A DNA stretch of 64,000 nucleotides from Candidatus Pacearchaeota archaeon (GCA_017609175.1 JAFCEJ010000001.1:57428-121427), one strand, 5' to 3'. Positions 1 to 64,000 are shown, counted from the first letter of the stretch. Notes: generated by a model from the letters alone, not told the origin. Made by a program: numbers and translations.

Positions 1-885
1 ATCCTGAATTATTTTTTTGTATTTGAATTGGGCTTCATATTGCTCGTCTTCCCATGTATCATTTTTATTTATGTTTCTGTATCCTGTTGGTATTGATTTT
101 TCTTGTGGTTCTGGTTCAGATTTTTCTGAAACTGTTATTTGAATTTGCTTGGCTTCAATTTCACTATCTAAGAATTTATCATCAATAATTTGTGTTATTA
201 TTTTTAATGTGTATTCTCCTTCTTGTTCTGGTGTCCATTCAAATGTGACTTCTGTTTCTGATGACCATTCGATTTCTGTTTCTGTGATTGTCGGAACAAT
301 TTCTCCGTTAGGGTCTGTTATTTCTAATGTTATTTTAACCTTGTCTTTCAATTGTTCTTTTATTTCTTCTGGAACATACCAGTTTTTTGAATATTCAGAT
401 GGCGAGAGAATATCTGCTGTTATTGTTATTGTTTCTCCTGTTTGAATTGTTGAATCGCTTGTCTTGAAATTTTTAATTTGAGCAGAACCTGTTTCGAATT
501 TTCTTAAATAATTTTCGTATTTTCCTGCATTTCCTTCACCATACCAGTCTGCTCTTACAGCATAAGGAACATATCCTTTTTTGAAGAAATAAACAATATA
601 TCCATATTCAGATTGTAGATTTGTTGGATATGGTAATACAATTACATTATCGCTTCCGGTATTTAATGTATTTGGCCATAATCTTGTTGCAGTTTCACAA
701 GCAGAGTCTTGACAAATATAGCCTACGACAGAAACACCTTTTATTGGTGTGGTTGTAGTTAATCCGGTTCCATCTGGTTGTATGATTCCTTCATAAACAT
801 AATTTGCTTCATAAACAGTTGCTGAAACAATTGTTGAAATTAAAATTGTTACTAATGCAAATATTGTTAAAATTTTGGTTTTCAT
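1..885 (-). CDS. secreted/surface hypothetical protein, partial (3' end lies beyond window start)
   Basis: Frame checked triplet by triplet: no stop from the ATG (885-883 on the minus strand) down to base 1. The N-terminus MKTKILTIFALVTILISTIVSA looks like a signal peptide. Start overlaps the stop of the upstream ORF (ATGA). Absent from the ORF track because it has no in-window stop. Confidence 0.6.
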   Translation of the reverse strand, partial: MKTKILTIFALVTILISTIVSATVYEANYVYEGIIQPDGTGLTTTTPIKGVSVVGYICQDSACETATRLWPNTLNTGSDNVIVLPYPTNLQSEYGYIVYFFKKGYVPYAVRADWYGEGNAGKYENYLRKFETGSAQIKNFKTSDSTIQTGETITITADILSPSEYSKNWYVPEEIKEQLKDKVKITLEITDPNGEIVPTITETEIEWSSETEVTFEWTPEQEGEYTLKIITQIIDDKFLDSEIEAKQIQITVSEKSEPEPQEKSIPTGYRNINKNDTWEDEQYEAQFKYKKIIQD

Positions 886-1616
886 TCTCTTGCACCTCCA
901 ATACTCCCACCATTATCTCTTCCTCCTCTTACAGTCCCGATAGAACCTTCATCAGTTCTTCCACCACCAACGCCAATATCTGCAGGTTGTTCTGGGAGGT
1001 TATAATCATGTTTAATTTGTTCTTTAACACTTCTTCTTGAATCTTTTTCATTTATCTGAGCTCCAATATATCCTGCTAATACTGCTAATCCTGCACTAAT
1101 TCCCATTTGAACCCATTTATTTTGATACCATGATGTCTTTTGTGGTTTTGACTGGTTACATATTGATTCTAAACAAGAATTATTTTGTTGAGGTTGTGGT
1201 GTAAAGTCTGGAAATGTTTTTCTTTGAGTAGTGTCTGCTATAACTATATAGTTTTTTCCATTGCTTGACCATAATTTTACTCTTTTTATACTATCATTTT
1301 CGTCAGCCTCATTCTCAATTGTTGATTTATAATCACGAATTCTGGCTTCTAATTCATTATTTGTAGCAATTAGCTGATTTACATTAAATTTTTCATTAAC
1401 TTCTGGATATAATTCATTTGCATAAGTAGAATCAATTAAACCTTTTTTTAAACAATAAGCTAAATTATTCCAAACCTGTCTTTGTAAATCATCTTTAGTG
1501 ATATGAGTAGGTTTTGTTTTTAATTGAGTATAAGAACATCCAATAGGCGAAGTAGCAAGTGCTAAACTTAAACCATATATCTTAAGACGGTCTGTGAATC
1601 TTGTTTTGTTTTTCAT
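882..1616 (-). CDS. hypothetical membrane/lipoprotein-like protein with Gly/Arg-rich C-terminal tail
   Basis: 244-aa ORF. N-terminus ...LSLALATSPIGC is signal/lipobox-like. Hydrophobic segment WVQMGISAGLAVLAGYIGA. Tail GGGRTDEGSIGTVRGGRDNGGSIGG. Translationally coupled to the downstream ORF. Confidence 0.55.
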   Translation of the reverse strand: MKNKTRFTDRLKIYGLSLALATSPIGCSYTQLKTKPTHITKDDLQRQVWNNLAYCLKKGLIDSTYANELYPEVNEKFNVNQLIATNNELEARIRDYKSTIENEADENDSIKRVKLWSSNGKNYIVIADTTQRKTFPDFTPQPQQNNSCLESICNQSKPQKTSWYQNKWVQMGISAGLAVLAGYIGAQINEKDSRRSVKEQIKHDYNLPEQPADIGVGGGRTDEGSIGTVRGGRDNGGSIGGARE

Positions 1617-1637
1617 GTGTTTTTTTAGATATAATGG

Positions 1638-1651
1638 CTTTATAAACTTTT
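1638..1651 (-). promoter_or_regulatory. BRE/TATA-like box (minus-strand reading aaaagtttataaag)
   Basis: Matches the recurring window motif AAAGTTTATAAA. Its centre is about 28 nt upstream of the ATG at 1616. Confidence 0.45.
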
Positions 1652-1752
1652 CTATATTGTTGTAATTGTAGAGTTACATCTATTTTTATGGAATTTAAGG
1701 TAGTAAAATTTTTTGATTAATTTTTTAAATTGAAGAATTCATTTTAATCTGT

Positions 1753-1838
1753 GCGTGGATGGTTTAATGGTAGAATACGACCTTGCCAACATTGTGTGCA
1801 AACAGGTCGAGATCCGGGTTCGATTCCCGGTCTGCGCA
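1753..1838 (+). tRNA. tRNA-Gly(GCC) with ~15-nt intron at 37/38
   Basis: Hand fold: acceptor GCGTGGA/TCTGCGC (two G-U pairs), T arm CCGGG-TTCGATT-CCCGG, anticodon stem CGACC/GGTCG, loop TTGCCA..A. The stem is interrupted by acattgtgtgcaaac (about 1789-1803). No encoded CCA. Confidence 0.85.
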
Positions 1839-1891
1839 TTTTAATAAATTTTAAAAGCAAACGATTTTTCTAAAATATATAATGCTTTACA

Positions 1892-1964
1892 GGTCCCGTG
1901 GTCTAGTGGTTATGACATCTCGTTTACACCGAGAAGATCGCAGGTTCGATTCCTGCCGGGACCA
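1892..1964 (+). tRNA. tRNA-Val(UAC)
   Basis: Acceptor GGTCCCG/CGGGACC, anticodon arm TCTCG-TTTACAC-CGAGA, T arm GCAGG-TTCGATT-CCTGC, discriminator A. No intron. Confidence 0.9.
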
Positions 1965-2020
1965 TTTTTGAAGTTGTATTAAGTAGTAATCTTTATAAGC
2001 CAGATAATTTTATTTCTGTT

Positions 2021-3568
2021 ATGACTGAAAGAGAAGAAATCCCTGAGATGAATTTGAATGATAAGTATTCAACAAAAAATATTCCAAAAATAGAGAGTCC
2101 TGATAAGATTAAGAAAGATATGGACAAAACAAAAAAAGAATTAGAAAAACTGAAAAACTATATTGTGAAAAAGTATTCTTATGTGCAGGCTGTTGGAATT
2201 TTGCCACCACAATCAATTAAAAGATTTATTGAAGAAGAGGATGTTCCAAAAGAAACTGAAAAGCATTTGCATTTACTAGTGATTGTTCCTGAGGAAAAAT
2301 TAAAGAAAATTCCAGAAGTAAAAAAAGATTTGATTGAGCAGATTGATAAAACAAAACAGAAAATTTGGCTTCATATTAATACACCAGTCGATATTTGGGA
2401 GATTTGCCTGGATAGTAAGTTTGATTTGTCTTCTGCGATTGCAATGGCATTTCCACTTTATGACAAGGGAATTTTGGGTGCATTAAGAGTTGCTGAAATT
2501 CACAAATCATTGGTTTTACAGAAATTTGAGAGATATGTTGTTAGTTATGTTATTGGTGGAAGTTTGGTTAGGGGTGAAGCTGTAAAAACTTCTGACATTG
2601 ATGTTTTTATAATTATTAATGATACTGATGTGAAAAGAATGCCTCGTTTAGAGCTTAAAGAAAAATTGAGAGCGATTATTTACCAATATGTTGCTGAAGC
2701 ATCTGCTTTGGCGGGCGTTAAAAACAAATTATCGCCGCAGGTTTATCTTTTGACTGATTTTTGGGAAAGTGTCAAAGACGCCCATCCAGTTATTTTTACT
2801 TTTATCAGAGATGGTGTTCCAATTTATGATAGAGGAACATTTATGCCATGGAAAGCATTGCTTAAAATGGGTAAATTAAAACCATCTCCAGAGTCTATTG
2901 ATATGTTTATGTCAATGGGAGATAAAACCGTTAAGAGAGTAAAGAATGTTTTACTAGATTTAGTTATTGGAGAAATTTATTGGAGTGTTATCACACCGAG
3001 TCAGGCTTTATTGATGCTTTATGGCCTGCCGCCACCAAATGTTAAAGAGACAGTTAGGGAGATGAAGAAAGTTTTCTATGAAAAAGAAAAAATGCTTGAA
3101 AAAAAATATATTGATATCCTAGAAGAAATTGCAATTAAATATTACAAAGGTTATGAACACGGCAAGGTTAAAGAAGTTTCTGGAAAGGAAGTAGACAAGC
3201 TTTTGAAAGATGCTGAAGATTATATGAAGCGATTGAAAGAATTAAGAGAACAAATTGAAAAAAGAGCACAGGAAAATACAATCGAGCAAATTTATAAGGA
3301 TGTTAGAGAATTATTGCAGACTGTTGTCGGAAAAAAATCACAAGAACAAATGGTAAAAGATTTTGAAAAAGATTTTGTTAAAAAAGGAAAATTCTCACCA
3401 CAACATCTGAGAATTTTAAAAGATATTCTTAGTGCAAGAGCGGAATTTAAGAAAGGGAAATCAGATGCCCACAAAGTTGATCAGGCGAGGAAAAATGCAC
3501 AAATTTTAATTAATGACATTATTGAATATAACCAGAGATGTGAGTTAGCAAATAAAAATAATTCTTAA
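2021..3568 (+). CDS. nucleotidyltransferase-domain protein (Pol-beta superfamily) with long helical C-terminal region
   Basis: GGSLVRGEAVKTSDIDVFIIIND fits the GS...DxD minimal NTase motif. The C-terminal helical part is paralogous to 6770..7633. Confidence 0.7.
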   Translation: MTEREEIPEMNLNDKYSTKNIPKIESPDKIKKDMDKTKKELEKLKNYIVKKYSYVQAVGILPPQSIKRFIEEEDVPKETEKHLHLLVIVPEEKLKKIPEVKKDLIEQIDKTKQKIWLHINTPVDIWEICLDSKFDLSSAIAMAFPLYDKGILGALRVAEIHKSLVLQKFERYVVSYVIGGSLVRGEAVKTSDIDVFIIINDTDVKRMPRLELKEKLRAIIYQYVAEASALAGVKNKLSPQVYLLTDFWESVKDAHPVIFTFIRDGVPIYDRGTFMPWKALLKMGKLKPSPESIDMFMSMGDKTVKRVKNVLLDLVIGEIYWSVITPSQALLMLYGLPPPNVKETVREMKKVFYEKEKMLEKKYIDILEEIAIKYYKGYEHGKVKEVSGKEVDKLLKDAEDYMKRLKELREQIEKRAQENTIEQIYKDVRELLQTVVGKKSQEQMVKDFEKDFVKKGKFSPQHLRILKDILSARAEFKKGKSDAHKVDQARKNAQILINDIIEYNQRCELANKNNS

Positions 3569-3570
3569 AT

Positions 3571-3843
3571 TTAAGCTTTAATATCTAACATAGGTTTTCT
3601 GACTAATAACGTTATAATGTCGCCAGTATTAGAATAAACTATTTCTATTTGTGTTGAAGATTGTGTGCTTGTTATTGTTTTTGAGGATGTTTGGGGGCGA
3701 TAATTGTGGGGGAGTTCATTATATTGGGGAAATGATAATCTTGGTTCTGGTCTTAATTTTTTTTCTTTAAATTCTTCTAAATTTGGGATGGGCCTTATTG
3801 TCCGGCTTCTTGGCCATCTTGTAATGATTTCTCCAATTTCCAT
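3571..3843 (-). CDS. hypothetical protein
   Basis: 90-aa ORF directly downstream of the G6PD-like gene on the same strand. No recognisable motif. Confidence 0.35.
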   Translation of the reverse strand: MEIGEIITRWPRSRTIRPIPNLEEFKEKKLRPEPRLSFPQYNELPHNYRPQTSSKTITSTQSSTQIEIVYSNTGDIITLLVRKPMLDIKA

Positions 3844-3877
3844 ATTTTTTAGAGATTCTTGAATTATTTAATTTTTT

Positions 3878-4924
3878 CTATTGTTTTTTAATGTTTAGAA
3901 CTAATTTTAAAAAATCACTGTGGCTAATTCCTTCTTCATAATATTTTAATTTTGGTTTTTTCTTTTCTATTTTTTCAATTACTTTCCATGCATTTATAGT
4001 ATCATTTATTGTGGGGAAATTGTCTTTTTTATTTTTGAAAAAATCAGCAAATATTCTTTTATACTCCTCACCTGATTTTAAATATCTTGTTTTACTATCA
4101 ATTTTTAATTTTGCTTCTTTTTTAGAAAATTTTTTGCCTGTAAAGAAGATAATAGTCTTGTCCTGAGCTTCAATTTCTAGATAGACACATGTTTCTGTGT
4201 CTGATTTTTTTCTTAGTTCTTTGACATATCCTTTTGTTTTGCCATCTCCATATTGTGCCCGGACGAATTTTTGTATTTTGAAATTTTGCAGATTTTTGTG
4301 CCCTGTTAATTTGAAAAAGAGATGTAAAAAATGATTTTGCACCATATCTTTTAGTGCTCCTGTTTTATCATAGTATGTAATCCGATTTTCTAATCCTAAT
4401 TTTTCCAAAGAGATAAATTCTATTTTCTTGAAATTTTTAATGTTTTTAGGAATATTCTCTTTGAATAAATAATGGTCTGAAAGAAAAATATCTCTTTCTA
4501 AATTATTTTTATCGACGATGTCTTTCAATTTTAGTGCAGATTCTATGCTGTCCCCAAACGGTTTTTCTATTAATATTTTTATTTTAAATCCCTCATCTCT
4601 GATTTTAATTAAAGACAAGAGTATTTTATCAATGTTTGATGGCGGTAAAGCAATATATATGTAATTTGTTTCTATTTTATCAAATAAGTTCAAACATTGG
4701 GAACATATGTCTTCTTTTTCAAAATTAATTTTAATATAATGAATTTTTTTTCTGAAAGAATTTGATAATTTATCTGCACAAACAAAATTCTTGTAATCTT
4801 TTTTTGTGAAATTTCTTCTTCCAAGTGCCCATACTTCTAAATCTCTTTTTTTTAAACTTTGGAGTGCAGGTAAGACCTTCCTTTTTACAAGGTCTCCTGT
4901 TGAACCAAATATAAAAAGTTTCAT
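3878..4924 (-). CDS. zwf: glucose-6-phosphate dehydrogenase-like protein (short, 348 aa)
   Basis: Motifs FGSTGDLVKRKVLPAL (NADP site), IEKPFG, DHYLFKE (compare RIDHYLGKE), VQNHFLHL and RAQYG. Confidence 0.7.
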   Translation of the reverse strand: MKLFIFGSTGDLVKRKVLPALQSLKKRDLEVWALGRRNFTKKDYKNFVCADKLSNSFRKKIHYIKINFEKEDICSQCLNLFDKIETNYIYIALPPSNIDKILLSLIKIRDEGFKIKILIEKPFGDSIESALKLKDIVDKNNLERDIFLSDHYLFKENIPKNIKNFKKIEFISLEKLGLENRITYYDKTGALKDMVQNHFLHLFFKLTGHKNLQNFKIQKFVRAQYGDGKTKGYVKELRKKSDTETCVYLEIEAQDKTIIFFTGKKFSKKEAKLKIDSKTRYLKSGEEYKRIFADFFKNKKDNFPTINDTINAWKVIEKIEKKKPKLKYYEEGISHSDFLKLVLNIKKQ

Positions 4925-5130
4925 TTTTTAATATATTATTTAATTATAATCTTATTTAAATATTTGGTTTTGAATAAATATTCATAATCTTATTTGTTCC
5001 TATAAATTTTTCAAGTTTAATAATTTTATAATAAGAAGTTTTAAAAACTATTTTTTTAGTTTATTATTTATGGTTGTGGGATTAAATCTCTAACCAATAA
5101 GATTTTAAATTAAATCATTTAAGAAATCCT

Positions 5131-5391
5131 ATGGTTAAAGGAAAAGTTGTTCAGTTCAGGCGAGGACGGCATACAGTTCATAAAAGGCATTTTTTGATTG
5201 AAATAGATGGAATTGGGAACAGAAAAGATGCTGAAAAATTTATTGGCAAGGATGTTGAATGGAAATCGCCTGCTGGTAAAATAATTAAAGGTAAAATATC
5301 TGCTCCGCATGGTAATAAAGGAGTTGTTCGTGCAATCTTTGAAAAAGGTTTGCCAGGACAAGCAATTACAACCGAGGTAGAAATAAAATGA
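5131..5391 (+). CDS. rpl35ae: ribosomal protein L35Ae (eL33)
   Basis: KSPAGKIIKGKISAPHGNKGVVRAIFEKGLPGQA closely matches archaeal L35Ae as I remember it. Confidence 0.85.
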   Translation: MVKGKVVQFRRGRHTVHKRHFLIEIDGIGNRKDAEKFIGKDVEWKSPAGKIIKGKISAPHGNKGVVRAIFEKGLPGQAITTEVEIK

Positions 5392-5618
5392 ATGAAATTA
5401 AATTTAGGTATATTGGACAACTTCATCGAACAATTGTAAATTCTTTAGCCGGCATAAGAAGAGATGAAAAGTATAAATTATCTTATGAGGAAGACGGAGT
5501 TAGAATAAAGTCAATTGTATCTGGAGAAGAACTTGGTGAAAAAATAAGTGAATTAGATTGTATCGGGTGTGTAGGTGTTATAGAAGGTCCAATTAAAAGA
5601 AAATTAGGGAAGACATAA
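5388..5618 (+). CDS. hypothetical small protein translationally coupled between two r-protein genes
   Basis: 76-aa ORF. ATGA overlap with rpl35ae, and its stop lies 1 nt before the L10e start. No motif recognised with confidence. Confidence 0.5.
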   Translation: MNEIKFRYIGQLHRTIVNSLAGIRRDEKYKLSYEEDGVRIKSIVSGEELGEKISELDCIGCVGVIEGPIKRKLGKT

Positions 5619-5619
5619 A

Positions 5620-6165
5620 ATGGCATCATTAAGAAAAGGTGTTGCATATTCAAAGAGGAAAGTTGTTCCTTATACTCGGAAGAGTAAGAAAAAAAGCAAA
5701 TCATATGTTAAAACAGTTCCGCCGGTTACAATTATCAAATACACTATGGGTAAAGAACGATTATATGAAGAAGGAAAATTCCCTTATGAGCTAACATTAA
5801 TCTCAACAGAAAAAGTTCAGATTAGAGATAGTGCATTAGAATCTTGTAGGCAGTTAATCAATAAAAGAATGGACAAGAATTTTAATGGACAATATTTTTT
5901 CAAAATCTTTCCTTATCCTCACCACATTCAAAGAGAGAATAAAATGTATAGTGGTGGGAGCAAAGGTGAAAGAGTTAATACTGGAATGCAATTGAGTTTT
6001 GGAAAGACAACAGACAGGGCTGCTATTGTAAAACAAGGAGACCCGCTTTTTTTAATTGCTACACAGAATAAAAAAGCAGAACAAATGGCAAGGAAATTAT
6101 TTCACATTGTTAAATCAAAACTGCCGTGTAAGACAAAAATTGTTTCTGGAGAAAACAATAGATAA
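5620..6165 (+). CDS. rpl10e: ribosomal protein L10e (uL16)
   Basis: N-terminus ASLRKGVAYSKRKVVPYTRKS... plus the central IRDSALESCRQ and MQLSFGK segments are typical of L10e/L16. Confidence 0.9.
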   Translation: MASLRKGVAYSKRKVVPYTRKSKKKSKSYVKTVPPVTIIKYTMGKERLYEEGKFPYELTLISTEKVQIRDSALESCRQLINKRMDKNFNGQYFFKIFPYPHHIQRENKMYSGGSKGERVNTGMQLSFGKTTDRAAIVKQGDPLFLIATQNKKAEQMARKLFHIVKSKLPCKTKIVSGENNR

Positions 6166-6190
6166 TTTACTTTTAAGTAGTAACATATAG

Positions 6191-6204
6191 AAAAGTTTAT
6201 AAAC
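6191..6204 (+). promoter_or_regulatory. BRE/TATA-like box aaaagtttataaac
   Basis: About 29 nt upstream of the ATG at 6227. Same consensus as other sites in the window. Confidence 0.45.
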
Positions 6205-6226
6205 TTTAATTTTAGATAATGATATA

Positions 6227-6748
6227 ATGGCATTAGATGATTTAATCAGATATGAAACTGCTGCTATTGCGGCAAGGAATGTTAAAGAAAAGCCAGAGGT
6301 AGCTTTAACTTCTATAAGTAAATTTTATGAAACATATGTAATTCCAAATACTGAAGACCCAATATCACGAAAAGCCATCCAAAGAGCATTTGAAGATGCT
6401 ACTTATGGAATTTTACAAGGCTTGGGTATAAGTAATGCCGGAGTCCTTGAGGCTATTGGAGTTTATGCAGGGAAATACGATGATGTTTTTAAAAATGCCC
6501 TTATCTCTGATATTTTAGAGTATGTTGGACAAGGGTATGAAATACCTCAAAATGTTACACAAGCACTTTCACAATATAGAGATATGAGATTTTCAGATTT
6601 GGAAGATGAAACAGCAAAAAAAGCGATTGAGGTTTTAAAAACAAGAAGATTAAAGAATTATGGGTTAAGTATGGAAATTGACGCTAATAATGAAATGACT
6701 TCTAGGGCTCTTTTAGAACTTTATCCTAGTGAAGAGTCTGGAGAGTAA
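6227..6748 (+). CDS. hypothetical protein
   Basis: 173-aa ORF with its own TATA-like box. No motif recognised. Confidence 0.5.
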   Translation: MALDDLIRYETAAIAARNVKEKPEVALTSISKFYETYVIPNTEDPISRKAIQRAFEDATYGILQGLGISNAGVLEAIGVYAGKYDDVFKNALISDILEYVGQGYEIPQNVTQALSQYRDMRFSDLEDETAKKAIEVLKTRRLKNYGLSMEIDANNEMTSRALLELYPSEESGE

Positions 6749-6769
6749 TAAAACAAAGATATCTAATAT

Positions 6770-7633
6770 TTAATTTTTGCCTTCTATTTCGTTTTTGACC
6801 AATTGGGCCATTGTGTGCAAAAAGTCTTCTGTTTTTGCCTGCCATGCATCTATTTCAACACCTTTTAAATCAGTAATTTCTCCATGGGCGATTTTTTTGT
6901 GAAGAACTAATAAATCTCTGTAATCTGTCACATAACTCATTTTTAATTTTCCAGCATCAACAAAAGTTTCTTTAAGATTTATTGGAATGTGTTCTGGTGA
7001 TGGTGGCGAAACATTTGCTGCAATTAAAGCTGCGTGTGCTGAATCTACCATTGCCCAGTATAATCCTTCAATAGAATTTAATTCTGCAACCCTACTTCTC
7101 GCAATATGCTGGGGAGCTCTCTGAAGACAGTTATAAATTGCTTCTGGTGTTGGTTTAATCTTCCCATTTATCAACAAATATTTTAAAGGTTCGAAGAATC
7201 CTGCCAAATCAATCATTGATTCTCCATATCTAAGTATATTTATTATGAGTGGGTCACCCCTCATTAAATCTTCCCACCAAGTACTCAATTTTATTGTGTT
7301 GATATGTAATTCTTTTTTGTATGGGCTTTGTTTTAGAATTTTTTCAAGTTCTTCCCGATACCATGTGATTAATTCATGGTCCCATTTTATAGAAACATCG
7401 TCGATGATAATTATAATATCAATATCAGAACCTGCTGTTTTATCTTTTTTTACAGACGAGCCAAACAAGATAACTGATTTTACCATTTTATTGAATTTTT
7501 TGTAAACCTTAATTGCAAAGTCCATTGCAATGTCATATTCGTCTTTCAATTGAATTTTTGGAACTTTTTTAGAATTAACCTTAGATTTCTTTTTCTTTTT
7601 AGTTTCTTTTTTAGAAGTTTTTTTTGCTACCAT
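6770..7633 (-). CDS. nucleotidyltransferase-domain protein with helical (HEPN-like?) C-terminal domain
   Basis: LFGSSVKKDKTAGSDIDIIIIIDD is an NTase motif. The C-terminal half aligns by eye with 2021..3568 (PTPEAI/PSPESI, YWA/YWS, PPSP/PPPN). Confidence 0.7.
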   Translation of the reverse strand: MVAKKTSKKETKKKKKSKVNSKKVPKIQLKDEYDIAMDFAIKVYKKFNKMVKSVILFGSSVKKDKTAGSDIDIIIIIDDVSIKWDHELITWYREELEKILKQSPYKKELHINTIKLSTWWEDLMRGDPLIINILRYGESMIDLAGFFEPLKYLLINGKIKPTPEAIYNCLQRAPQHIARSRVAELNSIEGLYWAMVDSAHAALIAANVSPPSPEHIPINLKETFVDAGKLKMSYVTDYRDLLVLHKKIAHGEITDLKGVEIDAWQAKTEDFLHTMAQLVKNEIEGKN

Positions 7634-7700
7634 TTTCCCTCTTTTTATATTTTTATTAAGCTAATTTGGTTTTTAAATTTATTTGATAAGAGTAGTTACT

Positions 7701-9467
7701 CTATTCCATAGGCCTTCCACTTACTCTGCTTCCTGCTGCTCCTGGCATTTGTCCTCCAAGCTCTGCTGGAAGATGTGAAAATCCTGCACCAAAGGTTTGA
7801 TAATTCACTTGGGGCAATGATTCTCCTAAGAGAGGCATAGAGAGATAACCTTGTTGAAAAGCAATTGATTGATTCCAGTAAGGAGCCATTTCCATCGAAT
7901 ATAATGGAGAGCCCATCGCCTCTAATGATGGTGTAAATGGTGCGCCGCCACCTTTTGGGGTGTGCTGAGTCCACCAGTCTCCTGCTTCAATAATCTTTTT
8001 TGCTTCAAAGCCTTTTTTTCCGAGTTTTTTCATAATTTCTTTAATAGGAACATTTCCCATTCCCATTGGCAATTCTGTATGTTCAAAACCAAAATTATCT
8101 GATAAGTGGATATGCTTAACATAAGGGGCAACTTTTTCTGTTTCCTTTAAAATATCTTTTTCTTCAAAACCATATTGTCTTAACATATTTATATGCCCAA
8201 CATCCCATGACGCACCAATTAATTTTTCTGCTTGAGCCCTTGCCTCTGATTTGGATATTCCTTCTTTAACCGCCTGTTCAATAAACCTCTTTCTTGATTC
8301 TTCTATAATTTTTTTCAAATCTTCTCCACGAGCAAATTGCTGATTAGCAGGAGGATTCTCTACAACCAAAATAGGTGCTTTATCTTTGAACTTTTTATAA
8401 GCATTGAATGCAACATTTCCAAATGTTGTTGCTGTTTTTTCAAGCATAAATTCGTCTAATGGTTTGTATATTTTTGGCGGAGAAATCTTATCAAAAACAT
8501 TTAATCCCTCTTCAATAATTTGTTTTCTTAATTCAATACTTTCTTTACTTTTTGGATCTTTATTTATTTTTTTTACTTTTTCTTGTATTTTTCTACTAAA
8601 ATCTTCTAAAATTTCTCTTTCTTCAGGCGTTGAATTTTTATATGCTGCTTCGTAAAGGTCCTTTAATTGCCTATAAGAATCATTAAGATAATTTTTTCCA
8701 ATGTTATATTGCAATAGTGCTTGTTTTTCTTGCTCTGAAATTCTTTTTCCTGCTTTTTCCTCAGCCTCTTTTCCTAAAAGTGTCATTTCTGCATGTTTTA
8801 TGAAATCAGTTGCTCTGTCTGCAGCATAACCTAATTGTGTTAATTGTTGATTCCAAGATTCTTCATTATAATGATTTATTTCCTTTTGAATATCTACTTT
8901 CCCTTCTTCGGGAAAATATCTTTCTTTTAATTTTATCTTTCCAATATTTCCTCTTTCACTATCAACTACGATAAGTCCTTCAACTTTCTCTCCTTCTTTG
9001 CTCATTGTTATATCTGGAGCTGGAAACATATTAGAAGTATGGAAGTTGATAATCCCTCCCTTAGGGTTTGCTTCATGAACTCTTTCTATGGCTTCAAGTA
9101 TTTGTCTTTCTGCTGCTTCACGGCTTGATTCTGTAAATCCTTGTTGAGTCATTCCAGATGGTTCTACCAAAGGACCATGAAAACTAACATCAATTCCTGT
9201 TAATTTACTTAAACGATTAATTTCTTTAAAATCGTGTTTATTCATTGCATCAAAAGTTTTTGGTAAAAGGAGTTCTACTTCAACATTTTTTGCACCTAAA
9301 TTAATTTTGCTTGAAACTTCTTGAGCAACACGAGCTTCTTGAGGGTTTGTTGTAATTCCTAAACTCTCTACAGGAACTCTATAACCGACGAATAAATTTC
9401 CATATTCAGGGTCTAAACTAGAATATCCTCCCTCATAAATATCTGAAATTTTGTATTCGCCTGGCAT
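7701..9467 (-). CDS. xylose-isomerase-like TIM-barrel protein with large coiled-coil insertion
   Basis: 588 aa. HIHLSDNFGFEHTELPMGMGNVP, ILVVENPP and VSFHGP resemble the AP-endonuclease-2/sugar-isomerase TIM-barrel family. The middle ~230 aa is Lys/Glu-rich and helical. Confidence 0.6.
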   Translation of the reverse strand: MPGEYKISDIYEGGYSSLDPEYGNLFVGYRVPVESLGITTNPQEARVAQEVSSKINLGAKNVEVELLLPKTFDAMNKHDFKEINRLSKLTGIDVSFHGPLVEPSGMTQQGFTESSREAAERQILEAIERVHEANPKGGIINFHTSNMFPAPDITMSKEGEKVEGLIVVDSERGNIGKIKLKERYFPEEGKVDIQKEINHYNEESWNQQLTQLGYAADRATDFIKHAEMTLLGKEAEEKAGKRISEQEKQALLQYNIGKNYLNDSYRQLKDLYEAAYKNSTPEEREILEDFSRKIQEKVKKINKDPKSKESIELRKQIIEEGLNVFDKISPPKIYKPLDEFMLEKTATTFGNVAFNAYKKFKDKAPILVVENPPANQQFARGEDLKKIIEESRKRFIEQAVKEGISKSEARAQAEKLIGASWDVGHINMLRQYGFEEKDILKETEKVAPYVKHIHLSDNFGFEHTELPMGMGNVPIKEIMKKLGKKGFEAKKIIEAGDWWTQHTPKGGGAPFTPSLEAMGSPLYSMEMAPYWNQSIAFQQGYLSMPLLGESLPQVNYQTFGAGFSHLPAELGGQMPGAAGSRVSGRPME

Positions 9468-9542
9468 TTTATTTTAATAAATTAAGAGCAATAGGATATT
9501 TTTTACCTCCTTTAAATTATTAAAATTTTCTTATTTATTAAT

Positions 9543-10145
9543 TTATCTAATTGGCCTTTCTTTGTATCTCCTTTTAGGGTCTTCAAAAGGTAAGTGCCTT
9601 TCTATTTCAACATTTTTTATGTCAGTGATATATTCTCCTCTTTCTTGTTCTCTGTTTCTTAATTTATCTGCTTCAGTTTCTATTGCAAATCTTTGTTCTC
9701 TTGTTAAAGGCATTACTCCGGTGTTTATATCTGGCATTAGTGCAGGGACAGGTCTTGTTGTTTCAATATTTTCTGGTTCTGTGGAAGTATAATTAATTTC
9801 AGATTCATTAGATTGAGTTACATAATCTTTTTGTTCTTTTGACTGTTCTTCACTTATTAGGGTATCTATTATGTCTTGTTCTAAATTTACTGGTTGGGCA
9901 GGGGCAGTTTGTTCTAAAACTGGTGCTGGTAAAAATCCGGTAGTTTCTGGAATTTCGGTTTCAGGATTAACCCCCCCTGTTGACTGCAAAAATTCTTGAA
10001 ATCTTTGTGTATCTGAATCTTCCGGCAATTCATCTAATTGTTCTTGCAAATTTTCAGATTCAATTTCTTCTTCAACTTCTTTTTCTAATTCTGAAACTTC
10101 ATGAGAAGCAGAATCTTCCTCCTCTTTTTTTGATTTTTTTGCCAT
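9543..10145 (-). CDS. acidic hypothetical protein
   Basis: 200-aa ORF, Glu/Asp/Gln/Pro-rich, no recognised domain. Confidence 0.5.
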   Translation of the reverse strand: MAKKSKKEEEDSASHEVSELEKEVEEEIESENLQEQLDELPEDSDTQRFQEFLQSTGGVNPETEIPETTGFLPAPVLEQTAPAQPVNLEQDIIDTLISEEQSKEQKDYVTQSNESEINYTSTEPENIETTRPVPALMPDINTGVMPLTREQRFAIETEADKLRNREQERGEYITDIKNVEIERHLPFEDPKRRYKERPIR

Positions 10146-10237
10146 TTTAAGATATTCAACGAATTTTTATTATATTTGTTAAAGTTAATATTCTAAAGAA
10201 GAAGAGAGAGTATATTAAATTTACGATGAAGAATTGA

Positions 10238-11620
10238 TTAAGTATAACTTTCCATGCCGTGAGCTTTTTTGTAGATGTCAAATAGAGTAAATGCAGTATC
10301 TGCTGCGGATTCTGCTGCAACTTTTCTTAAATGGGTTTTTTCAATCCAGTCATCTGGTTTAACAACAATATCTTTAGGTTCTTCTTTTGATTCTGATGGT
10401 TTTTCTTCTTTTTTCTTTTTTTTGTTATATCCACCGATTAATGCCTTGAAAGGATTTGATTCATCTTCTGGTTTTTCTGAGGTATCTGGCTCATTTATAA
10501 ATTCATCAATATCTTTTTGCAATTGCTCTAAACTTTCTGTTGTTGAACCCTCTATTAATGTCAAAACATCTCCAATATCTGATTTGTCTAATTCTCTATT
10601 TAATTTTTTTAGCTCGTCGTCATTTAGAGCATAAGCTTTAAAGCTCATTTGTGATCTCCCTATAAAAACTCCTTGTCGAGGTATTGCTCTTACTGTAAAT
10701 TCAACTAAAATACATGAATAATAATCTCTTTTTGTTTTTAATTTCTGAAAATCTTTTGGAATAACTCCTTCAAGCGCCGCTTTTTCTATGTCTAATTTCT
10801 GTTTTCCGATTAAAGTTAGTTCTAATCTAATTGTATTAAACATATTTACTAATGAAGCCTCTCTTTGTTTTTCCTGTGATTCAAGTTTTTGTGCTGCTCT
10901 CAAATATGGTTTTATCCAACGAGAATAAAGTTTTAAATTATTAACCTGACTTTTCAAATAGGTTTTTTCCATTTCATATCTTTTTCTTAATTCTTTTTCT
11001 GATTGCTCAACCCAAATATTAAACTCATAAATCCTTGGCTTGAGAATTCTTTTTACTCTATCATTTAAATCAAGTTTATCAACATCTTTTGGGTCTTTTA
11101 CAATTAAGAAAGCATCAATTAGAGTTTGGAATCCTGCCTGTCCAAGAGCCATTGCCTTAATGCTTGAATTTCCTCTTTGAACAAGGTCAACTTTATCCAA
11201 CCAGATTTGTTTTAAAGCCAAACGTGCTGCTTCTTTTTCTTTTTCATCTTTTGATTTTAATGAATCATACTGCTGTAATCTCATTTTAAAATCTTTTAAA
11301 TCATAAATAATATTCAAGACACTTCGTAGAACAACGCCTGCATTTGCTAAGAGTTTTGATGCTTCTTCCTGCATTCGTGTTTTTTTCATTCCAATTTCTG
11401 AAAAATGTGCCCCGCCTTCTGTTGATGTAAAATTATCGACGAGCTTTTCAACGTCCAGTCCAAAATCATTCATTAAATCAAGAACAAAAAAATAAATTGC
11501 TTCCACTGTTTCAGCTGTCGTATCATGGTCAATAACATGGGTTGCTTCTGGTCCTCCTTTTTTCTTATAGTAAGGGCTCACCTCTTCTATAATCTCTGAA
11601 ACTGTTTTTATTTCTGCCAT
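10238..11620 (-). CDS. hypothetical protein (460 aa, largely helical)
   Basis: Long ORF with no competing frame and a Lys-rich linker near the C-terminus. No motif recognised. Confidence 0.6.
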   Translation of the reverse strand: MAEIKTVSEIIEEVSPYYKKKGGPEATHVIDHDTTAETVEAIYFFVLDLMNDFGLDVEKLVDNFTSTEGGAHFSEIGMKKTRMQEEASKLLANAGVVLRSVLNIIYDLKDFKMRLQQYDSLKSKDEKEKEAARLALKQIWLDKVDLVQRGNSSIKAMALGQAGFQTLIDAFLIVKDPKDVDKLDLNDRVKRILKPRIYEFNIWVEQSEKELRKRYEMEKTYLKSQVNNLKLYSRWIKPYLRAAQKLESQEKQREASLVNMFNTIRLELTLIGKQKLDIEKAALEGVIPKDFQKLKTKRDYYSCILVEFTVRAIPRQGVFIGRSQMSFKAYALNDDELKKLNRELDKSDIGDVLTLIEGSTTESLEQLQKDIDEFINEPDTSEKPEDESNPFKALIGGYNKKKKKEEKPSESKEEPKDIVVKPDDWIEKTHLRKVAAESAADTAFTLFDIYKKAHGMESYT

Positions 11621-11764
11621 CTTTTATAATAAAATAATGGATTAGAAGTTTAAAAATTCTTTCAAAACGGGTTTTAACATAATCAAAAATTAAAATTCCT
11701 ATCGCTTACGAGTAAACTAATTTAATATAACAATTTTTATAAACAATTAACTCTTGAATTGATT

Positions 11765-12133
11765 ATGGGATTATTTGGATTTGGAAAGAAAAAAGAGGTA
11801 GTTGATTTGGGCGAGAGATATCGGAAACAGCAAGAAAAACTTGCTCAGCAAAAGACAAAAGTTGAAACGTCACAAACATCTGAATCAGGTGAGGGAAATG
11901 CCCTTGGTTTTTTGAGTAGCTTTGCAAAAGTTGGTTCTGAAAATTCTCAAAAAACCGAAACTGAAACAGGGACTTATACTGATTTAGGAGAGAGTATTGA
12001 ACAAAGAAGACAAAGACTTACAAAAAGATTGATGGAAATGACCAACAGAATTGAAGAACTTTCAAATCAGATTTATCATTTGCAGCAAAGAGTTGAACTT
12101 TTAGAAAAGAAGATGGATATTAATGTGGGATAA
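11765..12133 (+). CDS. hypothetical coiled-coil protein
   Basis: The track ORF starts at TTG 11759. The ATG at 11765 (MGLFGFGKKKE) lies about 25 nt after the TATA-like tttttataaac. The C-terminus has a heptad-like pattern. Confidence 0.5.
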   Translation: MGLFGFGKKKEVVDLGERYRKQQEKLAQQKTKVETSQTSESGEGNALGFLSSFAKVGSENSQKTETETGTYTDLGESIEQRRQRLTKRLMEMTNRIEELSNQIYHLQQRVELLEKKMDINVG

Positions 12134-12145
12134 TTTTATTAATGA

Positions 12146-13369
12146 ATGTTTCTTTTGAAGAATATGAAAGATATACAAAAAAAGGTGAGAGCTTATGCTT
12201 TGAAAAATGCAATTGCGCATAACGGAAAAGCTCGACAAGGAGCTGTCATAGCTTCTCTTTTCCACGAGGGTTTGAAAAAAGAAGATATGAAAAGATATGG
12301 TAAGAAAATTTCTGAAATTGTTGCTGAAATAAATAAACTTTCTTTAGAAGAACAAGAAAAAGAATTTGAAAAATTAAAAGAAATTGTCAGCGAGAGAAAA
12401 GTTCGTGAAGGCTTACCTGATTTGCCCGGCGCAAAAAAAGGAAAGGTTATTATGCGGTTTGCTCCCTCTGCTTCAGGACCGTTACATATTGGGCATGCTA
12501 TGACTGCTTGCTTATCATTTTTATTTGTTCAAAAATATGGTGGGAAATTTTATGTAAGAATTGAAGACACTAATCCTGAAAATATTTACAAACCTGCTTA
12601 TAAAATGATTAAAGAAGAAAGTAAATGGCTTTTTGATGGTAAAGCAAAAATTGTGATTCAATCAGAACGAATGGCTCTTTATTATAAATATGCAGAAAAA
12701 CTAATTAAAAAAAAGGCTGCTTATGTCTGCACTTGTTCTGCGGATAAATTTAAGGAATTTGTCAAGGCAAAAAAGAATTGTCCATGCAGGGACTTGAATG
12801 TTGATGAGAATTTAGAAAGATGGAAAAAAATGTTGGATAAAAAAGGGTATGGGGTTGGTGAAGCGGTTTTAAGGTTTAAATCAAGTATGAAAGATAAAAA
12901 TCCTGCTATGAGAGATTTTCCATTGGCGCGTATTAATCTAACAGAACATCCTTTACAAAAAAAGAAATACCGAGTCTGGCCTTTGATGAATCTTGCTGTA
13001 ACTGTTGATGATATTGAGATGAAAATGACCCACATTATTCGAGCGAAAGACCACAGGGATAATGCAAAAAGACAAGAAATGATTTACAAAGTTTTAGGAA
13101 AGAAATTTCCATGGACTGGATTTTTAGGACGATTTAAGTTTAAGGATTTGGAATTATCAACAACAAAAATGAGGAAGGCGATTGAGGAAGGGAAGTATAA
13201 GGGGTGGGGTGATAGGAGGCTTCCAACAATTGCAGCATTGAAAAAGAAATACAAACCGCAAGCATTTTGGAAGTTTGCAGAAAAAATTGGGTTATCAGAA
13301 AACGATAAAGTAATTGAGAAGAAAGAATATTTTTTATTGCTTGATAATTTTAATAAGAATGCAGAATAA
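12146..13369 (+). CDS. gltX: glutamyl-tRNA synthetase, archaeal type, lacking the C-terminal anticodon-binding domains
   Basis: RFAPSASGPLHIGHA (HIGH motif), YVRIEDTNPE and LSTTKMRK...GWGDRRLPTIAAL are class I GlxRS catalytic-core motifs. The protein ends at 407 aa. Confidence 0.85.
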   Translation: MFLLKNMKDIQKKVRAYALKNAIAHNGKARQGAVIASLFHEGLKKEDMKRYGKKISEIVAEINKLSLEEQEKEFEKLKEIVSERKVREGLPDLPGAKKGKVIMRFAPSASGPLHIGHAMTACLSFLFVQKYGGKFYVRIEDTNPENIYKPAYKMIKEESKWLFDGKAKIVIQSERMALYYKYAEKLIKKKAAYVCTCSADKFKEFVKAKKNCPCRDLNVDENLERWKKMLDKKGYGVGEAVLRFKSSMKDKNPAMRDFPLARINLTEHPLQKKKYRVWPLMNLAVTVDDIEMKMTHIIRAKDHRDNAKRQEMIYKVLGKKFPWTGFLGRFKFKDLELSTTKMRKAIEEGKYKGWGDRRLPTIAALKKKYKPQAFWKFAEKIGLSENDKVIEKKEYFLLLDNFNKNAE

Positions 13370-13426
13370 AAACATTTTTATATGCCTTAAACGAATAAAT
13401 TATATAAATTATGAAAGGAGGTAAAA

Positions 13427-13702
13427 ATGAAAAATAAAAGAGGAATGTCTGGTATTATGACTACATTGATTATAGTCCTGTTAGCTTTAGTGGCAATAGG
13501 CATTGTTTGGAAAACTGTTTTACCCATAGTCAATAAGGGAGCAGAAAGTGCAGAAACAGAAGGAACTTATTTAACTTCATATTGTGAGGATGATGAAGTT
13601 GGGGGGATAATTTGTAACGAAGATGAAATATGTACTGGTAGGGAAGTAACTACTTTAGATACAAGCCGATGTTGTATTGATGGTGAATGTGAAGTGCCAT
13701 AA
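13427..13702 (+). CDS. type IV pilin-like (class III signal peptide) small secreted protein with Cys-rich C-terminus
   Basis: MKNKRG|MSGIMTTLIIVLLALVAIGIVW fits an archaeal prepilin signal. Strong SD (aaaggaggtaaaaATG). There are 6 Cys in the last 45 aa. Confidence 0.6.
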   Translation: MKNKRGMSGIMTTLIIVLLALVAIGIVWKTVLPIVNKGAESAETEGTYLTSYCEDDEVGGIICNEDEICTGREVTTLDTSRCCIDGECEVP

Positions 13703-13720
13703 AATTAAATTTTTTAATTT

Positions 13721-14905
13721 TTAATCTGTAGATTTTTTTAGAATATAGACTTGGTCATTTTTTCTAACTTTTGTTGGAATCTTGATTCCAACTTCATCTC
13801 CTTTGCCTGCTTTTTTTACTGGCTTGTTTTTTATTTCCATACTTGTTATTTCAGAATACAAAATTCCTGTTGTTTTTCCAATTACTATAATTTTATCATT
13901 TAGTTTTAGTTGTGAGACAAGTTTTATTGTCGCGACCTTTATTTTTGGAAAATAATGGATTACTTTCCCTACAAAATGTTTTTTCTCTGTTGCTGCACTG
14001 TGTTCTACTTTTGCGAAATCATCTGGAGTGGGAAATCCCAAATAAAATCCAGATGAAAATCCCCTGTTGTAAACTTTTTCTAATTCTTTAAGAAGTTGAT
14101 TGATTTCTTTTTTGGATAATTTTTTATCTAATGCTTTTCGGTAAACTTTCACAACTGTGTCTACATATCGTGGGTCTCTATTTCGGCCCTCTATTTTAAA
14201 AGAAGTTATTCCTGCTTGTTTTAATTTTTCTATGAATGGCAGGGTGCATAAATCTTTTGCTGAAAGAACTTTATTGTTTTCTAATTTCAATTCATATCCT
14301 TCTTGAATGTCTTTAACGATGTAACTTCTTCGGCAGGGGTGGATACATTCCCCCCGATTCGCTGATTTATTAAAGAGAAATTGTGAAGTAAAGCATCTTC
14401 CTGAAATTGAAACGCACATTGCACCGTGAATGAAAACCTCAATATCAATTATCTTTGAGATTTGTTTTATTTGTTTTAGATTTAATTCTCTTGCTAATAC
14501 AATCCTTTTTGCTCCAAGTTTTTTATAGAACTTTGCAGATTCTGAATTTGAAACAGATGCCTGAGTTGAAATGTGGAAAGGGATTTTGTATTTTTTACAG
14601 AGCCTGATAACTGACAAATCCCAACAAATTACTGCATCTATTTTTCCTTTAATTTTTTTGATAATTTTTTCTAATTTTTTTAATTCATTGTCATAGATTA
14701 TTGTGTTTAATGTGAGATATCTTTTTACTTTCTTTGGCTTACAGATTTTTTCTATTTTATCCAAATCTTTTATTGTAAAATTTTTTGCATTTGCCCGCAT
14801 GGAGAATTCTTTTAATCCAAAATAAACTGCATCAGCGCCGGCATTTACGGCTGCTACTAACATTGGAAAATCTCCTGCTGGTGCGAGTAATTCTGGTTTT
14901 TTCAT
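13721..14905 (-). CDS. peptidase U32 family protein
   Basis: N-terminus KPELLAPAGDFPMLVAAVNAGADAVYFG together with the CxxxxxxxC-containing core is typical of the U32 family. Confidence 0.85.
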   Translation of the reverse strand: MKKPELLAPAGDFPMLVAAVNAGADAVYFGLKEFSMRANAKNFTIKDLDKIEKICKPKKVKRYLTLNTIIYDNELKKLEKIIKKIKGKIDAVICWDLSVIRLCKKYKIPFHISTQASVSNSESAKFYKKLGAKRIVLARELNLKQIKQISKIIDIEVFIHGAMCVSISGRCFTSQFLFNKSANRGECIHPCRRSYIVKDIQEGYELKLENNKVLSAKDLCTLPFIEKLKQAGITSFKIEGRNRDPRYVDTVVKVYRKALDKKLSKKEINQLLKELEKVYNRGFSSGFYLGFPTPDDFAKVEHSAATEKKHFVGKVIHYFPKIKVATIKLVSQLKLNDKIIVIGKTTGILYSEITSMEIKNKPVKKAGKGDEVGIKIPTKVRKNDQVYILKKSTD

Positions 14906-15061
14906 AATATAGTTAATTTTAAATAGCTTATAAATTTTGTATTTTTATGACAGCTAGAATTAAAAGCCGAGGTTGTCGGCATCATTGTTGAGAAGAATTT
15001 TATTAGCTGTGCGTTTTCTAAAAGTAATGTTTTTAAGTTAAATAATATTTTAAATTATAAT

Positions 15062-15172
15062 GGTGGATGTAGTTTAGTGGCAGAACGTACGGTTGTGGCG
15101 AGCAATTTCGCTAAAGGATGTGATTTTGCTTGCAAAATCCGTAAAGCGAGAGTTCGATTCTCTCCTTCCACC
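15062..15172 (+). tRNA. tRNA-His(GUG) with encoded G-1 and ~39-nt intron
   Basis: G-1 (15062) is opposite discriminator C73 (15172). Acceptor GTGGATG/CTTCCAC has one U-U mismatch. D arm GTTT-AGTGGCA-GAAC, anticodon stem TACGG/CCGTA, loop TTGTGG. Intron about 15099-15137. T arm GAGAG-TTCGATT-CTCTC. Confidence 0.85.
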
Positions 15173-15219
15173 CTATGCTTTTTCAAAAAAAGCACAAATA
15201 TACAAAGAGGTGGATTAAA

Positions 15220-16356
15220 ATGATAGATTTAGTAAAAGGATTCAAGGATTTTTCTGGTGAAGAGGCAGAAAAAAGAGCCGAGATAAAAAAAATTCTAATT
15301 AATATTTTTGAAAAATATGGGTTTGAACCAGCCGAGACACCTATAATAGAATACGCGGAATTTGTAAGAGGAGAAAATGTTAATGATGAAGCAGTTTCAG
15401 ATATATTTAGATTAAAAGACAAGGGAAAAAGAAATCTGGCTTTAAGATATGAATTTACATTTCAATTAAAAAGATTGGCGAAGAACGAAAAACTTCCTTA
15501 TAAACGATATCAAATTGGAGAGGTTTTTAGAGATGAACCAATAAGTTCGAACAGATTCAGGCAATTTACTCAATGCGATGTTGATATTGTTGGGAGCACT
15601 ATAAAAGATGAGGCAGAGATTTTATCTGTTGTGAAAAGGGTTTTAGATAAATTAGGAATTAAATTTACAATTTATTTTAATAATCGGAAACTGTTGAATG
15701 AGATTTTACAAGAACAAGGAATTAAGCAAAAAGAAAGAGTAATTAGAGAGATTGATAAATTAGACAAATTAAGTGAAAAAGAAGTTAAAAATAATTTAAA
15801 AAAATTTAATGCGGAAAAGGTTCTTGCTATTTTTAAAAAACCTGAATCTTATTTTAAAAAATATAAAGCTTATTCTGAAATTGAAGAATTAAAAAAATAT
15901 TGCAAATATTATAATATTAATATTAAATTTCAGCCGTCATTAGCCCGCGGTTTAAGTTATTATAATGGCAGTGTTTTTGAAATAAAAACTTCCAAAATGA
16001 AAGAAACTATTTGTGGGGGGGGAAGTTTTATGTTTAATAATATCCAATCAACAGGAATTAGTTTTGGATTAGATAGGTTAGCCAAGATTGCTAAAATTAA
16101 AAATAAAAAAGAAAAGATAATGATAATTAGTATCAGACAGGATAAAGAGGCTATTAAGATTGCAGAAAAATTAAGGAATAAGGAAAAGATTTGTTTAATT
16201 TATTATGGCAAACCATCAAAAGCTCTAACCTATGCAAATTCAAAAAGAATTGATAAAGTAATTTTTATGGGAAATGAAGAAATTAAAAAGAAAAAATTTA
16301 AAGTTAGGGATATGAAAAGTGGAAAAGAAAGATTTGTTACGGAAAAAGATTTTTGA
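15220..16356 (+). CDS. hisS: histidyl-tRNA synthetase
   Basis: VKGFKDF, RYEFTFQLKR and FRDEPISSNRFRQFTQCDVDIVG match class II HisRS motifs. Start placed at the ATG preceded by the SD agaggtgga, rather than the track start at 15175, which abuts the tRNA. Confidence 0.85.
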   Translation: MIDLVKGFKDFSGEEAEKRAEIKKILINIFEKYGFEPAETPIIEYAEFVRGENVNDEAVSDIFRLKDKGKRNLALRYEFTFQLKRLAKNEKLPYKRYQIGEVFRDEPISSNRFRQFTQCDVDIVGSTIKDEAEILSVVKRVLDKLGIKFTIYFNNRKLLNEILQEQGIKQKERVIREIDKLDKLSEKEVKNNLKKFNAEKVLAIFKKPESYFKKYKAYSEIEELKKYCKYYNINIKFQPSLARGLSYYNGSVFEIKTSKMKETICGGGSFMFNNIQSTGISFGLDRLAKIAKIKNKKEKIMIISIRQDKEAIKIAEKLRNKEKICLIYYGKPSKALTYANSKRIDKVIFMGNEEIKKKKFKVRDMKSGKERFVTEKDF

Positions 16357-16585
16357 TTATTTAAGAAATTTAAAACAAGGAGAGATTACAACATATAAGT
16401 TTTTAGCAGAAAAATTTAACTCTCATCCAAGAGCTATTGCAAAAATTTTATCCAGCAATCGGGATAAATCGGTTCCGTGTTATAGGGTTATAAGAAGTGA
16501 TGGAAAACTTGGAGGGTATAATGGCTTATTAGGAAAAAGTAAAAAAGAATTATTAAAAGATTATTTTAAGACTATTGAGAAATGA
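16319..16585 (+). CDS. MGMT/Ogt-family DNA-binding domain protein (stand-alone, PCYR instead of PCHR)
   Basis: GEITTYKFLAEKF..HPRAIAKILSSN....VPCYRVIRSDGKLGGY matches the alkyltransferase C-terminal domain. Overlaps the hisS 3' end by 38 nt. Confidence 0.65.
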   Translation: MEKKDLLRKKIFDYLRNLKQGEITTYKFLAEKFNSHPRAIAKILSSNRDKSVPCYRVIRSDGKLGGYNGLLGKSKKELLKDYFKTIEK

Positions 16586-16631
16586 AAGTTTTGATTAGAT
16601 TTTTATTCCTTACCTCTGGATAAAATAAGAT

Positions 16632-16653
16632 TTTGTAAAATTGGTTTTACAAA
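16632..16653. terminator. perfect 9-bp palindromic hairpin between convergent genes
   Basis: tttgtaaaa-ttgg-ttttacaaa. It lies between 16319..16585 (+) and 16698..17366 (-). Confidence 0.4.
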
Positions 16654-16697
16654 TTCAAATTAATGGAAAGGATTTTTACAAATATCAATTATCAAAA

Positions 16698-17366
16698 TCA
16701 CTTTAATTCTATCTCCATTTTCCATGAATTTTCTTCGCCAGAGATTTTTTTGTTTTTGATTTCAAGGGGTTTCTTGAAAAGCGGACAATCCAAGACAAAT
16801 GTTTCAAATTCTCCACCTTCGCCTGCAGGGTGGATTTTGTATTCCTTATTAAGCTCTTTGATTTGTTCTATAAATTTCTTGTTTATTACTTTTCCAAGCC
16901 AGGATTTGTCTAAAGGATAAGCAAAAACACCTGTGATTATAATTTTGAATCTATTTTTGATTAATTCATTGAGATATTCAAATTCATTTTTCTGCCATAA
17001 AGGATTAAAACATTCTAAATCCAGTTTGTCACAAATTTTCTGAATTCGTGAGGTCTGATAGACGGAGTGAAGAGCACCAGTAACAATTGCTTTAATTTGA
17101 TATTTCTCTTTTGCTTTTTTAATTGCCTTTTCTAAATCCTTTAATTCAATTTCTTTCTTTCCTTTTGTTGTTTGAACAATAATTGGCAACCCCATTTTTT
17201 TTGCTTGTTTTTCTACAAGATGTATATTTGGGGTATGAAACATATAAGATTCTGGGTTTTCAGAAATGATTGAAATAAGGCAAGTTAATTCGTGGCCTGC
17301 TTGCTTTGCCAAATAAGCCGCATAACAGCTATCTTTACCGCCTGAGAATAATATAGCAGTTTTCAT
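16698..17366 (-). CDS. dph6: diphthine-ammonia ligase (Dph6, MJ0570-type PP-loop ATPase)
   Basis: AILFSGGKDS PP-loop motif, ...TPNIHL..., and IVTGALHSVYQ..RIQ.IC..L are typical of this family. Confidence 0.8.
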   Translation of the reverse strand: MKTAILFSGGKDSCYAAYLAKQAGHELTCLISIISENPESYMFHTPNIHLVEKQAKKMGLPIIVQTTKGKKEIELKDLEKAIKKAKEKYQIKAIVTGALHSVYQTSRIQKICDKLDLECFNPLWQKNEFEYLNELIKNRFKIIITGVFAYPLDKSWLGKVINKKFIEQIKELNKEYKIHPAGEGGEFETFVLDCPLFKKPLEIKNKKISGEENSWKMEIELK

Positions 17367-17452
17367 ATTTTTAGAAGTAGAGAATAGTTTAAAATTTTAT
17401 CTTAAATGCAATTAATCACAACAAAATTTAAAAATTTTGAAGGATTTTCTTT

Positions 17453-17869
17453 TTGATGGAAGAATTCTATAATCAGAAAAATGGTTTTATGATAACCTTG
17501 GAAGACCACCTAAGATTAAAATATGGAGCTAGATGGAGTTATCCTCATGATAAAACATTCAGTTTTGGTCAACCAATTGATAACAATGGATTTTTCTTCT
17601 ATAAAGATAAATGCAGCAACCCCCCAAGGAATGAGGAAGATGTTCTAAATGATATTGATAAATTTGCTTCTGAGAAAGGTTATGAAACGAAATTAATAAA
17701 AAAAGAAAATCCAAAAATTGAATATTTAAAAATTAAGTTGGGCGGAGAAGAATATTTAATCATTGCGGGTATTGATAAAGGATATGCTGGAGAAATTAGA
17801 ATAGAATGTACGAAATCTCCTCGCCCTTTTTTAGAAAAGATTATAAGAGAGGCTTTAAGGAAAAAGTAA
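17453..17869 (+). CDS. hypothetical protein
   Basis: 138-aa ORF, no motif recognised. Confidence 0.5.
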   Translation: MMEEFYNQKNGFMITLEDHLRLKYGARWSYPHDKTFSFGQPIDNNGFFFYKDKCSNPPRNEEDVLNDIDKFASEKGYETKLIKKENPKIEYLKIKLGGEEYLIIAGIDKGYAGEIRIECTKSPRPFLEKIIREALRKK

Positions 17870-17887
17870 GTTTTGTAAGTAGATTAA

Positions 17888-18796
17888 TTAAATTGGCTCT
17901 TTTAAATCCCCAAACATTTCTTTTAGAGGGTTATCATAATTTTTATTGATGTCTTCTAATCTTTGTTTTTGTTCTTTGTCGAGTTCTTGGATTTGTTCTT
18001 CAATTTCTTCTTTCAAATCTGCAAAAGGGTCTGGATTATATTGAAAATAGGTTTTTCTCATCCAAATATAAATTTCTTCAAAATGGCCATTTTGCTCCAT
18101 CCAAATTTTTTTCTGATTTTCTAAATGAAGGAGGGGGAAAAAAGAAATTATTTTTTCTTCTTTGTTATTTCCAGTAAATTCAGAATAGGAAATTTTCTTT
18201 TTTTCTTTATTTTTTTCAAAATGAGTGAAAAGCTTATTATAAATCTCTTTTATTTTGTCTTTTATACTAATTCTTTTTTTTGGCATTGCAATTCCAACTT
18301 CTCTAAGAGCGTTTTTATTAAGGATTTCTTTTTTGATTCTCCTGTTTTCTGTAACAATTGCTTTGTTTAGTGCTTCCAATAGTTCCTTCAATGTAACTTG
18401 TCTTAACCGTGGAATTGGACTTCGTGGAACAAGTTCTGGAATTTCTTCATCCAGTTCAATTCTTTCCATGGAATATCTTGGTTCTTCTTTTTTTCCAAAA
18501 AGAATGTCGTCTATACTCTTTATGTGTTTATTTAAGAGAATTTCTGATTTGATTCTTAGCAAAAGTGCAGCAGCAAGCAATACTTTACTTGAAATAAAAA
18601 AGTCTGCTTCTTCTAACTTCTTGATTTTTTCTAAATAACCATTTGTCAAAACAACTATATCAATATCCCAAGGATCTAATTGTTCTGTATTAATTAAATC
18701 ATATATTATTTCCTGCCAGCCGAGTTCTCTGCTAAAGAGCAAATTATGGATTTGTTCTTGTTTTACATTATTCTTTTGGGCCTCTTTTTTACTCAT
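17888..18796 (-). CDS. scpA: segregation and condensation protein A (kleisin ScpA)
   Basis: LDPWDIDIVVLTNGYLEKIKKLEEADFFISSKVLLAAALLLRIKSEILL is the typical ScpA N-terminal region. Confidence 0.8.
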   Translation of the reverse strand: MSKKEAQKNNVKQEQIHNLLFSRELGWQEIIYDLINTEQLDPWDIDIVVLTNGYLEKIKKLEEADFFISSKVLLAAALLLRIKSEILLNKHIKSIDDILFGKKEEPRYSMERIELDEEIPELVPRSPIPRLRQVTLKELLEALNKAIVTENRRIKKEILNKNALREVGIAMPKKRISIKDKIKEIYNKLFTHFEKNKEKKKISYSEFTGNNKEEKIISFFPLLHLENQKKIWMEQNGHFEEIYIWMRKTYFQYNPDPFADLKEEIEEQIQELDKEQKQRLEDINKNYDNPLKEMFGDLKEPI

Positions 18797-18977
18797 AGTT
18801 TAAATAGAACATGAACTCTTTTAAATTTTAATGAAATGCCTTTACCTCTTTGAAATGTCAATTAAAAAAATAATTACTACTTTTGACTGATTATCCAGTG
18901 TCATTTTAGAGAAGTAACATAATCGAAAGATTTAAATACTAGTGGATATTGTATATTTTATCACCTCTTTTTCCCCA

Positions 18978-19024
18978 GGAGAGGCTTCAAGTTAATCTGT
19001 TTTGACTTGACTTGAATCCCCTCC
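18978..19024. other. long GC-enriched imperfect hairpin (13 of 15 positions paired, 17-nt loop) in a 310-nt intergenic region
   Basis: ggagaggcttcaagt (18978-18992) pairs with acttgaatcccctcc (19010-19024), with two mismatches. Confidence 0.5.
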
Positions 19025-19044
19025 CAGGGTTTTAAAAAATACTT

Positions 19045-19066
19045 AAAACTCTCCTTTTAGAGTTTT
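19045..19066 (-). terminator. hairpin plus T-run downstream of the S27ae operon
   Basis: aaaactct-cctttt-agagtttt. On the minus strand it is followed by aagtattttttaaa. Confidence 0.45.
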
Positions 19067-19106
19067 AACTAAAATTTACGAAAATCCCAAAGCTTTATAC
19101 AATTGA

Positions 19107-19331
19107 TTATTGTTCAGAATCTTTTTTACTCTTAAACTCAGAATAATGGCATTTACCACAATAAACACGATTATTTGATTTCATTAAAAAAACTCCTGGA
19201 CCACATCTCGGACAATTTCTTTCTCTCGTAATTTTATCGCCCTCTATTTTGTATTTAGTATATTTTTTACTAGTAGGTTTATTTTTATGTGGTTTTTTTC
19301 CTTTTTTCTTTGATTTTTTCTTTTTAGCCAC
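19107..19331 (-). CDS. rps27ae: ribosomal protein S27ae (eS31)
   Basis: Lys-rich N-terminus and zinc ribbon CPRCGPGVFLMKSNNRVYCGKC. SD ggaggtg lies upstream. Confidence 0.9.
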   Translation of the reverse strand: MAKKKKSKKKGKKPHKNKPTSKKYTKYKIEGDKITRERNCPRCGPGVFLMKSNNRVYCGKCHYSEFKSKKDSEQ

Positions 19332-19394
19332 CGTAAGACACCTCCGATTTCTTAACGCTCAATTTCTTCTGAATTTGGTTTAAAATTAATAGAA

Positions 19395-19583
19395 TCATCG
19401 TGTTTTGATTGCAAAATTTCCTTTATTTTTTAGATTAAGTTTTTGGGCGATTTCTGATTTTTCAGGATTTAGGATTATTATCCTCCCTTTAAAAGTTTCT
19501 GTTGATTCTTTTGAGTCACAATTAGGACATTTTTCATTCTCGTGAATTGTGTTACAAATTTTACATGCTTTTTGTTTAGTCAT
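19395..19583 (-). CDS. spt4: transcription elongation factor Spt4 / RpoE''
   Basis: MTKQKACKICNTIHENEKCPNCDS...GRIIILNPEKSEIAQKL...NFAIK matches Spt4. Start chosen at the internal ATG 19583, just after the Rpo7 stop. Confidence 0.85.
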   Translation of the reverse strand: MTKQKACKICNTIHENEKCPNCDSKESTETFKGRIIILNPEKSEIAQKLNLKNKGNFAIKTR

Positions 19584-19584
19584 T

Positions 19585-20187
19585 TTATTTCTTTTTTCCT
19601 CCTTTTGCTGCTTTTTCTTCTGCCTTAGCTGCTTTTTTTGCAGCAACTTCTTTTTTCTTTTGCTCTTCTTTAAGCCATTCTAATTTTCCAAGACCTGGTT
19701 GCCTCATTGTTAAAGACATTTTTAATTCTCCTCCTTTGTGACTAATGGCGACAATCCTTGCTAAACATAAGTCTCCTTTTTTCAAACTTTTTTTAGTCTT
19801 TTTCCCTAAAAGAGAACCTGTTTTACTTAAACTTACATAATCGTCCATTGTTTGGCTGATATGAATCATTCCTTTTACTGCTCCCAAATTTATGAATGCT
19901 CCGAAATTTGTGATTTCGTCTATAATTCCATAAGTTATTTCCTGTAAAAGAGGTTTCCATACGAGTAATTTAAATCTGGAATTATAATATGCTGCCCCAT
20001 CCCCAGGGATAATAACACCATCATTAACTTCCATAACTTCTACAACAATAATTACCTTGCCTAATTCCTGGTCATAATAATCTTTGTAAGTTTCTTTTAA
20101 CTGCTGGAAAACAGCCTCTACAGTAGGTAATCCGAATAATTTTGGTTCAACTCTTACATAATCCTCAACTTCCGTTAAGTAGAACAT
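19585..20187 (-). CDS. rpoE: RNA polymerase subunit Rpo7 (RpoE')
   Basis: N-terminal Rpb7-like fold sequence MFYLTEVEDYVRVEPKLFG and the S1 domain GIIDEITNFGAFINLGAVKGMIHISQ. Confidence 0.85.
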   Translation of the reverse strand: MFYLTEVEDYVRVEPKLFGLPTVEAVFQQLKETYKDYYDQELGKVIIVVEVMEVNDGVIIPGDGAAYYNSRFKLLVWKPLLQEITYGIIDEITNFGAFINLGAVKGMIHISQTMDDYVSLSKTGSLLGKKTKKSLKKGDLCLARIVAISHKGGELKMSLTMRQPGLGKLEWLKEEQKKKEVAAKKAAKAEEKAAKGGKKK

Positions 20188-20296
20188 TTTATTAAAATTA
20201 AAGTAAAAATTGGTTTTTAAATTATTTGGTTAGATGATTTTGAAATAGATTTAAGATAACAAAAAATTTTATAAATAGCATTAATCTGAAGGTAAA

Positions 20297-20896
20297 ATGG
20301 TCTATAGAATATTTGACTTTAAAGACCATATCCATCTAATGAAAATAGGGATAAAATCCACATTTTTATTACTAAACCCTCCTTCTAGAAAATATTTGGA
20401 AAATGAGAAGTATGGTTCAGAATTTAATGAAATTTATAATGAGGAATTAAGAATTTTCGGCAAAGATAGTCGCTGGTGGAGAGGAGTAGCATCATTTCAG
20501 GCTTATAGGGCAAGTCATAGGACAAATAAACAAAAAGAAAAAAGAAAAAAATACATAGAAAGGTATGGAAAACCTATTTTGCAAGAAAATAATGTTGAAA
20601 AAATAGAAAAGATTCTTAAAAAAGCAAATAAAAATCTAAGTTTATTTTATGTTATTTATACTCCTGCAGTATTTATACCTCTTAGTATGATTATTTGTAA
20701 CGCCTTTAATCCTGAAAAGGTGAGTGCCAATCTAGTATATAAAACATTTTTCGGTGCTCTTCCATTTCTTATTTATAGTGCCCATTTAAAACTAAAATCA
20801 GAAGTAGAAATGGATTCTGCAAGAGAAAGATTAAAAGAGCTAAAATTAAATTCCTTAGAAGATAAAATTTTAAATTCTGACTCTAAAAAAATATAA
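20297..20896 (+). CDS. hypothetical membrane protein
   Basis: 199-aa ORF with hydrophobic segments (LSLFYVIYTPAVFIPLSMIICNAF, FFGALPFLIYSA). Confidence 0.5.
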   Translation: MVYRIFDFKDHIHLMKIGIKSTFLLLNPPSRKYLENEKYGSEFNEIYNEELRIFGKDSRWWRGVASFQAYRASHRTNKQKEKRKKYIERYGKPILQENNVEKIEKILKKANKNLSLFYVIYTPAVFIPLSMIICNAFNPEKVSANLVYKTFFGALPFLIYSAHLKLKSEVEMDSARERLKELKLNSLEDKILNSDSKKI

Positions 20897-20919
20897 TTAA
20901 AGTCAGATAAACAAAAAAT

Positions 20920-21288
20920 TCAAAGAATTTCCAGCCGTTTTCCTTGTCGAATTGTAACCGTTTTATTTTTTAGCTTGTATCTTATTTCTCTGTCAAGAGT
21001 TGCTATAACAACATTTGGATTCTTTTTTGCAAATTTTATAATTGCCCTATCTACTTTATCATCAATTAGGTCAATCTTCTGGAATTTTTTTTGTTCTAAT
21101 AATTTTAAAGCAACTTTTGCATGAATTGATAAAAGATCTTTTTTTCTGTTTTCTAGCATTTTTAATTCATTTAGGACCTGTTCTGGAACAAGAATCTGAA
21201 AACCTTCTAATTCAAAATATTCAAAAAAGTCTATTTTTTGTTTTACACAACTTACGATAAAATTTGTATCAAGCAATACTTTTTTCAT
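20920..21288 (-). CDS. PIN-domain protein (Fcf1/Utp24-like)
   Basis: VLLDTNFIV and ATLDREIRYKLK are typical PIN/Fcf1 acidic motifs. Confidence 0.75.
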   Translation of the reverse strand: MKKVLLDTNFIVSCVKQKIDFFEYFELEGFQILVPEQVLNELKMLENRKKDLLSIHAKVALKLLEQKKFQKIDLIDDKVDRAIIKFAKKNPNVVIATLDREIRYKLKNKTVTIRQGKRLEIL

Positions 21289-21350
21289 AAGATAAATAAG
21301 TTTCTGTATCTTAAAAAACTATTTAAAGTTAGTAAAATAGTTAGAATTAG

Positions 21351-21511
21351 GGGTGCATAGTTTAATGGTAAAACAGGCGGCTCCAGAGGCGAGGATACCT
21401 ATGGTTTCCAATTCGCGAAATCGCTCGGCTTAACCTTCCAGAGGTTAATTCAAAACCGATTAATCAATCCGGAGTGACCGCCAGCTGGGGGTTCGATTCC
21501 CTCTGCGCCCA
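21351..21511 (+). tRNA. tRNA-Trp(CCA) with ~90-nt intron
   Basis: Acceptor GGGTGCA/TGCGCCC, D arm GTTT-AATGGTA-AAAC, anticodon stem GGCGG/CCGCC, loop CTCCAG..A. Intron about 21387-21476. T arm GGGGG-TTCGATT-CCCTC. Confidence 0.8.
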
Positions 21512-21526
21512 TTTAAAAATTAAAAG

Positions 21527-23170
21527 ATGGTGAATAGTGTATTAATTGCGGTTATAGGAATCTTATTCTTAATTGGAAATTATTTCTTATATGGAAAATA
21601 TATTGAAAAAAAAATAAAACCAAGTTACAGAAAAAAAACTCCTGCAGTTCTTAATAAGGATAAAATAGATTTTTATCCTGCGAACAAATACTTCTTATTC
21701 GGCCATCATTTTGCTTCAATTGCAGGCGCTGGACCGATTATCGGACCAATCCTCGCTGTAAGTTATTTTGGCTGGTTATTCACTGTTTTATGGATTATTT
21801 TAGGAACTGTGTTTATAGGAGCTGTCCATGATTATCTCTCTCTAATGTTATCTGTAAGAAATAAAGCAAAAGGAATATCAAAAATAACAGAAGATTCCTT
21901 AAATGAAAAATCCGGAAAAATTTTTGCTGTTATGATTTGGATAACTCTAACAATGATTATTGCTGTTTTTTCTGTTTCTGCTGCTGATAGCATAATAGCT
22001 CAACCGAAATTAGTTATACCCATAATCGCAATATCTATAATAGCTATAATTCTCGGAGTATCTGTTTATAAATATAAAACAAATGTATTAATCTCTAGTT
22101 TAATTGCCTTAATTTTTGCGTTTATTTTTATGTATATTGGATATCTTTTTCCCTTAAGTCTCCCATTTTCAGAACCTGTTTCAAGAATAATTTGGATAAC
22201 AATTCTGATAAGTTATGGGGGAATTGCTTCTTTAATTCCTATATGGATTTTTTTACAGCCGAGAGATTATTTAAGTGCAATACAATTAATTTTATTCCTA
22301 TTTATAGGGTTTTTAGCAATTTTAATTGTTAGACCTATTATTAATTCTCCTGCAATAATATTAGATAATTTTGAAATTATTTGGCCTATCCTTTTTATTA
22401 CTGTTGCATGTGGCGCTGTATCTGGCTTTCATTCACTAGTTGCATCAGGAACAACTTCAAAACAGCTTGCCGATGAGAGACATGGCAGATTTGTGGGTTA
22501 TGGAGGAATGATTGCGGAGGGAGTTCTTGCTTTACTTATTGTTTTATTTGTATCAAGTTTGCCATGGAATTCAGGAGATTTGAATTTCTTAGGTTCTTTA
22601 AAAGATGGATGGATTATCACTTTTGGAAATGGTTTTGGAAATGTTCTTTCTGGAATAGGAATTCCTTTTCTGACTTTTTCTTTAGCAAGTCTAATTGGAG
22701 CTTTTTTAGTCAACCAGTTTATTTTAACTTCATTAGATACTTCGACAAGATTATCTCGATTAATAATTTCAGAAAATCTGAAAAATAAATTTTTTAAGAA
22801 AAAAATTGTATGTATGTTGATAGCAATAATTCCTGCTTATATTTTGGCTATAACAAATACTTATACAAAAATATGGAGGATATTTGGAAGTTCAAATCAA
22901 TTAATAGCAGCTATAGCATTAATTACAATTTCTGCTTATTTTGTTGAGCATAAAAAGAAAATTAAATTTTTAATTATACCGACGTTGTTTATGATTATTA
23001 CAACAATTGCTGCGTTGTTTTATAGCCTTTTCAACTCGTCGGGATATATTGCTGAAGGGAATTGGTTATTAACCTCTTTTGCAGGAGCTCTTGTTATCTT
23101 AGCCCTAATCGTTTCATGGGAAGGATTTAAAATAATAAGAGCAAAAAAATATCCTATGAATTTTAAATGA
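21527..23170 (+). CDS. cstA: carbon starvation protein CstA family transporter
   Basis: FGHHFASIAGAGPIIGPILA signature and many TM segments. Confidence 0.9.
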   Translation: MVNSVLIAVIGILFLIGNYFLYGKYIEKKIKPSYRKKTPAVLNKDKIDFYPANKYFLFGHHFASIAGAGPIIGPILAVSYFGWLFTVLWIILGTVFIGAVHDYLSLMLSVRNKAKGISKITEDSLNEKSGKIFAVMIWITLTMIIAVFSVSAADSIIAQPKLVIPIIAISIIAIILGVSVYKYKTNVLISSLIALIFAFIFMYIGYLFPLSLPFSEPVSRIIWITILISYGGIASLIPIWIFLQPRDYLSAIQLILFLFIGFLAILIVRPIINSPAIILDNFEIIWPILFITVACGAVSGFHSLVASGTTSKQLADERHGRFVGYGGMIAEGVLALLIVLFVSSLPWNSGDLNFLGSLKDGWIITFGNGFGNVLSGIGIPFLTFSLASLIGAFLVNQFILTSLDTSTRLSRLIISENLKNKFFKKKIVCMLIAIIPAYILAITNTYTKIWRIFGSSNQLIAAIALITISAYFVEHKKKIKFLIIPTLFMIITTIAALFYSLFNSSGYIAEGNWLLTSFAGALVILALIVSWEGFKIIRAKKYPMNFK

Positions 23171-23266
23171 TAAACCCATCTGGTTTCTATTTGTCCAATC
23201 CCTATTAAAGAGAATTTTTACCATTATTACTTAAAGAGAGAGGATTTCATTAGAGTAATATATAAA

Positions 23267-23279
23267 CATTTATAAACTC
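23267..23279 (+). promoter_or_regulatory. BRE/TATA-like box catttataaactc
   Basis: About 25 nt upstream of the ArsR-family ATG at 23298. Confidence 0.45.
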
Positions 23280-23297
23280 ATATGAATTATTTTTCAT

Positions 23298-23591
23298 ATG
23301 AAATGTAAATCAAATACTTATCATATTTTCTTCAGAAATCTTGCAAATCCCATTAAAACCAAAATTATCTCTGCATTAAAAGAAAAAGAAATGTCTGTAA
23401 GTGAAATATCTAAAAAAATTAAGGTTGAGCAGAGTAAATTATCTCACGCTCTTGCCTCTCTAAGATTTTGCAGTATTGTTCAATCAAAACAAAGGGGCAA
23501 ACAAAGAATTTATTATCTCAATAAACAAACCATTATTCCTATTTTAAAAATAATTGATAAACATAAATGTAAATTTTGCAAATACAAATGA
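23298..23591 (+). CDS. ArsR-family winged-helix transcriptional regulator
   Basis: FRNLANPIKTKIISALKEKEMSVSEISKKIKVEQSKLSHALASL is an ArsR/SmtB-type HTH. Confidence 0.75.
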   Translation: MKCKSNTYHIFFRNLANPIKTKIISALKEKEMSVSEISKKIKVEQSKLSHALASLRFCSIVQSKQRGKQRIYYLNKQTIIPILKIIDKHKCKFCKYK

Positions 23592-24733
23592 AACAAATTT
23601 ATTTTGATAATGCGGCTACAACAAAAGTTGATGAAAGAGTTTTGAAAGCTATGCTTCCGTATTTTTCAAAAAAATATGGAAACGCGTCTTCACTTCATTT
23701 AATGGGAGAGGAAGCGCGGAGAGCGATTGAAGAAAGTAGGGTAACAATTGCAAAATCAATAGGTGCAAAATATAAAGAAATAATTTTCACAGGCAGTGGA
23801 ACAGAAGCGAATAATTTTGTTATGAAAGGTTTATTTTTTAAGAATTATCCTACAAAAAACCATATAATCACAACTAAAATTGAGCATGATTGCATCTTAA
23901 ATTCATGTAAATGGCTTGAAACACAGGGTGCAAAAGTGACTTATCTTGATGTCGATGAAAAAGGTTTTATTGATTTAGAACAATTAAGAACCTCTATTAC
24001 AGATAAAACAATCGTTGTTTCTGTGATTCATGGAAATAATGAAATTGGAACGATACAGGATTTGGAAGCTATTGGAAAAATCTGCAAAGAAAAAGGTGTT
24101 TTGTTCCATACTGATGCCTGCCAGAGTTTTACAAAAGTTCCTATTAATGTAAAAAAATATAATCTTGATTTAGTAACTTTAAATGCGCATAAAATTCATG
24201 GACCAAAGGGGGTTGGTGCATTGTATATTCAAGAAGGTGTGAAAATAGTTCCCCTTTTTCATGGTGGAGGGCATGAGTTTAAATTGAGAAGCTCAACTGA
24301 AAATGTTGCTGGAATTGTTGGATTTGCAAAGGCTGTAAAAATAGCGAACAATAGAGATGTGAAAAAAATGAAAAAATTGAGAGATAAATTAATTGAGGGA
24401 ATTTTAGAAATTCCAAACACAAAATTAAATGGAGCTGAAAAGGATAAAAGATTGTGCAATAATATCAATATTTGTTTTAATAACATTGAGGGGGAGGCAA
24501 TTGGAAATTTTTTGAATTCCAAAGGGATTTTTGGTTCAACTGGGAGTGCTTGTAGTTCTAAAAGTTTGGAGCCGAGCCATGTTTTGCTTGCGTTGGGTAT
24601 GACTCCTTTGCAGGCAAATAGTTCAATAAGGCTAAGTATAAGTAAATATACAACAGAACAAGAAATTGATTATGTTCTAAAAGAATTAAAAAAAATTGTT
24701 GAAAAATTAAGGAGGATTAGTCCAATTTCATAA
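23588..24733 (+). CDS. nifS: cysteine desulfurase (NifS/IscS class)
   Basis: IYFDNAATT, TGSGTEANN, NAHKIHGPKGVGALY (PLP lysine) and GSACSS. The ATG at 23588 overlaps the ArsR stop (ATGA). Confidence 0.9.
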   Translation: MKQIYFDNAATTKVDERVLKAMLPYFSKKYGNASSLHLMGEEARRAIEESRVTIAKSIGAKYKEIIFTGSGTEANNFVMKGLFFKNYPTKNHIITTKIEHDCILNSCKWLETQGAKVTYLDVDEKGFIDLEQLRTSITDKTIVVSVIHGNNEIGTIQDLEAIGKICKEKGVLFHTDACQSFTKVPINVKKYNLDLVTLNAHKIHGPKGVGALYIQEGVKIVPLFHGGGHEFKLRSSTENVAGIVGFAKAVKIANNRDVKKMKKLRDKLIEGILEIPNTKLNGAEKDKRLCNNINICFNNIEGEAIGNFLNSKGIFGSTGSACSSKSLEPSHVLLALGMTPLQANSSIRLSISKYTTEQEIDYVLKELKKIVEKLRRISPIS

Positions 24734-24810
24734 TGGCAAAGAAAAAAATTTGTGAATGTTACGAATGTGAGCCACGTGGATATGAACTTTGTAATTGTTG
24801 CAAATGTTAA
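24733..24810 (+). CDS. candidate 25-aa Cys-rich micro-protein (MAKKKICECYECEPRGYELCNCCKC)
   Basis: ATG overlaps the nifS stop (TAATG). There are 7 Cys codons in 25, far above what AT-rich sequence should give. Its stop lies 1 nt before the probable DUF1858 start. Confidence 0.35.
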   Translation: MAKKKICECYECEPRGYELCNCCKC

Positions 24811-24811
24811 A

Positions 24812-25012
24812 ATGAAAAAAATAACATCTAAAACTCGCCTTAATGAAATTCTTAGTTTGAACTCTAATGCAGCAGAAATTTTATTTGAGGCGGGTATGAG
24901 TTGTATAGGATGTCCTATGGCAATGCAAGAAACATTAGAAGAGGGATGCAAAGCGCACGGCATGACAAAAAAGGATATTGATAAATTAATTAAAAAACTA
25001 AATGAGAAATGA
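24812..25012 (+). CDS. DUF1858-type small redox/disulfide-domain protein
   Basis: ITSKTRLNEILSLNSNAAEILFEAGMSCIGCPMAMQETLEEGCKAHG matches the hybrid-cluster-associated DUF1858 pattern. The internal ATG 24812 is preferred over the track start at 24752. Confidence 0.7.
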   Translation: MKKITSKTRLNEILSLNSNAAEILFEAGMSCIGCPMAMQETLEEGCKAHGMTKKDIDKLIKKLNEK

Positions 25013-25392
25013 ACCAACTGAAATATTCAAAAAAACTTATGAAGTATTTTAAGAATCCAAAATTTATCAAAAACATAAAAAATCCTGATGGGGTTGGAGA
25101 AGCTGGTAATATAAGATGCGGGGACATAATGAAGATGAAAATTAAAGTTAAAAACAATGAAATAAAAGATATTAGTTTTCAGACTTTTGGGTGTCCTGCT
25201 GCTATGGCAAGCTCGGATGTTGTTTGTGAATTAGCAAAAGGAAAAACTTTAAAGGCAGCTAAAAAACTAAAAAAAGAAGATATTATCAAAAAATTGGGCG
25301 GAATGCCTCCAATAAAAATCCACTGTTCTGTTTTAGGAATTCAGGCATTAAAGAAAGCGATTAAAAATTATGAAAAGAAATCAAAAAAATAA
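25009..25392 (+). CDS. iscU: Fe-S cluster scaffold IscU/NifU-like
   Basis: GEAGNIRCGDIMKM, FQTFGCPAAMASS and IHCSVLGIQALKKAI provide the three scaffold cysteines. Confidence 0.85.
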   Translation: MNQLKYSKKLMKYFKNPKFIKNIKNPDGVGEAGNIRCGDIMKMKIKVKNNEIKDISFQTFGCPAAMASSDVVCELAKGKTLKAAKKLKKEDIIKKLGGMPPIKIHCSVLGIQALKKAIKNYEKKSKK

Positions 25393-25438
25393 TTTATAAA
25401 AACAAAATATTTATATACTACTAAATAGTAATAATATT

Positions 25439-26140
25439 ATGGATTTGGAATTAATGTTAAATGAAACAATTGAAGAATTCAAAAAAAGAATTAAACAAAA
25501 CCCTAATTTAGCTAGAGAATTCTCTATCAAACCAAAGATATTTCTTAAAGGCAAGAATCCTTTTGATGTTGATGTGAATTTAATCAAAAGGTTGCGTGAG
25601 GCTTATATAAATGAAGATAAAGAAAGTTTAGATAAAATTCCAATACATCTTAATGAAGACTTCGGAGGTCAAGCAGTAAGTTTTGCGATGAAATGGGAAG
25701 AGGATAAAAGAACAATAGCCTGTTATCCTTTCAGCAATGAAACAGTTGGAGAAAAAATATACTCAATCACAAATATTTTTGAAAGATTAGTAAATAATGG
25801 GGGGACTACCAAATTTTATAATTATTTAATTGAAAAAATTAATGAATTTAAAGCAGAAAGGGACTCTGTTAAAGAGGATATTTTTAATTCAAAAGTGTTC
25901 AAAAATTTTAAAAATAACTTAATTCCAGATATAAATTCAGCATATGGAAGATATAAGAAACCTGATAAAGAATTTTTAAGAGAAGCGTGGAGAAGAGAGG
26001 AATTCAAAAGAAAAGATAAGATAATAGACTTATGTGATAAAGCAGAACATATTTATCATTTAGCAAGCAGATTATATGAAAGTTTAAAGGATTATTGTAG
26101 TAAAAGTATTTGCCAAATTTCTCGGGAATTTTCAGATTAA
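25439..26140 (+). CDS. hypothetical protein
   Basis: 233-aa ORF, no motif recognised. Confidence 0.5.
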   Translation: MDLELMLNETIEEFKKRIKQNPNLAREFSIKPKIFLKGKNPFDVDVNLIKRLREAYINEDKESLDKIPIHLNEDFGGQAVSFAMKWEEDKRTIACYPFSNETVGEKIYSITNIFERLVNNGGTTKFYNYLIEKINEFKAERDSVKEDIFNSKVFKNFKNNLIPDINSAYGRYKKPDKEFLREAWRREEFKRKDKIIDLCDKAEHIYHLASRLYESLKDYCSKSICQISREFSD

Positions 26141-26216
26141 AAATTGTAGAAGATAAGTTAAAAGAAGTTTGGAGTATCTTCGGAAACTTTAAAACTTCCC
26201 TATTCTTTTTCTTTTT

Positions 26217-27038
26217 ATGAATATCGAACAAACTGTCAAAAATACAATTAAAGAATATGGGCTTTGCAGGAAAAAAGAGAAAATTATTGTGGCTTTATCT
26301 GGAGGAAAGGATTCTACTGTTACTGCATATTTGCTTAAAAAATTTGGTTATAATATTGAAGGATTCCATATTGATTTAGGGATGGGTAAATATAGTGAGA
26401 AATGTTTGAATGCTGTCAAAGAATTATGTAAAGATTTGAAAATTAAATTACATGTCTATGAAATTAAAAAAGAAATGGGAAGTTCAATGTGTTATATTAG
26501 AAGTTCTGTTCAATCAAAGAAAACATTAAAGAATTGTGCAATTTGCGGGGTCATAAAAAAATGGATTTTGAACAAACAGGCACGGAAACTAAAAGCTGAT
26601 AAAATTGCAACAGGCCATCATTTAGATGATGAAGTTCAAACATTTTTATTGAATATTTTAAAGGGAAGTCCTGAATTAAATGCGAATACCGGACCAATTA
26701 CAAGAAATATTTCAGACAGCAAATTTATTCCAAGGATAAAACCATTATTCTTTGTTTTAGAAAAAGATATTAGAGAGTATTCTTTAAAAAAGAAATTGCC
26801 AGTTGTTTATGAAAAGTGTCCGTGTGCAATTGATTCTTACAGGATTGAAGTAAGAGAATTTGTGAATACACTTTCAGATAGAGAAAAGAAAAATCTTATG
26901 GAAAATATGGAAAAGATTTTGGATAAAACAAGAAATAAGTGGAAAGGAACAATTAAGTATTGTTCGATTTGCGGAGAACCTTCAAGAAAAGAAATTTGCA
27001 AAATGTGTGAGCTGGTTAAAAAGGGAGGCATGAAGTGA
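26217..27038 (+). CDS. PP-loop tRNA thiolation enzyme (TtuA/NcsA/TtcA-like)
   Basis: ALSGGKDST PP-loop motif, CAICG..., ATGHHLDDEVQTFLLN, and a C-terminal CSICG...CKMC zinc-finger pair. Confidence 0.8.
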   Translation: MNIEQTVKNTIKEYGLCRKKEKIIVALSGGKDSTVTAYLLKKFGYNIEGFHIDLGMGKYSEKCLNAVKELCKDLKIKLHVYEIKKEMGSSMCYIRSSVQSKKTLKNCAICGVIKKWILNKQARKLKADKIATGHHLDDEVQTFLLNILKGSPELNANTGPITRNISDSKFIPRIKPLFFVLEKDIREYSLKKKLPVVYEKCPCAIDSYRIEVREFVNTLSDREKKNLMENMEKILDKTRNKWKGTIKYCSICGEPSRKEICKMCELVKKGGMK

Positions 27039-27166
27039 AGCAGAAAAGTCAGTTTCTGAAGAACAATTCAAAAAATTTTGTTTTTATTTTAGAGTAATGT
27101 TAAATTTTAGAACATAAATATTTAAAACCAAAAAAAATTATTCCTATGTACTAATTTAAAGAGGTT

Positions 27167-29926
27167 ATGATGAATAAAGAATTACAAAAAGAGCGGGCTT
27201 TTGTTGGTCAAGATTATCAACAAAGAAAATCTCTTGAAGAAAAAATTAAAGAGAGATATTTTGTAGAAGATTGTGAGAGTGATTATGGAATAGGATATAA
27301 AATTTATGATAAAAAGAAAGATGAATATATATTCTTTAGTCCAAATGCTAGATTGACTTTAGAAACAAGATATTTTGAAAAAGATAAAAATAGAAAAGTT
27401 TCTGAGAATATACTTGACCTATTTGCAAGAGTTGCAGTCAATATTGCAGAAGCTGATTTAAAATATGACCCAAAAAAAGACATAAAGCCTATTGCTGAAG
27501 AATTTTTAGAAGTATTAATTTATAAAAAATTTATGCCAAATACCCCAACATTATGTAATGCAGGAAGATCGCTACAACAACTTTCTGCTTGTTTTGTTTT
27601 ACCTGTTGAAGATTATCTGGCAACAGATGATATTGGAGAAGATCCTGAAAAACAAGGGAATGGAATTTTTGATGCTTTAAGATATATGGCGATGATTCAC
27701 AAGAGCGGGGGCGGAACAGGATTTAATTTTTCACATTTAAGACCTAAAACAGATAGGATTGCTACAACATTTGGAAGCTCCAGCGGACCGGTATCTTTTA
27801 TGAAAATTTTTGATGCTTCAACAGAAGAAGTTAATCAGGGAGGATCTAGAAGGGGAGCAAATATGGGTATTTTAAACTATAATCATCCAGACATATTTGA
27901 ATTTACTGGAGAAAAAAGAAGAAATAAAACAATGAAAAACTTTAATCTTTCTGTAGGAGTCGATAGCGAATTTATGAAACAGCTTGAAAATGACGGCTAT
28001 TTTAAATTAATAAATCCAAAAAAGAAACTTTCTTTAGAAGAAAGAATCTGGAAATCAGAAAATCTTTTAAAAAAAGGATCTCCAGAATATGCAGAACTAT
28101 TTAGAGAGTTAGGCCCTTCTCTTGTAATTTCTGAAGATGGGAAAAAGGTGATAAATGTATATAATGATAAAGAAGTTGGGAAAGTTGACGACGATGGTTC
28201 TATACTAATTAGTGCCAGAGCGTTATTTGATGATATTGTAGAAAATGCGTGGGCAGAAGGCTGTCCAGGTATTGTTTTTTTAGATAGATTAGAAGAAAAT
28301 AATAAAACGCCACATATTGGAAGAATTGAATCTACAAATCCTTGTGGAGAACAACCACTTTTACCTTATGAAGCATGCAATCTTGGTGGAATTAATCTAG
28401 CAAATTGTGTAAAAGACGGTCAGATAGATTATGAAGAAATTGAAAGAAGAGTCAATTTAGGAATTCATTTTTTAGATAATGTTATTGATATGAGCAAATT
28501 TCCTTTTCAGAAAATTTATGAAAAAGTTCATGGAACAAGAAAAGTCGGTTTGGGTTTAATGGGGTGGGCAGAAATGCTAGCCCAATTAAAGATAGGTTAT
28601 GATAGCGATGAAGCTATTGAACTTGCTAAAAATATTTCTAAATATATAACTGAAACTGCAAGAAAAACTTCTGAAAAACTTGCTGAAGAAAGAGGAGTAT
28701 TTCCTTTTTGGGAAGGGAGTGTATGGGAAAAACAAGGAAAGAAAGTAAGAAATGCTACTGTAACAACAATTGCTCCAAACGGGACTACCGGAATGATTTG
28801 TGATGTAACAGGCGGCATTGAACCTTTTTTCAAACTAGCTTACAAAAAAGTCTGTATGGATGGAAGAGAATTAATTTATAGAGTTCCTTTACTTGAAAAG
28901 GATTTAAATGAAATATTAAAAGACGACCCCAAATCTTTAGAAAATTTATTAGAAGAAATTGATAAAGAAGGAACTATGCAAGATGTAGAATTAACCAATC
29001 CTGATTTAGAAAAATTAAAAGAAGTTTATAAAACAGCTCACGATATTTCTCCAGAATGGCATGTTAAAATGCAGGCTGCATTTCAATCAGGGATTGATAA
29101 TGCTGTTTCTAAAACTGTAAATCTTCCAAACGAAGCGACTATTGAAGATGTAAAAAGGATATATAAAATGGCTTATGAAGAAGGATGCGTTGGGATAACG
29201 ATATTTAGAGATGGTTGTAAAGAAGGAGTTTATAGTAAATTGGAGAAGAAAATTGAATTAGTCCAAAATAATGTAAAACCAGATAGAAGATTAGAAATAA
29301 AAGATCAGGCAACAAAATGCAAAGTAAAAAGGGTTCAAAATAAGGATAGTTTACATATCATCGTAACAAGTGATTTGTATGTGGATGATGAAGCACAAAA
29401 AGCCTATTTTGTTCCTGCAGAAATTTTTCAGGAAAGAGCTCCATTAGGAAATGCTCGAAGTGTAAGTTTTCAACAAGCAGGTATTGATAGGACAGAGATA
29501 TTAAAAGGCCCTGATCCAGATTATGCAGAAATTATTGGAAGACTTGAATCAGCATCATCAGATGAAGAAGAAGGTATTGGACCTATGAAAATAAAATCAA
29601 TTGAACATGCTGTTGGAATTGCTTTAGAATATTTTCTTTTGAAAAATGGGATTGTCGGGCATGATGAAACAGGACAATTGATAAATTTAGTAAGAAAAAG
29701 TAAGTTAAGAAAAGTTAAGCCAGATTCTGAAGAATATAAATCAATTTTATCACAAGTAGGAGCAAATAAAAATGAAGAAGAATTAATTGTTAGAGGAAAT
29801 CATGGAAAGTTGGGATACAAATTTGTTTGTGAATCGTGTGGATGTGAAGAATATACTTTTGAGGCCGGATGCAATCACCCCAAATGTAAAAAATGTGGAT
29901 GGGTTGCTGGAGGCGGTTGCGGATAA
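27167..29926 (+). CDS. nrdJ: adenosylcobalamin-dependent ribonucleotide reductase (class II, NrdJ)
   Basis: TPTLCNAGR, LSACFV, STNPCGEQPLLPYEACNLGGINL and TIAPNGTTG. C-terminal Cys-rich tail CESCGCEEY...CNHPKCKKCGW. Confidence 0.9.
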   Translation: MMNKELQKERAFVGQDYQQRKSLEEKIKERYFVEDCESDYGIGYKIYDKKKDEYIFFSPNARLTLETRYFEKDKNRKVSENILDLFARVAVNIAEADLKYDPKKDIKPIAEEFLEVLIYKKFMPNTPTLCNAGRSLQQLSACFVLPVEDYLATDDIGEDPEKQGNGIFDALRYMAMIHKSGGGTGFNFSHLRPKTDRIATTFGSSSGPVSFMKIFDASTEEVNQGGSRRGANMGILNYNHPDIFEFTGEKRRNKTMKNFNLSVGVDSEFMKQLENDGYFKLINPKKKLSLEERIWKSENLLKKGSPEYAELFRELGPSLVISEDGKKVINVYNDKEVGKVDDDGSILISARALFDDIVENAWAEGCPGIVFLDRLEENNKTPHIGRIESTNPCGEQPLLPYEACNLGGINLANCVKDGQIDYEEIERRVNLGIHFLDNVIDMSKFPFQKIYEKVHGTRKVGLGLMGWAEMLAQLKIGYDSDEAIELAKNISKYITETARKTSEKLAEERGVFPFWEGSVWEKQGKKVRNATVTTIAPNGTTGMICDVTGGIEPFFKLAYKKVCMDGRELIYRVPLLEKDLNEILKDDPKSLENLLEEIDKEGTMQDVELTNPDLEKLKEVYKTAHDISPEWHVKMQAAFQSGIDNAVSKTVNLPNEATIEDVKRIYKMAYEEGCVGITIFRDGCKEGVYSKLEKKIELVQNNVKPDRRLEIKDQATKCKVKRVQNKDSLHIIVTSDLYVDDEAQKAYFVPAEIFQERAPLGNARSVSFQQAGIDRTEILKGPDPDYAEIIGRLESASSDEEEGIGPMKIKSIEHAVGIALEYFLLKNGIVGHDETGQLINLVRKSKLRKVKPDSEEYKSILSQVGANKNEEELIVRGNHGKLGYKFVCESCGCEEYTFEAGCNHPKCKKCGWVAGGGCG

Positions 29927-29932
29927 TAAAAA

Positions 29933-30373
29933 ATGGTGAAATTAAAGATAAAAAGGATAAAAGATAATGCTATTCTCCCGAGATATGCTCATAAAGGTGA
30001 TGCAGGGATGGATATTTTTTCAACAGAAAGATATTTAATAAAACCTTTTGAAAGGTGCTTAATTTCTACAGGATTAAAAATTGAAATTCCAGAGGGTTAT
30101 GAACTGCAAATAAGACCGAGAAGCGGACTAGCATTGAAAAAAGGCATCTCACTTCCGAATAGTCCTGGAACGATTGATTCTGGTTATAGGGGAGAATTAG
30201 GAGTTATCTTAATTAATTACGGAAAAGAAGAATTTGAAATAAATCCTGGAGATAAAATTGCTCAGGCTGTTTTGAATAAAATTGAAAGTGCAGAAATTGA
30301 AGAAGTTGAGGAGATTTCAGCAACTTCTAGAGGGGAGGGGGGGTTTGGAAGTACTGGTTATTCAGCACACTAA
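29933..30373 (+). CDS. dut: dUTP diphosphatase (trimeric dUTPase)
   Basis: GDAGMDIFS, RSGLALKKGI, GTIDSGYRGELGVILIN and RGEGGFGSTG. Confidence 0.9.
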   Translation: MVKLKIKRIKDNAILPRYAHKGDAGMDIFSTERYLIKPFERCLISTGLKIEIPEGYELQIRPRSGLALKKGISLPNSPGTIDSGYRGELGVILINYGKEEFEINPGDKIAQAVLNKIESAEIEEVEEISATSRGEGGFGSTGYSAH

Positions 30374-30404
30374 TTTATTTAAACAAAAAGAAAATTAAAA
30401 GAAA

Positions 30405-31355
30405 ATGAAAAGTGAAACTGAGTTAAGTTATAGATATGAGGATAAAAGAGGAGAATATATTGTTAGCAAAGTTTCAAAAGGAAATCTTCCTGGAATTAAT
30501 ATTATTGCTAGAACTGTTCCAGAGGCATGGGAACTTGCAATGCTTTCTGTTTGGGATTATGGAGTTGAAGTTGGAACACACTATGATAAAAAGGGTGACC
30601 CTCCTAGCAAAGAAGCAACAGTTACAATTGAAATTGCAAATCCTTTTGCAGAACCAATGATTCATAAAAATTTCCCAGGAGGACCAGAAGAATTAGAAGT
30701 TTATAGACAAGAGGTTGTTGATGGAATCCATGACCATTGGATAAATCCTCAAGAAGGAAAATGGACATATACTTATCATGAACGGTTGTTTAATTATAAT
30801 CCAAGCAAAAATCTAAGAGCGGATAATAGAGGTTTGTTATTACCCAAAGGAATTAATCAGATAGAAAAAATCGTTGAAGATTTAAATAGGGATATTACAA
30901 GTAAGGGTGCGCAAGCAACAACATGGATGCCGACTGCAGACCCTGGTCTAGAAAGTAATAGGCCTTGTTTACAAAGAATATGGTTCAGGGCATTAGAAGA
31001 TGAAAATAAAGAATATACATTGAATATGAATGTAGATTTTAGAAGTAGAGATTTGTACAAAGCATGGTTTATGAATGTTCATGCTCTTAGAAGTTTACAG
31101 AAGAAAGTTGCAAACGATTTATCTGATAAAATTAAGAAAAAAGTTAAAATTGGAACTTACAGAGATAAAAGTGATTCCCTTCATATTTACGGAGCTTATT
31201 TTAAAGAAGTAGAAATAGAAATTGAAAAAATGAGAGACCCAAATATTGAAAATAGAGTTTGGAAATCTGATCATCCTGCATTTGCAATGATGATTGATGA
31301 AGCTAAAGAAAAATTAGCCAAAGATGTAGATTATTATAGGAAAGGTAGAAATTAA
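30405..31355 (+). CDS. thyA: thymidylate synthase ThyA-family protein (archaeal long form)
   Basis: NRPCLQRIWF (catalytic Cys) and NMNVDFRSRDLYKAWFMNV fit ThyA core motifs. Confidence 0.75.
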   Translation: MKSETELSYRYEDKRGEYIVSKVSKGNLPGINIIARTVPEAWELAMLSVWDYGVEVGTHYDKKGDPPSKEATVTIEIANPFAEPMIHKNFPGGPEELEVYRQEVVDGIHDHWINPQEGKWTYTYHERLFNYNPSKNLRADNRGLLLPKGINQIEKIVEDLNRDITSKGAQATTWMPTADPGLESNRPCLQRIWFRALEDENKEYTLNMNVDFRSRDLYKAWFMNVHALRSLQKKVANDLSDKIKKKVKIGTYRDKSDSLHIYGAYFKEVEIEIEKMRDPNIENRVWKSDHPAFAMMIDEAKEKLAKDVDYYRKGRN

Positions 31356-31389
31356 AAACTTTTATAAATGCCTTTATTTCTAAAAGACT

Positions 31390-31716
31390 ATGACAAATAA
31401 TGATAAAGTTCCAGAATTGAGTAAAGCAGAATTTGATGATTTTGTAAAAAAAGGTATTGTATTAATTGATTTTTTTGCAGAGTGGTGCATGCCATGTTTA
31501 ATGATGGCACCAGTTATAGATGAATTAAGTGAGAAATTTAAAGGAAAAATAAAATTTGGCAAAATAAATGTAGATGATAATCAAGAGCTTGCCCAAAGAT
31601 TTGATGTTAACTCTATTCCGAATTTTATCTTATTCAAAGAAGGAAAGAAAATAGAACAGTTTGTTGGAGGAATGCCTGAAGAGGAATTTACTGAAAAACT
31701 TGAAAAATTTATATAA
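31390..31716 (+). CDS. trx: thioredoxin (CMPC active site)
   Basis: IDFFAEWCMPCLMMAP, with typical Trx length and C-terminal FKEGKK..F.G. Confidence 0.85.
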   Translation: MTNNDKVPELSKAEFDDFVKKGIVLIDFFAEWCMPCLMMAPVIDELSEKFKGKIKFGKINVDDNQELAQRFDVNSIPNFILFKEGKKIEQFVGGMPEEEFTEKLEKFI

Positions 31717-31770
31717 ACTTCTGTTAGCCTAATTTAAAATTAAGAGTGTATTAAAAAAGTTATTAGCAAA

Positions 31771-31782
31771 TAATTTTTAAAC
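31771..31782 (+). promoter_or_regulatory. TATA-like box taatttttaaac upstream of the first copy of the tRNA-Lys 5' end
   Basis: Lies 24-35 nt upstream of 31806. There is no AT-rich box in the 86 nt before the mature tRNA start at 31892. Confidence 0.4.
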
Positions 31783-31805
31783 TATGATTTTTTAATTTTA
31801 TCAAT

Positions 31806-31819
31806 GGCTCCGTAGCTCA
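31806..31819 (+). repeat. exact 14-nt duplicate of the tRNA-Lys 5' end (GGCTCCGTAGCTCA)
   Basis: Identical to 31892-31905. Separated from it by a GC-rich 72-nt spacer that contains hairpins. Confidence 0.9.
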
Positions 31820-31891
31820 CGAGGGGCACCAAGGTTCCCCTTACGATAACCCCTCCTTTTTCGTAGGAGTGGATGAGAGCACATCGCCTAC

Positions 31892-31966
31892 GGCTCCGTA
31901 GCTCAGCCTGGTTAGAGCACTGGACTTTTAATCCAGGTGTCGGGGGTTCAAATCCCTCCGGGGCCA
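31892..31966 (+). tRNA. tRNA-Lys(UUU)
   Basis: Acceptor GGCTCCG/CGGGGCC, D arm GCTC-AGCCTGGTTA-GAGC, anticodon arm CTGGA-CTTTTAA-TCCAG, T arm GGGGG-TTCAAAT-CCCTC, discriminator A. Confidence 0.9.
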
Positions 31967-32095
31967 CTTAAATGTTATTAAAACCCAAAACTAAACGGAA
32001 AAGTTTATAAACCAATTTTAACTATCTTTTATTATTACAAAGTTGTTAAAGTTTTAATGACAATTTTGCAATTAAAGCCCCTCGAGCCTTAAAAA

Positions 32096-32290
32096 ATGCA
32101 TATTCTACAATCAAAACATTCTAAACTTAATGAAAGAGAGGTTAAGGAATTATTGGAAAAACTAAACATCTCTAAATCTCAATTGCCAAAAATATTATCT
32201 ACAGATCCTGCTTTGCCAGATGGTTGCAAAATTGGAGATATAATTAAAATAGAAAGAAAAGATGGAACTTTTTTTAGGGTGGTGATATGA
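32096..32290 (+). CDS. rpoH: RNA polymerase subunit Rpo5 (RpoH)
   Basis: 64 aa. ...LPKILSTDPALP....GDIIKIER...G...FRVV is typical of RpoH, and it sits immediately 5' of rpoB. Confidence 0.85.
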   Translation: MHILQSKHSKLNEREVKELLEKLNISKSQLPKILSTDPALPDGCKIGDIIKIERKDGTFFRVVI

Positions 32291-35200
32291 TGCAAAACAT
32301 AATAGAAAAAAATAAACATTTAATTGTAAAAAGATATTTGGAAGAACATTCACTTGTTGAATCAAATATTACTTCTTTTAATGAGTTCATTGAAAAAAGG
32401 ATGCAGGAAATCGTTGATGAAATTTCAGAAACAATTGATAATGAAGATTTTGAAATTGAGTTAGGAAAAATTAGTGTTGGTAAACCAGTCATTATAGAGG
32501 CTGATGGTTCTTCTTCTTTTATAACTCCTGCTGAAGCGCGGTTGAGAAACTTAACTTATTCTGCTCCCATTACTCTTGAATTAACTGTAAAAAAAGATGG
32601 ACAGGTTGATTCTGAAGTCGTTGAAATCGGCCGAATTCCGATTATGGTTAAGAGCAAAGCATGCAATACTTATGGCATGACAAAAGAAGAATTAATTCAA
32701 AACCACAACGATCCGCTAGATCCTGGAGGATATTTCATAATTAATGGGAATGAGAGAGTTATTGTTATGGCAGAAGATCTTGCAGAAAATCAGCCATTTA
32801 TAGAAACCAACAAAAAAGGTGAGTTAATGCTAAGGATGTTTTCTTTAAAAGGAACATACAGAATTCCTATTTCAATCACCGAAGACAAGGAAGGTATTTT
32901 TGAAGTTTCATTTAGCAGATTTAAAAATTTGCCTGCGATAATAATCCTAAAGGCATTAGGTTTAACAAAGGAGGCAGACATTGCAAAATTTATTGGAAAA
33001 GAAACAGACAATGTTATTGTTAATCTTTATGAATTTGCAAATATCGCAACACAAGAAGAGGCAATGATGTATATTGCTGAAAAAACATCTCTTCAAGGTA
33101 CAAAAAAAGAAATCCTTGACAGAATAAAACAAAGAATTGATTCTTATTTATTTCCGCATATTGGGAAATCAAAAGAAGACCGGATAAAAAAGGCTATTAC
33201 ATTATGTAAATTAATAAAACAATTTTTAGCGGCAAAACAAAAACCTGAACTGAAAACAGATAAAGACCATTATGCAAACAAAAGAGTTAGATTGTCAGGA
33301 GATTTGCTTGCAAGTTTATTCAGAGTTAATTTAGGAATTTTAATAAGAGATATAAAATATTCTTTACAAAAATCTTCCAAAAGAAAAAAATTCTATTCGA
33401 TTAAAACAATTGCAAAATCAACTTTATTCAGCCACAGAGTGGAATCTGCAATTGCAACAGGAAGCTGGATTGGTGAAAGAAGTGGGATTACTCAAAATAT
33501 GGACAAAACAAATTATCTTGCAACAATTTCTCAATTGCAAAGAGTTTCAAGTATGCTTCCAGGAGAACAAGAGAATTTTGCGGCAAGAACCTTGCATCCA
33601 ACACATTATGGAAGATTCTGTCCTATTGAAACTCCTGAAGGAACAGAAATTGGACTTAGAAAAAATCTTTCAATATTAAGCAAGGTATCTACGAGAATTG
33701 ATTTAGATGTAGACAAATTTTTAAAAGAGTTGAAATCAATTGGTTTAGGAGAAAATGGAATAGATGTTTTCTTAAACGGATTATTTATTGGTTGTGTTGA
33801 AAATCCTGAAGATTTTGTCAGAACAGTAAAAGAAAAAAGAAGAAATAATGAATTTCCTTCTGAAATGAGCATTAGACATGATCCTATTCTTGAAACAATT
33901 TCAATTTCAACAGAGGTTGGAAGAGTTTTAAGACCATTAATAATTGTTGAGAATGGGGTTTCAAAATTAAAGAATGAACATTTGATTGGTTTAGAACAGG
34001 GAACATTAAAATGGAAAGATTTAATCCAACAAGGAATCATAGAATATCTCGATGCTGCAGAAGAAGAAAATGCGCTTGTTGCCCTTATGCCTGAAGAAAT
34101 TACACCAGAGCATACACACCTTGAAATTGATTTGGTAGATTTATTAGGAGTTGTTACAAGTTTGGTTCCTTATGCAAATCATGACCAGAGTTCAAGATTA
34201 AACAGGGGTAGTAAAACACAAAAACAGGCTCTTGGATTATATGCTTCAAATTATCTTTGCAGACTTGATACAGATGTTAGTGTTTTAGAATATCCACAAA
34301 AACCAATTGTAAGAAGCTTTGTTTATGACACATTAAACACATATCCTGCCGGGCAGAATTTAATTGTTGCTATTATGACATATGAAGGTTATAATATGGA
34401 AGATGGTTTAATCCTTAATCAAGGAAGTGTAGATAGGGGAGTCGGAAGAAGTTTTTATTTTAGACCTTATTCTACAATCGAGATGAATTATGCTGGTGGA
34501 TTAAAAGATGAGATTAAGATTCCTGAAAAAGATACATCAGGTTATAAGACGGAATCGAGTTACAGATTTTTAGAAAATGATGGAATAATTTACCCAGAAG
34601 CAGAAGTTAATGAAGGGGAAGTTTTAATCGGTAAAATATCCCCGCCTAAATTCTTATCAGAAGCGAGAGAAATTTCTGTGAAGGCAACAAAAGAATCTAG
34701 TGTTGTTATAAGACAAGAAGAAAAAGGGGTTGTTGACGCTGTTTTCATAACAGAAGATGATGAAGGAAACAAAATTGTTCAGGTCAGAACACGTGACCAG
34801 AGAATCCCTGAATTAGGAGATAAATTTGCAACATCTCATGGGCAGAAAGGAGTTATTGGGGCAATTGTGCCAGAATCTGATATTCCATTCACTTCAAATG
34901 GGATAAAGCCAGACATAATATTTAATCCTCATGGTTTGCCAAGCCGTATGACTGTTGGTTATTTATTAGAATTATTAGCTGGTAAAGTTGGTTGTCTAAG
35001 CGGAAAAATTGTAGATAGCACTGCATTTTCTGGTGTCAGCAAAAAAGAACTTGAAGCGCAATTAAAAGAACTGGGATTTAGGTATGATGGTAAAGAAACA
35101 ATGTATAATGGAATAACAGGAAAAAGAATGAAAATGAAAATTTTTGTTGGAAATTTATATTATCTAAAATTGAAATATATGGTAAGTAATAAACTTCATG

Positions 35201-35547
35201 GTAGGGCTTCAGGTAAAATCGCATTGCTAACACGGCAGCCTGTTGAAGGTAGAGCAAGAGGTGGTGCTTTAAGATTAGGAGAAATGGAACAGCAGGCGTT
35301 AGTTGCGCATGGTGCTTCTCTTTTATTAAAAGAAAGGTATGATTCAGACAAAGTCATCTTACATATCTGTACAAAATGTGGGGCAATTGGAATTGAAGAT
35401 AATATAAGAAACAGAATTATTTGTCCTATCTGCAACAATGAGAATCTAGAACCTGTTGAAGTTTCATATGCATTTAAACTTTTAATGGAAGAATTGCAAG
35501 GATTGCATATCCACACAACATTTGAATTAAAAAACAAATATGAATAA
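32287..35547 (+). CDS. rpoB: RNA polymerase subunit Rpo2 (RpoB, unsplit)
   Basis: 1086 aa. GYFIINGNERVIV, SQLQRVSSMLP, GDKFATSHGQKGV, GGALRLGEMEQQAL, and a C-terminal zinc ribbon CTKCG...CPIC. Confidence 0.95.
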   Translation: MMQNIIEKNKHLIVKRYLEEHSLVESNITSFNEFIEKRMQEIVDEISETIDNEDFEIELGKISVGKPVIIEADGSSSFITPAEARLRNLTYSAPITLELTVKKDGQVDSEVVEIGRIPIMVKSKACNTYGMTKEELIQNHNDPLDPGGYFIINGNERVIVMAEDLAENQPFIETNKKGELMLRMFSLKGTYRIPISITEDKEGIFEVSFSRFKNLPAIIILKALGLTKEADIAKFIGKETDNVIVNLYEFANIATQEEAMMYIAEKTSLQGTKKEILDRIKQRIDSYLFPHIGKSKEDRIKKAITLCKLIKQFLAAKQKPELKTDKDHYANKRVRLSGDLLASLFRVNLGILIRDIKYSLQKSSKRKKFYSIKTIAKSTLFSHRVESAIATGSWIGERSGITQNMDKTNYLATISQLQRVSSMLPGEQENFAARTLHPTHYGRFCPIETPEGTEIGLRKNLSILSKVSTRIDLDVDKFLKELKSIGLGENGIDVFLNGLFIGCVENPEDFVRTVKEKRRNNEFPSEMSIRHDPILETISISTEVGRVLRPLIIVENGVSKLKNEHLIGLEQGTLKWKDLIQQGIIEYLDAAEEENALVALMPEEITPEHTHLEIDLVDLLGVVTSLVPYANHDQSSRLNRGSKTQKQALGLYASNYLCRLDTDVSVLEYPQKPIVRSFVYDTLNTYPAGQNLIVAIMTYEGYNMEDGLILNQGSVDRGVGRSFYFRPYSTIEMNYAGGLKDEIKIPEKDTSGYKTESSYRFLENDGIIYPEAEVNEGEVLIGKISPPKFLSEAREISVKATKESSVVIRQEEKGVVDAVFITEDDEGNKIVQVRTRDQRIPELGDKFATSHGQKGVIGAIVPESDIPFTSNGIKPDIIFNPHGLPSRMTVGYLLELLAGKVGCLSGKIVDSTAFSGVSKKELEAQLKELGFRYDGKETMYNGITGKRMKMKIFVGNLYYLKLKYMVSNKLHGRASGKIALLTRQPVEGRARGGALRLGEMEQQALVAHGASLLLKERYDSDKVILHICTKCGAIGIEDNIRNRIICPICNNENLEPVEVSYAFKLLMEELQGLHIHTTFELKNKYE

Positions 35548-35758
35548 AATGGAAAACAACTCAAATAATATAGCAGAATTAGAAAAAGCAATTAGAAACA
35601 ATAATAGATGCCCTAAATTAGATGGGGATTGTGGAATTATTGAATATTTAATGGGAAGGCTTTCGAATAATGGAAATAAACCAGAAGAATTAAGAAAAAT
35701 ATTTTGCGAATCAATTTATCATAATTTATGCAAATATTTGGTGGAGGGGGATAAATAA
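35540..35758 (+). CDS. hypothetical 72-aa protein embedded between rpoB and rpoA
   Basis: ORF overlaps the rpoB stop by 8 nt and ends 3 nt before the rpoA ATG. Four Cys. No motif recognised. Confidence 0.45.
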   Translation: MNKMENNSNNIAELEKAIRNNNRCPKLDGDCGIIEYLMGRLSNNGNKPEELRKIFCESIYHNLCKYLVEGDK

Positions 35759-35761
35759 AAA

Positions 35762-38700
35762 ATGCAGACTAAACCAATTAGAAAACAAATAAGAGCAATT
35801 AAATTTAATCTTTATAGTCCTGAACAGATTAAAAAAGTTTCAACTGCAAAAATTGTGACACCAGAGCTTTATGATATTGATGGTTATCCTGTTGATGGCG
35901 GTTTAATGGATTTAAGACTTGGGGCAATCGATCCTGGTGTGAGATGTAGAACTTGTGGTGGAAGATTAAAAGAATGTTTAGGGCATCCAGGAAGTATTGA
36001 ACTGGCTCGTCCTGTAATCCATTTAAAATATGTTCCACTAATCGAGCTTGGACTAAGATGTTATTGTCATGAATGTGGAAAGTTTTTATTAGCAGATAAA
36101 GACTTAGAAAAATATACTCCTAATCAAAGAGTTAAAAAAGCAAAAGATGTAAAAAAATGTCCTCATTGTGGTGCTGTTCATGAAAAAGTAAGAGTCGATA
36201 AGCCTACAAATTTCTATATTGGAAAAAGAAGATTATTTCCTACAGAAGTAAGAGAACTGCTTGTAAAAATTCCAGATGATGAATTAAGAAAAGCAGGAGT
36301 CAATCCATCGACATGCCGTCCTGAATGGGCAGTATTAACCTATCTTTTAGTTCCGCCAGTAACTGTAAGACCAAGTATTATTTTAGAAACAGGTGAAAGA
36401 AGTGAAGATGATTTAACCCACAAACTTTCTGATATTATTCGTGCTAATCAAAGACTTTGGGAAAATTTGAATGCTGGTGCTCCAGAAGTTATCATTGAAG
36501 ATTTATGGGATTTACTTCAATTTCATGTTACAACTTTTTTTGATAATACTGTTACAAGAATTCCTCCGGCAAGACACAGAAGCGGACAACCATTGAAGAC
36601 AATTACAGAAAGAATTAAAGGAAAAGAAGGACGAATTAGAAAGAATTTAGCTGGTAAAAGAGTTAATTACTCTGCACGAACAGTTATTTCGCCGGATTCT
36701 TTTATAAGAATTAATGAAGTTGGTGTTCCTTATGAAATTGCAAAAATTGTTACTGTTGCTGAAACTGTGACTGATTTGAATATTGAAAGGTTAAAAAAAT
36801 TAATCATGTCTGATGAATATCCTGGAGCAAATTATGTTATCCGACCTGACGGAAAAAGAAAAAAAATCACTCCTGAACTTAAAGAAGAAATTATAAATGA
36901 AATAATTCCTGGATATAAAGTTGAAAGACATTTACAGGACGGTGACATTGTATTATTCAACAGACATCCGAGTTTGCATCGGGGAAGTTTAATGGCTCAT
37001 TTTGTAAAAGTTCTTCCTGGAAAAACATTTAGATTACATCCTGCAGCAACATTCCCTTATAACGCAGATTTTGACGGTGATGAAATGAATATACATTCGC
37101 CACAAACAGAAGAAGCGCGGGCAGAAGCTAAAGTTCTTTTGAATGTTAACAATAATCTTATTTCTCCAAAAAACAACACAAACATGCTCGGATGTAAAGG
37201 AGATGCAATTACAGGAATTTATCTTTTAAGTTTAGAAGAATTCTCAAAAGAAGAGGCAAATCAACTTTTATATCAGGCAGGTGTTGTCGCTAATTTCAAT
37301 AAAAAGAAAATTAATGGAAAGGAAATGATTTCGAAAATTCTGCCAAAAACATTAAATTACGACGGAAAAACAAAAACATGCTTAGGACAAGATTGCAAAT
37401 ATTATGGAAATTGTAAAAAAGATAAATGTCCTTATAATGCATACTTAAAAATAAAAAATGGGGAATTTATAAGTGGAAATATAGATGAAAATACTTTTGG
37501 TGAAGAGAACGGACTTTTAGTAAAAGCCCTTGATGAGCAAGTTGGAAGGGAAAAGGCAATTGAAGTTATAAAGAAAATTTTTGATTTGGGAACAATCTAT
37601 TTAACAAGAAGAGGAATTACGATTTCTGTTGAAGATTTGGATCTTGCTGAAGAAGTTGTGGAAGCAGGAAAGAAAGTTATTAATGAAGCTGAGAAAAAAG
37701 CAGAGGAAGTGGTTAAACAATATAATGAAGGAACTCTTGAAATATTACCCGACAAAACAAAAGAAGAATCACGGGAAATTAAAATATTAAAAATATTAAA
37801 TGAAATTAGAACAAAAATTGGAAAGATAGTCAAGAAAGAATTTCCAGAAGATAATCCTGTCAGCTATATGATAAAATCAGGTGGTGGTGGAAATATGTTG
37901 AATATTATTCAGATGGCATGTTGTGTTGGACAGCAAGCTCTTTGGGGGAAGAGAATTGACATGGGATTCACAGGCAGAACTCTTTCATTTTTCAAAAAAG
38001 GAGATTTATCACCTGTTTCAAGAGGATTCATAAATAGTCCATTTATAAGGGGGTTAAGACCAGAAGAATTTTTCTTTGGGGCAATCACTGGAAGAGATAG
38101 TCTGATGGATACTGCATTAAGAACACCAAAATCAGGTTATCTATATAGACGTTTGGCTAATGCATTCCAAGATTTAAGAGTTGAATACGATGGAACAATA
38201 AGGGATAGCAATAACAATATTATTCAATTTGTTTATGGTGATGATGGATTAGATATTTCTAAATTACATTTAAATGAAAAAATAAGCCCTGGAGAAGCGA
38301 TTGGAATTGTAACTGCACAGTCATTTGGAGAGCCTTCAACACAAATGGTTTTAAGAACTTTCCATTTCTCAGGTATTCAAGAAATGCAGGTTACCTCAGG
38401 ACTGCCAAGATTAATTGAAATCTTTGATGCAAGAAAAACCCCTTCAACACCATCTATGGAGATTTATTTAGGAAAGGAATATAACGACGAAAAACACGCA
38501 AAAACTTTCGCTGAAAAAATTAAAGAAGTAACATTAAAAGAAATTACATCAGAAATTGTTTTTGATTTTTCTGAGAAAAAAATTGAAATTAAAATTGACA
38601 ATAAAGCATTACGACAAGCGCATGTTTCAATTAACAAAATTATTGAAAAGTTAAAAGACTCAAAACTTAATGTAAAAGAAAAAGGAGATTTAATAATAGT

Positions 38701-39325
38701 AAATGCATCTGAACTTAGTTTCAAAGCAATTTATAAATTGAAAGAAAAACTCAAAGAAACAATAATTTCTGGTATTAAAGGTATCAAGCAGACTTTAATT
38801 GTGAAAAAAGATAGAGATTTTGTGATTATGACATTAGGAACAAACCTTAAGGAAATTGTTGAATTAAAAGAGGTTAATAAAGACAAAACAATTTCAAATG
38901 ATTTATATGAGGTTGCAGAAGTATTTGGAATTGAAGCAGCAAGACAATTAATAATTAATGAAATAAAGAAAGTATTGGAAACGCAGGGACTTGATATTGA
39001 TATCAGACACTTAAAACTTGCTGCCGACGCTATGTGCAATACTGGTGAAGTAAAAGGTGTTACAAGGATGGGAATTATTGCGCAAAAATCTTCTATTTTG
39101 GCTCGGGCGACTTTTGAAACCCCTGTAAAACAATTTGTCAATTCGACAATTAAAGGGACTAAAGATAATTTATCAAGTGTTATTGAAAATATAATCTTAA
39201 ATCAACCAGTGCCAATTGGAACAGGATTGCCTGGATTGTTAGTTAAAGTTACAGGCCCATTGGAAAAAAAGAAAGAAGAATTGAAAACTGCAAAAGAAGA
39301 GATAGTAGAAAAGGTTAATAAGTAA
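35762..39325 (+). CDS. rpoA: RNA polymerase largest subunit Rpo1, A' and A'' fused in one ORF
   Basis: 1187 aa. Zinc motifs CRTCGG..CLGH, the catalytic NADFDGDEMN, bridge helix GRDSLMDTALRT, and trigger loop GEPSTQMVLRTFHFSG are all in a single frame. Confidence 0.95.
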   Translation: MQTKPIRKQIRAIKFNLYSPEQIKKVSTAKIVTPELYDIDGYPVDGGLMDLRLGAIDPGVRCRTCGGRLKECLGHPGSIELARPVIHLKYVPLIELGLRCYCHECGKFLLADKDLEKYTPNQRVKKAKDVKKCPHCGAVHEKVRVDKPTNFYIGKRRLFPTEVRELLVKIPDDELRKAGVNPSTCRPEWAVLTYLLVPPVTVRPSIILETGERSEDDLTHKLSDIIRANQRLWENLNAGAPEVIIEDLWDLLQFHVTTFFDNTVTRIPPARHRSGQPLKTITERIKGKEGRIRKNLAGKRVNYSARTVISPDSFIRINEVGVPYEIAKIVTVAETVTDLNIERLKKLIMSDEYPGANYVIRPDGKRKKITPELKEEIINEIIPGYKVERHLQDGDIVLFNRHPSLHRGSLMAHFVKVLPGKTFRLHPAATFPYNADFDGDEMNIHSPQTEEARAEAKVLLNVNNNLISPKNNTNMLGCKGDAITGIYLLSLEEFSKEEANQLLYQAGVVANFNKKKINGKEMISKILPKTLNYDGKTKTCLGQDCKYYGNCKKDKCPYNAYLKIKNGEFISGNIDENTFGEENGLLVKALDEQVGREKAIEVIKKIFDLGTIYLTRRGITISVEDLDLAEEVVEAGKKVINEAEKKAEEVVKQYNEGTLEILPDKTKEESREIKILKILNEIRTKIGKIVKKEFPEDNPVSYMIKSGGGGNMLNIIQMACCVGQQALWGKRIDMGFTGRTLSFFKKGDLSPVSRGFINSPFIRGLRPEEFFFGAITGRDSLMDTALRTPKSGYLYRRLANAFQDLRVEYDGTIRDSNNNIIQFVYGDDGLDISKLHLNEKISPGEAIGIVTAQSFGEPSTQMVLRTFHFSGIQEMQVTSGLPRLIEIFDARKTPSTPSMEIYLGKEYNDEKHAKTFAEKIKEVTLKEITSEIVFDFSEKKIEIKIDNKALRQAHVSINKIIEKLKDSKLNVKEKGDLIIVNASELSFKAIYKLKEKLKETIISGIKGIKQTLIVKKDRDFVIMTLGTNLKEIVELKEVNKDKTISNDLYEVAEVFGIEAARQLIINEIKKVLETQGLDIDIRHLKLAADAMCNTGEVKGVTRMGIIAQKSSILARATFETPVKQFVNSTIKGTKDNLSSVIENIILNQPVPIGTGLPGLLVKVTGPLEKKKEELKTAKEEIVEKVNK

Positions 39326-39357
39326 TTTTAAAAAATTGATTTATTTTTCTGATAACT

Positions 39358-39372
39358 AAAGTTTTATAAAAC
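39358..39372 (+). promoter_or_regulatory. BRE/TATA-like box aaagttttataaaac
   Basis: Centre about 26 nt upstream of the nusA ATG at 39392. Confidence 0.45.
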
Positions 39373-39391
39373 CCCTCTCTCTTTTAGGAGA

Positions 39392-39808
39392 ATGGTGAAT
39401 GTTCTTGATATGAAAGATATTAGATACATAAATTTATTTGGAAAAATCACTAAAATAAGTACGCGTTATTGTTTTATATATAATGACACAATTATTTTTG
39501 CTGTTCCAAGAAGATTGGTTTCTAAAGCAATTGGCGAAGATGGAAGAAACGTTAAAAAGATAAATATGATAACTAAGAAAAAAATAAAAATTATTCCGAC
39601 ACCACAAGGAATTCATCACGCTAAAGAATTTATTCAGGCTGTTGTTAATCCCACAACTTTTAATGATTTGGAAATCACTGAAAAAGAAATCATAATCACT
39701 GCGGGCAATCAAAATAAGGCTGCACTTCTCGGCAGGAATAAAAGACGACTTTTAGAATTAAGAGAAATTGTCAGGGATTTCTTTAAGAAAGACTTAAGGA
39801 TTGTTTGA
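39392..39808 (+). CDS. nusA: archaeal NusA-like KH-domain protein
   Basis: 138 aa. AIGEDGRNVKKI and GRNKRRLLELREI are KH-type GxxG-like segments. Canonical position after rpoA. Confidence 0.8.
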   Translation: MVNVLDMKDIRYINLFGKITKISTRYCFIYNDTIIFAVPRRLVSKAIGEDGRNVKKINMITKKKIKIIPTPQGIHHAKEFIQAVVNPTTFNDLEITEKEIIITAGNQNKAALLGRNKRRLLELREIVRDFFKKDLRIV

Positions 39809-39855
39809 ATAGATAAATTTAAATATCTTTTATTATTATTAGTATTATAATCTTC

Positions 39856-39885
39856 CCTATCGTTCAGCCTATGTTGAGCGATAGG
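39856..39885 (+). other. 11-bp stem-loop (one G-U pair) between nusA and the NYN gene
   Basis: cctatcgttca-gcctatgt-tgagcgatagg. GC-richer than its surroundings, and ends 14 nt before the ATG at 39899. Confidence 0.5.
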
Positions 39886-39898
39886 ATTTATACTTAAA

Positions 39899-40438
39899 AT
39901 GAGTTCTGAAAAATGTGGGATATTTATAGATGGTGGTTATTTAAATAGAATATTAAAAGAATATTTTAATGAATCTAAAATAGATTATCTTAAATTATGT
40001 GAACAAATTTGTCTGGACTTGAAATTAAATAGATTGAGGACATATTTTTATCACTGTTTGCCAATAGTAAGGAAAAACAATAAAGAAGATTTAATTAGAC
40101 AATCAAATATGCAAAAATTTTTAACAAATCTAAAAAGGCTCCCTAGATTTGAAATTAAATTAGGGAGATTACAACTAATTGGAAACCAATTTAGGCAGAA
40201 AATGGTTGATGTATTAATGTCATTAGATATAGTAGATATGTGTTTTGATAATCAGATACAGCATGCAGTATTAATAGCCGGAGATTCAGATTTTATCCCT
40301 GCCATTAAAAAAGCTAAAGACTGTGGGGCGATAATCCACTTATACTATCATCCTTCATCAGTCCAGAATGAAATATTAGATATGGTAGATGAGTTACATG
40401 AGTTAGACTTAGAATTTATAAATAAATGTAAAATTTAA
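39899..40438 (+). CDS. NYN-domain (LabA/DUF88-like) predicted ribonuclease
   Basis: GIFIDGGYLN, KMVDVLMSLDIVD and VLIAGDSDFIPAIKKAKDCG match the NYN acidic-residue pattern. Confidence 0.75.
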   Translation: MSSEKCGIFIDGGYLNRILKEYFNESKIDYLKLCEQICLDLKLNRLRTYFYHCLPIVRKNNKEDLIRQSNMQKFLTNLKRLPRFEIKLGRLQLIGNQFRQKMVDVLMSLDIVDMCFDNQIQHAVLIAGDSDFIPAIKKAKDCGAIIHLYYHPSSVQNEILDMVDELHELDLEFINKCKI

Positions 40439-40527
40439 TCTAAGAAATTTATTAGAAAATCAAAGATTGTTTAAAATATTCTTCATAATGTATAAATTAT
40501 TATAAAAGGTGATTCTATTGGAATTTT

Positions 40528-40851
40528 ATGAAGGGGATAGCAGAAATACTAATTGGAAGAACATCTAGTGGAAAAAAATGGAAAACTGTTTTTACATTGT
40601 ATATTGGAGATAGAAAATTAATGTCTTCAAAAATAGATGAAACGGGTGGGGAAGATATAGAAGGAATAATTTCTAATTGTGAAAAAATCGCAAAAGATTA
40701 TGGTTTGAAAATGAAAAGTGAAGGTGTTTTTGAATATCATTTAATCAATGGCAAACAATCTCAGGGAAATAAAAAAGTTAAATGTGACTATGTCCCAAAA
40801 AAAGCGTGTTATGTTTTTATGAAAAATCTCTCTGATATGTTAATTGATTAA
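40528..40851 (+). CDS. hypothetical protein
   Basis: 107-aa ORF following the NYN gene. No motif recognised. Confidence 0.45.
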
Positions 40852-40970
40852 TTTATATAAAAATTACCGGGGTTTTAATTTCTAAAAATAATAGTTCGGA
40901 AGTTTTAAAAACCGATTTTATTATGATTATTTATTCTATATTAAATCAAAATAAAATAAGTTTAGATAAT

Positions 40971-41393
40971 ATGGGATTAAAATCAGCTCAGAAATTAATA
41001 AAAAAAAGAAAAAAATTTAGATGGAAAGATAGGCATTATAAAGTGAAAACTCTAAACCTTTATGCAAAATCTGACCCTTTGGAAGGTGCGAATCAAGCAA
41101 AAGGAATTGTTCTTCAAAAAGTTCAAAAAGAAGCGAAGCAGCCAAATTCAGCAATGAGAAAATGTTGTAAAGTTCAATTAACGAAAAATGGTAAACAGGT
41201 TACTGCTTTTATTCCTGGAAATTTGGCACAAAAATTTATAGATGAACACGATGAGGTTATGATTCAAAGAATTGGAGGAAAGCAAGGAAGGTCAAAAGGC
41301 GATATTCCAGGAGTTAGATATATGGTAATTAAAGTAAATGACCAGCCCCTTTCAAGATTGGTCGCTGGAAAGATTGAAAAAGGTAGACGTTAA
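40971..41393 (+). CDS. rps12: ribosomal protein S12 (uS12)
   Basis: [36 protein letters not shown] and [14 protein letters not shown]. The internal ATG 40971 (MGLKSAQKL...) fits archaeal S12 N-termini better than the track start at 40923. Confidence 0.9.
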
Positions 41394-41394
41394 A

Positions 41395-42000
41395 ATGTCT
41401 GAAAAAATACAATTTAAAATTTTTGATATGTTTGATGTAAGTGAAGTAAAAATAGAGGATGAAGGTTTAAAAAAAGTAATAAATCTCGATGCGCGATTAG
41501 TTTTAAAAGATGCTGGACGGAATGTTCAAAAAATGGGTAAGACAAAAATAAATATTATTGAGAGATTGATGAATAGAGTAGCAACTGCAGGACATCGTGG
41601 AAAAAAGCATAAGATTCAAAAAGGAAGAGCGACAGGCAAATATTCAAAAAATATGAAAATTGTTTTAGATGCTTTGAAATTAATTGAACAGAAGACAAAA
41701 CAAAATCCTGTTCAAGTTTTGGTAAAAGCTATTGAAAATTCTGCGCCACGAGACGAAACTACTGTTATTGAATATGGCGGTGCTCGTTATCCTCAAGCAG
41801 TTGATGTATCGCCGTTACGAAGAGTAAATTTAGCACTGAGATGGATAACACACGGTGCTTCAGATAAGGCATTTAACAAAAAAAAGAATATTACTCAAGC
41901 ATTAGCAGAGGAAATTATGTTGGCTGCAGAAAACAATGGTGAAAGTTTTGCAATCAAAAGAAAAAATGAATCAGAAAAACAAGCTGATTCAGCAAGATAA
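41395..42000 (+). CDS. rps7: ribosomal protein S7 (uS7)
   Basis: RLMNRVATAGHRGKKH, ENSAPRDETTVIEYGGARY and the RRVNLALRWI pattern. The ATG at 41395 follows the S12 stop. Confidence 0.9.
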   Translation: MSEKIQFKIFDMFDVSEVKIEDEGLKKVINLDARLVLKDAGRNVQKMGKTKINIIERLMNRVATAGHRGKKHKIQKGRATGKYSKNMKIVLDALKLIEQKTKQNPVQVLVKAIENSAPRDETTVIEYGGARYPQAVDVSPLRRVNLALRWITHGASDKAFNKKKNITQALAEEIMLAAENNGESFAIKRKNESEKQADSAR

Positions 42001-42044
42001 TTCGTTACAATAATTCTTATAAAAGAATATTTTGATTGTGTTTT

Positions 42045-42194
42045 ATGAAAAAATGTAAAAATTGTGAAACTTGCAATTATTCTAAAGAAAATAATCAAAC
42101 TTGTCAGAATGATTTTTTAGTAAGGGGGTATTGTGGGATAAGAAAAAATTTTGAATCTCCAAAAAAAGATTTTAGAAAAAAAACAATTGACTTA
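42045..42194 (+). CDS. candidate 49-aa Cys-rich micro-protein (MKKCKNCETCNYSKENNQTCQNDFLVRGYCG...)
   Basis: Open frame traced by hand in the 317-nt rps7-fusA spacer. CxxCxxC plus two further Cys. No obvious SD. Confidence 0.3.
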
Positions 42195-42317
42195 ATGATA
42201 CAATAAATTTAAAAACCATTTTCATTATTCTTATTTATTCTAACTTTTATAGAATATCAAAGAAGGTAACAAAAATCAAAATTCTAGCCTGATAATTTGG
42301 GCAGAAAGGAGTAAAAA

Positions 42318-44483
42318 TTGGCAGAAGATAAAACACAAAAGATTACAAAATTAATGAAACAGCAAGATAAAATTAGAAACATAGCAATTGCTGCACATAT
42401 TGACCATGGTAAGACGACTTTTTCTGATAATCTTTTGGCTGGTGCAGGAATGTTATCAGAAGAAACTGCAGGAAAACAAAGAGCTTTGGATTTTCACGAA
42501 GATGAGGCTTCAAGAGGAATTACAATTGATTCTGCTTCTGTAAGTATGATTCATAATGTTGGTGGAGAAGATTATTTAATCAATTTAATTGATACTCCGG
42601 GACATGTTGATTTCGGTGGGGATGTTACTCGTGCAATGAGAGCGGTTGATGGTGCAATTGTTTTGTGTTGTGCTGTTGAGGGGATTATGCCTCAAACAGA
42701 GACTGTTTTACGACAGGCACTAAAAGAATTAGTCAAACCTGTTTTATTCATTAATAAAGTTGATAGATTAATTAAAGAGGTTAAATTAACTCCCCAAGAA
42801 ATGGAAAAAAAATTTATCAGCATTATCGAACATGTTAATCAATTAATTGAAAACATTGCGCCAGAAGGTTATAAAGAAAAATGGAAAGTTGCTGTTGGTG
42901 AAGGAAGTGTTGCATTTGGTTCTGCATTTCATAATTGGGCTTTAAGTTTCCCATATATGAAAGAGAAAAATATAACTTTCAAAGATATAATTGATGCTTA
43001 TGAAAAAGATAATTGGAAAGAATTAGCTAAAAAAGCTCCATTACATGAAGTTGTTTTAAATATGACTATTCAGCACCATCCAAATCCTGTTGAAGCGCAA
43101 GAATATAGAATTCCAAAAATATGGCATGGAGATATTGATTCAGAAGTTGGAAAGTCTTTAAAAAAATGCGACCCGGAAGGCGAGCCTGCTTTTGTCTGTA
43201 CAAAAATTGTCGTTGATAAGCACGCAGGAGAAGTTGCTGCAGGAAGGTTATTTTCAGGGACATTAAAACAAGGTGATGAAGTTTATATGAATCTTGCTAA
43301 AAGAAAAGTAAGAATTCAACAGGTTTCTGTTTACAAGGGAGCACAGAGAATTGTTGTCGACGAAGTTTCTGCTGGGAATATTATTGGTATTGTTGGGTTA
43401 AAAGATGTTTATGCTGGTGAAACTGTTTCGAGAAATCCAATTGAACCTTTTGAAGCGATTAAGCATTTGTTTGAACCTGTTGTTACAAAATCTATAGAAG
43501 CGACAAAAGCTGCAGACCTGCCAAAGTTAGTTGAAGTTTTAAAACAAGTTGCAAAAGAAGACCCGTCTATTAAAGTTGAAATTAATGAACAAACTGGTGA
43601 AAGTTTGATATCAGGTATGGGTGAATTACATCTAGAAATTATTGAAAATAGAATTAAATCTGAAAAAGGCTTGGATGTTAAAACATCTCCGCCAATTGTT
43701 GTTTATCGTGAAACAGTTAGCAAAGAATCTGAAGTTGTCGAAGGAAGAAGTCCAAATAAGCATAATAGTTTTTTCATAAAAGTTGAACCATTAGATGAAA
43801 AAACTTACGAAGCAATCAAATCAGGAGAATTGCCTGAAATGAGAATTAAGAAAAAGAATCAGGAAATCTTTGATACTTTTGTAAAATTAGGATGGAATGG
43901 GGATGATATTAGAAATGTTAAGGATATCTATAAAGGAAATATATTTGTAGATGAAACAAGAGGGGAAGTTCATATCGGAGAGGTAATGGAAATGGTTCTG
44001 GATGCTTTTGAGTTTGTTATGGACTCTGGACCATTAGCCCATGAACCATGTATGAAAATGAAAGTTACCTTAGTAGATATCAGGCTTCACGAGGACGCGA
44101 TTCATAGAGGTCCTGCACAAATTTATCCTGCTGTTAGAACAGCGATTAAAGAAGCAATGAAAAAAGCAAATGCAACAATTTACGAACCAGTTCAAATCCA
44201 CCTAATTGAAGTTCCTGATAAATTCTTGGGTGCAATAACAAAATTAATTGGAAGTAAGAGAGGACAATTAATTAATGTTTCACAAGAAGGAACCAGTGCA
44301 GAAATAACAGCGAAACTTCCTGTTGCTGAAATGTTGGGTTGGAGTTCTGATTTGCGTTCAGCGACAGAGGGACGTGGTGTGTCATCGCTAAAAGACCAGT
44401 TGTTTGAAAAAGTTCCTTCAGATATGCAACCACAAATAGTTAAAAGAATCCGTGATAGAAAAGGATTAGAAGAGAATCAATAA
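42318..44483 (+). CDS. fusA: translation elongation factor aEF-2
   Basis: AHIDHGKTT, DTPGHVDF, NKVDR, and the diphthamide loop HEDAIHRG. TTG start preceded by aaaggag. Confidence 0.95.
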   Translation: MAEDKTQKITKLMKQQDKIRNIAIAAHIDHGKTTFSDNLLAGAGMLSEETAGKQRALDFHEDEASRGITIDSASVSMIHNVGGEDYLINLIDTPGHVDFGGDVTRAMRAVDGAIVLCCAVEGIMPQTETVLRQALKELVKPVLFINKVDRLIKEVKLTPQEMEKKFISIIEHVNQLIENIAPEGYKEKWKVAVGEGSVAFGSAFHNWALSFPYMKEKNITFKDIIDAYEKDNWKELAKKAPLHEVVLNMTIQHHPNPVEAQEYRIPKIWHGDIDSEVGKSLKKCDPEGEPAFVCTKIVVDKHAGEVAAGRLFSGTLKQGDEVYMNLAKRKVRIQQVSVYKGAQRIVVDEVSAGNIIGIVGLKDVYAGETVSRNPIEPFEAIKHLFEPVVTKSIEATKAADLPKLVEVLKQVAKEDPSIKVEINEQTGESLISGMGELHLEIIENRIKSEKGLDVKTSPPIVVYRETVSKESEVVEGRSPNKHNSFFIKVEPLDEKTYEAIKSGELPEMRIKKKNQEIFDTFVKLGWNGDDIRNVKDIYKGNIFVDETRGEVHIGEVMEMVLDAFEFVMDSGPLAHEPCMKMKVTLVDIRLHEDAIHRGPAQIYPAVRTAIKEAMKKANATIYEPVQIHLIEVPDKFLGAITKLIGSKRGQLINVSQEGTSAEITAKLPVAEMLGWSSDLRSATEGRGVSSLKDQLFEKVPSDMQPQIVKRIRDRKGLEENQ

Positions 44484-44589
44484 AATAAATATCGTCGGTA
44501 AAAAATAAATATAAATTTTCCAAACGAAAAGTTTTTAAACTAAATTTTTTATTATAACTTATTAAAAAATTCTTACAAGAATTTATAAC

Positions 44590-45879
44590 ATGGCAAAAGA
44601 AAAACCAAACATGAATGTTGTGTTCGTCGGTCACGTCGACGCTGGAAAGTCAACAATAGTTGGAAGACTAATGTTTGATAGTGGTGCTGTTTCTGAACAG
44701 GAAATGGCTAAACTAAGACAAGAAGCTGAAAAGCATGGTAAAGCTGGTTTTGAGTTTGCTTATATTATGGACAAGATTAAAGAGGAAAGAGAAAGAGGAG
44801 TTACAATTGATTTAGCTTACAAAAAAATTATGACGCAAAAATTCCAAATCACAATCATTGATGCACCAGGTCACAGAGACTTTGTTAAAAATATGATTAC
44901 TGGTGCTTCACAAGCTGATGCTGCTTTCTTAGTGATTGCAGCTCCATCTGGAGTTCAACCACAAACAACTGAACATTTATGGTTATTGAAGACTATGGGT
45001 GTTAAGAATATCTGTGTTGCAATTAATAAAATGGATGAAGAAGAAATTGGATATTCTGAAGAAAAATTCAATAAAGTTAAAGAAGCTGTTTCAGCTGAAC
45101 TTAAGAAAGTTGGTGTAAATCCTGAAACAACTACTTTTATTGCTTGTTCAGGATTAAAAGGAGACAATGTTGTTAAGAAATCAGAAAATATGCCTTGGTA
45201 TAAAGGTCCAACAATTTTAGAACAATTTGATTTGTTCCCTGCACCTGAATTGCCAACTGACTTGCCAATGAGGATGCCTTGTCAAGATGTTTATGATATT
45301 ACTGGTATTGGAACTGTTCCTGTGGGAAAAATTGAGACTGGTATTATGAAAGTAGGACAAAAAGTTAAAGTTCTTCCAGGTAGAACTGGTAAAGGAATTG
45401 AAGGTGAAATTAAAACAATAGAAATGCATCATGAACAATTACAAGAAGCACAAGCAGGGGATAATGTTGGTATTAATATTAGGGGAGTAGGTAAAAAAGA
45501 TATTGCAAGAGGAGATGTTATATGTGATGCTGCTCAACCAATTAAAGTTGTTGATGAATTCATTGCTCAGATTGTTGTAATCAACCATCCAACTGTTTTG
45601 GCTAAAGGATATACCCCAGTATTCCATGTTCACACAGCACAAGTTCCTTGTCAATTTGTAGAATTAATAGCAAAAATTAATCCAGCAACTGGTGAAGTTA
45701 TTCAAGAAAATCCAGATTTCTTGAAGAATGGAGACGCTGCTAAAGTCAGAATAAAACCAATGGGTAACTTATGTTTGGAAACACAAAAGGAAAATCCATA
45801 CATGAGTAGATTTGCTATTAGGGACGCTGGTCAAACAGTAGCAGCAGGTATGTGTATTGAATTAAAAGAAAAACAATAG
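44590..45879 (+). CDS. tuf: translation elongation factor aEF-1alpha
   Basis: [21 protein letters not shown], and canonical domains 2 and 3. Confidence 0.95.
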
Positions 45880-45930
45880 TTCTTTAGAGGGTTTAGGAAT
45901 AAAAAAGACAATTTTAATTTATGTGTTATT

Positions 45931-46776
45931 TTATCCCCAGTTTAACCTATATTCATAAATTATTTTTTTCCATCTTTTAATCCCTTCTGAAGATATTTTT
46001 CTTTTTTTCATTAAATTGAAATATTCCTTTTTCAATTCAAGATACTCTTTTTTTAATTTTCTGATTTTTATAAAATCTCCCCACGGATCTTTTTCATAAC
46101 CAAAATACCACTTTCTAACTTTATTGTGAAACATATTTGATAAATGAAATAACATATTTTCTAAAACAAAAAGTAAATCCAATGTATAAAGATAATTTTC
46201 AAGATAGTCTGATTTTGTTAATTCCCCAATTAATTCTTTTTTATTATCTTTTGGAATTCGGAAGGCTTGTTGAGAGAATGTTGTATGATGGGTGAATTTG
46301 CATAATTCCTGATATAAATTTTTGAGTTGCTTATATTTTTTATTCTTATTCTTTAAATAAGCCCATACATTTTTCATTTGGGCATCATTGCTTTCCCAAA
46401 TCTTCTGTAATTGTTTATCATATTCACAACATTTTCCAATCATTAACATCTCAAAACTTTGTCTTAGAATTATACGTGTAGACCCATAATATCCCTTTTT
46501 CATTAGTTCAAATACCGATAGAAACAAATAAATATGATTAAATATTGAATTATTTAAGACAACATTATTCTCATAAGTCAATCTCAAGGATAATTTTATT
46601 TGAGAATGCCTAAAAAAATAACCGGTCAATTTTGAATGGATGTGAAGTATTCTTTCTAATATATTAAACTCTTCTTTCCATAAATTTAACATTATCTTGC
46701 CCATTTTTTTTGAGTCATTTTCTATTTTCTTTAAATCAAATTTTTCTATCCATTCATCTTTAGTTTTATTTGCCAT
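45931..46776 (-). CDS. hypothetical protein (281 aa)
   Basis: Long helical ORF convergent with tuf. No motif recognised with confidence. Confidence 0.55.
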   Translation of the reverse strand: MANKTKDEWIEKFDLKKIENDSKKMGKIMLNLWKEEFNILERILHIHSKLTGYFFRHSQIKLSLRLTYENNVVLNNSIFNHIYLFLSVFELMKKGYYGSTRIILRQSFEMLMIGKCCEYDKQLQKIWESNDAQMKNVWAYLKNKNKKYKQLKNLYQELCKFTHHTTFSQQAFRIPKDNKKELIGELTKSDYLENYLYTLDLLFVLENMLFHLSNMFHNKVRKWYFGYEKDPWGDFIKIRKLKKEYLELKKEYFNLMKKRKISSEGIKRWKKIIYEYRLNWG

Positions 46777-47111
46777 ATTAAATCATTAAACTATGTTATT
46801 TATTAATATTATTAAGTATCTTAAAGGGTTATAAAATGCCTCCGATTCTTCTTTTGGATAGTTGCTATTCGTTCCTCCAATAGAACACCCCGAAAAAACT
46901 TTCAGACGAAATTAATCCCGAAAATTTTAAAAACTCTTTCGCCTATATTCTTTTAGAAAAATATCAGATTAGATCATTATCACATCACATTCACTTAGCT
47001 TCATGCTAATTTTAGAGAAAGATGATCAATGCTTGAAAAAAGCGTAAGCAAGAAACGACACTGATAACTTATGAAGATATTTTTCTAATTAATTAAACAC
47101 GGAGGAATAAT

Positions 47112-48311
47112 ATGGCGAAAATAAGTCCAGTATCAATCAAATATATGATACATGCAAATTTTACAGCTGAAGGAGCATTGGAAAAGCCTGACGTAATTGG
47201 AGCCTTGTTTGGACAAACAGAAGGTTTGCTAGGAACTGACCTTGAAATGAGAGATTTACAAAAAGAAGGAAAAATCGGCAGGATTGAGGTTAATCTAAGA
47301 AAAGAAGGAAAGAGAACTGTTGGAAATATCCAAATCCCGACGGCATTAGACCAGTCTGAAACAACTTTGATTGCTGCTGCTATTGAAACTATTGAGAGAA
47401 TCGGGCCAAGCGAAGCACAAATAGAAATTGAAAAGATTGAAGACGTTAGAGGAACTAAGAGAGACTACATAATTGAACGAGCTAAAGAGTTAATGAAACA
47501 GATTGAAGGCTCTACTGACTCGAGAGAAATTTCAAATGAAATCAAGGATTCTGCAAAAATGGCGGAGTTAAAAGAATATGGTGATGAAAAACTTCCCTGC
47601 GGGGATTTATCAGGCAAAGAAATAATTGTTGTTGAAGGAAGAGCAGATGTCTTGAATTTATTAAGGAATAATGTTAGTAATGTTATTGCTATGAATGGGA
47701 CAAAGCTGCCTGATTCAATCAAAGAGTTGAGTGAAGAAAAAGAGATAATCCTTTTTGTTGATGGCGACAGAGGCGGAAAATTAATTGCTAAAAATGTTAC
47801 AGATAATGCCAAGGTTGCTTATATTGCAACTGCTCCTGATGGAAAAGAAGTTGAAGAGCTTACAGGAAAAGAAATCTTAATTGCCTTAAGAAAGAAAGTT
47901 TCTGTAAGCGATTTTTTTTCTTTTAGAGAAAAGAATAATCATTATGAAAAAAAGAGGTATGGTGTAAGAAAAGGAGTGAAGGAAAGAAGATATAATATTA
48001 AGAAAGAGCCAAAAAGAGAGATAAAAAAAACAAATTGGAATATTCGGGAAAAATTAAAAGAAATTTTTGAAGAAAATGAAGAAACAGGAAAAGCGATTCT
48101 TTTAGATGAAGATTTAAATGAGATAAGAAAAGTTTCTGTTAAGACACTTAGTTCAACTTTAAAAAGAACAAAAGACAAACCCTTTGCTGTTATAATTGAT
48201 GGAACTGCTACTAATTCAATAATTAAGAATGCGGAACATGCAGAAGTAAGAGTAATTGTTGCAACGAATTTTGCAACGACTGAAACTAGAATTGAGTTAT
48301 TGAGTTTTTAA
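47112..48311 (+). CDS. dnaG: archaeal DnaG-type primase/TOPRIM protein
   Basis: N-terminus SIKYMIHANFTAEGALEKPDVIGALFGQTEGLLG is typical of archaeal DnaG. TOPRIM IVVEGRADVLNLL...DGDRGG. SD cacggaggaataatATG. Confidence 0.85.
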   Translation: MAKISPVSIKYMIHANFTAEGALEKPDVIGALFGQTEGLLGTDLEMRDLQKEGKIGRIEVNLRKEGKRTVGNIQIPTALDQSETTLIAAAIETIERIGPSEAQIEIEKIEDVRGTKRDYIIERAKELMKQIEGSTDSREISNEIKDSAKMAELKEYGDEKLPCGDLSGKEIIVVEGRADVLNLLRNNVSNVIAMNGTKLPDSIKELSEEKEIILFVDGDRGGKLIAKNVTDNAKVAYIATAPDGKEVEELTGKEILIALRKKVSVSDFFSFREKNNHYEKKRYGVRKGVKERRYNIKKEPKREIKKTNWNIREKLKEIFEENEETGKAILLDEDLNEIRKVSVKTLSSTLKRTKDKPFAVIIDGTATNSIIKNAEHAEVRVIVATNFATTETRIELLSF

Positions 48312-48431
48312 TGGTAATTTGTTTTTACTAATTGTTTTCAAGTTCTTTCTGTAAAGCAAAAAAATGGCGAAGAGATAAAATATATGCTTAAAAATAATAA
48401 AGGATATAAACATTTAGAAATTTAGTATTTT

Positions 48432-48743
48432 ATGAAAGCATTCAAAACGGTTCCAAAGCTGTATCGTGGGTTAGTCATTGGATTTTATGAAGCTTCAAAC
48501 AAAGAAAATTCTGATATTAAATATCTTACTTACGATATGGGTATAGAAGTTATATGTAGAACTCCAGGAATAAATTTCGGATATGATACTACTTGGGATG
48601 ACATAATTAATTCTTTAGATAAATGGTTTGGATTTAAAGTATTGGAACCTGCAGGACTAGAAGAGAAAGTTATTATTATAACAAAACGTGCGGAAGAACA
48701 TTATAAAATAGCCAAAAGAGAAGAGCTTGCAACAGAATCTTGA
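48432..48743 (+). CDS. hypothetical protein
   Basis: 103-aa ORF, no motif recognised. Confidence 0.45.
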   Translation: MKAFKTVPKLYRGLVIGFYEASNKENSDIKYLTYDMGIEVICRTPGINFGYDTTWDDIINSLDKWFGFKVLEPAGLEEKVIIITKRAEEHYKIAKREELATES

Positions 48744-49003
48744 TTTTGCGTGCGTGCCCTTTATTTTACTCGAAGAAACTTGTGTATAACGCTTGTTACT
48801 TTACCTAAACCGAAGACGAAGATTGGACGAAGAGAAATTTGGGCGGAGCGAACCGCAGATGAGCGAAAGTACCACAACTATTACCCCAACCAATTCCTCT
48901 TCAAACGGATTTAATATTAAAAAATTATGTTCAAGACTATTCCATAAATAGATAGAGTTTTTTCTCGACTGAAAAATGCACGTCTTTAAGTGGGGAAACC
49001 TAA

Positions 49004-49585
49004 TTAGCGAGTTTTTTGAAGTTTTTGATATTCTGATTTTAACTTTGAAAAGATTAATGTATTACGAAAACCATTGAAATGCTCACTAAAAGAATCCTCT
49101 CTTAATTTTCCTTCATATTTATAACCACACTTCTTGGCCACTCCAAAAGAAGCCTTATTTTTTTCATCACACTTTATCTGTATCCTGTTTAATCCCCATT
49201 TTTCAAAAGCTTCTTTTTCGAGCATCTTAACAGCTTCTGTCATAAAGCCATTTCTGGTATGGGAGGAAGATAGCCAATAACCAATTTCAGCAGATTTATT
49301 TTTTTCATCAATGTTAAAAATAGAAATATTGCCTATATACTCGTTGTTAACAAATAATCCATATTCAACTTTTTTTCCTTTCTTTGTTTCTTCTTCTTTA
49401 TCAAACAAATATTTTAGACTATCTTCTACTTTTAAAGTTAATTTAGGCCAAGGAAACCAAGGTTCTAAATGATTGCGATTTTCATCTATTACCTTAAACA
49501 TAACTTCAGCTATTTTTAAATTTGGCTTTGTTCTTTTCAAAATTAACCTCCTACCTTTAAGTTGATTTTTAAATTTTATCATCAT
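49004..49585 (-). CDS. GNAT family N-acetyltransferase (RimJ/RimL-like)
   Basis: IGYWLSSSHTRNGFMTEAVKMLEKEAFEKWGLNRIQIKCDEKNKASFGVAKKCGYKYEG. Confidence 0.8.
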   Translation of the reverse strand: MMIKFKNQLKGRRLILKRTKPNLKIAEVMFKVIDENRNHLEPWFPWPKLTLKVEDSLKYLFDKEEETKKGKKVEYGLFVNNEYIGNISIFNIDEKNKSAEIGYWLSSSHTRNGFMTEAVKMLEKEAFEKWGLNRIQIKCDEKNKASFGVAKKCGYKYEGKLREDSFSEHFNGFRNTLIFSKLKSEYQKLQKTR

Positions 49586-49641
49586 AACTTTTAAGATTTA
49601 TCAAAATATAAAAAGTTTTGTTTTTAAGGCCAAAAAAGATT

Positions 49642-49652
49642 ATTGCACATAA
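49642..49652 (-). promoter_or_regulatory. shared upstream motif, copy a (plus attgcacataa; minus TTATGTGCAAT)
   Basis: 57 nt upstream of the GNAT ATG (49585), distal to a TATA-like box. The same 11-mer occurs at 51682-51692 and 52155-52165. Confidence 0.45.
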
Positions 49653-49813
49653 TTGCCATTCTATGGTTCAGCTGGGGAAATAGTGCTCTTAAGAAAATTG
49701 CAAATGGAACTGACGGAGCAGTTTTAGGTGGAACGGCTGGCGTAATTAGGGGTGGGGGCGAAACCTTACTTGGATATGGTATTGGATACTTAGCTGGATA
49801 CACAATAAAATAA
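49643..49813 (+). CDS. possible small glycine-zipper membrane peptide or gene remnant (no ATG; TTG at 49643)
   Basis: Open frame ...GAVLGGTAGVIRGGGETLLGYGIGYLAGYTIK*. It lacks an ATG and is below the track length cut-off. Confidence 0.25.
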   Translation: MHIIAILWFSWGNSALKKIANGTDGAVLGGTAGVIRGGGETLLGYGIGYLAGYTIK

Positions 49814-49869
49814 ACTTCTCTTAATTATTCTTTAAAAAGATATAAAAAGTTTCATAATAAATTAATGTT

Positions 49870-50649
49870 ATGACAATTAGATTCGGGCCGGCTGGGCTTG
49901 GAGGGGTAAAAGAGGCGATTGACAATTTAGAAATGTATCATAAATTAGGATTAAGAGCATGTGAAATTGCTTTTACATATGGAGTTTATATCAAAAACAA
50001 AGAAGATGCTACCAGGATTAGAAAAATTGCAAAAAAATTTAAAATCAAGCTAAGCATTCATGCACCTTATTGGATTAATCTTAATTCCGATGATGAAGAA
50101 AAAATTGAAAAAAGTAAGCAGAGAATTTTGAAATGTTTAGAAGTTGGAACATGGCTAGGTGCAGACATCGTAGTTTTTCATTGTGGGTTTTTTGGTAAAA
50201 AAGATAAAGAAGAAAGTTATCAAAATATTAAAAATGCAATCTTAGAATTGCAAGAAAAAGCAAAACAAAAAAAATTTACTCCTAAACTCGCGCCAGAAAC
50301 AACAGGAAAGATAAATGTTTTTGGAAGCATTAATGAGATTGCTAGATTAGTTGAAGAAACTGGGTGCAGTTTTTGTATTGATTTTGCACATATCTTAGCA
50401 AGATATAAATCATATAAATTCAAAGAAGTTTTTGAGAGATTTAGAAAATATAAAAAAATTCATATTCATTTTTCTGGGATTGAATATGGAGAAAAAGGAG
50501 AAAGACATCATAAAAAAACAGATATTAAAGATTGGAAAAAATTGATTTCTAACTTACCAAAGAATAAACAAATAACAATAATAAATGAAAGCCCAACGCC
50601 AGTAGATGATTCTGTAATCGGATTAAGAATTTTAGGAGATAATAGTTAA
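49870..50649 (+). CDS. endonuclease IV-like / xylose-isomerase-like TIM-barrel protein
   Basis: LSIHAPYWINL, IVVFHCGF, APETTGK and IDFAHILAR...IHIHFSGIEYG resemble the AP endonuclease family 2 metal-ligand pattern. Confidence 0.7.
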   Translation: MTIRFGPAGLGGVKEAIDNLEMYHKLGLRACEIAFTYGVYIKNKEDATRIRKIAKKFKIKLSIHAPYWINLNSDDEEKIEKSKQRILKCLEVGTWLGADIVVFHCGFFGKKDKEESYQNIKNAILELQEKAKQKKFTPKLAPETTGKINVFGSINEIARLVEETGCSFCIDFAHILARYKSYKFKEVFERFRKYKKIHIHFSGIEYGEKGERHHKKTDIKDWKKLISNLPKNKQITIINESPTPVDDSVIGLRILGDNS

Positions 50650-50735
50650 TCTCTATTTAGTGCGATTAAGAAAGGTTTTAGCGTGCCAAAATTTTAGGAA
50701 AATTCCTGCAAGGCGGTTTTTAACGAAGTCAAAAA

Positions 50736-50759
50736 ATCCTGCAGAGTCGGTTTCAGGAT
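50736..50759. terminator. 6-bp hairpin in a GC-enriched convergent intergenic region
   Basis: atcctg-cagagtcggttt-caggat, between 49870..50649 (+) and 50767..50976 (-). Confidence 0.3.
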
Positions 50760-50766
50760 GCTGTGC

Positions 50767-50976
50767 TTATTTTCTTTTATGTTTGGAATACCAGTTGATA
50801 AAAATTATCCAATACAGGAATAATAATGCGACAATACTAATCCAGTATGGTTTTTCAAAAACTGGTTTTGGTAGCGTGTTGAGATATGCTATTACACTTA
50901 TTGTTACTATTACTGAAAGCGCAACAACAGCAATTTTTCGGAGTTTGTCTTTTTCCATATTGTTACTTCCTTTCAT
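50767..50976 (-). CDS. small two-TM membrane protein
   Basis: 69 aa with two hydrophobic helices. Preferred over the overlapping plus-strand 107-aa ORF because it carries the duplicated promoter/leader block upstream. Confidence 0.45.
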   Translation of the reverse strand: MKGSNNMEKDKLRKIAVVALSVIVTISVIAYLNTLPKPVFEKPYWISIVALLFLYWIIFINWYSKHKRK

Positions 50977-51015
50977 AAATTAATTATTATTCTTTTTATA
51001 TGTTTTTTTATTTGG
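50971..51015 (-). repeat. promoter/leader block, copy 1 (about 90 percent identical to 51623-51666)
   Basis: tttcataaattaattattattctttttatatgtttttttatttgg versus tttcataaactaattattatttctttttatatgttcttatttcagg. Confidence 0.8.
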
Positions 51016-51034
51016 GAACATTGCAAATTATCTT

Positions 51035-51610
51035 TTATCTTTCATTTTTTACTGCATAAATTGTAAAATGCTGTTCTGGCAAAAAATTGAATTCCTTTTT
51101 CAGCAAATAACCTGCTTCTTCCATTTCTCGAATAATAGTTTCCTTAGGAACGTAGTGTCCAAACAATCCACGGAAAGTAAAAATTTTACCTTTTTTATAT
51201 TCAATGATAACAATTCTTCCACCAGGTTTTAAAAATCGTTTTAGATTCTTAAAATACTCTATTCGGTTTGGTATGTGGTGGGCGACATTACGCATGAATA
51301 CCAAATCCAAACTTTTTTCAGGTAAATCTAATTTATCTCCTAATACAAGCGTTGGTATAACATTATTCAATCCTTCTTTTTTGGCACTATTTTTAATATA
51401 CTCTAAAAATTCTGGTTTTGTATCAACTGCATAAACTCTTCCTTCTTCTCCAGCTATCTTGGCAAATCGCAGAGAAAAATACCCCCCTCCTGAACCAATA
51501 TCTGCAATACTTTGACCGGGCTTTAATGCAATAGCTTCTATAATCTGGTCTGGTTTATTTTTGGGGTCAGAAGCCTTTTTATTGAACATCTTTGCTTGAA
51601 AGTTTGCCAT
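51035..51610 (-). CDS. class I SAM-dependent methyltransferase
   Basis: IADIGSGGGYFSLRFA (motif I), VYAVD, and LKPGGRIVIIEY. Confidence 0.8.
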   Translation of the reverse strand: MANFQAKMFNKKASDPKNKPDQIIEAIALKPGQSIADIGSGGGYFSLRFAKIAGEEGRVYAVDTKPEFLEYIKNSAKKEGLNNVIPTLVLGDKLDLPEKSLDLVFMRNVAHHIPNRIEYFKNLKRFLKPGGRIVIIEYKKGKIFTFRGLFGHYVPKETIIREMEEAGYLLKKEFNFLPEQHFTIYAVKNER

Positions 51611-51622
51611 TTTATTTCCCTA

Positions 51623-51666
51623 TTTCATAAACTAATTATTATTTCTTTTTATATGTTCTTATTTCA
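51623..51666 (-). repeat. promoter/leader block, copy 2
   Basis: See 50971-51015. In this copy the homologous ATGAAA is followed by a stop, and the real ATG is at 51610. Confidence 0.8.
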
Positions 51667-51680
51667 GGCGTTCTGAAGCC

Positions 51681-51692
51681 GATTGCACATAA
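51681..51692 (-). promoter_or_regulatory. shared upstream motif, copy b (gattgcacataa)
   Basis: 71 nt upstream of the methyltransferase ATG. A degenerate version (cattgcaaatta) lies at 51019-51030, upstream of the 69-aa gene. Confidence 0.45.
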
Positions 51693-51777
51693 AACACCAC
51701 ACGTGCTGTTACCTATTATGGGGGCGTAGCCCGAGAACGCAGCGTAATCGGGGATTTACGAAGTAAATTCGAAGAAG

Positions 51778-52155
51778 TCACAATTTCTTGCTATTTAATA
51801 AATTCGAAATTCTCATGAATTTTATCATCATATTCTTTCCAATTAAGTGTCTTTCTAAGAATTACATGAGCAGTATTTTTTGTAAAAATAAAGTATACAA
51901 TAAAATTCTCAGTTTCTTTATGAAAATACATTTCTCCAAATTCTGTATGAAACGCATAAGAATGAATTTTTTTGGCATCATTTTCATAAAGATTATCATA
52001 AATGTCAAAAATTAAGTCTATTTGTTTTAGCGTTTCATCTCCTGGAGAAAGCCTATACCACATAACATCATCTGTGTTACTTAAACCTAGAATTTTTTCT
52101 TTGCTCATGTGGTTCTATAAAATTGGAAATATATAAACCTTGCGAGAAATTGTGA
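51778..52155. repeat. 14-bp inverted repeat pair (13/14) bracketing one promoter-plus-ORF module
   Basis: tcacaatttcttgc (51778-51791, ending at the first base of the stop-codon triplet) and gcgagaaattgtga (52142-52155, 34 nt upstream of the ATG and distal to the TATA-like tttatatat). Confidence 0.75.
51791..52108 (-). CDS. hypothetical protein (105 aa)
   Basis: ORF with a TATA-like box about 25 nt upstream. No motif recognised. Confidence 0.5.
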   Translation of the reverse strand: MSKEKILGLSNTDDVMWYRLSPGDETLKQIDLIFDIYDNLYENDAKKIHSYAFHTEFGEMYFHKETENFIVYFIFTKNTAHVILRKTLNWKEYDDKIHENFEFIK

Positions 52156-52165
52156 TTGCACATAA
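52154..52165 (-). promoter_or_regulatory. shared upstream motif, copy c (gattgcacataa)
   Basis: 46 nt upstream of the ATG at 52108. Abuts the right inverted-repeat arm. Confidence 0.45.
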
Positions 52166-52314
52166 CAAAACATTTAGTAACATTGGTTCACTAAATGTAA
52201 CTAACACTTAGTTCATTATTTATCACTAATAAATTGTTATGTTGTGTTATCACCATAAAGTTTATAAATAAAAATAGGTGGTTAGGATTAATTAAATTGG
52301 TATCTAAAACGCAA

Positions 52315-53430
52315 ATGGAAGCAAAGAAATTTTTGGTTTCTTTCTGTTTAGTTGCAAGTGTTTTGTTTTTAGTGGCTACTGTAACTGCTGCTGAAATCAC
52401 TAACAATTACAGTGTTTATGTAAGAGGAAACGCTGTTACTGCTGGTGATGTCATTGGTGTTGTTGAAGGAGAAATAATTCCTGTAAAGGTTGTTTTTACT
52501 TCAGACATTGATGCACAAGAAGTTAGAGTAGAAGCTGAAATTGACGGCTACAAAGTAGATGTCAAAGATGTCACAACTGAATTCGATGTCGAAACAGGCA
52601 AAAGATACAGCAAGACTTTATCTTTGAAAATACCTCAAAGCTTAAAAGACGAAGTTAGTGATGATGCAACACTTGAAATTAAGATTTACAACAAAGATGA
52701 CAAGACAGAATTGAATGAGATTGGCTTAAGAGTTCAAAGGAAGACTTACAATGCAGTAATTATGTCAATAAGCACAACTCAAACTGCTGAACCTGGACAA
52801 TTGTTCCCAGTGGATGTGGTTTTGAAGAACAAGGGTTACAATAATCTTGATGATGTGTATGTAACTGTTTCAATTCCTGAATTAGGAGTTGAAAGAACAG
52901 CTTATTTCGGAGATTTGGTTGCATTAGAAGGAGATGACGATGATGAAACTGACACTGTTAGTGGAAGAATCTATCTGAAAATCTCTGATGATGCAAAAGC
53001 AGGAACTTACACTTTAGAAGTGAAAGCTTCAAACGAAGACACTGCTACAATTGAAACAAAAGAAGTTGTAATTGAAAGCTTGAAAGAAACTATAATCGAA
53101 TCAAGTGATGGTTTGATTATTGTGAACCCAACTAACAAAGTTAGGGTTTACAAAATCGTTTCTGACACAAGTGAAAAGTTTGTCGTTGTTTCAGCTGGTT
53201 CAAGCAAGACAGTTGAGATAACAGAAAAAGGAGAATACAATGTGTTCTCTGGAGACGAACTTATCAAGACAGTTACTGTTGATGGTGACGAAGCTCAAAC
53301 AAGTCCGAGCCCAGTGACAATCTTAACAGTTGTTTTAGCAATAATCTTTATTGTGTTGCTAATTGTCTTGTTCGTGCTTGTAGGAAAGAAACCTGAATCA
53401 TCAGAAGAATTCGGAGAAAGCTACTACTAA
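52315..53430 (+). CDS. surface (S-layer/adhesin-like) protein with signal peptide and C-terminal TM anchor
   Basis: MEAKKFLVSFCLVASVLFLVATVTA signal, beta-rich Thr/Val/Glu body, and C-terminal ILTVVLAIIFIVLLIVLFVLVGKK anchor. Internal ATG 52315 preferred. Confidence 0.65.
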   Translation: MEAKKFLVSFCLVASVLFLVATVTAAEITNNYSVYVRGNAVTAGDVIGVVEGEIIPVKVVFTSDIDAQEVRVEAEIDGYKVDVKDVTTEFDVETGKRYSKTLSLKIPQSLKDEVSDDATLEIKIYNKDDKTELNEIGLRVQRKTYNAVIMSISTTQTAEPGQLFPVDVVLKNKGYNNLDDVYVTVSIPELGVERTAYFGDLVALEGDDDDETDTVSGRIYLKISDDAKAGTYTLEVKASNEDTATIETKEVVIESLKETIIESSDGLIIVNPTNKVRVYKIVSDTSEKFVVVSAGSSKTVEITEKGEYNVFSGDELIKTVTVDGDEAQTSPSPVTILTVVLAIIFIVLLIVLFVLVGKKPESSEEFGESYY

Positions 53431-53497
53431 ACTTTCTTTATTTTTTTATTTTTTTATTTTCGTGGCTTTCTTCTTTTTATATTTTAGAAGACTAATA

Positions 53498-54109
53498 CTA
53501 ATCCTTTTCGACAAACGGCACAAAAATAAAGCCAGGAATTCTTTTTTTCTCAATAAATTTATCTTTTTTCTTTTGGACTGCAACCAAAGATTGTCCGTAA
53601 GAGGGACCAACAGGTGCCACTAAAATTCCATCTTCAGTTAATTGATTAAGAAGTGTTTTTGGGATTTGTTTAGTTGCTGCACTGATTAAAATACGTTCAA
53701 AAGGAGATTGTTCTGGCAAACCTTTTGAACCATCCTGATTATAAACTGTTATATCTTTATAATTTCTTAAATTTTCTTTTGATTTTTCTGCGAGCTCTTT
53801 GACGACTTCTATCCCATAAACAGGAGATTGGGTTATTTCGTGTATGAGAGCAAGAACATAGCCACAACCAGAGCCAATTTCCAATACTTTTTGTCCTTTT
53901 TTTAAATCCAGTATTTTTAACATCAGGGCAATAGTATAGGGCTGTGAGATTGTCTGACCCATTCCAATCGGCTGTGCTTCGTCCTCATAAGCATAAGGTT
54001 TTATTCTTTCTGGAACAAAATCTTCTCTTTTAACTTTTTCAAATGCCCTAATAATCTGTTTTGAAAAACCTTTTTGTTTCAGGCTTTGCAAAAGTTGTGT
54101 TTTATCCAT
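53498..54109 (-). CDS. pcm: protein-L-isoaspartate O-methyltransferase
   Basis: GQTISQPYTIALML, VLEIGSGCGY and the PIMT C-terminal pattern. Confidence 0.85.
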   Translation of the reverse strand: MDKTQLLQSLKQKGFSKQIIRAFEKVKREDFVPERIKPYAYEDEAQPIGMGQTISQPYTIALMLKILDLKKGQKVLEIGSGCGYVLALIHEITQSPVYGIEVVKELAEKSKENLRNYKDITVYNQDGSKGLPEQSPFERILISAATKQIPKTLLNQLTEDGILVAPVGPSYGQSLVAVQKKKDKFIEKKRIPGFIFVPFVEKD

Positions 54110-54169
54110 GTATACTAATAGTCAATAAAGTAAATAAATATTTTTAAACTTCAAAAAAATTAAAAGAAT

Positions 54170-54523
54170 ATGTATAGGCATGTCGAAATTGGGAAAGAAA
54201 TTGAAGGAGAGAAATTAGAAAAGATATTAGTTGAAGCGGCAGAAGAGATGGGATTAAAAGCAAAAGCGATTGATGAACATAGAACTGAATACACGTTTAA
54301 TACAAGGGGAGAAGAAGAAGTCTATCGGGAGACTAAAATTAATTTAAAAGGCAGGTTTTTTCCATTTGCCGAAATAACTGGGATAGATAAAAAATGTCCT
54401 TTTTGTAATAGAGGGTTTGCGATATGGACTTTTCCAGATTATGGATGGGGATTTGCTTCAAAAAAGCAAATTGAAAATTATTTGTCAAAAGTTTTTGAAA
54501 AGTTGGATACTGAACTGAATTGA
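54170..54523 (+). CDS. hypothetical protein
   Basis: 117-aa ORF containing a CPFC motif. No family recognised. Confidence 0.5.
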   Translation: MYRHVEIGKEIEGEKLEKILVEAAEEMGLKAKAIDEHRTEYTFNTRGEEEVYRETKINLKGRFFPFAEITGIDKKCPFCNRGFAIWTFPDYGWGFASKKQIENYLSKVFEKLDTELN

Positions 54524-57379
54524 TTATACCTTCAAACTCACAATTTTGGATATTCCATCGTGCATACTGACACCATAAAGAGAAGTTGCGTTAGAGATTA
54601 TTTCATCATTGTGCGTAATAATTATATATTGTCCTTTTTGCATGTATTTTTTTAAAAGGGATGCGAGCCGTTCTGAATTTCTTTTGTCAAGTGCTGCGTC
54701 AATTTCATCAAGGATATAAAAACAGTATGGCTTATATTCCTGAATTGCAAAAATTAATGAAAGGGCGACTAATGTTTGTTCTCCTCCTGATAAAGAAGTA
54801 ACATCAAAATATTTTCCTTTTCCTGTTTTAACTAGAATATTCACGCCCCCTTCAAAAGGGTCTTTTTTATTTTCAACTTCAAGAGAAACGTGTCCTTTTG
54901 TGCTAAGCTGGGCGAAATTTCTTGAAAAGAGTTCATTTAATTCGTTCAAGGTTTTATTGAAAGTTTTCTTTTTCTTTATGTCAATTTCATGAATTATTTT
55001 TAGAATTCCCTCTTTTTCCTTATGAATTAAATCCGCTCTTTGTTTTACTGCGTCGTATTCTTTTTTCACAGAATCATACACTTCAAGAGAACGGAGATTT
55101 ACAGAACCAAGTTTTGATAAAATTTCCTGTGTTCTTTCTAGTTTTTGCACAAGCGATTCTCTGTTTGCTTTTATTATTTCAATTCCCTGAAAACCAAGCA
55201 TTTCGACTTCGAGGTTTTCATATTCTGCATCAAATTTCGCTTTTGCAATTTTCAGATTATTAATTATCTGTTCAATATTGTGAATTTGATTTTGTTTATT
55301 AGACAATCCCAACTCATTATCATGAATTTTTTTCTGTAACTCATCTCTTTGCGAAAGTAATTTTTCAAATTTTTTCCTAAGTTCTTCTTCTTGTTCTCTT
55401 TTTTCTTCAAGGAGTTCTTCCCTTTGTTCACAATCTTGTTTAATTGCTTCAAGCTCTTCACTTAAATCCTGTTCATCACGCGATAATTGATTCAAAGCTA
55501 TTTTTGAACGTTCAAGTTCTCTTTGTTTAAAAGTTATTTCAGAATCAAGATTTTCATCATTTCTCAAAGAAAGTTCTTGAACCTCTACCTTAACGATTTC
55601 ATATTTTTGTTCAATATTTGAATTCTCATCAAAACTTTTCTCTAATAATTTTTTTCTTTTTTGCAAAATAGAAAATTCTTGTTTCTCTTTTTCTATTTTT
55701 TCCTGAATAGATTTTATCTGTTGTTTTTTATCATTTATATTTTGTATTTTTACGATGTCTAATTCTCTTTTTGAAATTTCTGAATCTATTTCTGCAATCT
55801 TTTTGTTCAGTTTTTTTCTTTTTTCTGAAATTTCCTGTAATTTTTTTATAGAATTTTCTATTTTATTATTTAAATCATTTATCTTCGGAGTTGCTTCGTT
55901 ATTTATCGTTTTGATGTGTTCAGGGGTAATTTTATTTTTACAAAGAGGACAAATATCCATTTTTGAAATATCTCTTTTTAGATTTTCCAATTTTTTTATT
56001 TCATGCTCACTCGTGTGAATTAGTTTTTCTAATTCTTTTTCTTTTTCGTCTAAATTTTTTATTTCTTGGTTCTTTAACGAAAAAAGATTCTTTAATTCGT
56101 TTAATTTCTCAGAAGTTGTTTTTTTGTCAAATAACTCTTTTGAAAGTGATTCGATTTGATTTAAAAGAAATTCAGACTCTCTTTGATCGTCTTTTAAGAT
56201 AGATTCCTTATCCTGTAATCTCTCTTTAATTGATTTTAATTCAGATTTAATCATATAGAATTTTTTTCTCTGTTCTTCTAACCTCTCAAGTTCTTGTTTC
56301 TTTTTTTCTAAATCTTTTTGTGTTATTGTTTTTGGAGATTTTCCTTTAAGTTCCTGAATTTCAATTTCAAGGTCAGAAATTTTCTGTTTAATTTCGTGTT
56401 TTTGTTTTTCAATTTCAGACAATCTATTTTCGTAATTTTCTGATTTTACATTAAGACCTGCAAGTTCTGCCCTGATATCTGCTATTTCCTGATTTAATCT
56501 TTCTTGTTCAAAACCAGTTGATTTTTCAATAGTTTGATTTATTGATTTTATTTTTTCCTCAAGATTACTATTAAAAGTTTGTATTTCAATAATGGATTTT
56601 TTTATTTTTTCAATCTCCTTGTTTTTCTTTTCAATTTCTGAATCTATCTTTTCTATTTCTTTTTTCTTTTTCATTAAATCGCTATAAATTATGCTTGCTT
56701 TGTATCTTTTTTCATCTTTTTGTAATTTTTTGAATTTTAATGCTTGTTGTCGTTCTTTTTCCAAATTATTCAAATAACTTGTTCTTTCACGCAAAATTGC
56801 TGAAACTTCTTTTAATTTTTCTTCAGTTTTATCAAGCTCTTTTAGCGCCTTTTGTTTTCTGGATTCATAAATTGAAATCCCTGAAACTTCTTCGATTATT
56901 TTTCGTCTTTCTTCAGTATGCATCCTTACAAAGTTTTGGATCTCTCCCTGCAAAATTATGTTAAAACCGTGGGGGTCTATCCCCGCCTGAGCAAGAAGAA
57001 GTAAAATATCCTGCCTTGTTTTTGTTTCATTGTTGATTTTGTAAATACTCTGCCCATTTTTTCGCACGATTCTTTTTATTGAAATTTCATTTTTTTCGAT
57101 TGAAAAAGTCTTGTCAGAATTATCGAACACAATCTCAACCATTGCCTCTTTTGCAGGAGCAGCTGATTTTGTTCCGATAAAGATTAGATTTTTGGCTTTT
57201 GCTGCCCGCATTGATTTTATGCTTAATCTTCCGAGAACAAAACACAGAGCATCAGAAATATTAGATTTTCCACTACCATTTGGCCCGAGTATTACATTTA
57301 TCCCCTTGTCAAAAAGGATTTCTGTCTTTCTTGGAAAACTTTTAAACCCATGCATCACCAATTTTTTTACAATAGTCAT
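54524..57379 (-). CDS. smc: SMC-type ATPase with central CxxC (zinc-hook-like) motif instead of a hinge domain
   Basis: Heads are SMC-like: HGFKSF, GPNGSGKSNISDALCFVLG, ILQGEI, LSGGEQTLVALSLIFAIQ, FYILDEIDAALD. The whole middle is coiled coil, and DICPLCKNKI sits at residues ~475-484 of 951 (Cys codons at 55940-55951). Confidence 0.85.
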   Translation of the reverse strand: MTIVKKLVMHGFKSFPRKTEILFDKGINVILGPNGSGKSNISDALCFVLGRLSIKSMRAAKAKNLIFIGTKSAAPAKEAMVEIVFDNSDKTFSIEKNEISIKRIVRKNGQSIYKINNETKTRQDILLLLAQAGIDPHGFNIILQGEIQNFVRMHTEERRKIIEEVSGISIYESRKQKALKELDKTEEKLKEVSAILRERTSYLNNLEKERQQALKFKKLQKDEKRYKASIIYSDLMKKKKEIEKIDSEIEKKNKEIEKIKKSIIEIQTFNSNLEEKIKSINQTIEKSTGFEQERLNQEIADIRAELAGLNVKSENYENRLSEIEKQKHEIKQKISDLEIEIQELKGKSPKTITQKDLEKKKQELERLEEQRKKFYMIKSELKSIKERLQDKESILKDDQRESEFLLNQIESLSKELFDKKTTSEKLNELKNLFSLKNQEIKNLDEKEKELEKLIHTSEHEIKKLENLKRDISKMDICPLCKNKITPEHIKTINNEATPKINDLNNKIENSIKKLQEISEKRKKLNKKIAEIDSEISKRELDIVKIQNINDKKQQIKSIQEKIEKEKQEFSILQKRKKLLEKSFDENSNIEQKYEIVKVEVQELSLRNDENLDSEITFKQRELERSKIALNQLSRDEQDLSEELEAIKQDCEQREELLEEKREQEEELRKKFEKLLSQRDELQKKIHDNELGLSNKQNQIHNIEQIINNLKIAKAKFDAEYENLEVEMLGFQGIEIIKANRESLVQKLERTQEILSKLGSVNLRSLEVYDSVKKEYDAVKQRADLIHKEKEGILKIIHEIDIKKKKTFNKTLNELNELFSRNFAQLSTKGHVSLEVENKKDPFEGGVNILVKTGKGKYFDVTSLSGGEQTLVALSLIFAIQEYKPYCFYILDEIDAALDKRNSERLASLLKKYMQKGQYIIITHNDEIISNATSLYGVSMHDGISKIVSLKV

Positions 57380-57461
57380 AAATAAAATAAAGAAATATTG
57401 TTTTTAAAGATTAGTTTAGTATTATAATAAATTTTAAAAGTTATTGTAAAGATATTATAAA

Positions 57462-57638
57462 ATGACTTTAGAAGATTGTGTTCCTAATGAGATAAGAAGA
57501 GATAATCTCAAAAAAAGTATAGAGATAACTAAAGAAGGAATAACAATTTGTTGGGATGATAGGGGAATAGAACATTACAGGGATAGAAAAACAGGAAAAT
57601 TTATTTCCAAGACTGAAGCAATAAATAATTATTATTAA
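57462..57638 (+). CDS. possible 58-aa protein
   Basis: Hand-traced ORF MTLEDCVPNEIRRDN...; below the track cut-off. Its 3' end overlaps the rnhB stop by 4 nt. Confidence 0.3.
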   Translation: MTLEDCVPNEIRRDNLKKSIEITKEGITICWDDRGIEHYRDRKTGKFISKTEAINNYY

Positions 57639-58306
57639 AAATCACCCAATTTTTTCTGGGAGCCTTTTCTACGAATTTTTTTCCAAGTTTCCCAGGTTTT
57701 TCTAAAAATACCGTCGTTGTGATATTTATTGGCATGTTTTTCTAAAAACTTAAGTGTTAATGGGTCAGAAGGATAGCCAGAACCGATTTGACTACCATAT
57801 TTTTTTCGAAGTTTATCCATTTCTTTTTCTCTAATTGTTTTTGCGAGAATCGAAGCAGCTGAAACAGAAACATGGTTTTTATCTGCTTTATGTTCACAAG
57901 AGATTTCTAAATTTGATAAATCCTTTATTTTTGTTTTGAGATAATCAGTCCATTTTGTGATGTTTGGAGAAGGACAATCAACAATAATTTTTATTTTTTT
58001 ATAACCCTTATTTATTTTATTTATTATTTCTGCAGCTTTAATCGCTTCTAATTCATTTAGTTTAATCCCCTTATTATTTTTTTCTTCAATTTCTAAAGGA
58101 GAAGTTAATATTATCTCAAAAGTTTCTGCTTTTTCTTTTATTTTTTCTGATAAGAACTCTCTTCGTTTTTGTGTTAATTGTTTTGAATCTTTTACACCCA
58201 ACCTCTTTAATTCTTTTTCAGCTTTTGAATCAAGTAAACATCCTGCAAGAACCATTGGACCGATTATAGGACCTCTTCCAGCATCATCAATTCCTAATGT
58301 CAACAT
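57635..58306 (-). CDS. rnhB: ribonuclease HII
   Basis: LGIDDAGRGPIIGPMVLAG, VKDSKQL and ASILAK are typical of RNase HII. Confidence 0.9.
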   Translation of the reverse strand: MLTLGIDDAGRGPIIGPMVLAGCLLDSKAEKELKRLGVKDSKQLTQKRREFLSEKIKEKAETFEIILTSPLEIEEKNNKGIKLNELEAIKAAEIINKINKGYKKIKIIVDCPSPNITKWTDYLKTKIKDLSNLEISCEHKADKNHVSVSAASILAKTIREKEMDKLRKKYGSQIGSGYPSDPLTLKFLEKHANKYHNDGIFRKTWETWKKIRRKGSQKKLGDF

Positions 58307-58413
58307 GTGTTAAACAAATTTGAGGGGATTTAAAAATTCTTCTATAAAAATAATCTCTAAATGTCCTTAGTTAACTTTAAAAATCTAAACCTTCTGTCAA
58401 TTAAATAGGGCAT

Positions 58414-58489
58414 AGCGGGGTGGAGCAGTCTGGAGTGCTCGTCGGGCCCATAACCCGGAGGTCGCGTGGTTCAAATCCCGCCCCCGCTA
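58414..58489 (+). tRNA. initiator tRNA-Met(CAU), with C33 and an extra U in the T stem
   Basis: A1:U72 (AGCGGGG/CCCCGCT), anticodon stem with three G-C pairs (GGG/CCC), loop CCCATAA, T arm GCG(T)GG-TTCAAAT-CCCGC. Confidence 0.8.
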
Positions 58490-58542
58490 TTACTATAATA
58501 TAATTCATATATGCTTAAATAAGGAAAATTCTTTTTGATTTT

Positions 58543-59061
58543 ATGGCAAGATTAAGAGTAAAACTTGGTTCTAATCAGAGCAATTATCAAACAATTCAAG
58601 AACTTAAAAACAGGATTAAAGACAGAGAGATAAGACACGCCATAATTTTTTATGATACTTTAATCGGTTCTTATGAAATAAGAAAAAAAAGACCAGATAA
58701 TTTCAAAAAAGGCAGAAGTATATCTTCTATTGTTTATGAAGCAGATGAAATCGCACAACAAAGACAGAGAACCTTAGAAAAATTAAAAAAAGGGGACGCA
58801 TCAAAAATCCTTAAAGAATTATCAAAAAAAGTCTTAGATATTCAAAATAAAGATTTTGAAAGCGAAGGTTTGTATAAAGAGCTTAAAAATTTTAAAGATG
58901 ATTTTAAATTAATATGTAAAATTGGGGAAAAATTAGAAAAGAAAATAAGCAGGCACAAAAAAGAAATAAAAGAAAGAACAGGACAAAAAAGAAAAGCAAG
59001 AATATTCTGGTCTGAAGCCGATTATATGAGGGATGTAGTGGTGGATAGATATATTCAATAG
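58543..59061 (+). CDS. hypothetical basic protein
   Basis: 172-aa Lys/Arg-rich ORF next to tRNA-iMet. No motif recognised. Confidence 0.5.
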   Translation: MARLRVKLGSNQSNYQTIQELKNRIKDREIRHAIIFYDTLIGSYEIRKKRPDNFKKGRSISSIVYEADEIAQQRQRTLEKLKKGDASKILKELSKKVLDIQNKDFESEGLYKELKNFKDDFKLICKIGEKLEKKISRHKKEIKERTGQKRKARIFWSEADYMRDVVVDRYIQ

Positions 59062-59157
59062 TAATTTACTATATAGAAAATAAGGCATTTACCCATAAAA
59101 GAAAATTTGCTACAGCAATTTAATGGTTTCGTTCGGTTGCACCTCGCTACATCCAAA

Positions 59158-59193
59158 TCGCCTACGGCGACTTCGTTAAATCGCATATGTTAT
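59158..59193 (+). repeat. GC-rich repeat unit, partial copy (tcgcctacggcgacttcgttaaatcgcatatgttat)
   Basis: About 79 percent identical by hand alignment to 59754-59789, in direct orientation. Contains the mini-hairpin cgcc-tac-ggcg. Confidence 0.75.
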
Positions 59194-59195
59194 AT

Positions 59196-59687
59196 TCAAT
59201 CGGAGTCGGCGCCTTTAAGTTTTCTCAAGACTTCTTTAACAACTTTTTTTGTTGGCTTTGAAGGGGTGGGCAAATCCCAGCCAATATCAACGAGAAGATT
59301 TATGGCGTGTTGCATATTTTTGTTTAGTAAAGGCATAGCATTTAAGAACTCTTTATGAAGAATTTTTGCTTTTTTCTTTAAAGATTTGTCTGCAGGATTT
59401 TTTAAATATCCTTCGTAAATCTTTATTAAATTCCTCTTTAATCTGTCATAATAATCTAATTCTTTTTGTCTTTCCTTTTTGAATCTTTCCATAAATTGAG
59501 GATATTTTTTTCTAATCTCTGACAATATTTTTCTTTCATGTTTATTAACTTGTTTCTTTATCATGATTCCATGAAAATGCCAATATATGCATTCTTTATC
59601 CTCATTTTCAACATAATGAACTGCGCAGTAAGTATGAGTACCTACCTTAATATCCCCTTTTCTTCCACAAATTTCACACTTTTCCAT
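59196..59687 (-). CDS. hypothetical protein with N-terminal zinc-ribbon-like motif
   Basis: 163 aa. MEKCEICGRKG...THTYCAVH. The rest is basic and helical. TATA-like tttaataaaa lies about 25-33 nt upstream. Confidence 0.55.
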   Translation of the reverse strand: MEKCEICGRKGDIKVGTHTYCAVHYVENEDKECIYWHFHGIMIKKQVNKHERKILSEIRKKYPQFMERFKKERQKELDYYDRLKRNLIKIYEGYLKNPADKSLKKKAKILHKEFLNAMPLLNKNMQHAINLLVDIGWDLPTPSKPTKKVVKEVLRKLKGADSD

Positions 59688-59738
59688 ATTAAGAATTAGA
59701 ATATTTTAGTTTTATTAAATGTTACGGCGCCGACTCCG
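59201..59738. repeat. perfect 13-bp GC-rich inverted repeat pair bracketing one promoter-plus-ORF module
   Basis: cggagtcggcgcc (59201-59213, encoding the C-terminal GADSD) and ggcgccgactccg (59726-59738, 39 nt upstream of the ATG at 59687). 10 of the 13 positions are G/C, in an AT-rich window. Confidence 0.85.
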
Positions 59739-59753
59739 ACTCTTCGGGATTTT

Positions 59754-59820
59754 TCGCCTTCGGCGAACTTCGGTTAATGCTAATGTTAGGCGTAATTAAA
59801 ACGAACTCTGGGACTGCGGA
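59754..59820 (+). repeat. GC-rich repeat unit, full copy
   Basis: tcgccttcggcgaacttcggttaatgctaatgttag plus the tail cgtaattaaaacgaactctgggactgcgg. Related to 59158-59193 and 62068-62121. Confidence 0.7.
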
Positions 59821-59832
59821 TTAGATTGAGGT

Positions 59833-60537
59833 TTATTTATTAATGAGATAAATAAAAAATTCTTGTTGATTTGAGGACTTGCCTCTTAATTCCGAATTAA
59901 TTAAACCTTTTACTTCATATCCATTTTCTGATGCCCAATCTGAAACTCTTTTAGCAATTTCAAAACATTTATTATAGTCATAAATTTTCTTTGGTTTTCC
60001 TTGGAGTTCAAAAGGAGGTTTGATCAAACCAAGAACCTCTCCATTGTTTTTTAGCCATTTTTTAACAACTAAAAGAATCTCTTCTAATGGCGAGAAAGTT
60101 ATATCAATTAAACACAAATCTATTTTTTCATCTAGTCTTTTAATTTTTCTTACATCAATATTTGGATGATAAACAACTCTTTCATCCTTTCTAAGTGTTT
60201 CAGAGAGAGGATCGCCTATATCTATTGCATACACTTTTTTAGCACCATGCTTCAACGCATAATCTGTAAAACCCCCGGTGCTACAACCAACATCAACAAC
60301 AATTTTGTCTTTAAGATTGATTTTAAAATGTTTTATAGCTGTGTCAATTTTATAACCTCCTCTTCCAACAAATTCAAAATCTTTAATCAAAGTTATTCTT
60401 GAATTTTCATCAACATTTTTGCTTGGTTTTGTCACAACAGAACCATTTACTTTAACATACCCTTCCCTAATGAGATATTTTGCTTTTTCTCTACTCTCTA
60501 CAAATTTCCTATTTGTAAGGACAATATCTAATCTCAT
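59833..60537 (-). CDS. tlyA: TlyA-like S4-domain rRNA 2'-O-methyltransferase
   Basis: MRLDIVLTNRKFVESREKAKYLIREGYVKVNG (S4 domain), FVGRGGYKID, VDVGCSTGGFTDYALKHGAKKVYAIDIG, GLIKPPFE. ATGA overlap with the radical SAM gene. Confidence 0.8.
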   Translation of the reverse strand: MRLDIVLTNRKFVESREKAKYLIREGYVKVNGSVVTKPSKNVDENSRITLIKDFEFVGRGGYKIDTAIKHFKINLKDKIVVDVGCSTGGFTDYALKHGAKKVYAIDIGDPLSETLRKDERVVYHPNIDVRKIKRLDEKIDLCLIDITFSPLEEILLVVKKWLKNNGEVLGLIKPPFELQGKPKKIYDYNKCFEIAKRVSDWASENGYEVKGLINSELRGKSSNQQEFFIYLINK

Positions 60538-61790
60538 TTTTTAATAAATATTTTAGTATAAGAAGGATCTTCGTAAAATAATCTTAAAAGTTGGGGGATT
60601 AATCTTTTGGTAATCTCGCAAGAATGATCTTCTTGATTCCATACTCTTCTAAGAGGGCATCCTCCCCTACAGATAAGTTTTAAATTGCACGAAGGACAGT
60701 TTTTATAATTAGAAAAATGAAAATTTCTAAAAGACTTTTTTTTAGAATCATTGAATTTGATTTCTCTAGAATCTTCTTCAAATCTCCCATAGAAAACATC
60801 TTCCGAATGACAATCACAATTATTAGTTATTTCGACACATCCACTAATATCCCCACTTGGCGTTAAAATAAGATTTCCTGTTGATAGACTACAATAGTTT
60901 CCTAATGTAGGTCGTGAGAAGAAAGCACTATCTACTTGGATATCTAAATTTTTCTCTCTAATATATTTAATCATATCTAAAAAATTCGAAACAAAATCTG
61001 AAGGGGAAACATTTAATTTTTGATTTCCTCTTGAATTATCAGTTATATAAACCGGTTCCATTTTTATTGTCCGGACACCAAGATCGTAAAATTCAGAAGC
61101 CATTTCCTTCATTTGAGAAACATTTAAAGACGTAATTGTGGACTGAACAACTGTTTCTATTCCATTGTTTGTAAGTTCTTGTATGTTCCCTCTTATTATT
61201 TCTGAAGAATCTCTCCCGTCCCTATAAGGTCTCTGTATTTTTTGTGAAATGCCATCATATGAGACTCTCATATGCAGATTCTCCTTTAATATCCAAGATA
61301 AATGATCCCAATTGAAAGTTCCATTAGTAATGCAATGTAAAGAAGCAACATCAGTTAATCTTTTAGCAGTTCTTGTTGCTTCTTTTATACATTCAAAATT
61401 AAGAAATGGTTCTCCCCCTCCTGCAAATCTTAAATGTATACCAGAGTGTTTCTTTGGGTCATATAATTTTTCTAAAAATTTACTAGCCATTGAGGGAGGC
61501 ATCATGTCTCTTTGTTCTCCCCCACGAGAATAACAATAGATGCATCCTAGGTTGCAGTCAAGTGTTGGGACAAAGGTTACTGAAAGGATATTTCTTTCTT
61601 TTTGAGGGTGTGTACTTAATGCAATTAAATACTCTTTAAAATTATCTAATTCTTCCTCATGCACATATAAAATCTCATTTGGGCGTATTACTGCATACAC
61701 ATCTTTGTTTACCCTAATAAAATCGGATTTATTGCTTACAGCATCCTGGGTGAGCTGCTCCAGTGAGAGTGTTACTTTGTTTTCCATCAT
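60534..61790 (-). CDS. radical SAM enzyme with SPASM-like C-terminal Cys clusters (peptide-maturase-like)
   Basis: PTLDCNLGCIYC (CxxxCxxC) at about residues 76-87. C-terminal region C..GC..ITNNCDC and CPSCNLKLICRGGCP. ~78-aa N-terminal extension. The ATG at 61790 is preferred over the TTG at 61793. Confidence 0.85.
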   Translation of the reverse strand: MMENKVTLSLEQLTQDAVSNKSDFIRVNKDVYAVIRPNEILYVHEEELDNFKEYLIALSTHPQKERNILSVTFVPTLDCNLGCIYCYSRGGEQRDMMPPSMASKFLEKLYDPKKHSGIHLRFAGGGEPFLNFECIKEATRTAKRLTDVASLHCITNGTFNWDHLSWILKENLHMRVSYDGISQKIQRPYRDGRDSSEIIRGNIQELTNNGIETVVQSTITSLNVSQMKEMASEFYDLGVRTIKMEPVYITDNSRGNQKLNVSPSDFVSNFLDMIKYIREKNLDIQVDSAFFSRPTLGNYCSLSTGNLILTPSGDISGCVEITNNCDCHSEDVFYGRFEEDSREIKFNDSKKKSFRNFHFSNYKNCPSCNLKLICRGGCPLRRVWNQEDHSCEITKRLIPQLLRLFYEDPSYTKIFIKK

Positions 61791-61947
61791 CAAAAATCCC
61801 CTCTTCTGGCCACCCTATCTTCATCAAAAGTCCGCTTTTATTCTCGGTATCTTCTACGCTCTTTGCTTCTATCTTTACATCGTGATTAGATATTTCATAA
61901 GCGCCTTTTCTAATGTTGGAGTTATAAACTGCTTTTGCTTCGTACAT
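61729..61947 (-). CDS. candidate precursor peptide (72 aa, C-terminus ...TLTGAAHPGCCKQ)
   Basis: Strong SD (gaagggggaaaaATG). First gene of the operon. Its last ~20 codons overlap the radical SAM start in another frame. Confidence 0.5.
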   Translation of the reverse strand: MYEAKAVYNSNIRKGAYEISNHDVKIEAKSVEDTENKSGLLMKIGWPEEGIFDDGKQSNTLTGAAHPGCCKQ

Positions 61948-62045
61948 TTTTCCCCCTTCGAGTTTTTATTATAAGAAGTAAAGAGTACAGATTTAAATAA
62001 TTTTCTATTATCAGGTACATTTTGGGGGCAGGTGGTCGGGGGTTT

Positions 62046-62060
62046 CAGAGTTCGTTTTAA
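62046..62060. repeat. right arm of a perfect 15-bp inverted repeat (cagagttcgttttaa); left arm is ttaaaacgaactctg at 59796-59810
   Basis: The arms bracket tlyA, the radical SAM gene, the peptide gene and their promoter. Both arms lie inside copies of the GC-rich repeat family. Confidence 0.75.
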
Positions 62061-62067
62061 CTTCTCT

Positions 62068-62121
62068 GTTCGCTACGCTCACCTCGTCTAACAACGATTA
62101 AACTCAATTCTGGGCTCGCTG
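62068..62121 (+). repeat. GC-rich repeat unit, diverged copy
   Basis: gttcgctacgctcacctcgtctaacaacg plus the tail attaaactcaattctgggctcgctg, aligning with 59754-59820. Confidence 0.6.
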
Positions 62122-62203
62122 TTATTTTTCTAAAAATTTACCGGATGAACAGAAACATTAAAAAATCAGGAATTTCTTTTAAACTCATAACTTATATAAT
62201 TAT

Positions 62204-62343
62204 GCCGGCATCGCATAGTGGTTATTGCACCGGTTTGCTAACAAAGGGTATTAAAATTCCCTTTAGAATCCCTTTTCAAAAAGAAAAGAAAGGCAAACAA
62301 CCGGGCCCTTCGGGGCACCCAGGTTCGATTCCTGGTGCCGGCG
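62204..62343 (+). tRNA. tRNA-Ser(GCU) with ~58-nt intron
   Basis: Acceptor GCCGGCA/TGCCGGC, anticodon stem CCGGT/ACCGG, loop TTGCTA..A. Intron about 62241-62298. Long variable arm GCCC-TTCG-GGGC. T arm CCAGG-TTCGATT-CCTGG. Confidence 0.85.
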
Positions 62344-63135
62344 TTATTTTCTAATTTCAGAAGTCCTTTCATACCGGATATAAAACTTATCTAAGATCTC
62401 AATAACTTGTTTTCTCATTTCTGCACTTTTAATTCCTTTCCAGTCTAAAACTGCTAAATCAATTTCTTCATAGTTTTTTTCAAGTATTTCTTGAATCATT
62501 TCTTCTTTTAATGGCAAGGCATAACCTGGGATTATATAAGAAAGTGCAACATTAGAATTTAATTGGATTTTGTTAAAATTTGGGCAATAATGCGGCCCCC
62601 CAATTCCAAATGCAATTTCATTATAGGGATTTTCTTTAAATTCATTGATTATTTCAGAGATTGTTTTAGCCACGACAAAACCTGCCCTCCTATCTCTCCA
62701 TTCATTTTCTGTTGAACCAATCTCTATAAAAACACATGGTTTGTTAATCAAAGGGCCATGGTGGGTGCATTCTAAAGTTATTTTATAATCTTTTAATTTA
62801 TATTTCTCTGCATTAGAGTTTAGTTTTTCAAAAATTTGTTTTAAGAATTGTGCAGAGGTCGGACATATTTTTCCTGATTGCCCGCCAAAATCTGCCTGCC
62901 TCCAATTTCCAGGAGCATGAACTGAAAGAGTTTTTTCTTCACTTTCTGACCGATGTTTTGAAGCAAAAATAATAAAATCATATTTGTTAATTTTTTCATG
63001 GTCAAGATTTTCATCTGAGATTATTTCTTCATTCCGCAAATAGAAATCATAATTCCCAAATTGACTTAAATGGGTTGTTATATTTATCCCTGCTTTATCT
63101 AATTTGCTTGCAATAATGAGGTATTTCTGAAACAT
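62344..63135 (-). CDS. dtdA: D-aminoacyl-tRNA deacylase, archaeal type (DtdA/DTD2)
   Basis: FASKHRSESEEKTLSVHAPGNW...FGG, ECTHHGP, FIEIGSTENEW and GIGGPHY match the DTD2 pattern as I remember it. Confidence 0.75.
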   Translation of the reverse strand: MFQKYLIIASKLDKAGINITTHLSQFGNYDFYLRNEEIISDENLDHEKINKYDFIIFASKHRSESEEKTLSVHAPGNWRQADFGGQSGKICPTSAQFLKQIFEKLNSNAEKYKLKDYKITLECTHHGPLINKPCVFIEIGSTENEWRDRRAGFVVAKTISEIINEFKENPYNEIAFGIGGPHYCPNFNKIQLNSNVALSYIIPGYALPLKEEMIQEILEKNYEEIDLAVLDWKGIKSAEMRKQVIEILDKFYIRYERTSEIRK

Positions 63136-63168
63136 AATCTTTTTTAATTAAGAGATTTTAAATAAATT

Positions 63169-63369
63169 ATGATATTTATTGTTCCAGGAAGTTTATACAG
63201 AGAAATAGGTTATCAGATATATGAAAAATTTCTGCAGAGCAAAATCAATCCCAATATTATTTTATTAATTGAGAAAGAAAAAAGATATTTTATGAACAGA
63301 GATAAAGAACTAAAAAAAGAAGACGATAAACTTGCTAAAAAATTAGGGGGTTTTATTTTTAGGTTTTAA
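63169..63369 (+). CDS. hypothetical protein
   Basis: 66-aa ORF, no motif recognised. Confidence 0.35.
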   Translation: MIFIVPGSLYREIGYQIYEKFLQSKINPNIILLIEKEKRYFMNRDKELKKEDDKLAKKLGGFIFRF

Positions 63370-63473
63370 AAAAAGAGGGTTTGGTGTTTCTTGTTTTTTT
63401 AGGAAAAGAGGATAGAAGGGGCTTTTGTTTTTGGTTCTTTTTTAAAAGAAGAACGGGTGGGAGTAAAGCGTGG

Positions 63474-63505
63474 GTGGAAAGTTTATAAAAAGAGAATCTT
63501 TCCAC
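63474..63505. other. 8-bp hairpin enclosing a TATA-like sequence
   Basis: gtggaaag-tttataaaaagagaat-ctttccac, in a G-rich spacer upstream of the RHH gene. Confidence 0.4.
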
Positions 63506-63527
63506 TATCCACTAGACAAATATACGT

Positions 63528-63540
63528 AAGATTTATAAAC
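63528..63540 (+). promoter_or_regulatory. BRE/TATA-like box aagatttataaac
   Basis: Centre about 28 nt upstream of the ATG at 63563. Confidence 0.45.
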
Positions 63541-63562
63541 ATATGAATTTATATGGATACAT

Positions 63563-63700
63563 ATGGGTAGAAAAACGGTTGCTTTAAGTTTGGATGAAGA
63601 AGTTTACGAGAAATATAAAAAATACTGTGAAGAACGCCATATAATTCTCTCACGAAAAGTTGAAGATTTCATGAAAAAGGAGTTAGAGAAAAATGACTGA
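63563..63700 (+). CDS. ribbon-helix-helix (CopG-like) small DNA-binding protein
   Basis: 45 aa, MGRKTVALSLDEEVYEKYKKYCEERHIILSRKVEDFMKKELEKND: a beta-strand followed by two helices, the RHH pattern. Overlaps the next ORF by 8 nt. Confidence 0.55.
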   Translation: MGRKTVALSLDEEVYEKYKKYCEERHIILSRKVEDFMKKELEKND

Positions 63701-64000
63701 CTTTAACCAAATTTTGAGAGAAGGTAAGATTGTAGACAACAAGAGAGTTAAATCTCTTAATATGAAGGAAGTTTTAAAGACGATTGCCAAAGATTCTGAG
63801 AGTTTTAAATGTGCAGTAGGTTATTTTTATCTAGAAGGGTTAGTTGAAATAATAAACTCATTGAAAGAACTTAAAGAAATTAAAATTCTAATGGGTTATG
63901 AGACAACGAAACCAACAAAAGAACAGCTAATTAAAGCTTTCAAAGATAAATTTAATAAATTAGAAGACAATGAACAAATTAGACCTGCCATAAAATTGTT
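63693..64000 (+). CDS. PLD-like nuclease-domain N-terminus of a larger protein, partial at window end
   Basis: The frame is open to the last base. FKCAVGYFYLEGLVEIINSLKELKEIKILMG resembles the N-terminal PLD-like module seen on helicase/nuclease proteins. Confidence 0.4.
   Translation, partial: MTDFNQILREGKIVDNKRVKSLNMKEVLKTIAKDSESFKCAVGYFYLEGLVEIINSLKELKEIKILMGYETTKPTKEQLIKAFKDKFNKLEDNEQIRPAIKL

What the first reader, a model, noticed from the sequence alone, without database searches (positions are those of the whole stretch)
59796..62060. Candidate RiPP-type system: Cys-terminated peptide, radical SAM/SPASM enzyme and TlyA-like rRNA methyltransferase in one IR-bracketed operon
- All three genes are on the minus strand, downstream of a TATA-like box and a strong SD (gaagggggaaaaATG).
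- Gene 1 is a 72-aa ORF ending ...GKQSNTLTGAAHPGCCKQ.
- Gene 2 is a 418-aa radical SAM protein with CNLGCIYC and C-terminal SPASM-like Cys clusters (CPSCNLKLICRGGCP). Its ~78-aa N-terminal extension is where peptide-recognition elements sit in known maturases. Its start overlaps the peptide's last ~20 codons.
- Gene 3 is an S4 plus FtsJ-type TlyA-like 2'-O-methyltransferase, joined to gene 2 by an ATGA overlap.
- The operon is bracketed by a perfect 15-bp inverted repeat (59796-59810 and 62046-62060). It lies in an accessory-looking stretch next to tRNA-Ser.
- Inference: a peptide natural-product locus in which the rRNA methyltransferase might provide self-protection, as thiostrepton producers do. 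I know of no described system with this composition in DPANN-like archaea.
Basis: partly seen in the sequence, partly recalled or inferred. Interest (0 to 1): 0.7.

Follow-up and report, generated by a model that had tools for sequence, protein, structure and literature searches.

The report
Conserved Cys-Cys peptide, radical-SAM maturase, TlyA
A small gene ending in Gly-Cys-Cys and the radical-SAM enzyme that most likely cross-links its product form a previously unnamed pair, found in tiny symbiotic archaea and bacteria and usually next to a ribosomal-RNA methyltransferase gene, which hints at an unexplored link to the ribosome.

Summary
The core interpretation holds: the 72-aa ORF is a real, conserved gene.

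- **Peptide.** Relatives sit next to the radical SAM gene in 21 of 24 informative distinct loci. These come from DPANN archaea, CPR bacteria and a few others. The motif is W…G-[AS]-[AS]-[HE]-[PS]-G-C-C-x-Q, with three subtypes that track the enzyme clades.
- **Overlap.** In the 62-nt overlap the peptide frame is 91% conserved and the enzyme frame 59%.
- **Enzyme.** It is a full 7-Cys SPASM radical SAM protein. Its closest solved structure is the thioether-forming CteB. No NCBIfam or Pfam family covers the peptide or this enzyme clade.
- **TlyA.** A catalytically intact TlyA lies adjacent in 17 of 25 informative loci, in four gene orders. It is adjacent in 0 of about 130 more distant SPASM loci, so the link is real.
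- **Self-protection is not supported.** Archaeal TlyAs 49–76% identical to this one occur without the module, and a 77% one sits beside a decayed radical SAM gene. TlyA is therefore a resident gene. No exporter or protease is conserved.
- **Inverted repeat.** The 15-bp repeat is within chance and absent from relatives.

Verdict: a new RiPP-type peptide–maturase family resembling SCIFF, with an unexplained, conserved association with tlyA.

The parts
61729..61947 (-). Precursor-peptide gene (72 aa). It has a variable N-terminal region, a conserved hydrophobic strand ending in W46 (LLMKIGW), and a C-terminal core G63-A-A-H-P-G-C69-C70-K-Q72. It is a subtype A member of a peptide family with no existing name.
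   Evidence: - The ORF and a Shine-Dalgarno sequence are present.
- Homologues lie next to the radical SAM gene in other loci.
- There are 92 clusters at E <= 0.01 among 5.8 billion proteins, none carrying a functional name.
- G-C-C is invariant and W nearly invariant.
- No Pfam or NCBIfam hit was found for any of 60 members.
61732..61761 (-). Core motif codons G63-Q72 (GAAHPGCCKQ). This is the probable site of modification.
   Evidence: - Among 19 close relatives, the last 20 residues are 91% identical pairwise, against 52% for the preceding 20 residues.
- G-C-C is invariant across 60 family members.
61729..61790 (-). 62-nt dual-coding overlap. It holds the peptide's last 20 codons plus its stop codon, and the first 20 codons of the radical SAM gene. 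The enzyme's ATG-ATG start is created by the conserved Asp-Asp codons (GATGATG) of the peptide. Its Shine-Dalgarno sequence (GAGGGG) lies in the peptide's P-E-E-G codons.
   Evidence: - The sequence shows the overlap directly.
- The peptide frame is 91% conserved and the enzyme frame 59% over the same bases.
- Enzyme residues 1-18 are predicted disordered, with pLDDT below 50.
- Homologues without the overlap start at about residue 20.
60534..61790 (-). Radical SAM/SPASM peptide maturase (418 aa).
- C79-x3-C83-x2-C86 binds the radical SAM cluster.
- The 7-Cys SPASM motif is C300-x12-G313-x4-C318 ... C365-x2-C368-x5-C374-x3-C378 ... C391.
- Residues 20-55 form a small N-terminal unit of three strands and one helix.
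   Evidence: - PF04055 and TIGR04085 both score above their cut-offs.
- The motif residues are invariant in an alignment of 34 sequences.
- The AlphaFold2 model has mean pLDDT 87.7.
- The closest solved structure is CteB (5WGG/5WHY), by sequence (E 7.5e-29) and by fold (E 7.6e-19, TM 0.68).
59833..60537 (-). TlyA-family RNA 2'-O-methyltransferase (234 aa, S4 plus FtsJ). It is coupled to the radical SAM gene by an ATGA overlap. It has the catalytic residues K63, D145, K173 and E226 and the SAM-binding motif GCSTG.
   Evidence: - TIGR00478 scores 199 bits against a cut-off of 185.8; PF01728 and PF01479 also hit.
- The PDB matches are TlyA structures 3HP7 and 7S0S.
- The four catalytic residues are conserved in all 16 module TlyAs, and in 127-128 of 128 TlyAs overall. 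The GxSxG serine is conserved in 14 of 16 and 124 of 128.
- The KDK and GxSxG roles are taken from PMC12097680.
61948..62010 (-). Probable promoter and 5' leader. It contains A/T-rich TATA-like boxes (ttatttaaat, cttataataaaa) and the Shine-Dalgarno sequence GGGGG 5 nt before the peptide's ATG.
   Evidence: Read directly from the sequence. Not tested further.
59796..59810 (.). Downstream arm of the perfect 15-bp inverted repeat. Probably fortuitous.
62046..62060 (.). Upstream arm of the perfect 15-bp inverted repeat. It lies upstream of the likely promoter, so it would not be in the operon transcript. Probably fortuitous.

Best explanation
The locus encodes a ribosomally made precursor peptide and its dedicated radical SAM/SPASM maturase. 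Together they belong to a compact module that has no family name.

**Proposed mechanism**
1. The peptide's hydrophobic strand ending in Trp docks on the enzyme's small N-terminal beta-sheet (inferred).
2. The invariant Gly-Cys-Cys core reaches the active site. There a Cys thiol most likely binds the open iron site of the first auxiliary cluster. The 5'-deoxyadenosyl radical then abstracts a hydrogen from a nearby residue, giving one or two intramolecular thioether cross-links, as CteB and PapB do (inferred from homology).
3. No exporter, leader protease or immunity gene travels with the pair. The product therefore most likely acts inside the cell, like the SCIFF peptides of Clostridia, rather than as a secreted antibiotic (inferred).

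**Relation to tlyA**
- The pair is preferentially kept next to tlyA, and is translationally coupled to it here.
- tlyA is a resident, catalytically intact rRNA 2'-O-methyltransferase gene. It also exists on its own in related genomes.
- This points to co-expression or a functional connection with the ribosome. The nature of that connection is unknown.

**Shown:** the gene family, its conservation, its co-variation with the enzyme, the enzyme class, and the linkage with tlyA.

**Inferred:** the chemistry, the intracellular site of action, and any role at the ribosome.
For: **The peptide is a real gene.**
- tblastn and an HMM find it next to the enzyme in 21 of 24 informative distinct loci (27 distinct family loci in all). 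The hosts are Woese-, Pace-, Nano- and Micrarchaeota, Paceibacterota, Parcubacteria, WWE3, other Patescibacteria and a Bacilli MAG.
- Three look-ups that started from the peptide always found the radical SAM gene adjacent.
- In the dual-coding overlap the peptide frame is 91% conserved and the enzyme frame 59%.
- The three C-terminal subtypes track the radical SAM clades.

**The enzyme is a peptide maturase.**
- It has the full CX3CX2C motif and the 7-Cys SPASM motif.
- Its best family hits are peptide maturases: PapB, nif11-rSAM and the SCIFF maturase.
- Its best solved relative is CteB, by sequence and by fold.

**The link with TlyA is real.**
- TlyA is adjacent in 17 of 25 informative loci, in the orders p-R-T, R-p-T, p-T-R and R-p with T convergent.
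- It is adjacent in 0 of about 130 loci of more distant SPASM enzymes fetched in the same way.
- TlyA-linked loci occur in every radical SAM clade.
- The TlyA catalytic residues are intact.

**Nothing else is conserved nearby.** Only the radical SAM gene and TlyA recur in the neighbourhoods.
Against: - No chemistry was observed. No family cut-off for a thioether-forming maturase is reached: PapB scores 98.6 against 340, and the SCIFF maturase 69 against 425. SPASM enzymes also make C-C and C-O links and epimers.
- No PqqD-like recognition element is detectable by sequence.
- Three informative family loci lack a canonical peptide: L007, L088, and L094, which has a divergent small ORF.
- Eight informative loci lack TlyA, so TlyA is not obligatory.
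- The absence of an exporter within 5-6 kb does not exclude export by a gene elsewhere. The conserved G-[AS]-[AS] before the core resembles a double-glycine cleavage site.
- Most evidence comes from metagenome bins, which may include misassembled or misbinned contigs, such as the 'Azospirillaceae' locus L011.
Confidence: 0.7

Rival explanations
1. The module makes a secreted, ribosome-targeting peptide antibiotic. The adjacent TlyA methylates the producer's own rRNA for self-protection, as the thiostrepton producer's Tsr does.
For: - TlyA is strongly and specifically linked to the pair in two domains of life.
- TlyA's targets, H69 and h44, form a peptide-antibiotic binding site (PMC9168844, PMC12235517).
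- CPR and DPANN organisms live attached to hosts, so an inter-organism weapon is plausible.
- The G-[AS]-[AS] before the core resembles a double-glycine leader cleavage site.
Against: - Archaeal TlyAs 49-76% identical to this one occur with unrelated neighbours and no module (L182/183, L184, L185). The 77% one in L181 survives next to a decayed radical SAM gene.
- Module-bearing and module-free TlyAs interleave in one archaeal clade. This is the pattern of a resident gene, not of a cluster-specific immunity gene.
- Known TlyA methylation increases sensitivity to capreomycin (PMC12235517), and TlyA is needed for ribosome assembly in B. subtilis (PMC12097680).
- No exporter or protease is conserved.
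- Eight informative loci have the pair without TlyA.
Confidence: 0.1
2. The modified peptide is an endogenous ribosome-associated factor or a partner of TlyA. Examples would be a small cross-linked protein that binds near H69/h44, or one that modulates methylation or subunit joining. On this reading the three genes form one functional unit in ribosome biogenesis or regulation.
For: - The three genes stay adjacent through four different gene orders and across the bacteria-archaea divide.
- The radical SAM gene and tlyA are translationally coupled by ATGA.
- Subtypes B and C carry Lys-rich, RNA-friendly tails (GGCGKKHG, SPCSPKKFS).
- There are no export genes.
- In one lineage two GNAT acetyltransferases take TlyA's place.
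Against: - There is no direct evidence of ribosome binding.
- Subtype A, the window's type, has no basic tail.
- The pair persists without TlyA in 8 informative loci, and TlyA persists without the pair.
- The adjacency could reflect co-regulation only.
Confidence: 0.15
3. The peptide is the precursor of a small peptide-derived cofactor or metal-binding molecule. This would be analogous to PQQ or mycofactocin, which are also made by SPASM enzymes acting near a peptide's C-terminus.
For: - The conserved residues cluster at the extreme C-terminus (H/E, C, C, and a further Cys and His in subtype B).
- SPASM enzymes such as PqqE and MftC appear among the weaker hits.
- The module is kept like a housekeeping gene in reduced genomes.
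Against: - No peptidase, oxidoreductase or other tailoring or user enzyme is conserved nearby.
- The best relatives are thioether-forming maturases, not PqqE or MftC.
- This reading does not explain the link with tlyA.
Confidence: 0.05
4. The small ORF is a regulatory leader peptide, or a spurious ORF, and is not a substrate.
For: - In R-p-T loci the ORF lies directly upstream of tlyA, where a leader peptide would sit.
- Its conserved C-terminal P-G motif and Trp recall arrest peptides (from general knowledge, not tested here).
Against: - The ORF is always next to the radical SAM gene, but it is upstream, downstream or convergent relative to tlyA, and it is present where tlyA is absent.
- Its subtypes co-vary with the radical SAM clades.
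- The invariant Cys-Cys fits a SPASM substrate.
- Its frame is far better conserved than the overlapping enzyme frame.
Confidence: 0.02

Closest known systems
SCIFF peptide (ScfA) with its maturase ScfB/CteB (TIGR03973/TIGR03974; PDB 5WGG, 5WHY)
   Same: - A short Cys-containing peptide is paired with a radical SAM enzyme that has a 7-Cys SPASM domain and an N-terminal peptide-binding region.
- The two-gene core has no conserved exporter or protease and is retained like a housekeeping gene within a lineage.
- CteB is the closest solved structure by sequence and by fold.
   Different: - The peptide is unrelated. It has a G-C-C core with two or three Cys rather than six, and no SCIFF model hit.
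- The enzyme scores 69 bits against a cut-off of 425.
- The N-terminal domain is much smaller.
- The hosts are CPR bacteria and DPANN archaea rather than Clostridia.
- The linkage to tlyA is not reported for SCIFF in the literature searched.
PapB/PapA (freyrasin) ranthipeptide system (NF047865)
   Same: It is the best-scoring NCBIfam model for all 34 family members (best E 1e-42). Like this enzyme it is a radical SAM/SPASM protein, and it links Cys sulfur to a nearby residue (PMC12373016).
   Different: - The score is 98.6 bits against a cut-off of 340.
- PapA has six CX3D/E repeats. This peptide has a single adjacent Cys-Cys and no conserved acidic acceptor after it.
Anaerobic sulfatase-maturating enzyme (anSME; TIGR03942; PDB 4K36-4K39)
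   Same: It has a SPASM fold and acts on a Cys in a short peptide motif. It is the second-best structural match.
   Different: - The score is 66.8 bits against a cut-off of 349.
- No sulfatase or C-x-P-x-R motif is present.
- The partner here is a dedicated small peptide.
- The family has 7 conserved SPASM Cys, not the 8 that fully ligate both anSME clusters. The count of 7 comes; the anSME comparison is from general knowledge.
TlyA rRNA (cytidine-2'-O)-methyltransferase (TIGR00478; M. tuberculosis Rv1694, B. subtilis YqxC)
   Same: - It has the S4 plus FtsJ architecture, the K-D-K-E catalytic residues and the GxSxG SAM motif, and it scores above the family cut-off.
- At 234 aa its size fits the shorter type I enzymes described in PMC9168844.
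   Different: - The host is archaeal.
- It falls below the cut-off of the bacterial equivalog model NF049952 (166.5 against 250).
- It is usually fused into an operon with a peptide-radical SAM pair. That context is not described in the TlyA papers found.
Antibiotic gene clusters with an rRNA-methyltransferase self-resistance gene (e.g. thiostrepton with Tsr)
   Same: A ribosomally made, modified peptide is encoded next to an rRNA 2'-O-methyltransferase gene.
   Different: - The methyltransferase is not specific to the cluster.
- There are no export or tailoring genes.
- TlyA belongs to a different methyltransferase family from Tsr (from general knowledge).

Membership tests
Radical SAM superfamily (PF04055) | CX3CX2C motif that binds the SAM-cleaving [4Fe-4S] cluster, and a score above the Pfam gathering cut-off | tested here: met
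   - C79-x3-C83-x2-C86 is invariant in 34 sequences.
- PF04055 scores 51.5 bits against a cut-off of 29.5.
SPASM subfamily (TIGR04085) | C-terminal 7-Cys motif CX9-15GX4C - gap - CX2CX5CX3C - gap - C, for two auxiliary clusters | tested here: met
   - C300-x12-G313-x4-C318, C365-x2-C368-x5-C374-x3-C378 and C391 are all invariant, except G313, which is at least 90% conserved.
- TIGR04085 scores 35.2 bits against a cut-off of 27.
RiPP precursor-maturase pair | A small ORF conserved next to the enzyme in diverse genomes and co-varying with it | tested here: met
   - The peptide is adjacent in 21 of 24 informative distinct loci.
- Look-ups that started from the peptide always found the enzyme.
- Peptide subtypes track enzyme clades.
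- The peptide frame is 91% conserved in the overlap, against 59% for the enzyme frame.
RiPP precursor-maturase pair | A RiPP recognition element (PqqD-like winged helix) in the enzyme or in a partner protein | tested here: inconclusive
   - No PF05402 (PqqD) hit was found at E <= 0.01.
- The AlphaFold2 model shows only three strands and one helix in residues 20-55.
- A peptide-enzyme complex could not be modelled with the tools available.
RiPP precursor-maturase pair | Demonstrated post-translational modification of the peptide | not testable with these tools
   This needs co-expression or in vitro reconstitution followed by mass spectrometry.
SCIFF maturase ScfB (TIGR03974) | Score above the equivalog cut-off, and a partner SCIFF peptide | tested here: not met
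   - The score is 69 bits against a cut-off of 425.
- The peptide has no NCBIfam hit.
PapB ranthipeptide maturase (NF047865) | Score above the equivalog cut-off, and a substrate with CX3D/E repeats | tested here: not met
   - The score is 98.6 bits against a cut-off of 340.
- The peptide has no CX3D/E repeats.
Anaerobic sulfatase maturase (TIGR03942) | Score above the equivalog cut-off, and a sulfatase substrate | tested here: not met
   - The score is 66.8 bits against a cut-off of 349.
- No sulfatase gene recurs in the neighbourhoods.
TlyA family rRNA 2'-O-methyltransferase (TIGR00478) | S4 plus FtsJ architecture and a score above the family cut-off | tested here: met
   - The score is 199 bits against a cut-off of 185.8.
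- PF01479 and PF01728 both exceed their cut-offs.
TlyA family rRNA 2'-O-methyltransferase (TIGR00478) | Catalytic K-D-K(-E) residues and the GxSxG SAM-binding motif | tested here: met
   - K63, D145, K173, E226 and G84-x-S86-x-G88 are present.
- The four catalytic residues and both glycines are conserved in all 16 module TlyAs. The serine is conserved in 14 of 16.
- The roles of these residues are taken from PMC12097680.
TlyA family rRNA 2'-O-methyltransferase (TIGR00478) | Methylation of C1920 (23S) and/or C1409 (16S) | not testable with these tools
   This needs an in vitro methylation assay or rRNA modification mapping. The bacterial equivalog model NF049952 is not reached (166.5 against 250).
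Antibiotic cluster with a dedicated rRNA-methyltransferase immunity gene | The methyltransferase is specific to the cluster: an extra copy that is absent from close relatives lacking the cluster | tested here: not met
   - TlyAs at 49-76% identity occur without the module (L182/183, L184, L185). One at 77% identity sits beside a decayed radical SAM gene (L181).
- They interleave with module-bearing TlyAs in the neighbour-joining tree.
- Copy number per genome was not testable.
Antibiotic cluster with a dedicated rRNA-methyltransferase immunity gene | A conserved exporter and/or leader peptidase | tested here: not met
   Clustering all neighbouring ORFs of 23 representative loci gave only the radical SAM gene and TlyA as recurrent families.

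The most novel reading that the evidence does not exclude
The cross-linked peptide is a ligand of the ribosomal subunit interface, and its binding pocket (H69/h44) is shaped by the 2'-O-methylations that the adjacent TlyA installs. TlyA methylation pre-orders the capreomycin pocket in the same way. On this reading, ultra-small CPR bacteria and DPANN archaea would share a peptide-based switch of their own translation, or of their host's, that was exchanged between the two domains. It would be a natural endogenous counterpart of the tuberactinomycins.
Probability: 0.1. Interest if true: 0.85.

Novelty: new variant of a known kind. Interest (0 to 1): 0.6.

Why it matters
**What is new**
- Radical SAM/SPASM-modified peptides are a well-known kind of system. 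This peptide family and this enzyme clade have no Pfam or NCBIfam model and no name in any source, and the papers searched do not mention them.
- The family is small: about 90 clusters at 90% identity, and about 30 representatives at 50% identity. It is concentrated in organisms with the smallest known cellular genomes, in both bacteria and archaea. Keeping a three-cluster iron-sulfur enzyme for one 30-70-aa peptide in such genomes implies an important function.

**What makes it unusual**
- Its repeated attachment to the rRNA methyltransferase gene tlyA is not a feature of known RiPP systems.
- That attachment survives gene-order shuffling, and the module is present in both bacteria and archaea.
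- It gives a concrete hypothesis linking a modified peptide to the ribosome.

**How it could be tested**
- The module is only about 2.2 kb, so it can be synthesised and tested directly in E. coli.

Tried and rejected
- **Inverted-repeat bracket as a mobile-element or regulatory feature: rejected.** Perfect 15-nt inverted repeats are as frequent as chance predicts in this window. There are no other copies. The relatives L003 and L004 have no equivalent. The upstream arm lies outside the likely transcript.
- **Structured RNA in the GC-richer intergenic stretches.** Rfam at a permissive threshold found only the tRNA and a sub-threshold hairpin inside the radical SAM gene. The stretch 59688-59835 folds no better than shuffled sequence (z = +1.1).
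- **Known anti-phage defence system.** PADLOC gave only generic similarity to viperin-type radical SAM proteins and to a methyltransferase.
- **Viral carriage of the module.** One out-of-frame chance match was found in a GC-rich viral contig.
- **Later start for the radical SAM gene, which would avoid the overlap.** No ATG, GTG or TTG occurs before V32, and starting there would remove a conserved, confidently modelled strand.
- **Internal start for the peptide at M42 (MKIGW...).** This is possible, because bacterial members start there. However, the closest relatives conserve the long form and its MY(E/K)xKAVY start, and a strong Shine-Dalgarno sequence precedes the long form.
- **Literature searches that found nothing specific.** These covered TlyA with radical SAM and SPASM, RiPPs in CPR and DPANN organisms, the motif strings themselves, and SCIFF or ranthipeptides with TlyA. 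One archaeal genome-mining paper counts radical SAM RiPP clusters in DPANN in bulk (PMC12144867) but does not describe this family.
- **Not possible with the tools.** A peptide-enzyme complex could not be modelled, and tlyA copy number per genome could not be counted.

Full report
**1. What is in the window**

Three genes lie head to tail on the minus strand.
- A 72-aa ORF lies at 61729-61947. It ends ...DDGKQSNTLTGAAHPGCCKQ and is preceded by gaagggggaaaaATG.
- A 418-aa radical SAM gene lies at 60534-61790. Its ATG-ATG start sits 62 nt inside the small ORF.
- A 234-aa S4 plus FtsJ gene lies at 59833-60537. It is joined to the radical SAM gene by an ATGA overlap.

Family scans confirm the two enzymes.
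- Pfam gives Radical_SAM at 51.5 bits (cut-off 29.5), and both FtsJ and S4 above their cut-offs.
- NCBIfam gives the SPASM domain TIGR04085 at 35.2 bits (cut-off 27) and the TlyA family TIGR00478 at 199 bits (cut-off 185.8).

The window is part of a 143-kb JGI metagenome contig. Several features fit a DPANN archaeon:
- intron-bearing tRNAs;
- an archaeal-type D-aminoacyl-tRNA deacylase;
- nearest named TlyA relatives from Pacearchaeota and Woesearchaeota.

The neighbouring tRNA at 62204-62343 is tRNA-Ser(GCU) with an intron of about 60 nt.

**2. The inverted repeat is real but not meaningful**

- The perfect 15-bp repeat at 59796-59810 / 62046-62060 exists and has no further copies in the window.
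- The window holds four perfect inverted repeats of at least 15 nt at 50-4000 nt spacing. Forty Markov simulations averaged 2.7, with a range of 0-9.
- The operon's relatives L003 and L004 have no such bracket.
- The upstream arm lies beyond the likely promoter.
- GC content across the operon matches its flanks.

I treat the repeat as fortuitous.

**3. The small ORF is a real, conserved gene**

I aligned 34 homologues of the radical SAM protein at 30-85% identity. I used the alignment to fetch 160 loci from genome and metagenome collections.

- tblastn with the 72-aa product found a related small ORF beside the enzyme in archaeal and bacterial loci.
- A profile search of 5.8 billion proteins returned 92 clusters at E <= 0.01. 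Where a source gives a description at all, it is 'hypothetical protein'.
- An exhaustive search of 1.84 billion representatives returned about 30 small proteins.
- None of 60 members hits any Pfam or NCBIfam model.

The family has a hydrophobic strand ending in a nearly invariant Trp, followed by G-[AS]-[AS]-[HE]-[PS]-G-C-C-x-[QK] with G-C-C invariant. It has three subtypes:
- A ends at ...GCCKQ. This is the window's type and occurs in DPANN archaea.
- B continues ...xGGC[GP]KKHG.
- C reads ...AESGCCRQxGSPCSxKK[FY]S.

**4. The overlap shows which frame is under selection**

- Among 19 close relatives, the peptide's last 20 residues are 91% identical pairwise.
- The enzyme's first 20 residues, encoded by the same bases, are 59% identical.
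- Those enzyme residues are predicted disordered and are missing from homologues that do not overlap.
- The enzyme's start codon is a by-product of the peptide's conserved Asp-Asp codons (GATGATG).

**5. The peptide and the enzyme go together**

An HMM of the enzyme family separates 47 loci, scoring at least 290 bits, from about 130 loci of more distant SPASM enzymes scoring at most 262 bits. Clustering at 95% identity leaves 27 distinct family loci.

- 21 of these carry the peptide.
- Three of the six without it are cut by contig ends.
- L094 has a divergent small ORF, and L007 and L088 have none.
- Look-ups that started from three different peptides always found the enzyme adjacent.
- In a neighbour-joining tree the enzyme clades coincide with peptide subtypes A, B and C.

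**6. What the enzyme is**

- The alignment shows an invariant CX3CX2C motif and the canonical 7-Cys SPASM motif.
- Every family member hits peptide-maturase models best: PapB, nif11-rSAM, the CXXX-repeat family, HxsB and the SCIFF maturase. None comes near a cut-off, so no curated family covers this clade.
- The closest solved structure is CteB, the thioether-forming SCIFF maturase. This holds by sequence (E 7.5e-29) and by fold (E 7.6e-19, TM 0.68) against an AlphaFold2 model of mean pLDDT 87.7.
- anSME, TigE, SuiB and ChlB follow.
- The N-terminal 78 residues contain only a three-strand, one-helix unit at residues 20-55. No PqqD-like hit was found. A recognition element is therefore plausible but unproven.

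From these relatives and the invariant Cys-Cys, I infer that the enzyme forms thioether cross-links. This is inference, not observation.

**7. The tlyA link is real, but it is not self-protection**

The case that the link is real:
- A TlyA homologue lies within about 0.4 kb of the pair in 17 of 25 informative distinct loci. The orders are p-R-T (6), R-p-T (7), p-T-R (1), R-p with T convergent (2), and R-T at a contig end (1).
- It lies within 6 kb in none of the roughly 130 control loci.
- TlyA-linked loci occur in every enzyme clade.
- The module TlyAs keep the K-D-K-E residues and the GxSxG motif. In B. subtilis, K69, D155 and K183 were shown to be required for TlyA activity in vivo, and the GxSxG motif for SAM binding (PMC12097680).

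The case against self-protection came from starting at archaeal TlyAs on long contigs:
- L182/183 (76% identity), L185 (58%) and L184 (49%) have unrelated neighbours and no trace of the pair.
- L181 (77%) has only the C-terminal half of the radical SAM gene upstream of an intact tlyA.
- In a neighbour-joining tree the archaeal TlyAs form one clade in which module-bearing and module-free genes interleave.
- TlyA is therefore a resident gene that outlives the pair.
- Published work shows that TlyA methylation sensitises ribosomes to capreomycin (PMC12235517) and supports ribosome assembly (PMC12097680).

The pair also exists without TlyA. It occurs in transposase-rich contexts, and in one lineage it is followed by two GNAT genes. 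Only the radical SAM gene and TlyA recur among the neighbours. No exporter or protease does.

**8. Interpretation**

The best-supported reading is a compact peptide-maturase pair that resembles SCIFF.
- It probably forms thioether cross-links and probably acts inside the cell.
- It is kept beside tlyA, and co-translated with it here, for a reason not yet known.

The rivals are:
- a secreted ribosome-targeting antibiotic with TlyA as immunity (about 0.1);
- a ribosome- or TlyA-associated modified mini-protein (about 0.15);
- a peptide-derived cofactor (about 0.05);
- a leader peptide or spurious ORF (about 0.02).

**9. Novelty**

Literature searches found nothing on this family or on a link between TlyA and a SPASM enzyme. 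One genome-mining paper counts radical SAM RiPP clusters in DPANN archaea in bulk (PMC12144867).

I class the finding as a new variant of a known kind. The logic is familiar RiPP logic. The peptide family is new, the host range is unusual, and the conserved association with an rRNA methyltransferase is unexplained.

**10. Limits**

- All comparative data come from metagenome assemblies.
- The trees are neighbour-joining only.
- tlyA copy number per genome, a peptide-enzyme complex model and any chemistry were out of reach.

Noticed in passing
window 62204-62343 (+); also 15063-15172 and 21351-21511: These are intron-containing tRNAs that Rfam found and ARAGORN missed. The one next to the operon is tRNA-Ser(GCU), with an intron of about 60 nt and a long variable arm. 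They fit an archaeal origin for the window.
   Followed up: partly
L181 3426-4004 (Pacearchaeota JAWBNX010000002.1): A 192-aa ORF equals the C-terminal half of the radical SAM enzyme (80% identical to residues 222-419). It lies directly upstream of an intact tlyA that is 77% identical to the window's. The module is decaying while tlyA survives.
   Followed up: yes
L003 5971-7250 (Woesearchaeota JAWADY010000002.1): The radical SAM gene of the closest genome-collection relative is split into two overlapping ORFs (151 aa and 245 aa). This is either a frameshift or an assembly error. The peptide and tlyA in that locus are intact.
   Followed up: no
window 59200-59222 / 59717-59739, around the ORF at 59196-59687 (-): A second inverted repeat (23 nt, 83% complementary) brackets the next gene. 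That gene is a 163-aa ORF with a Cys-rich N-terminus (CEICG...C..H). Within the loci fetched here it was found only in copies of this same contig region (L001, L002), and it has no family hit. One arm lies inside the end of the gene's coding sequence.
   Followed up: no
L094 7185-7313: A family locus has no canonical peptide. Right after the radical SAM gene it has a small ORF, MKKVTVTFHDDKRRGRQKGECKH. The leader is similar, with Phe in place of Trp, but the core has a single Cys. It may be a diverged substrate.
   Followed up: no
L176-L180 (groundwater contigs), about 60 nt after the peptide gene: In this lineage two tandem GNAT acetyltransferase genes follow the peptide where tlyA usually sits. 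The peptide there has Phe in place of the conserved Trp.
   Followed up: no
L163-L170: The radical SAM gene and peptide, without tlyA, sit among several transposase genes (DDE_Tnp_1, DDE_3). The identical 44-aa peptide is recorded on about 80 contigs. This suggests a recently mobile or very abundant copy.
   Followed up: partly
window 63563-63700 (+) and beyond the window end (L001 1922-8228): About 1.6 kb from the operon's upstream end (the peptide start at 61947) lies a 45-aa DUF6364 ORF. A 1054-aa PLD/SNF2 helicase gene and a 1002-aa MmeI-like restriction-modification gene follow and run off the window. This is the only clearly accessory DNA nearby.
   Followed up: no
window 61339-61350 / 61374-61385 (inside the radical SAM gene): A perfect 12-bp hairpin gives a sub-threshold Rfam hit (Plastid-psbA-4, 32 bits against a cut-off of 56.8) on both strands. 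It is probably a chance palindrome in coding sequence.
   Followed up: no
P0144 and P0146 (protein database entries): These are chimeric gene calls. P0144 joins the peptide's C-terminal part (from VVSKSHPGCC...) to the first residues of TlyA. P0146 joins the N-terminus of the radical SAM protein to the peptide's core. Both are likely frameshifted assemblies, and they independently show the same adjacency.
   Followed up: no
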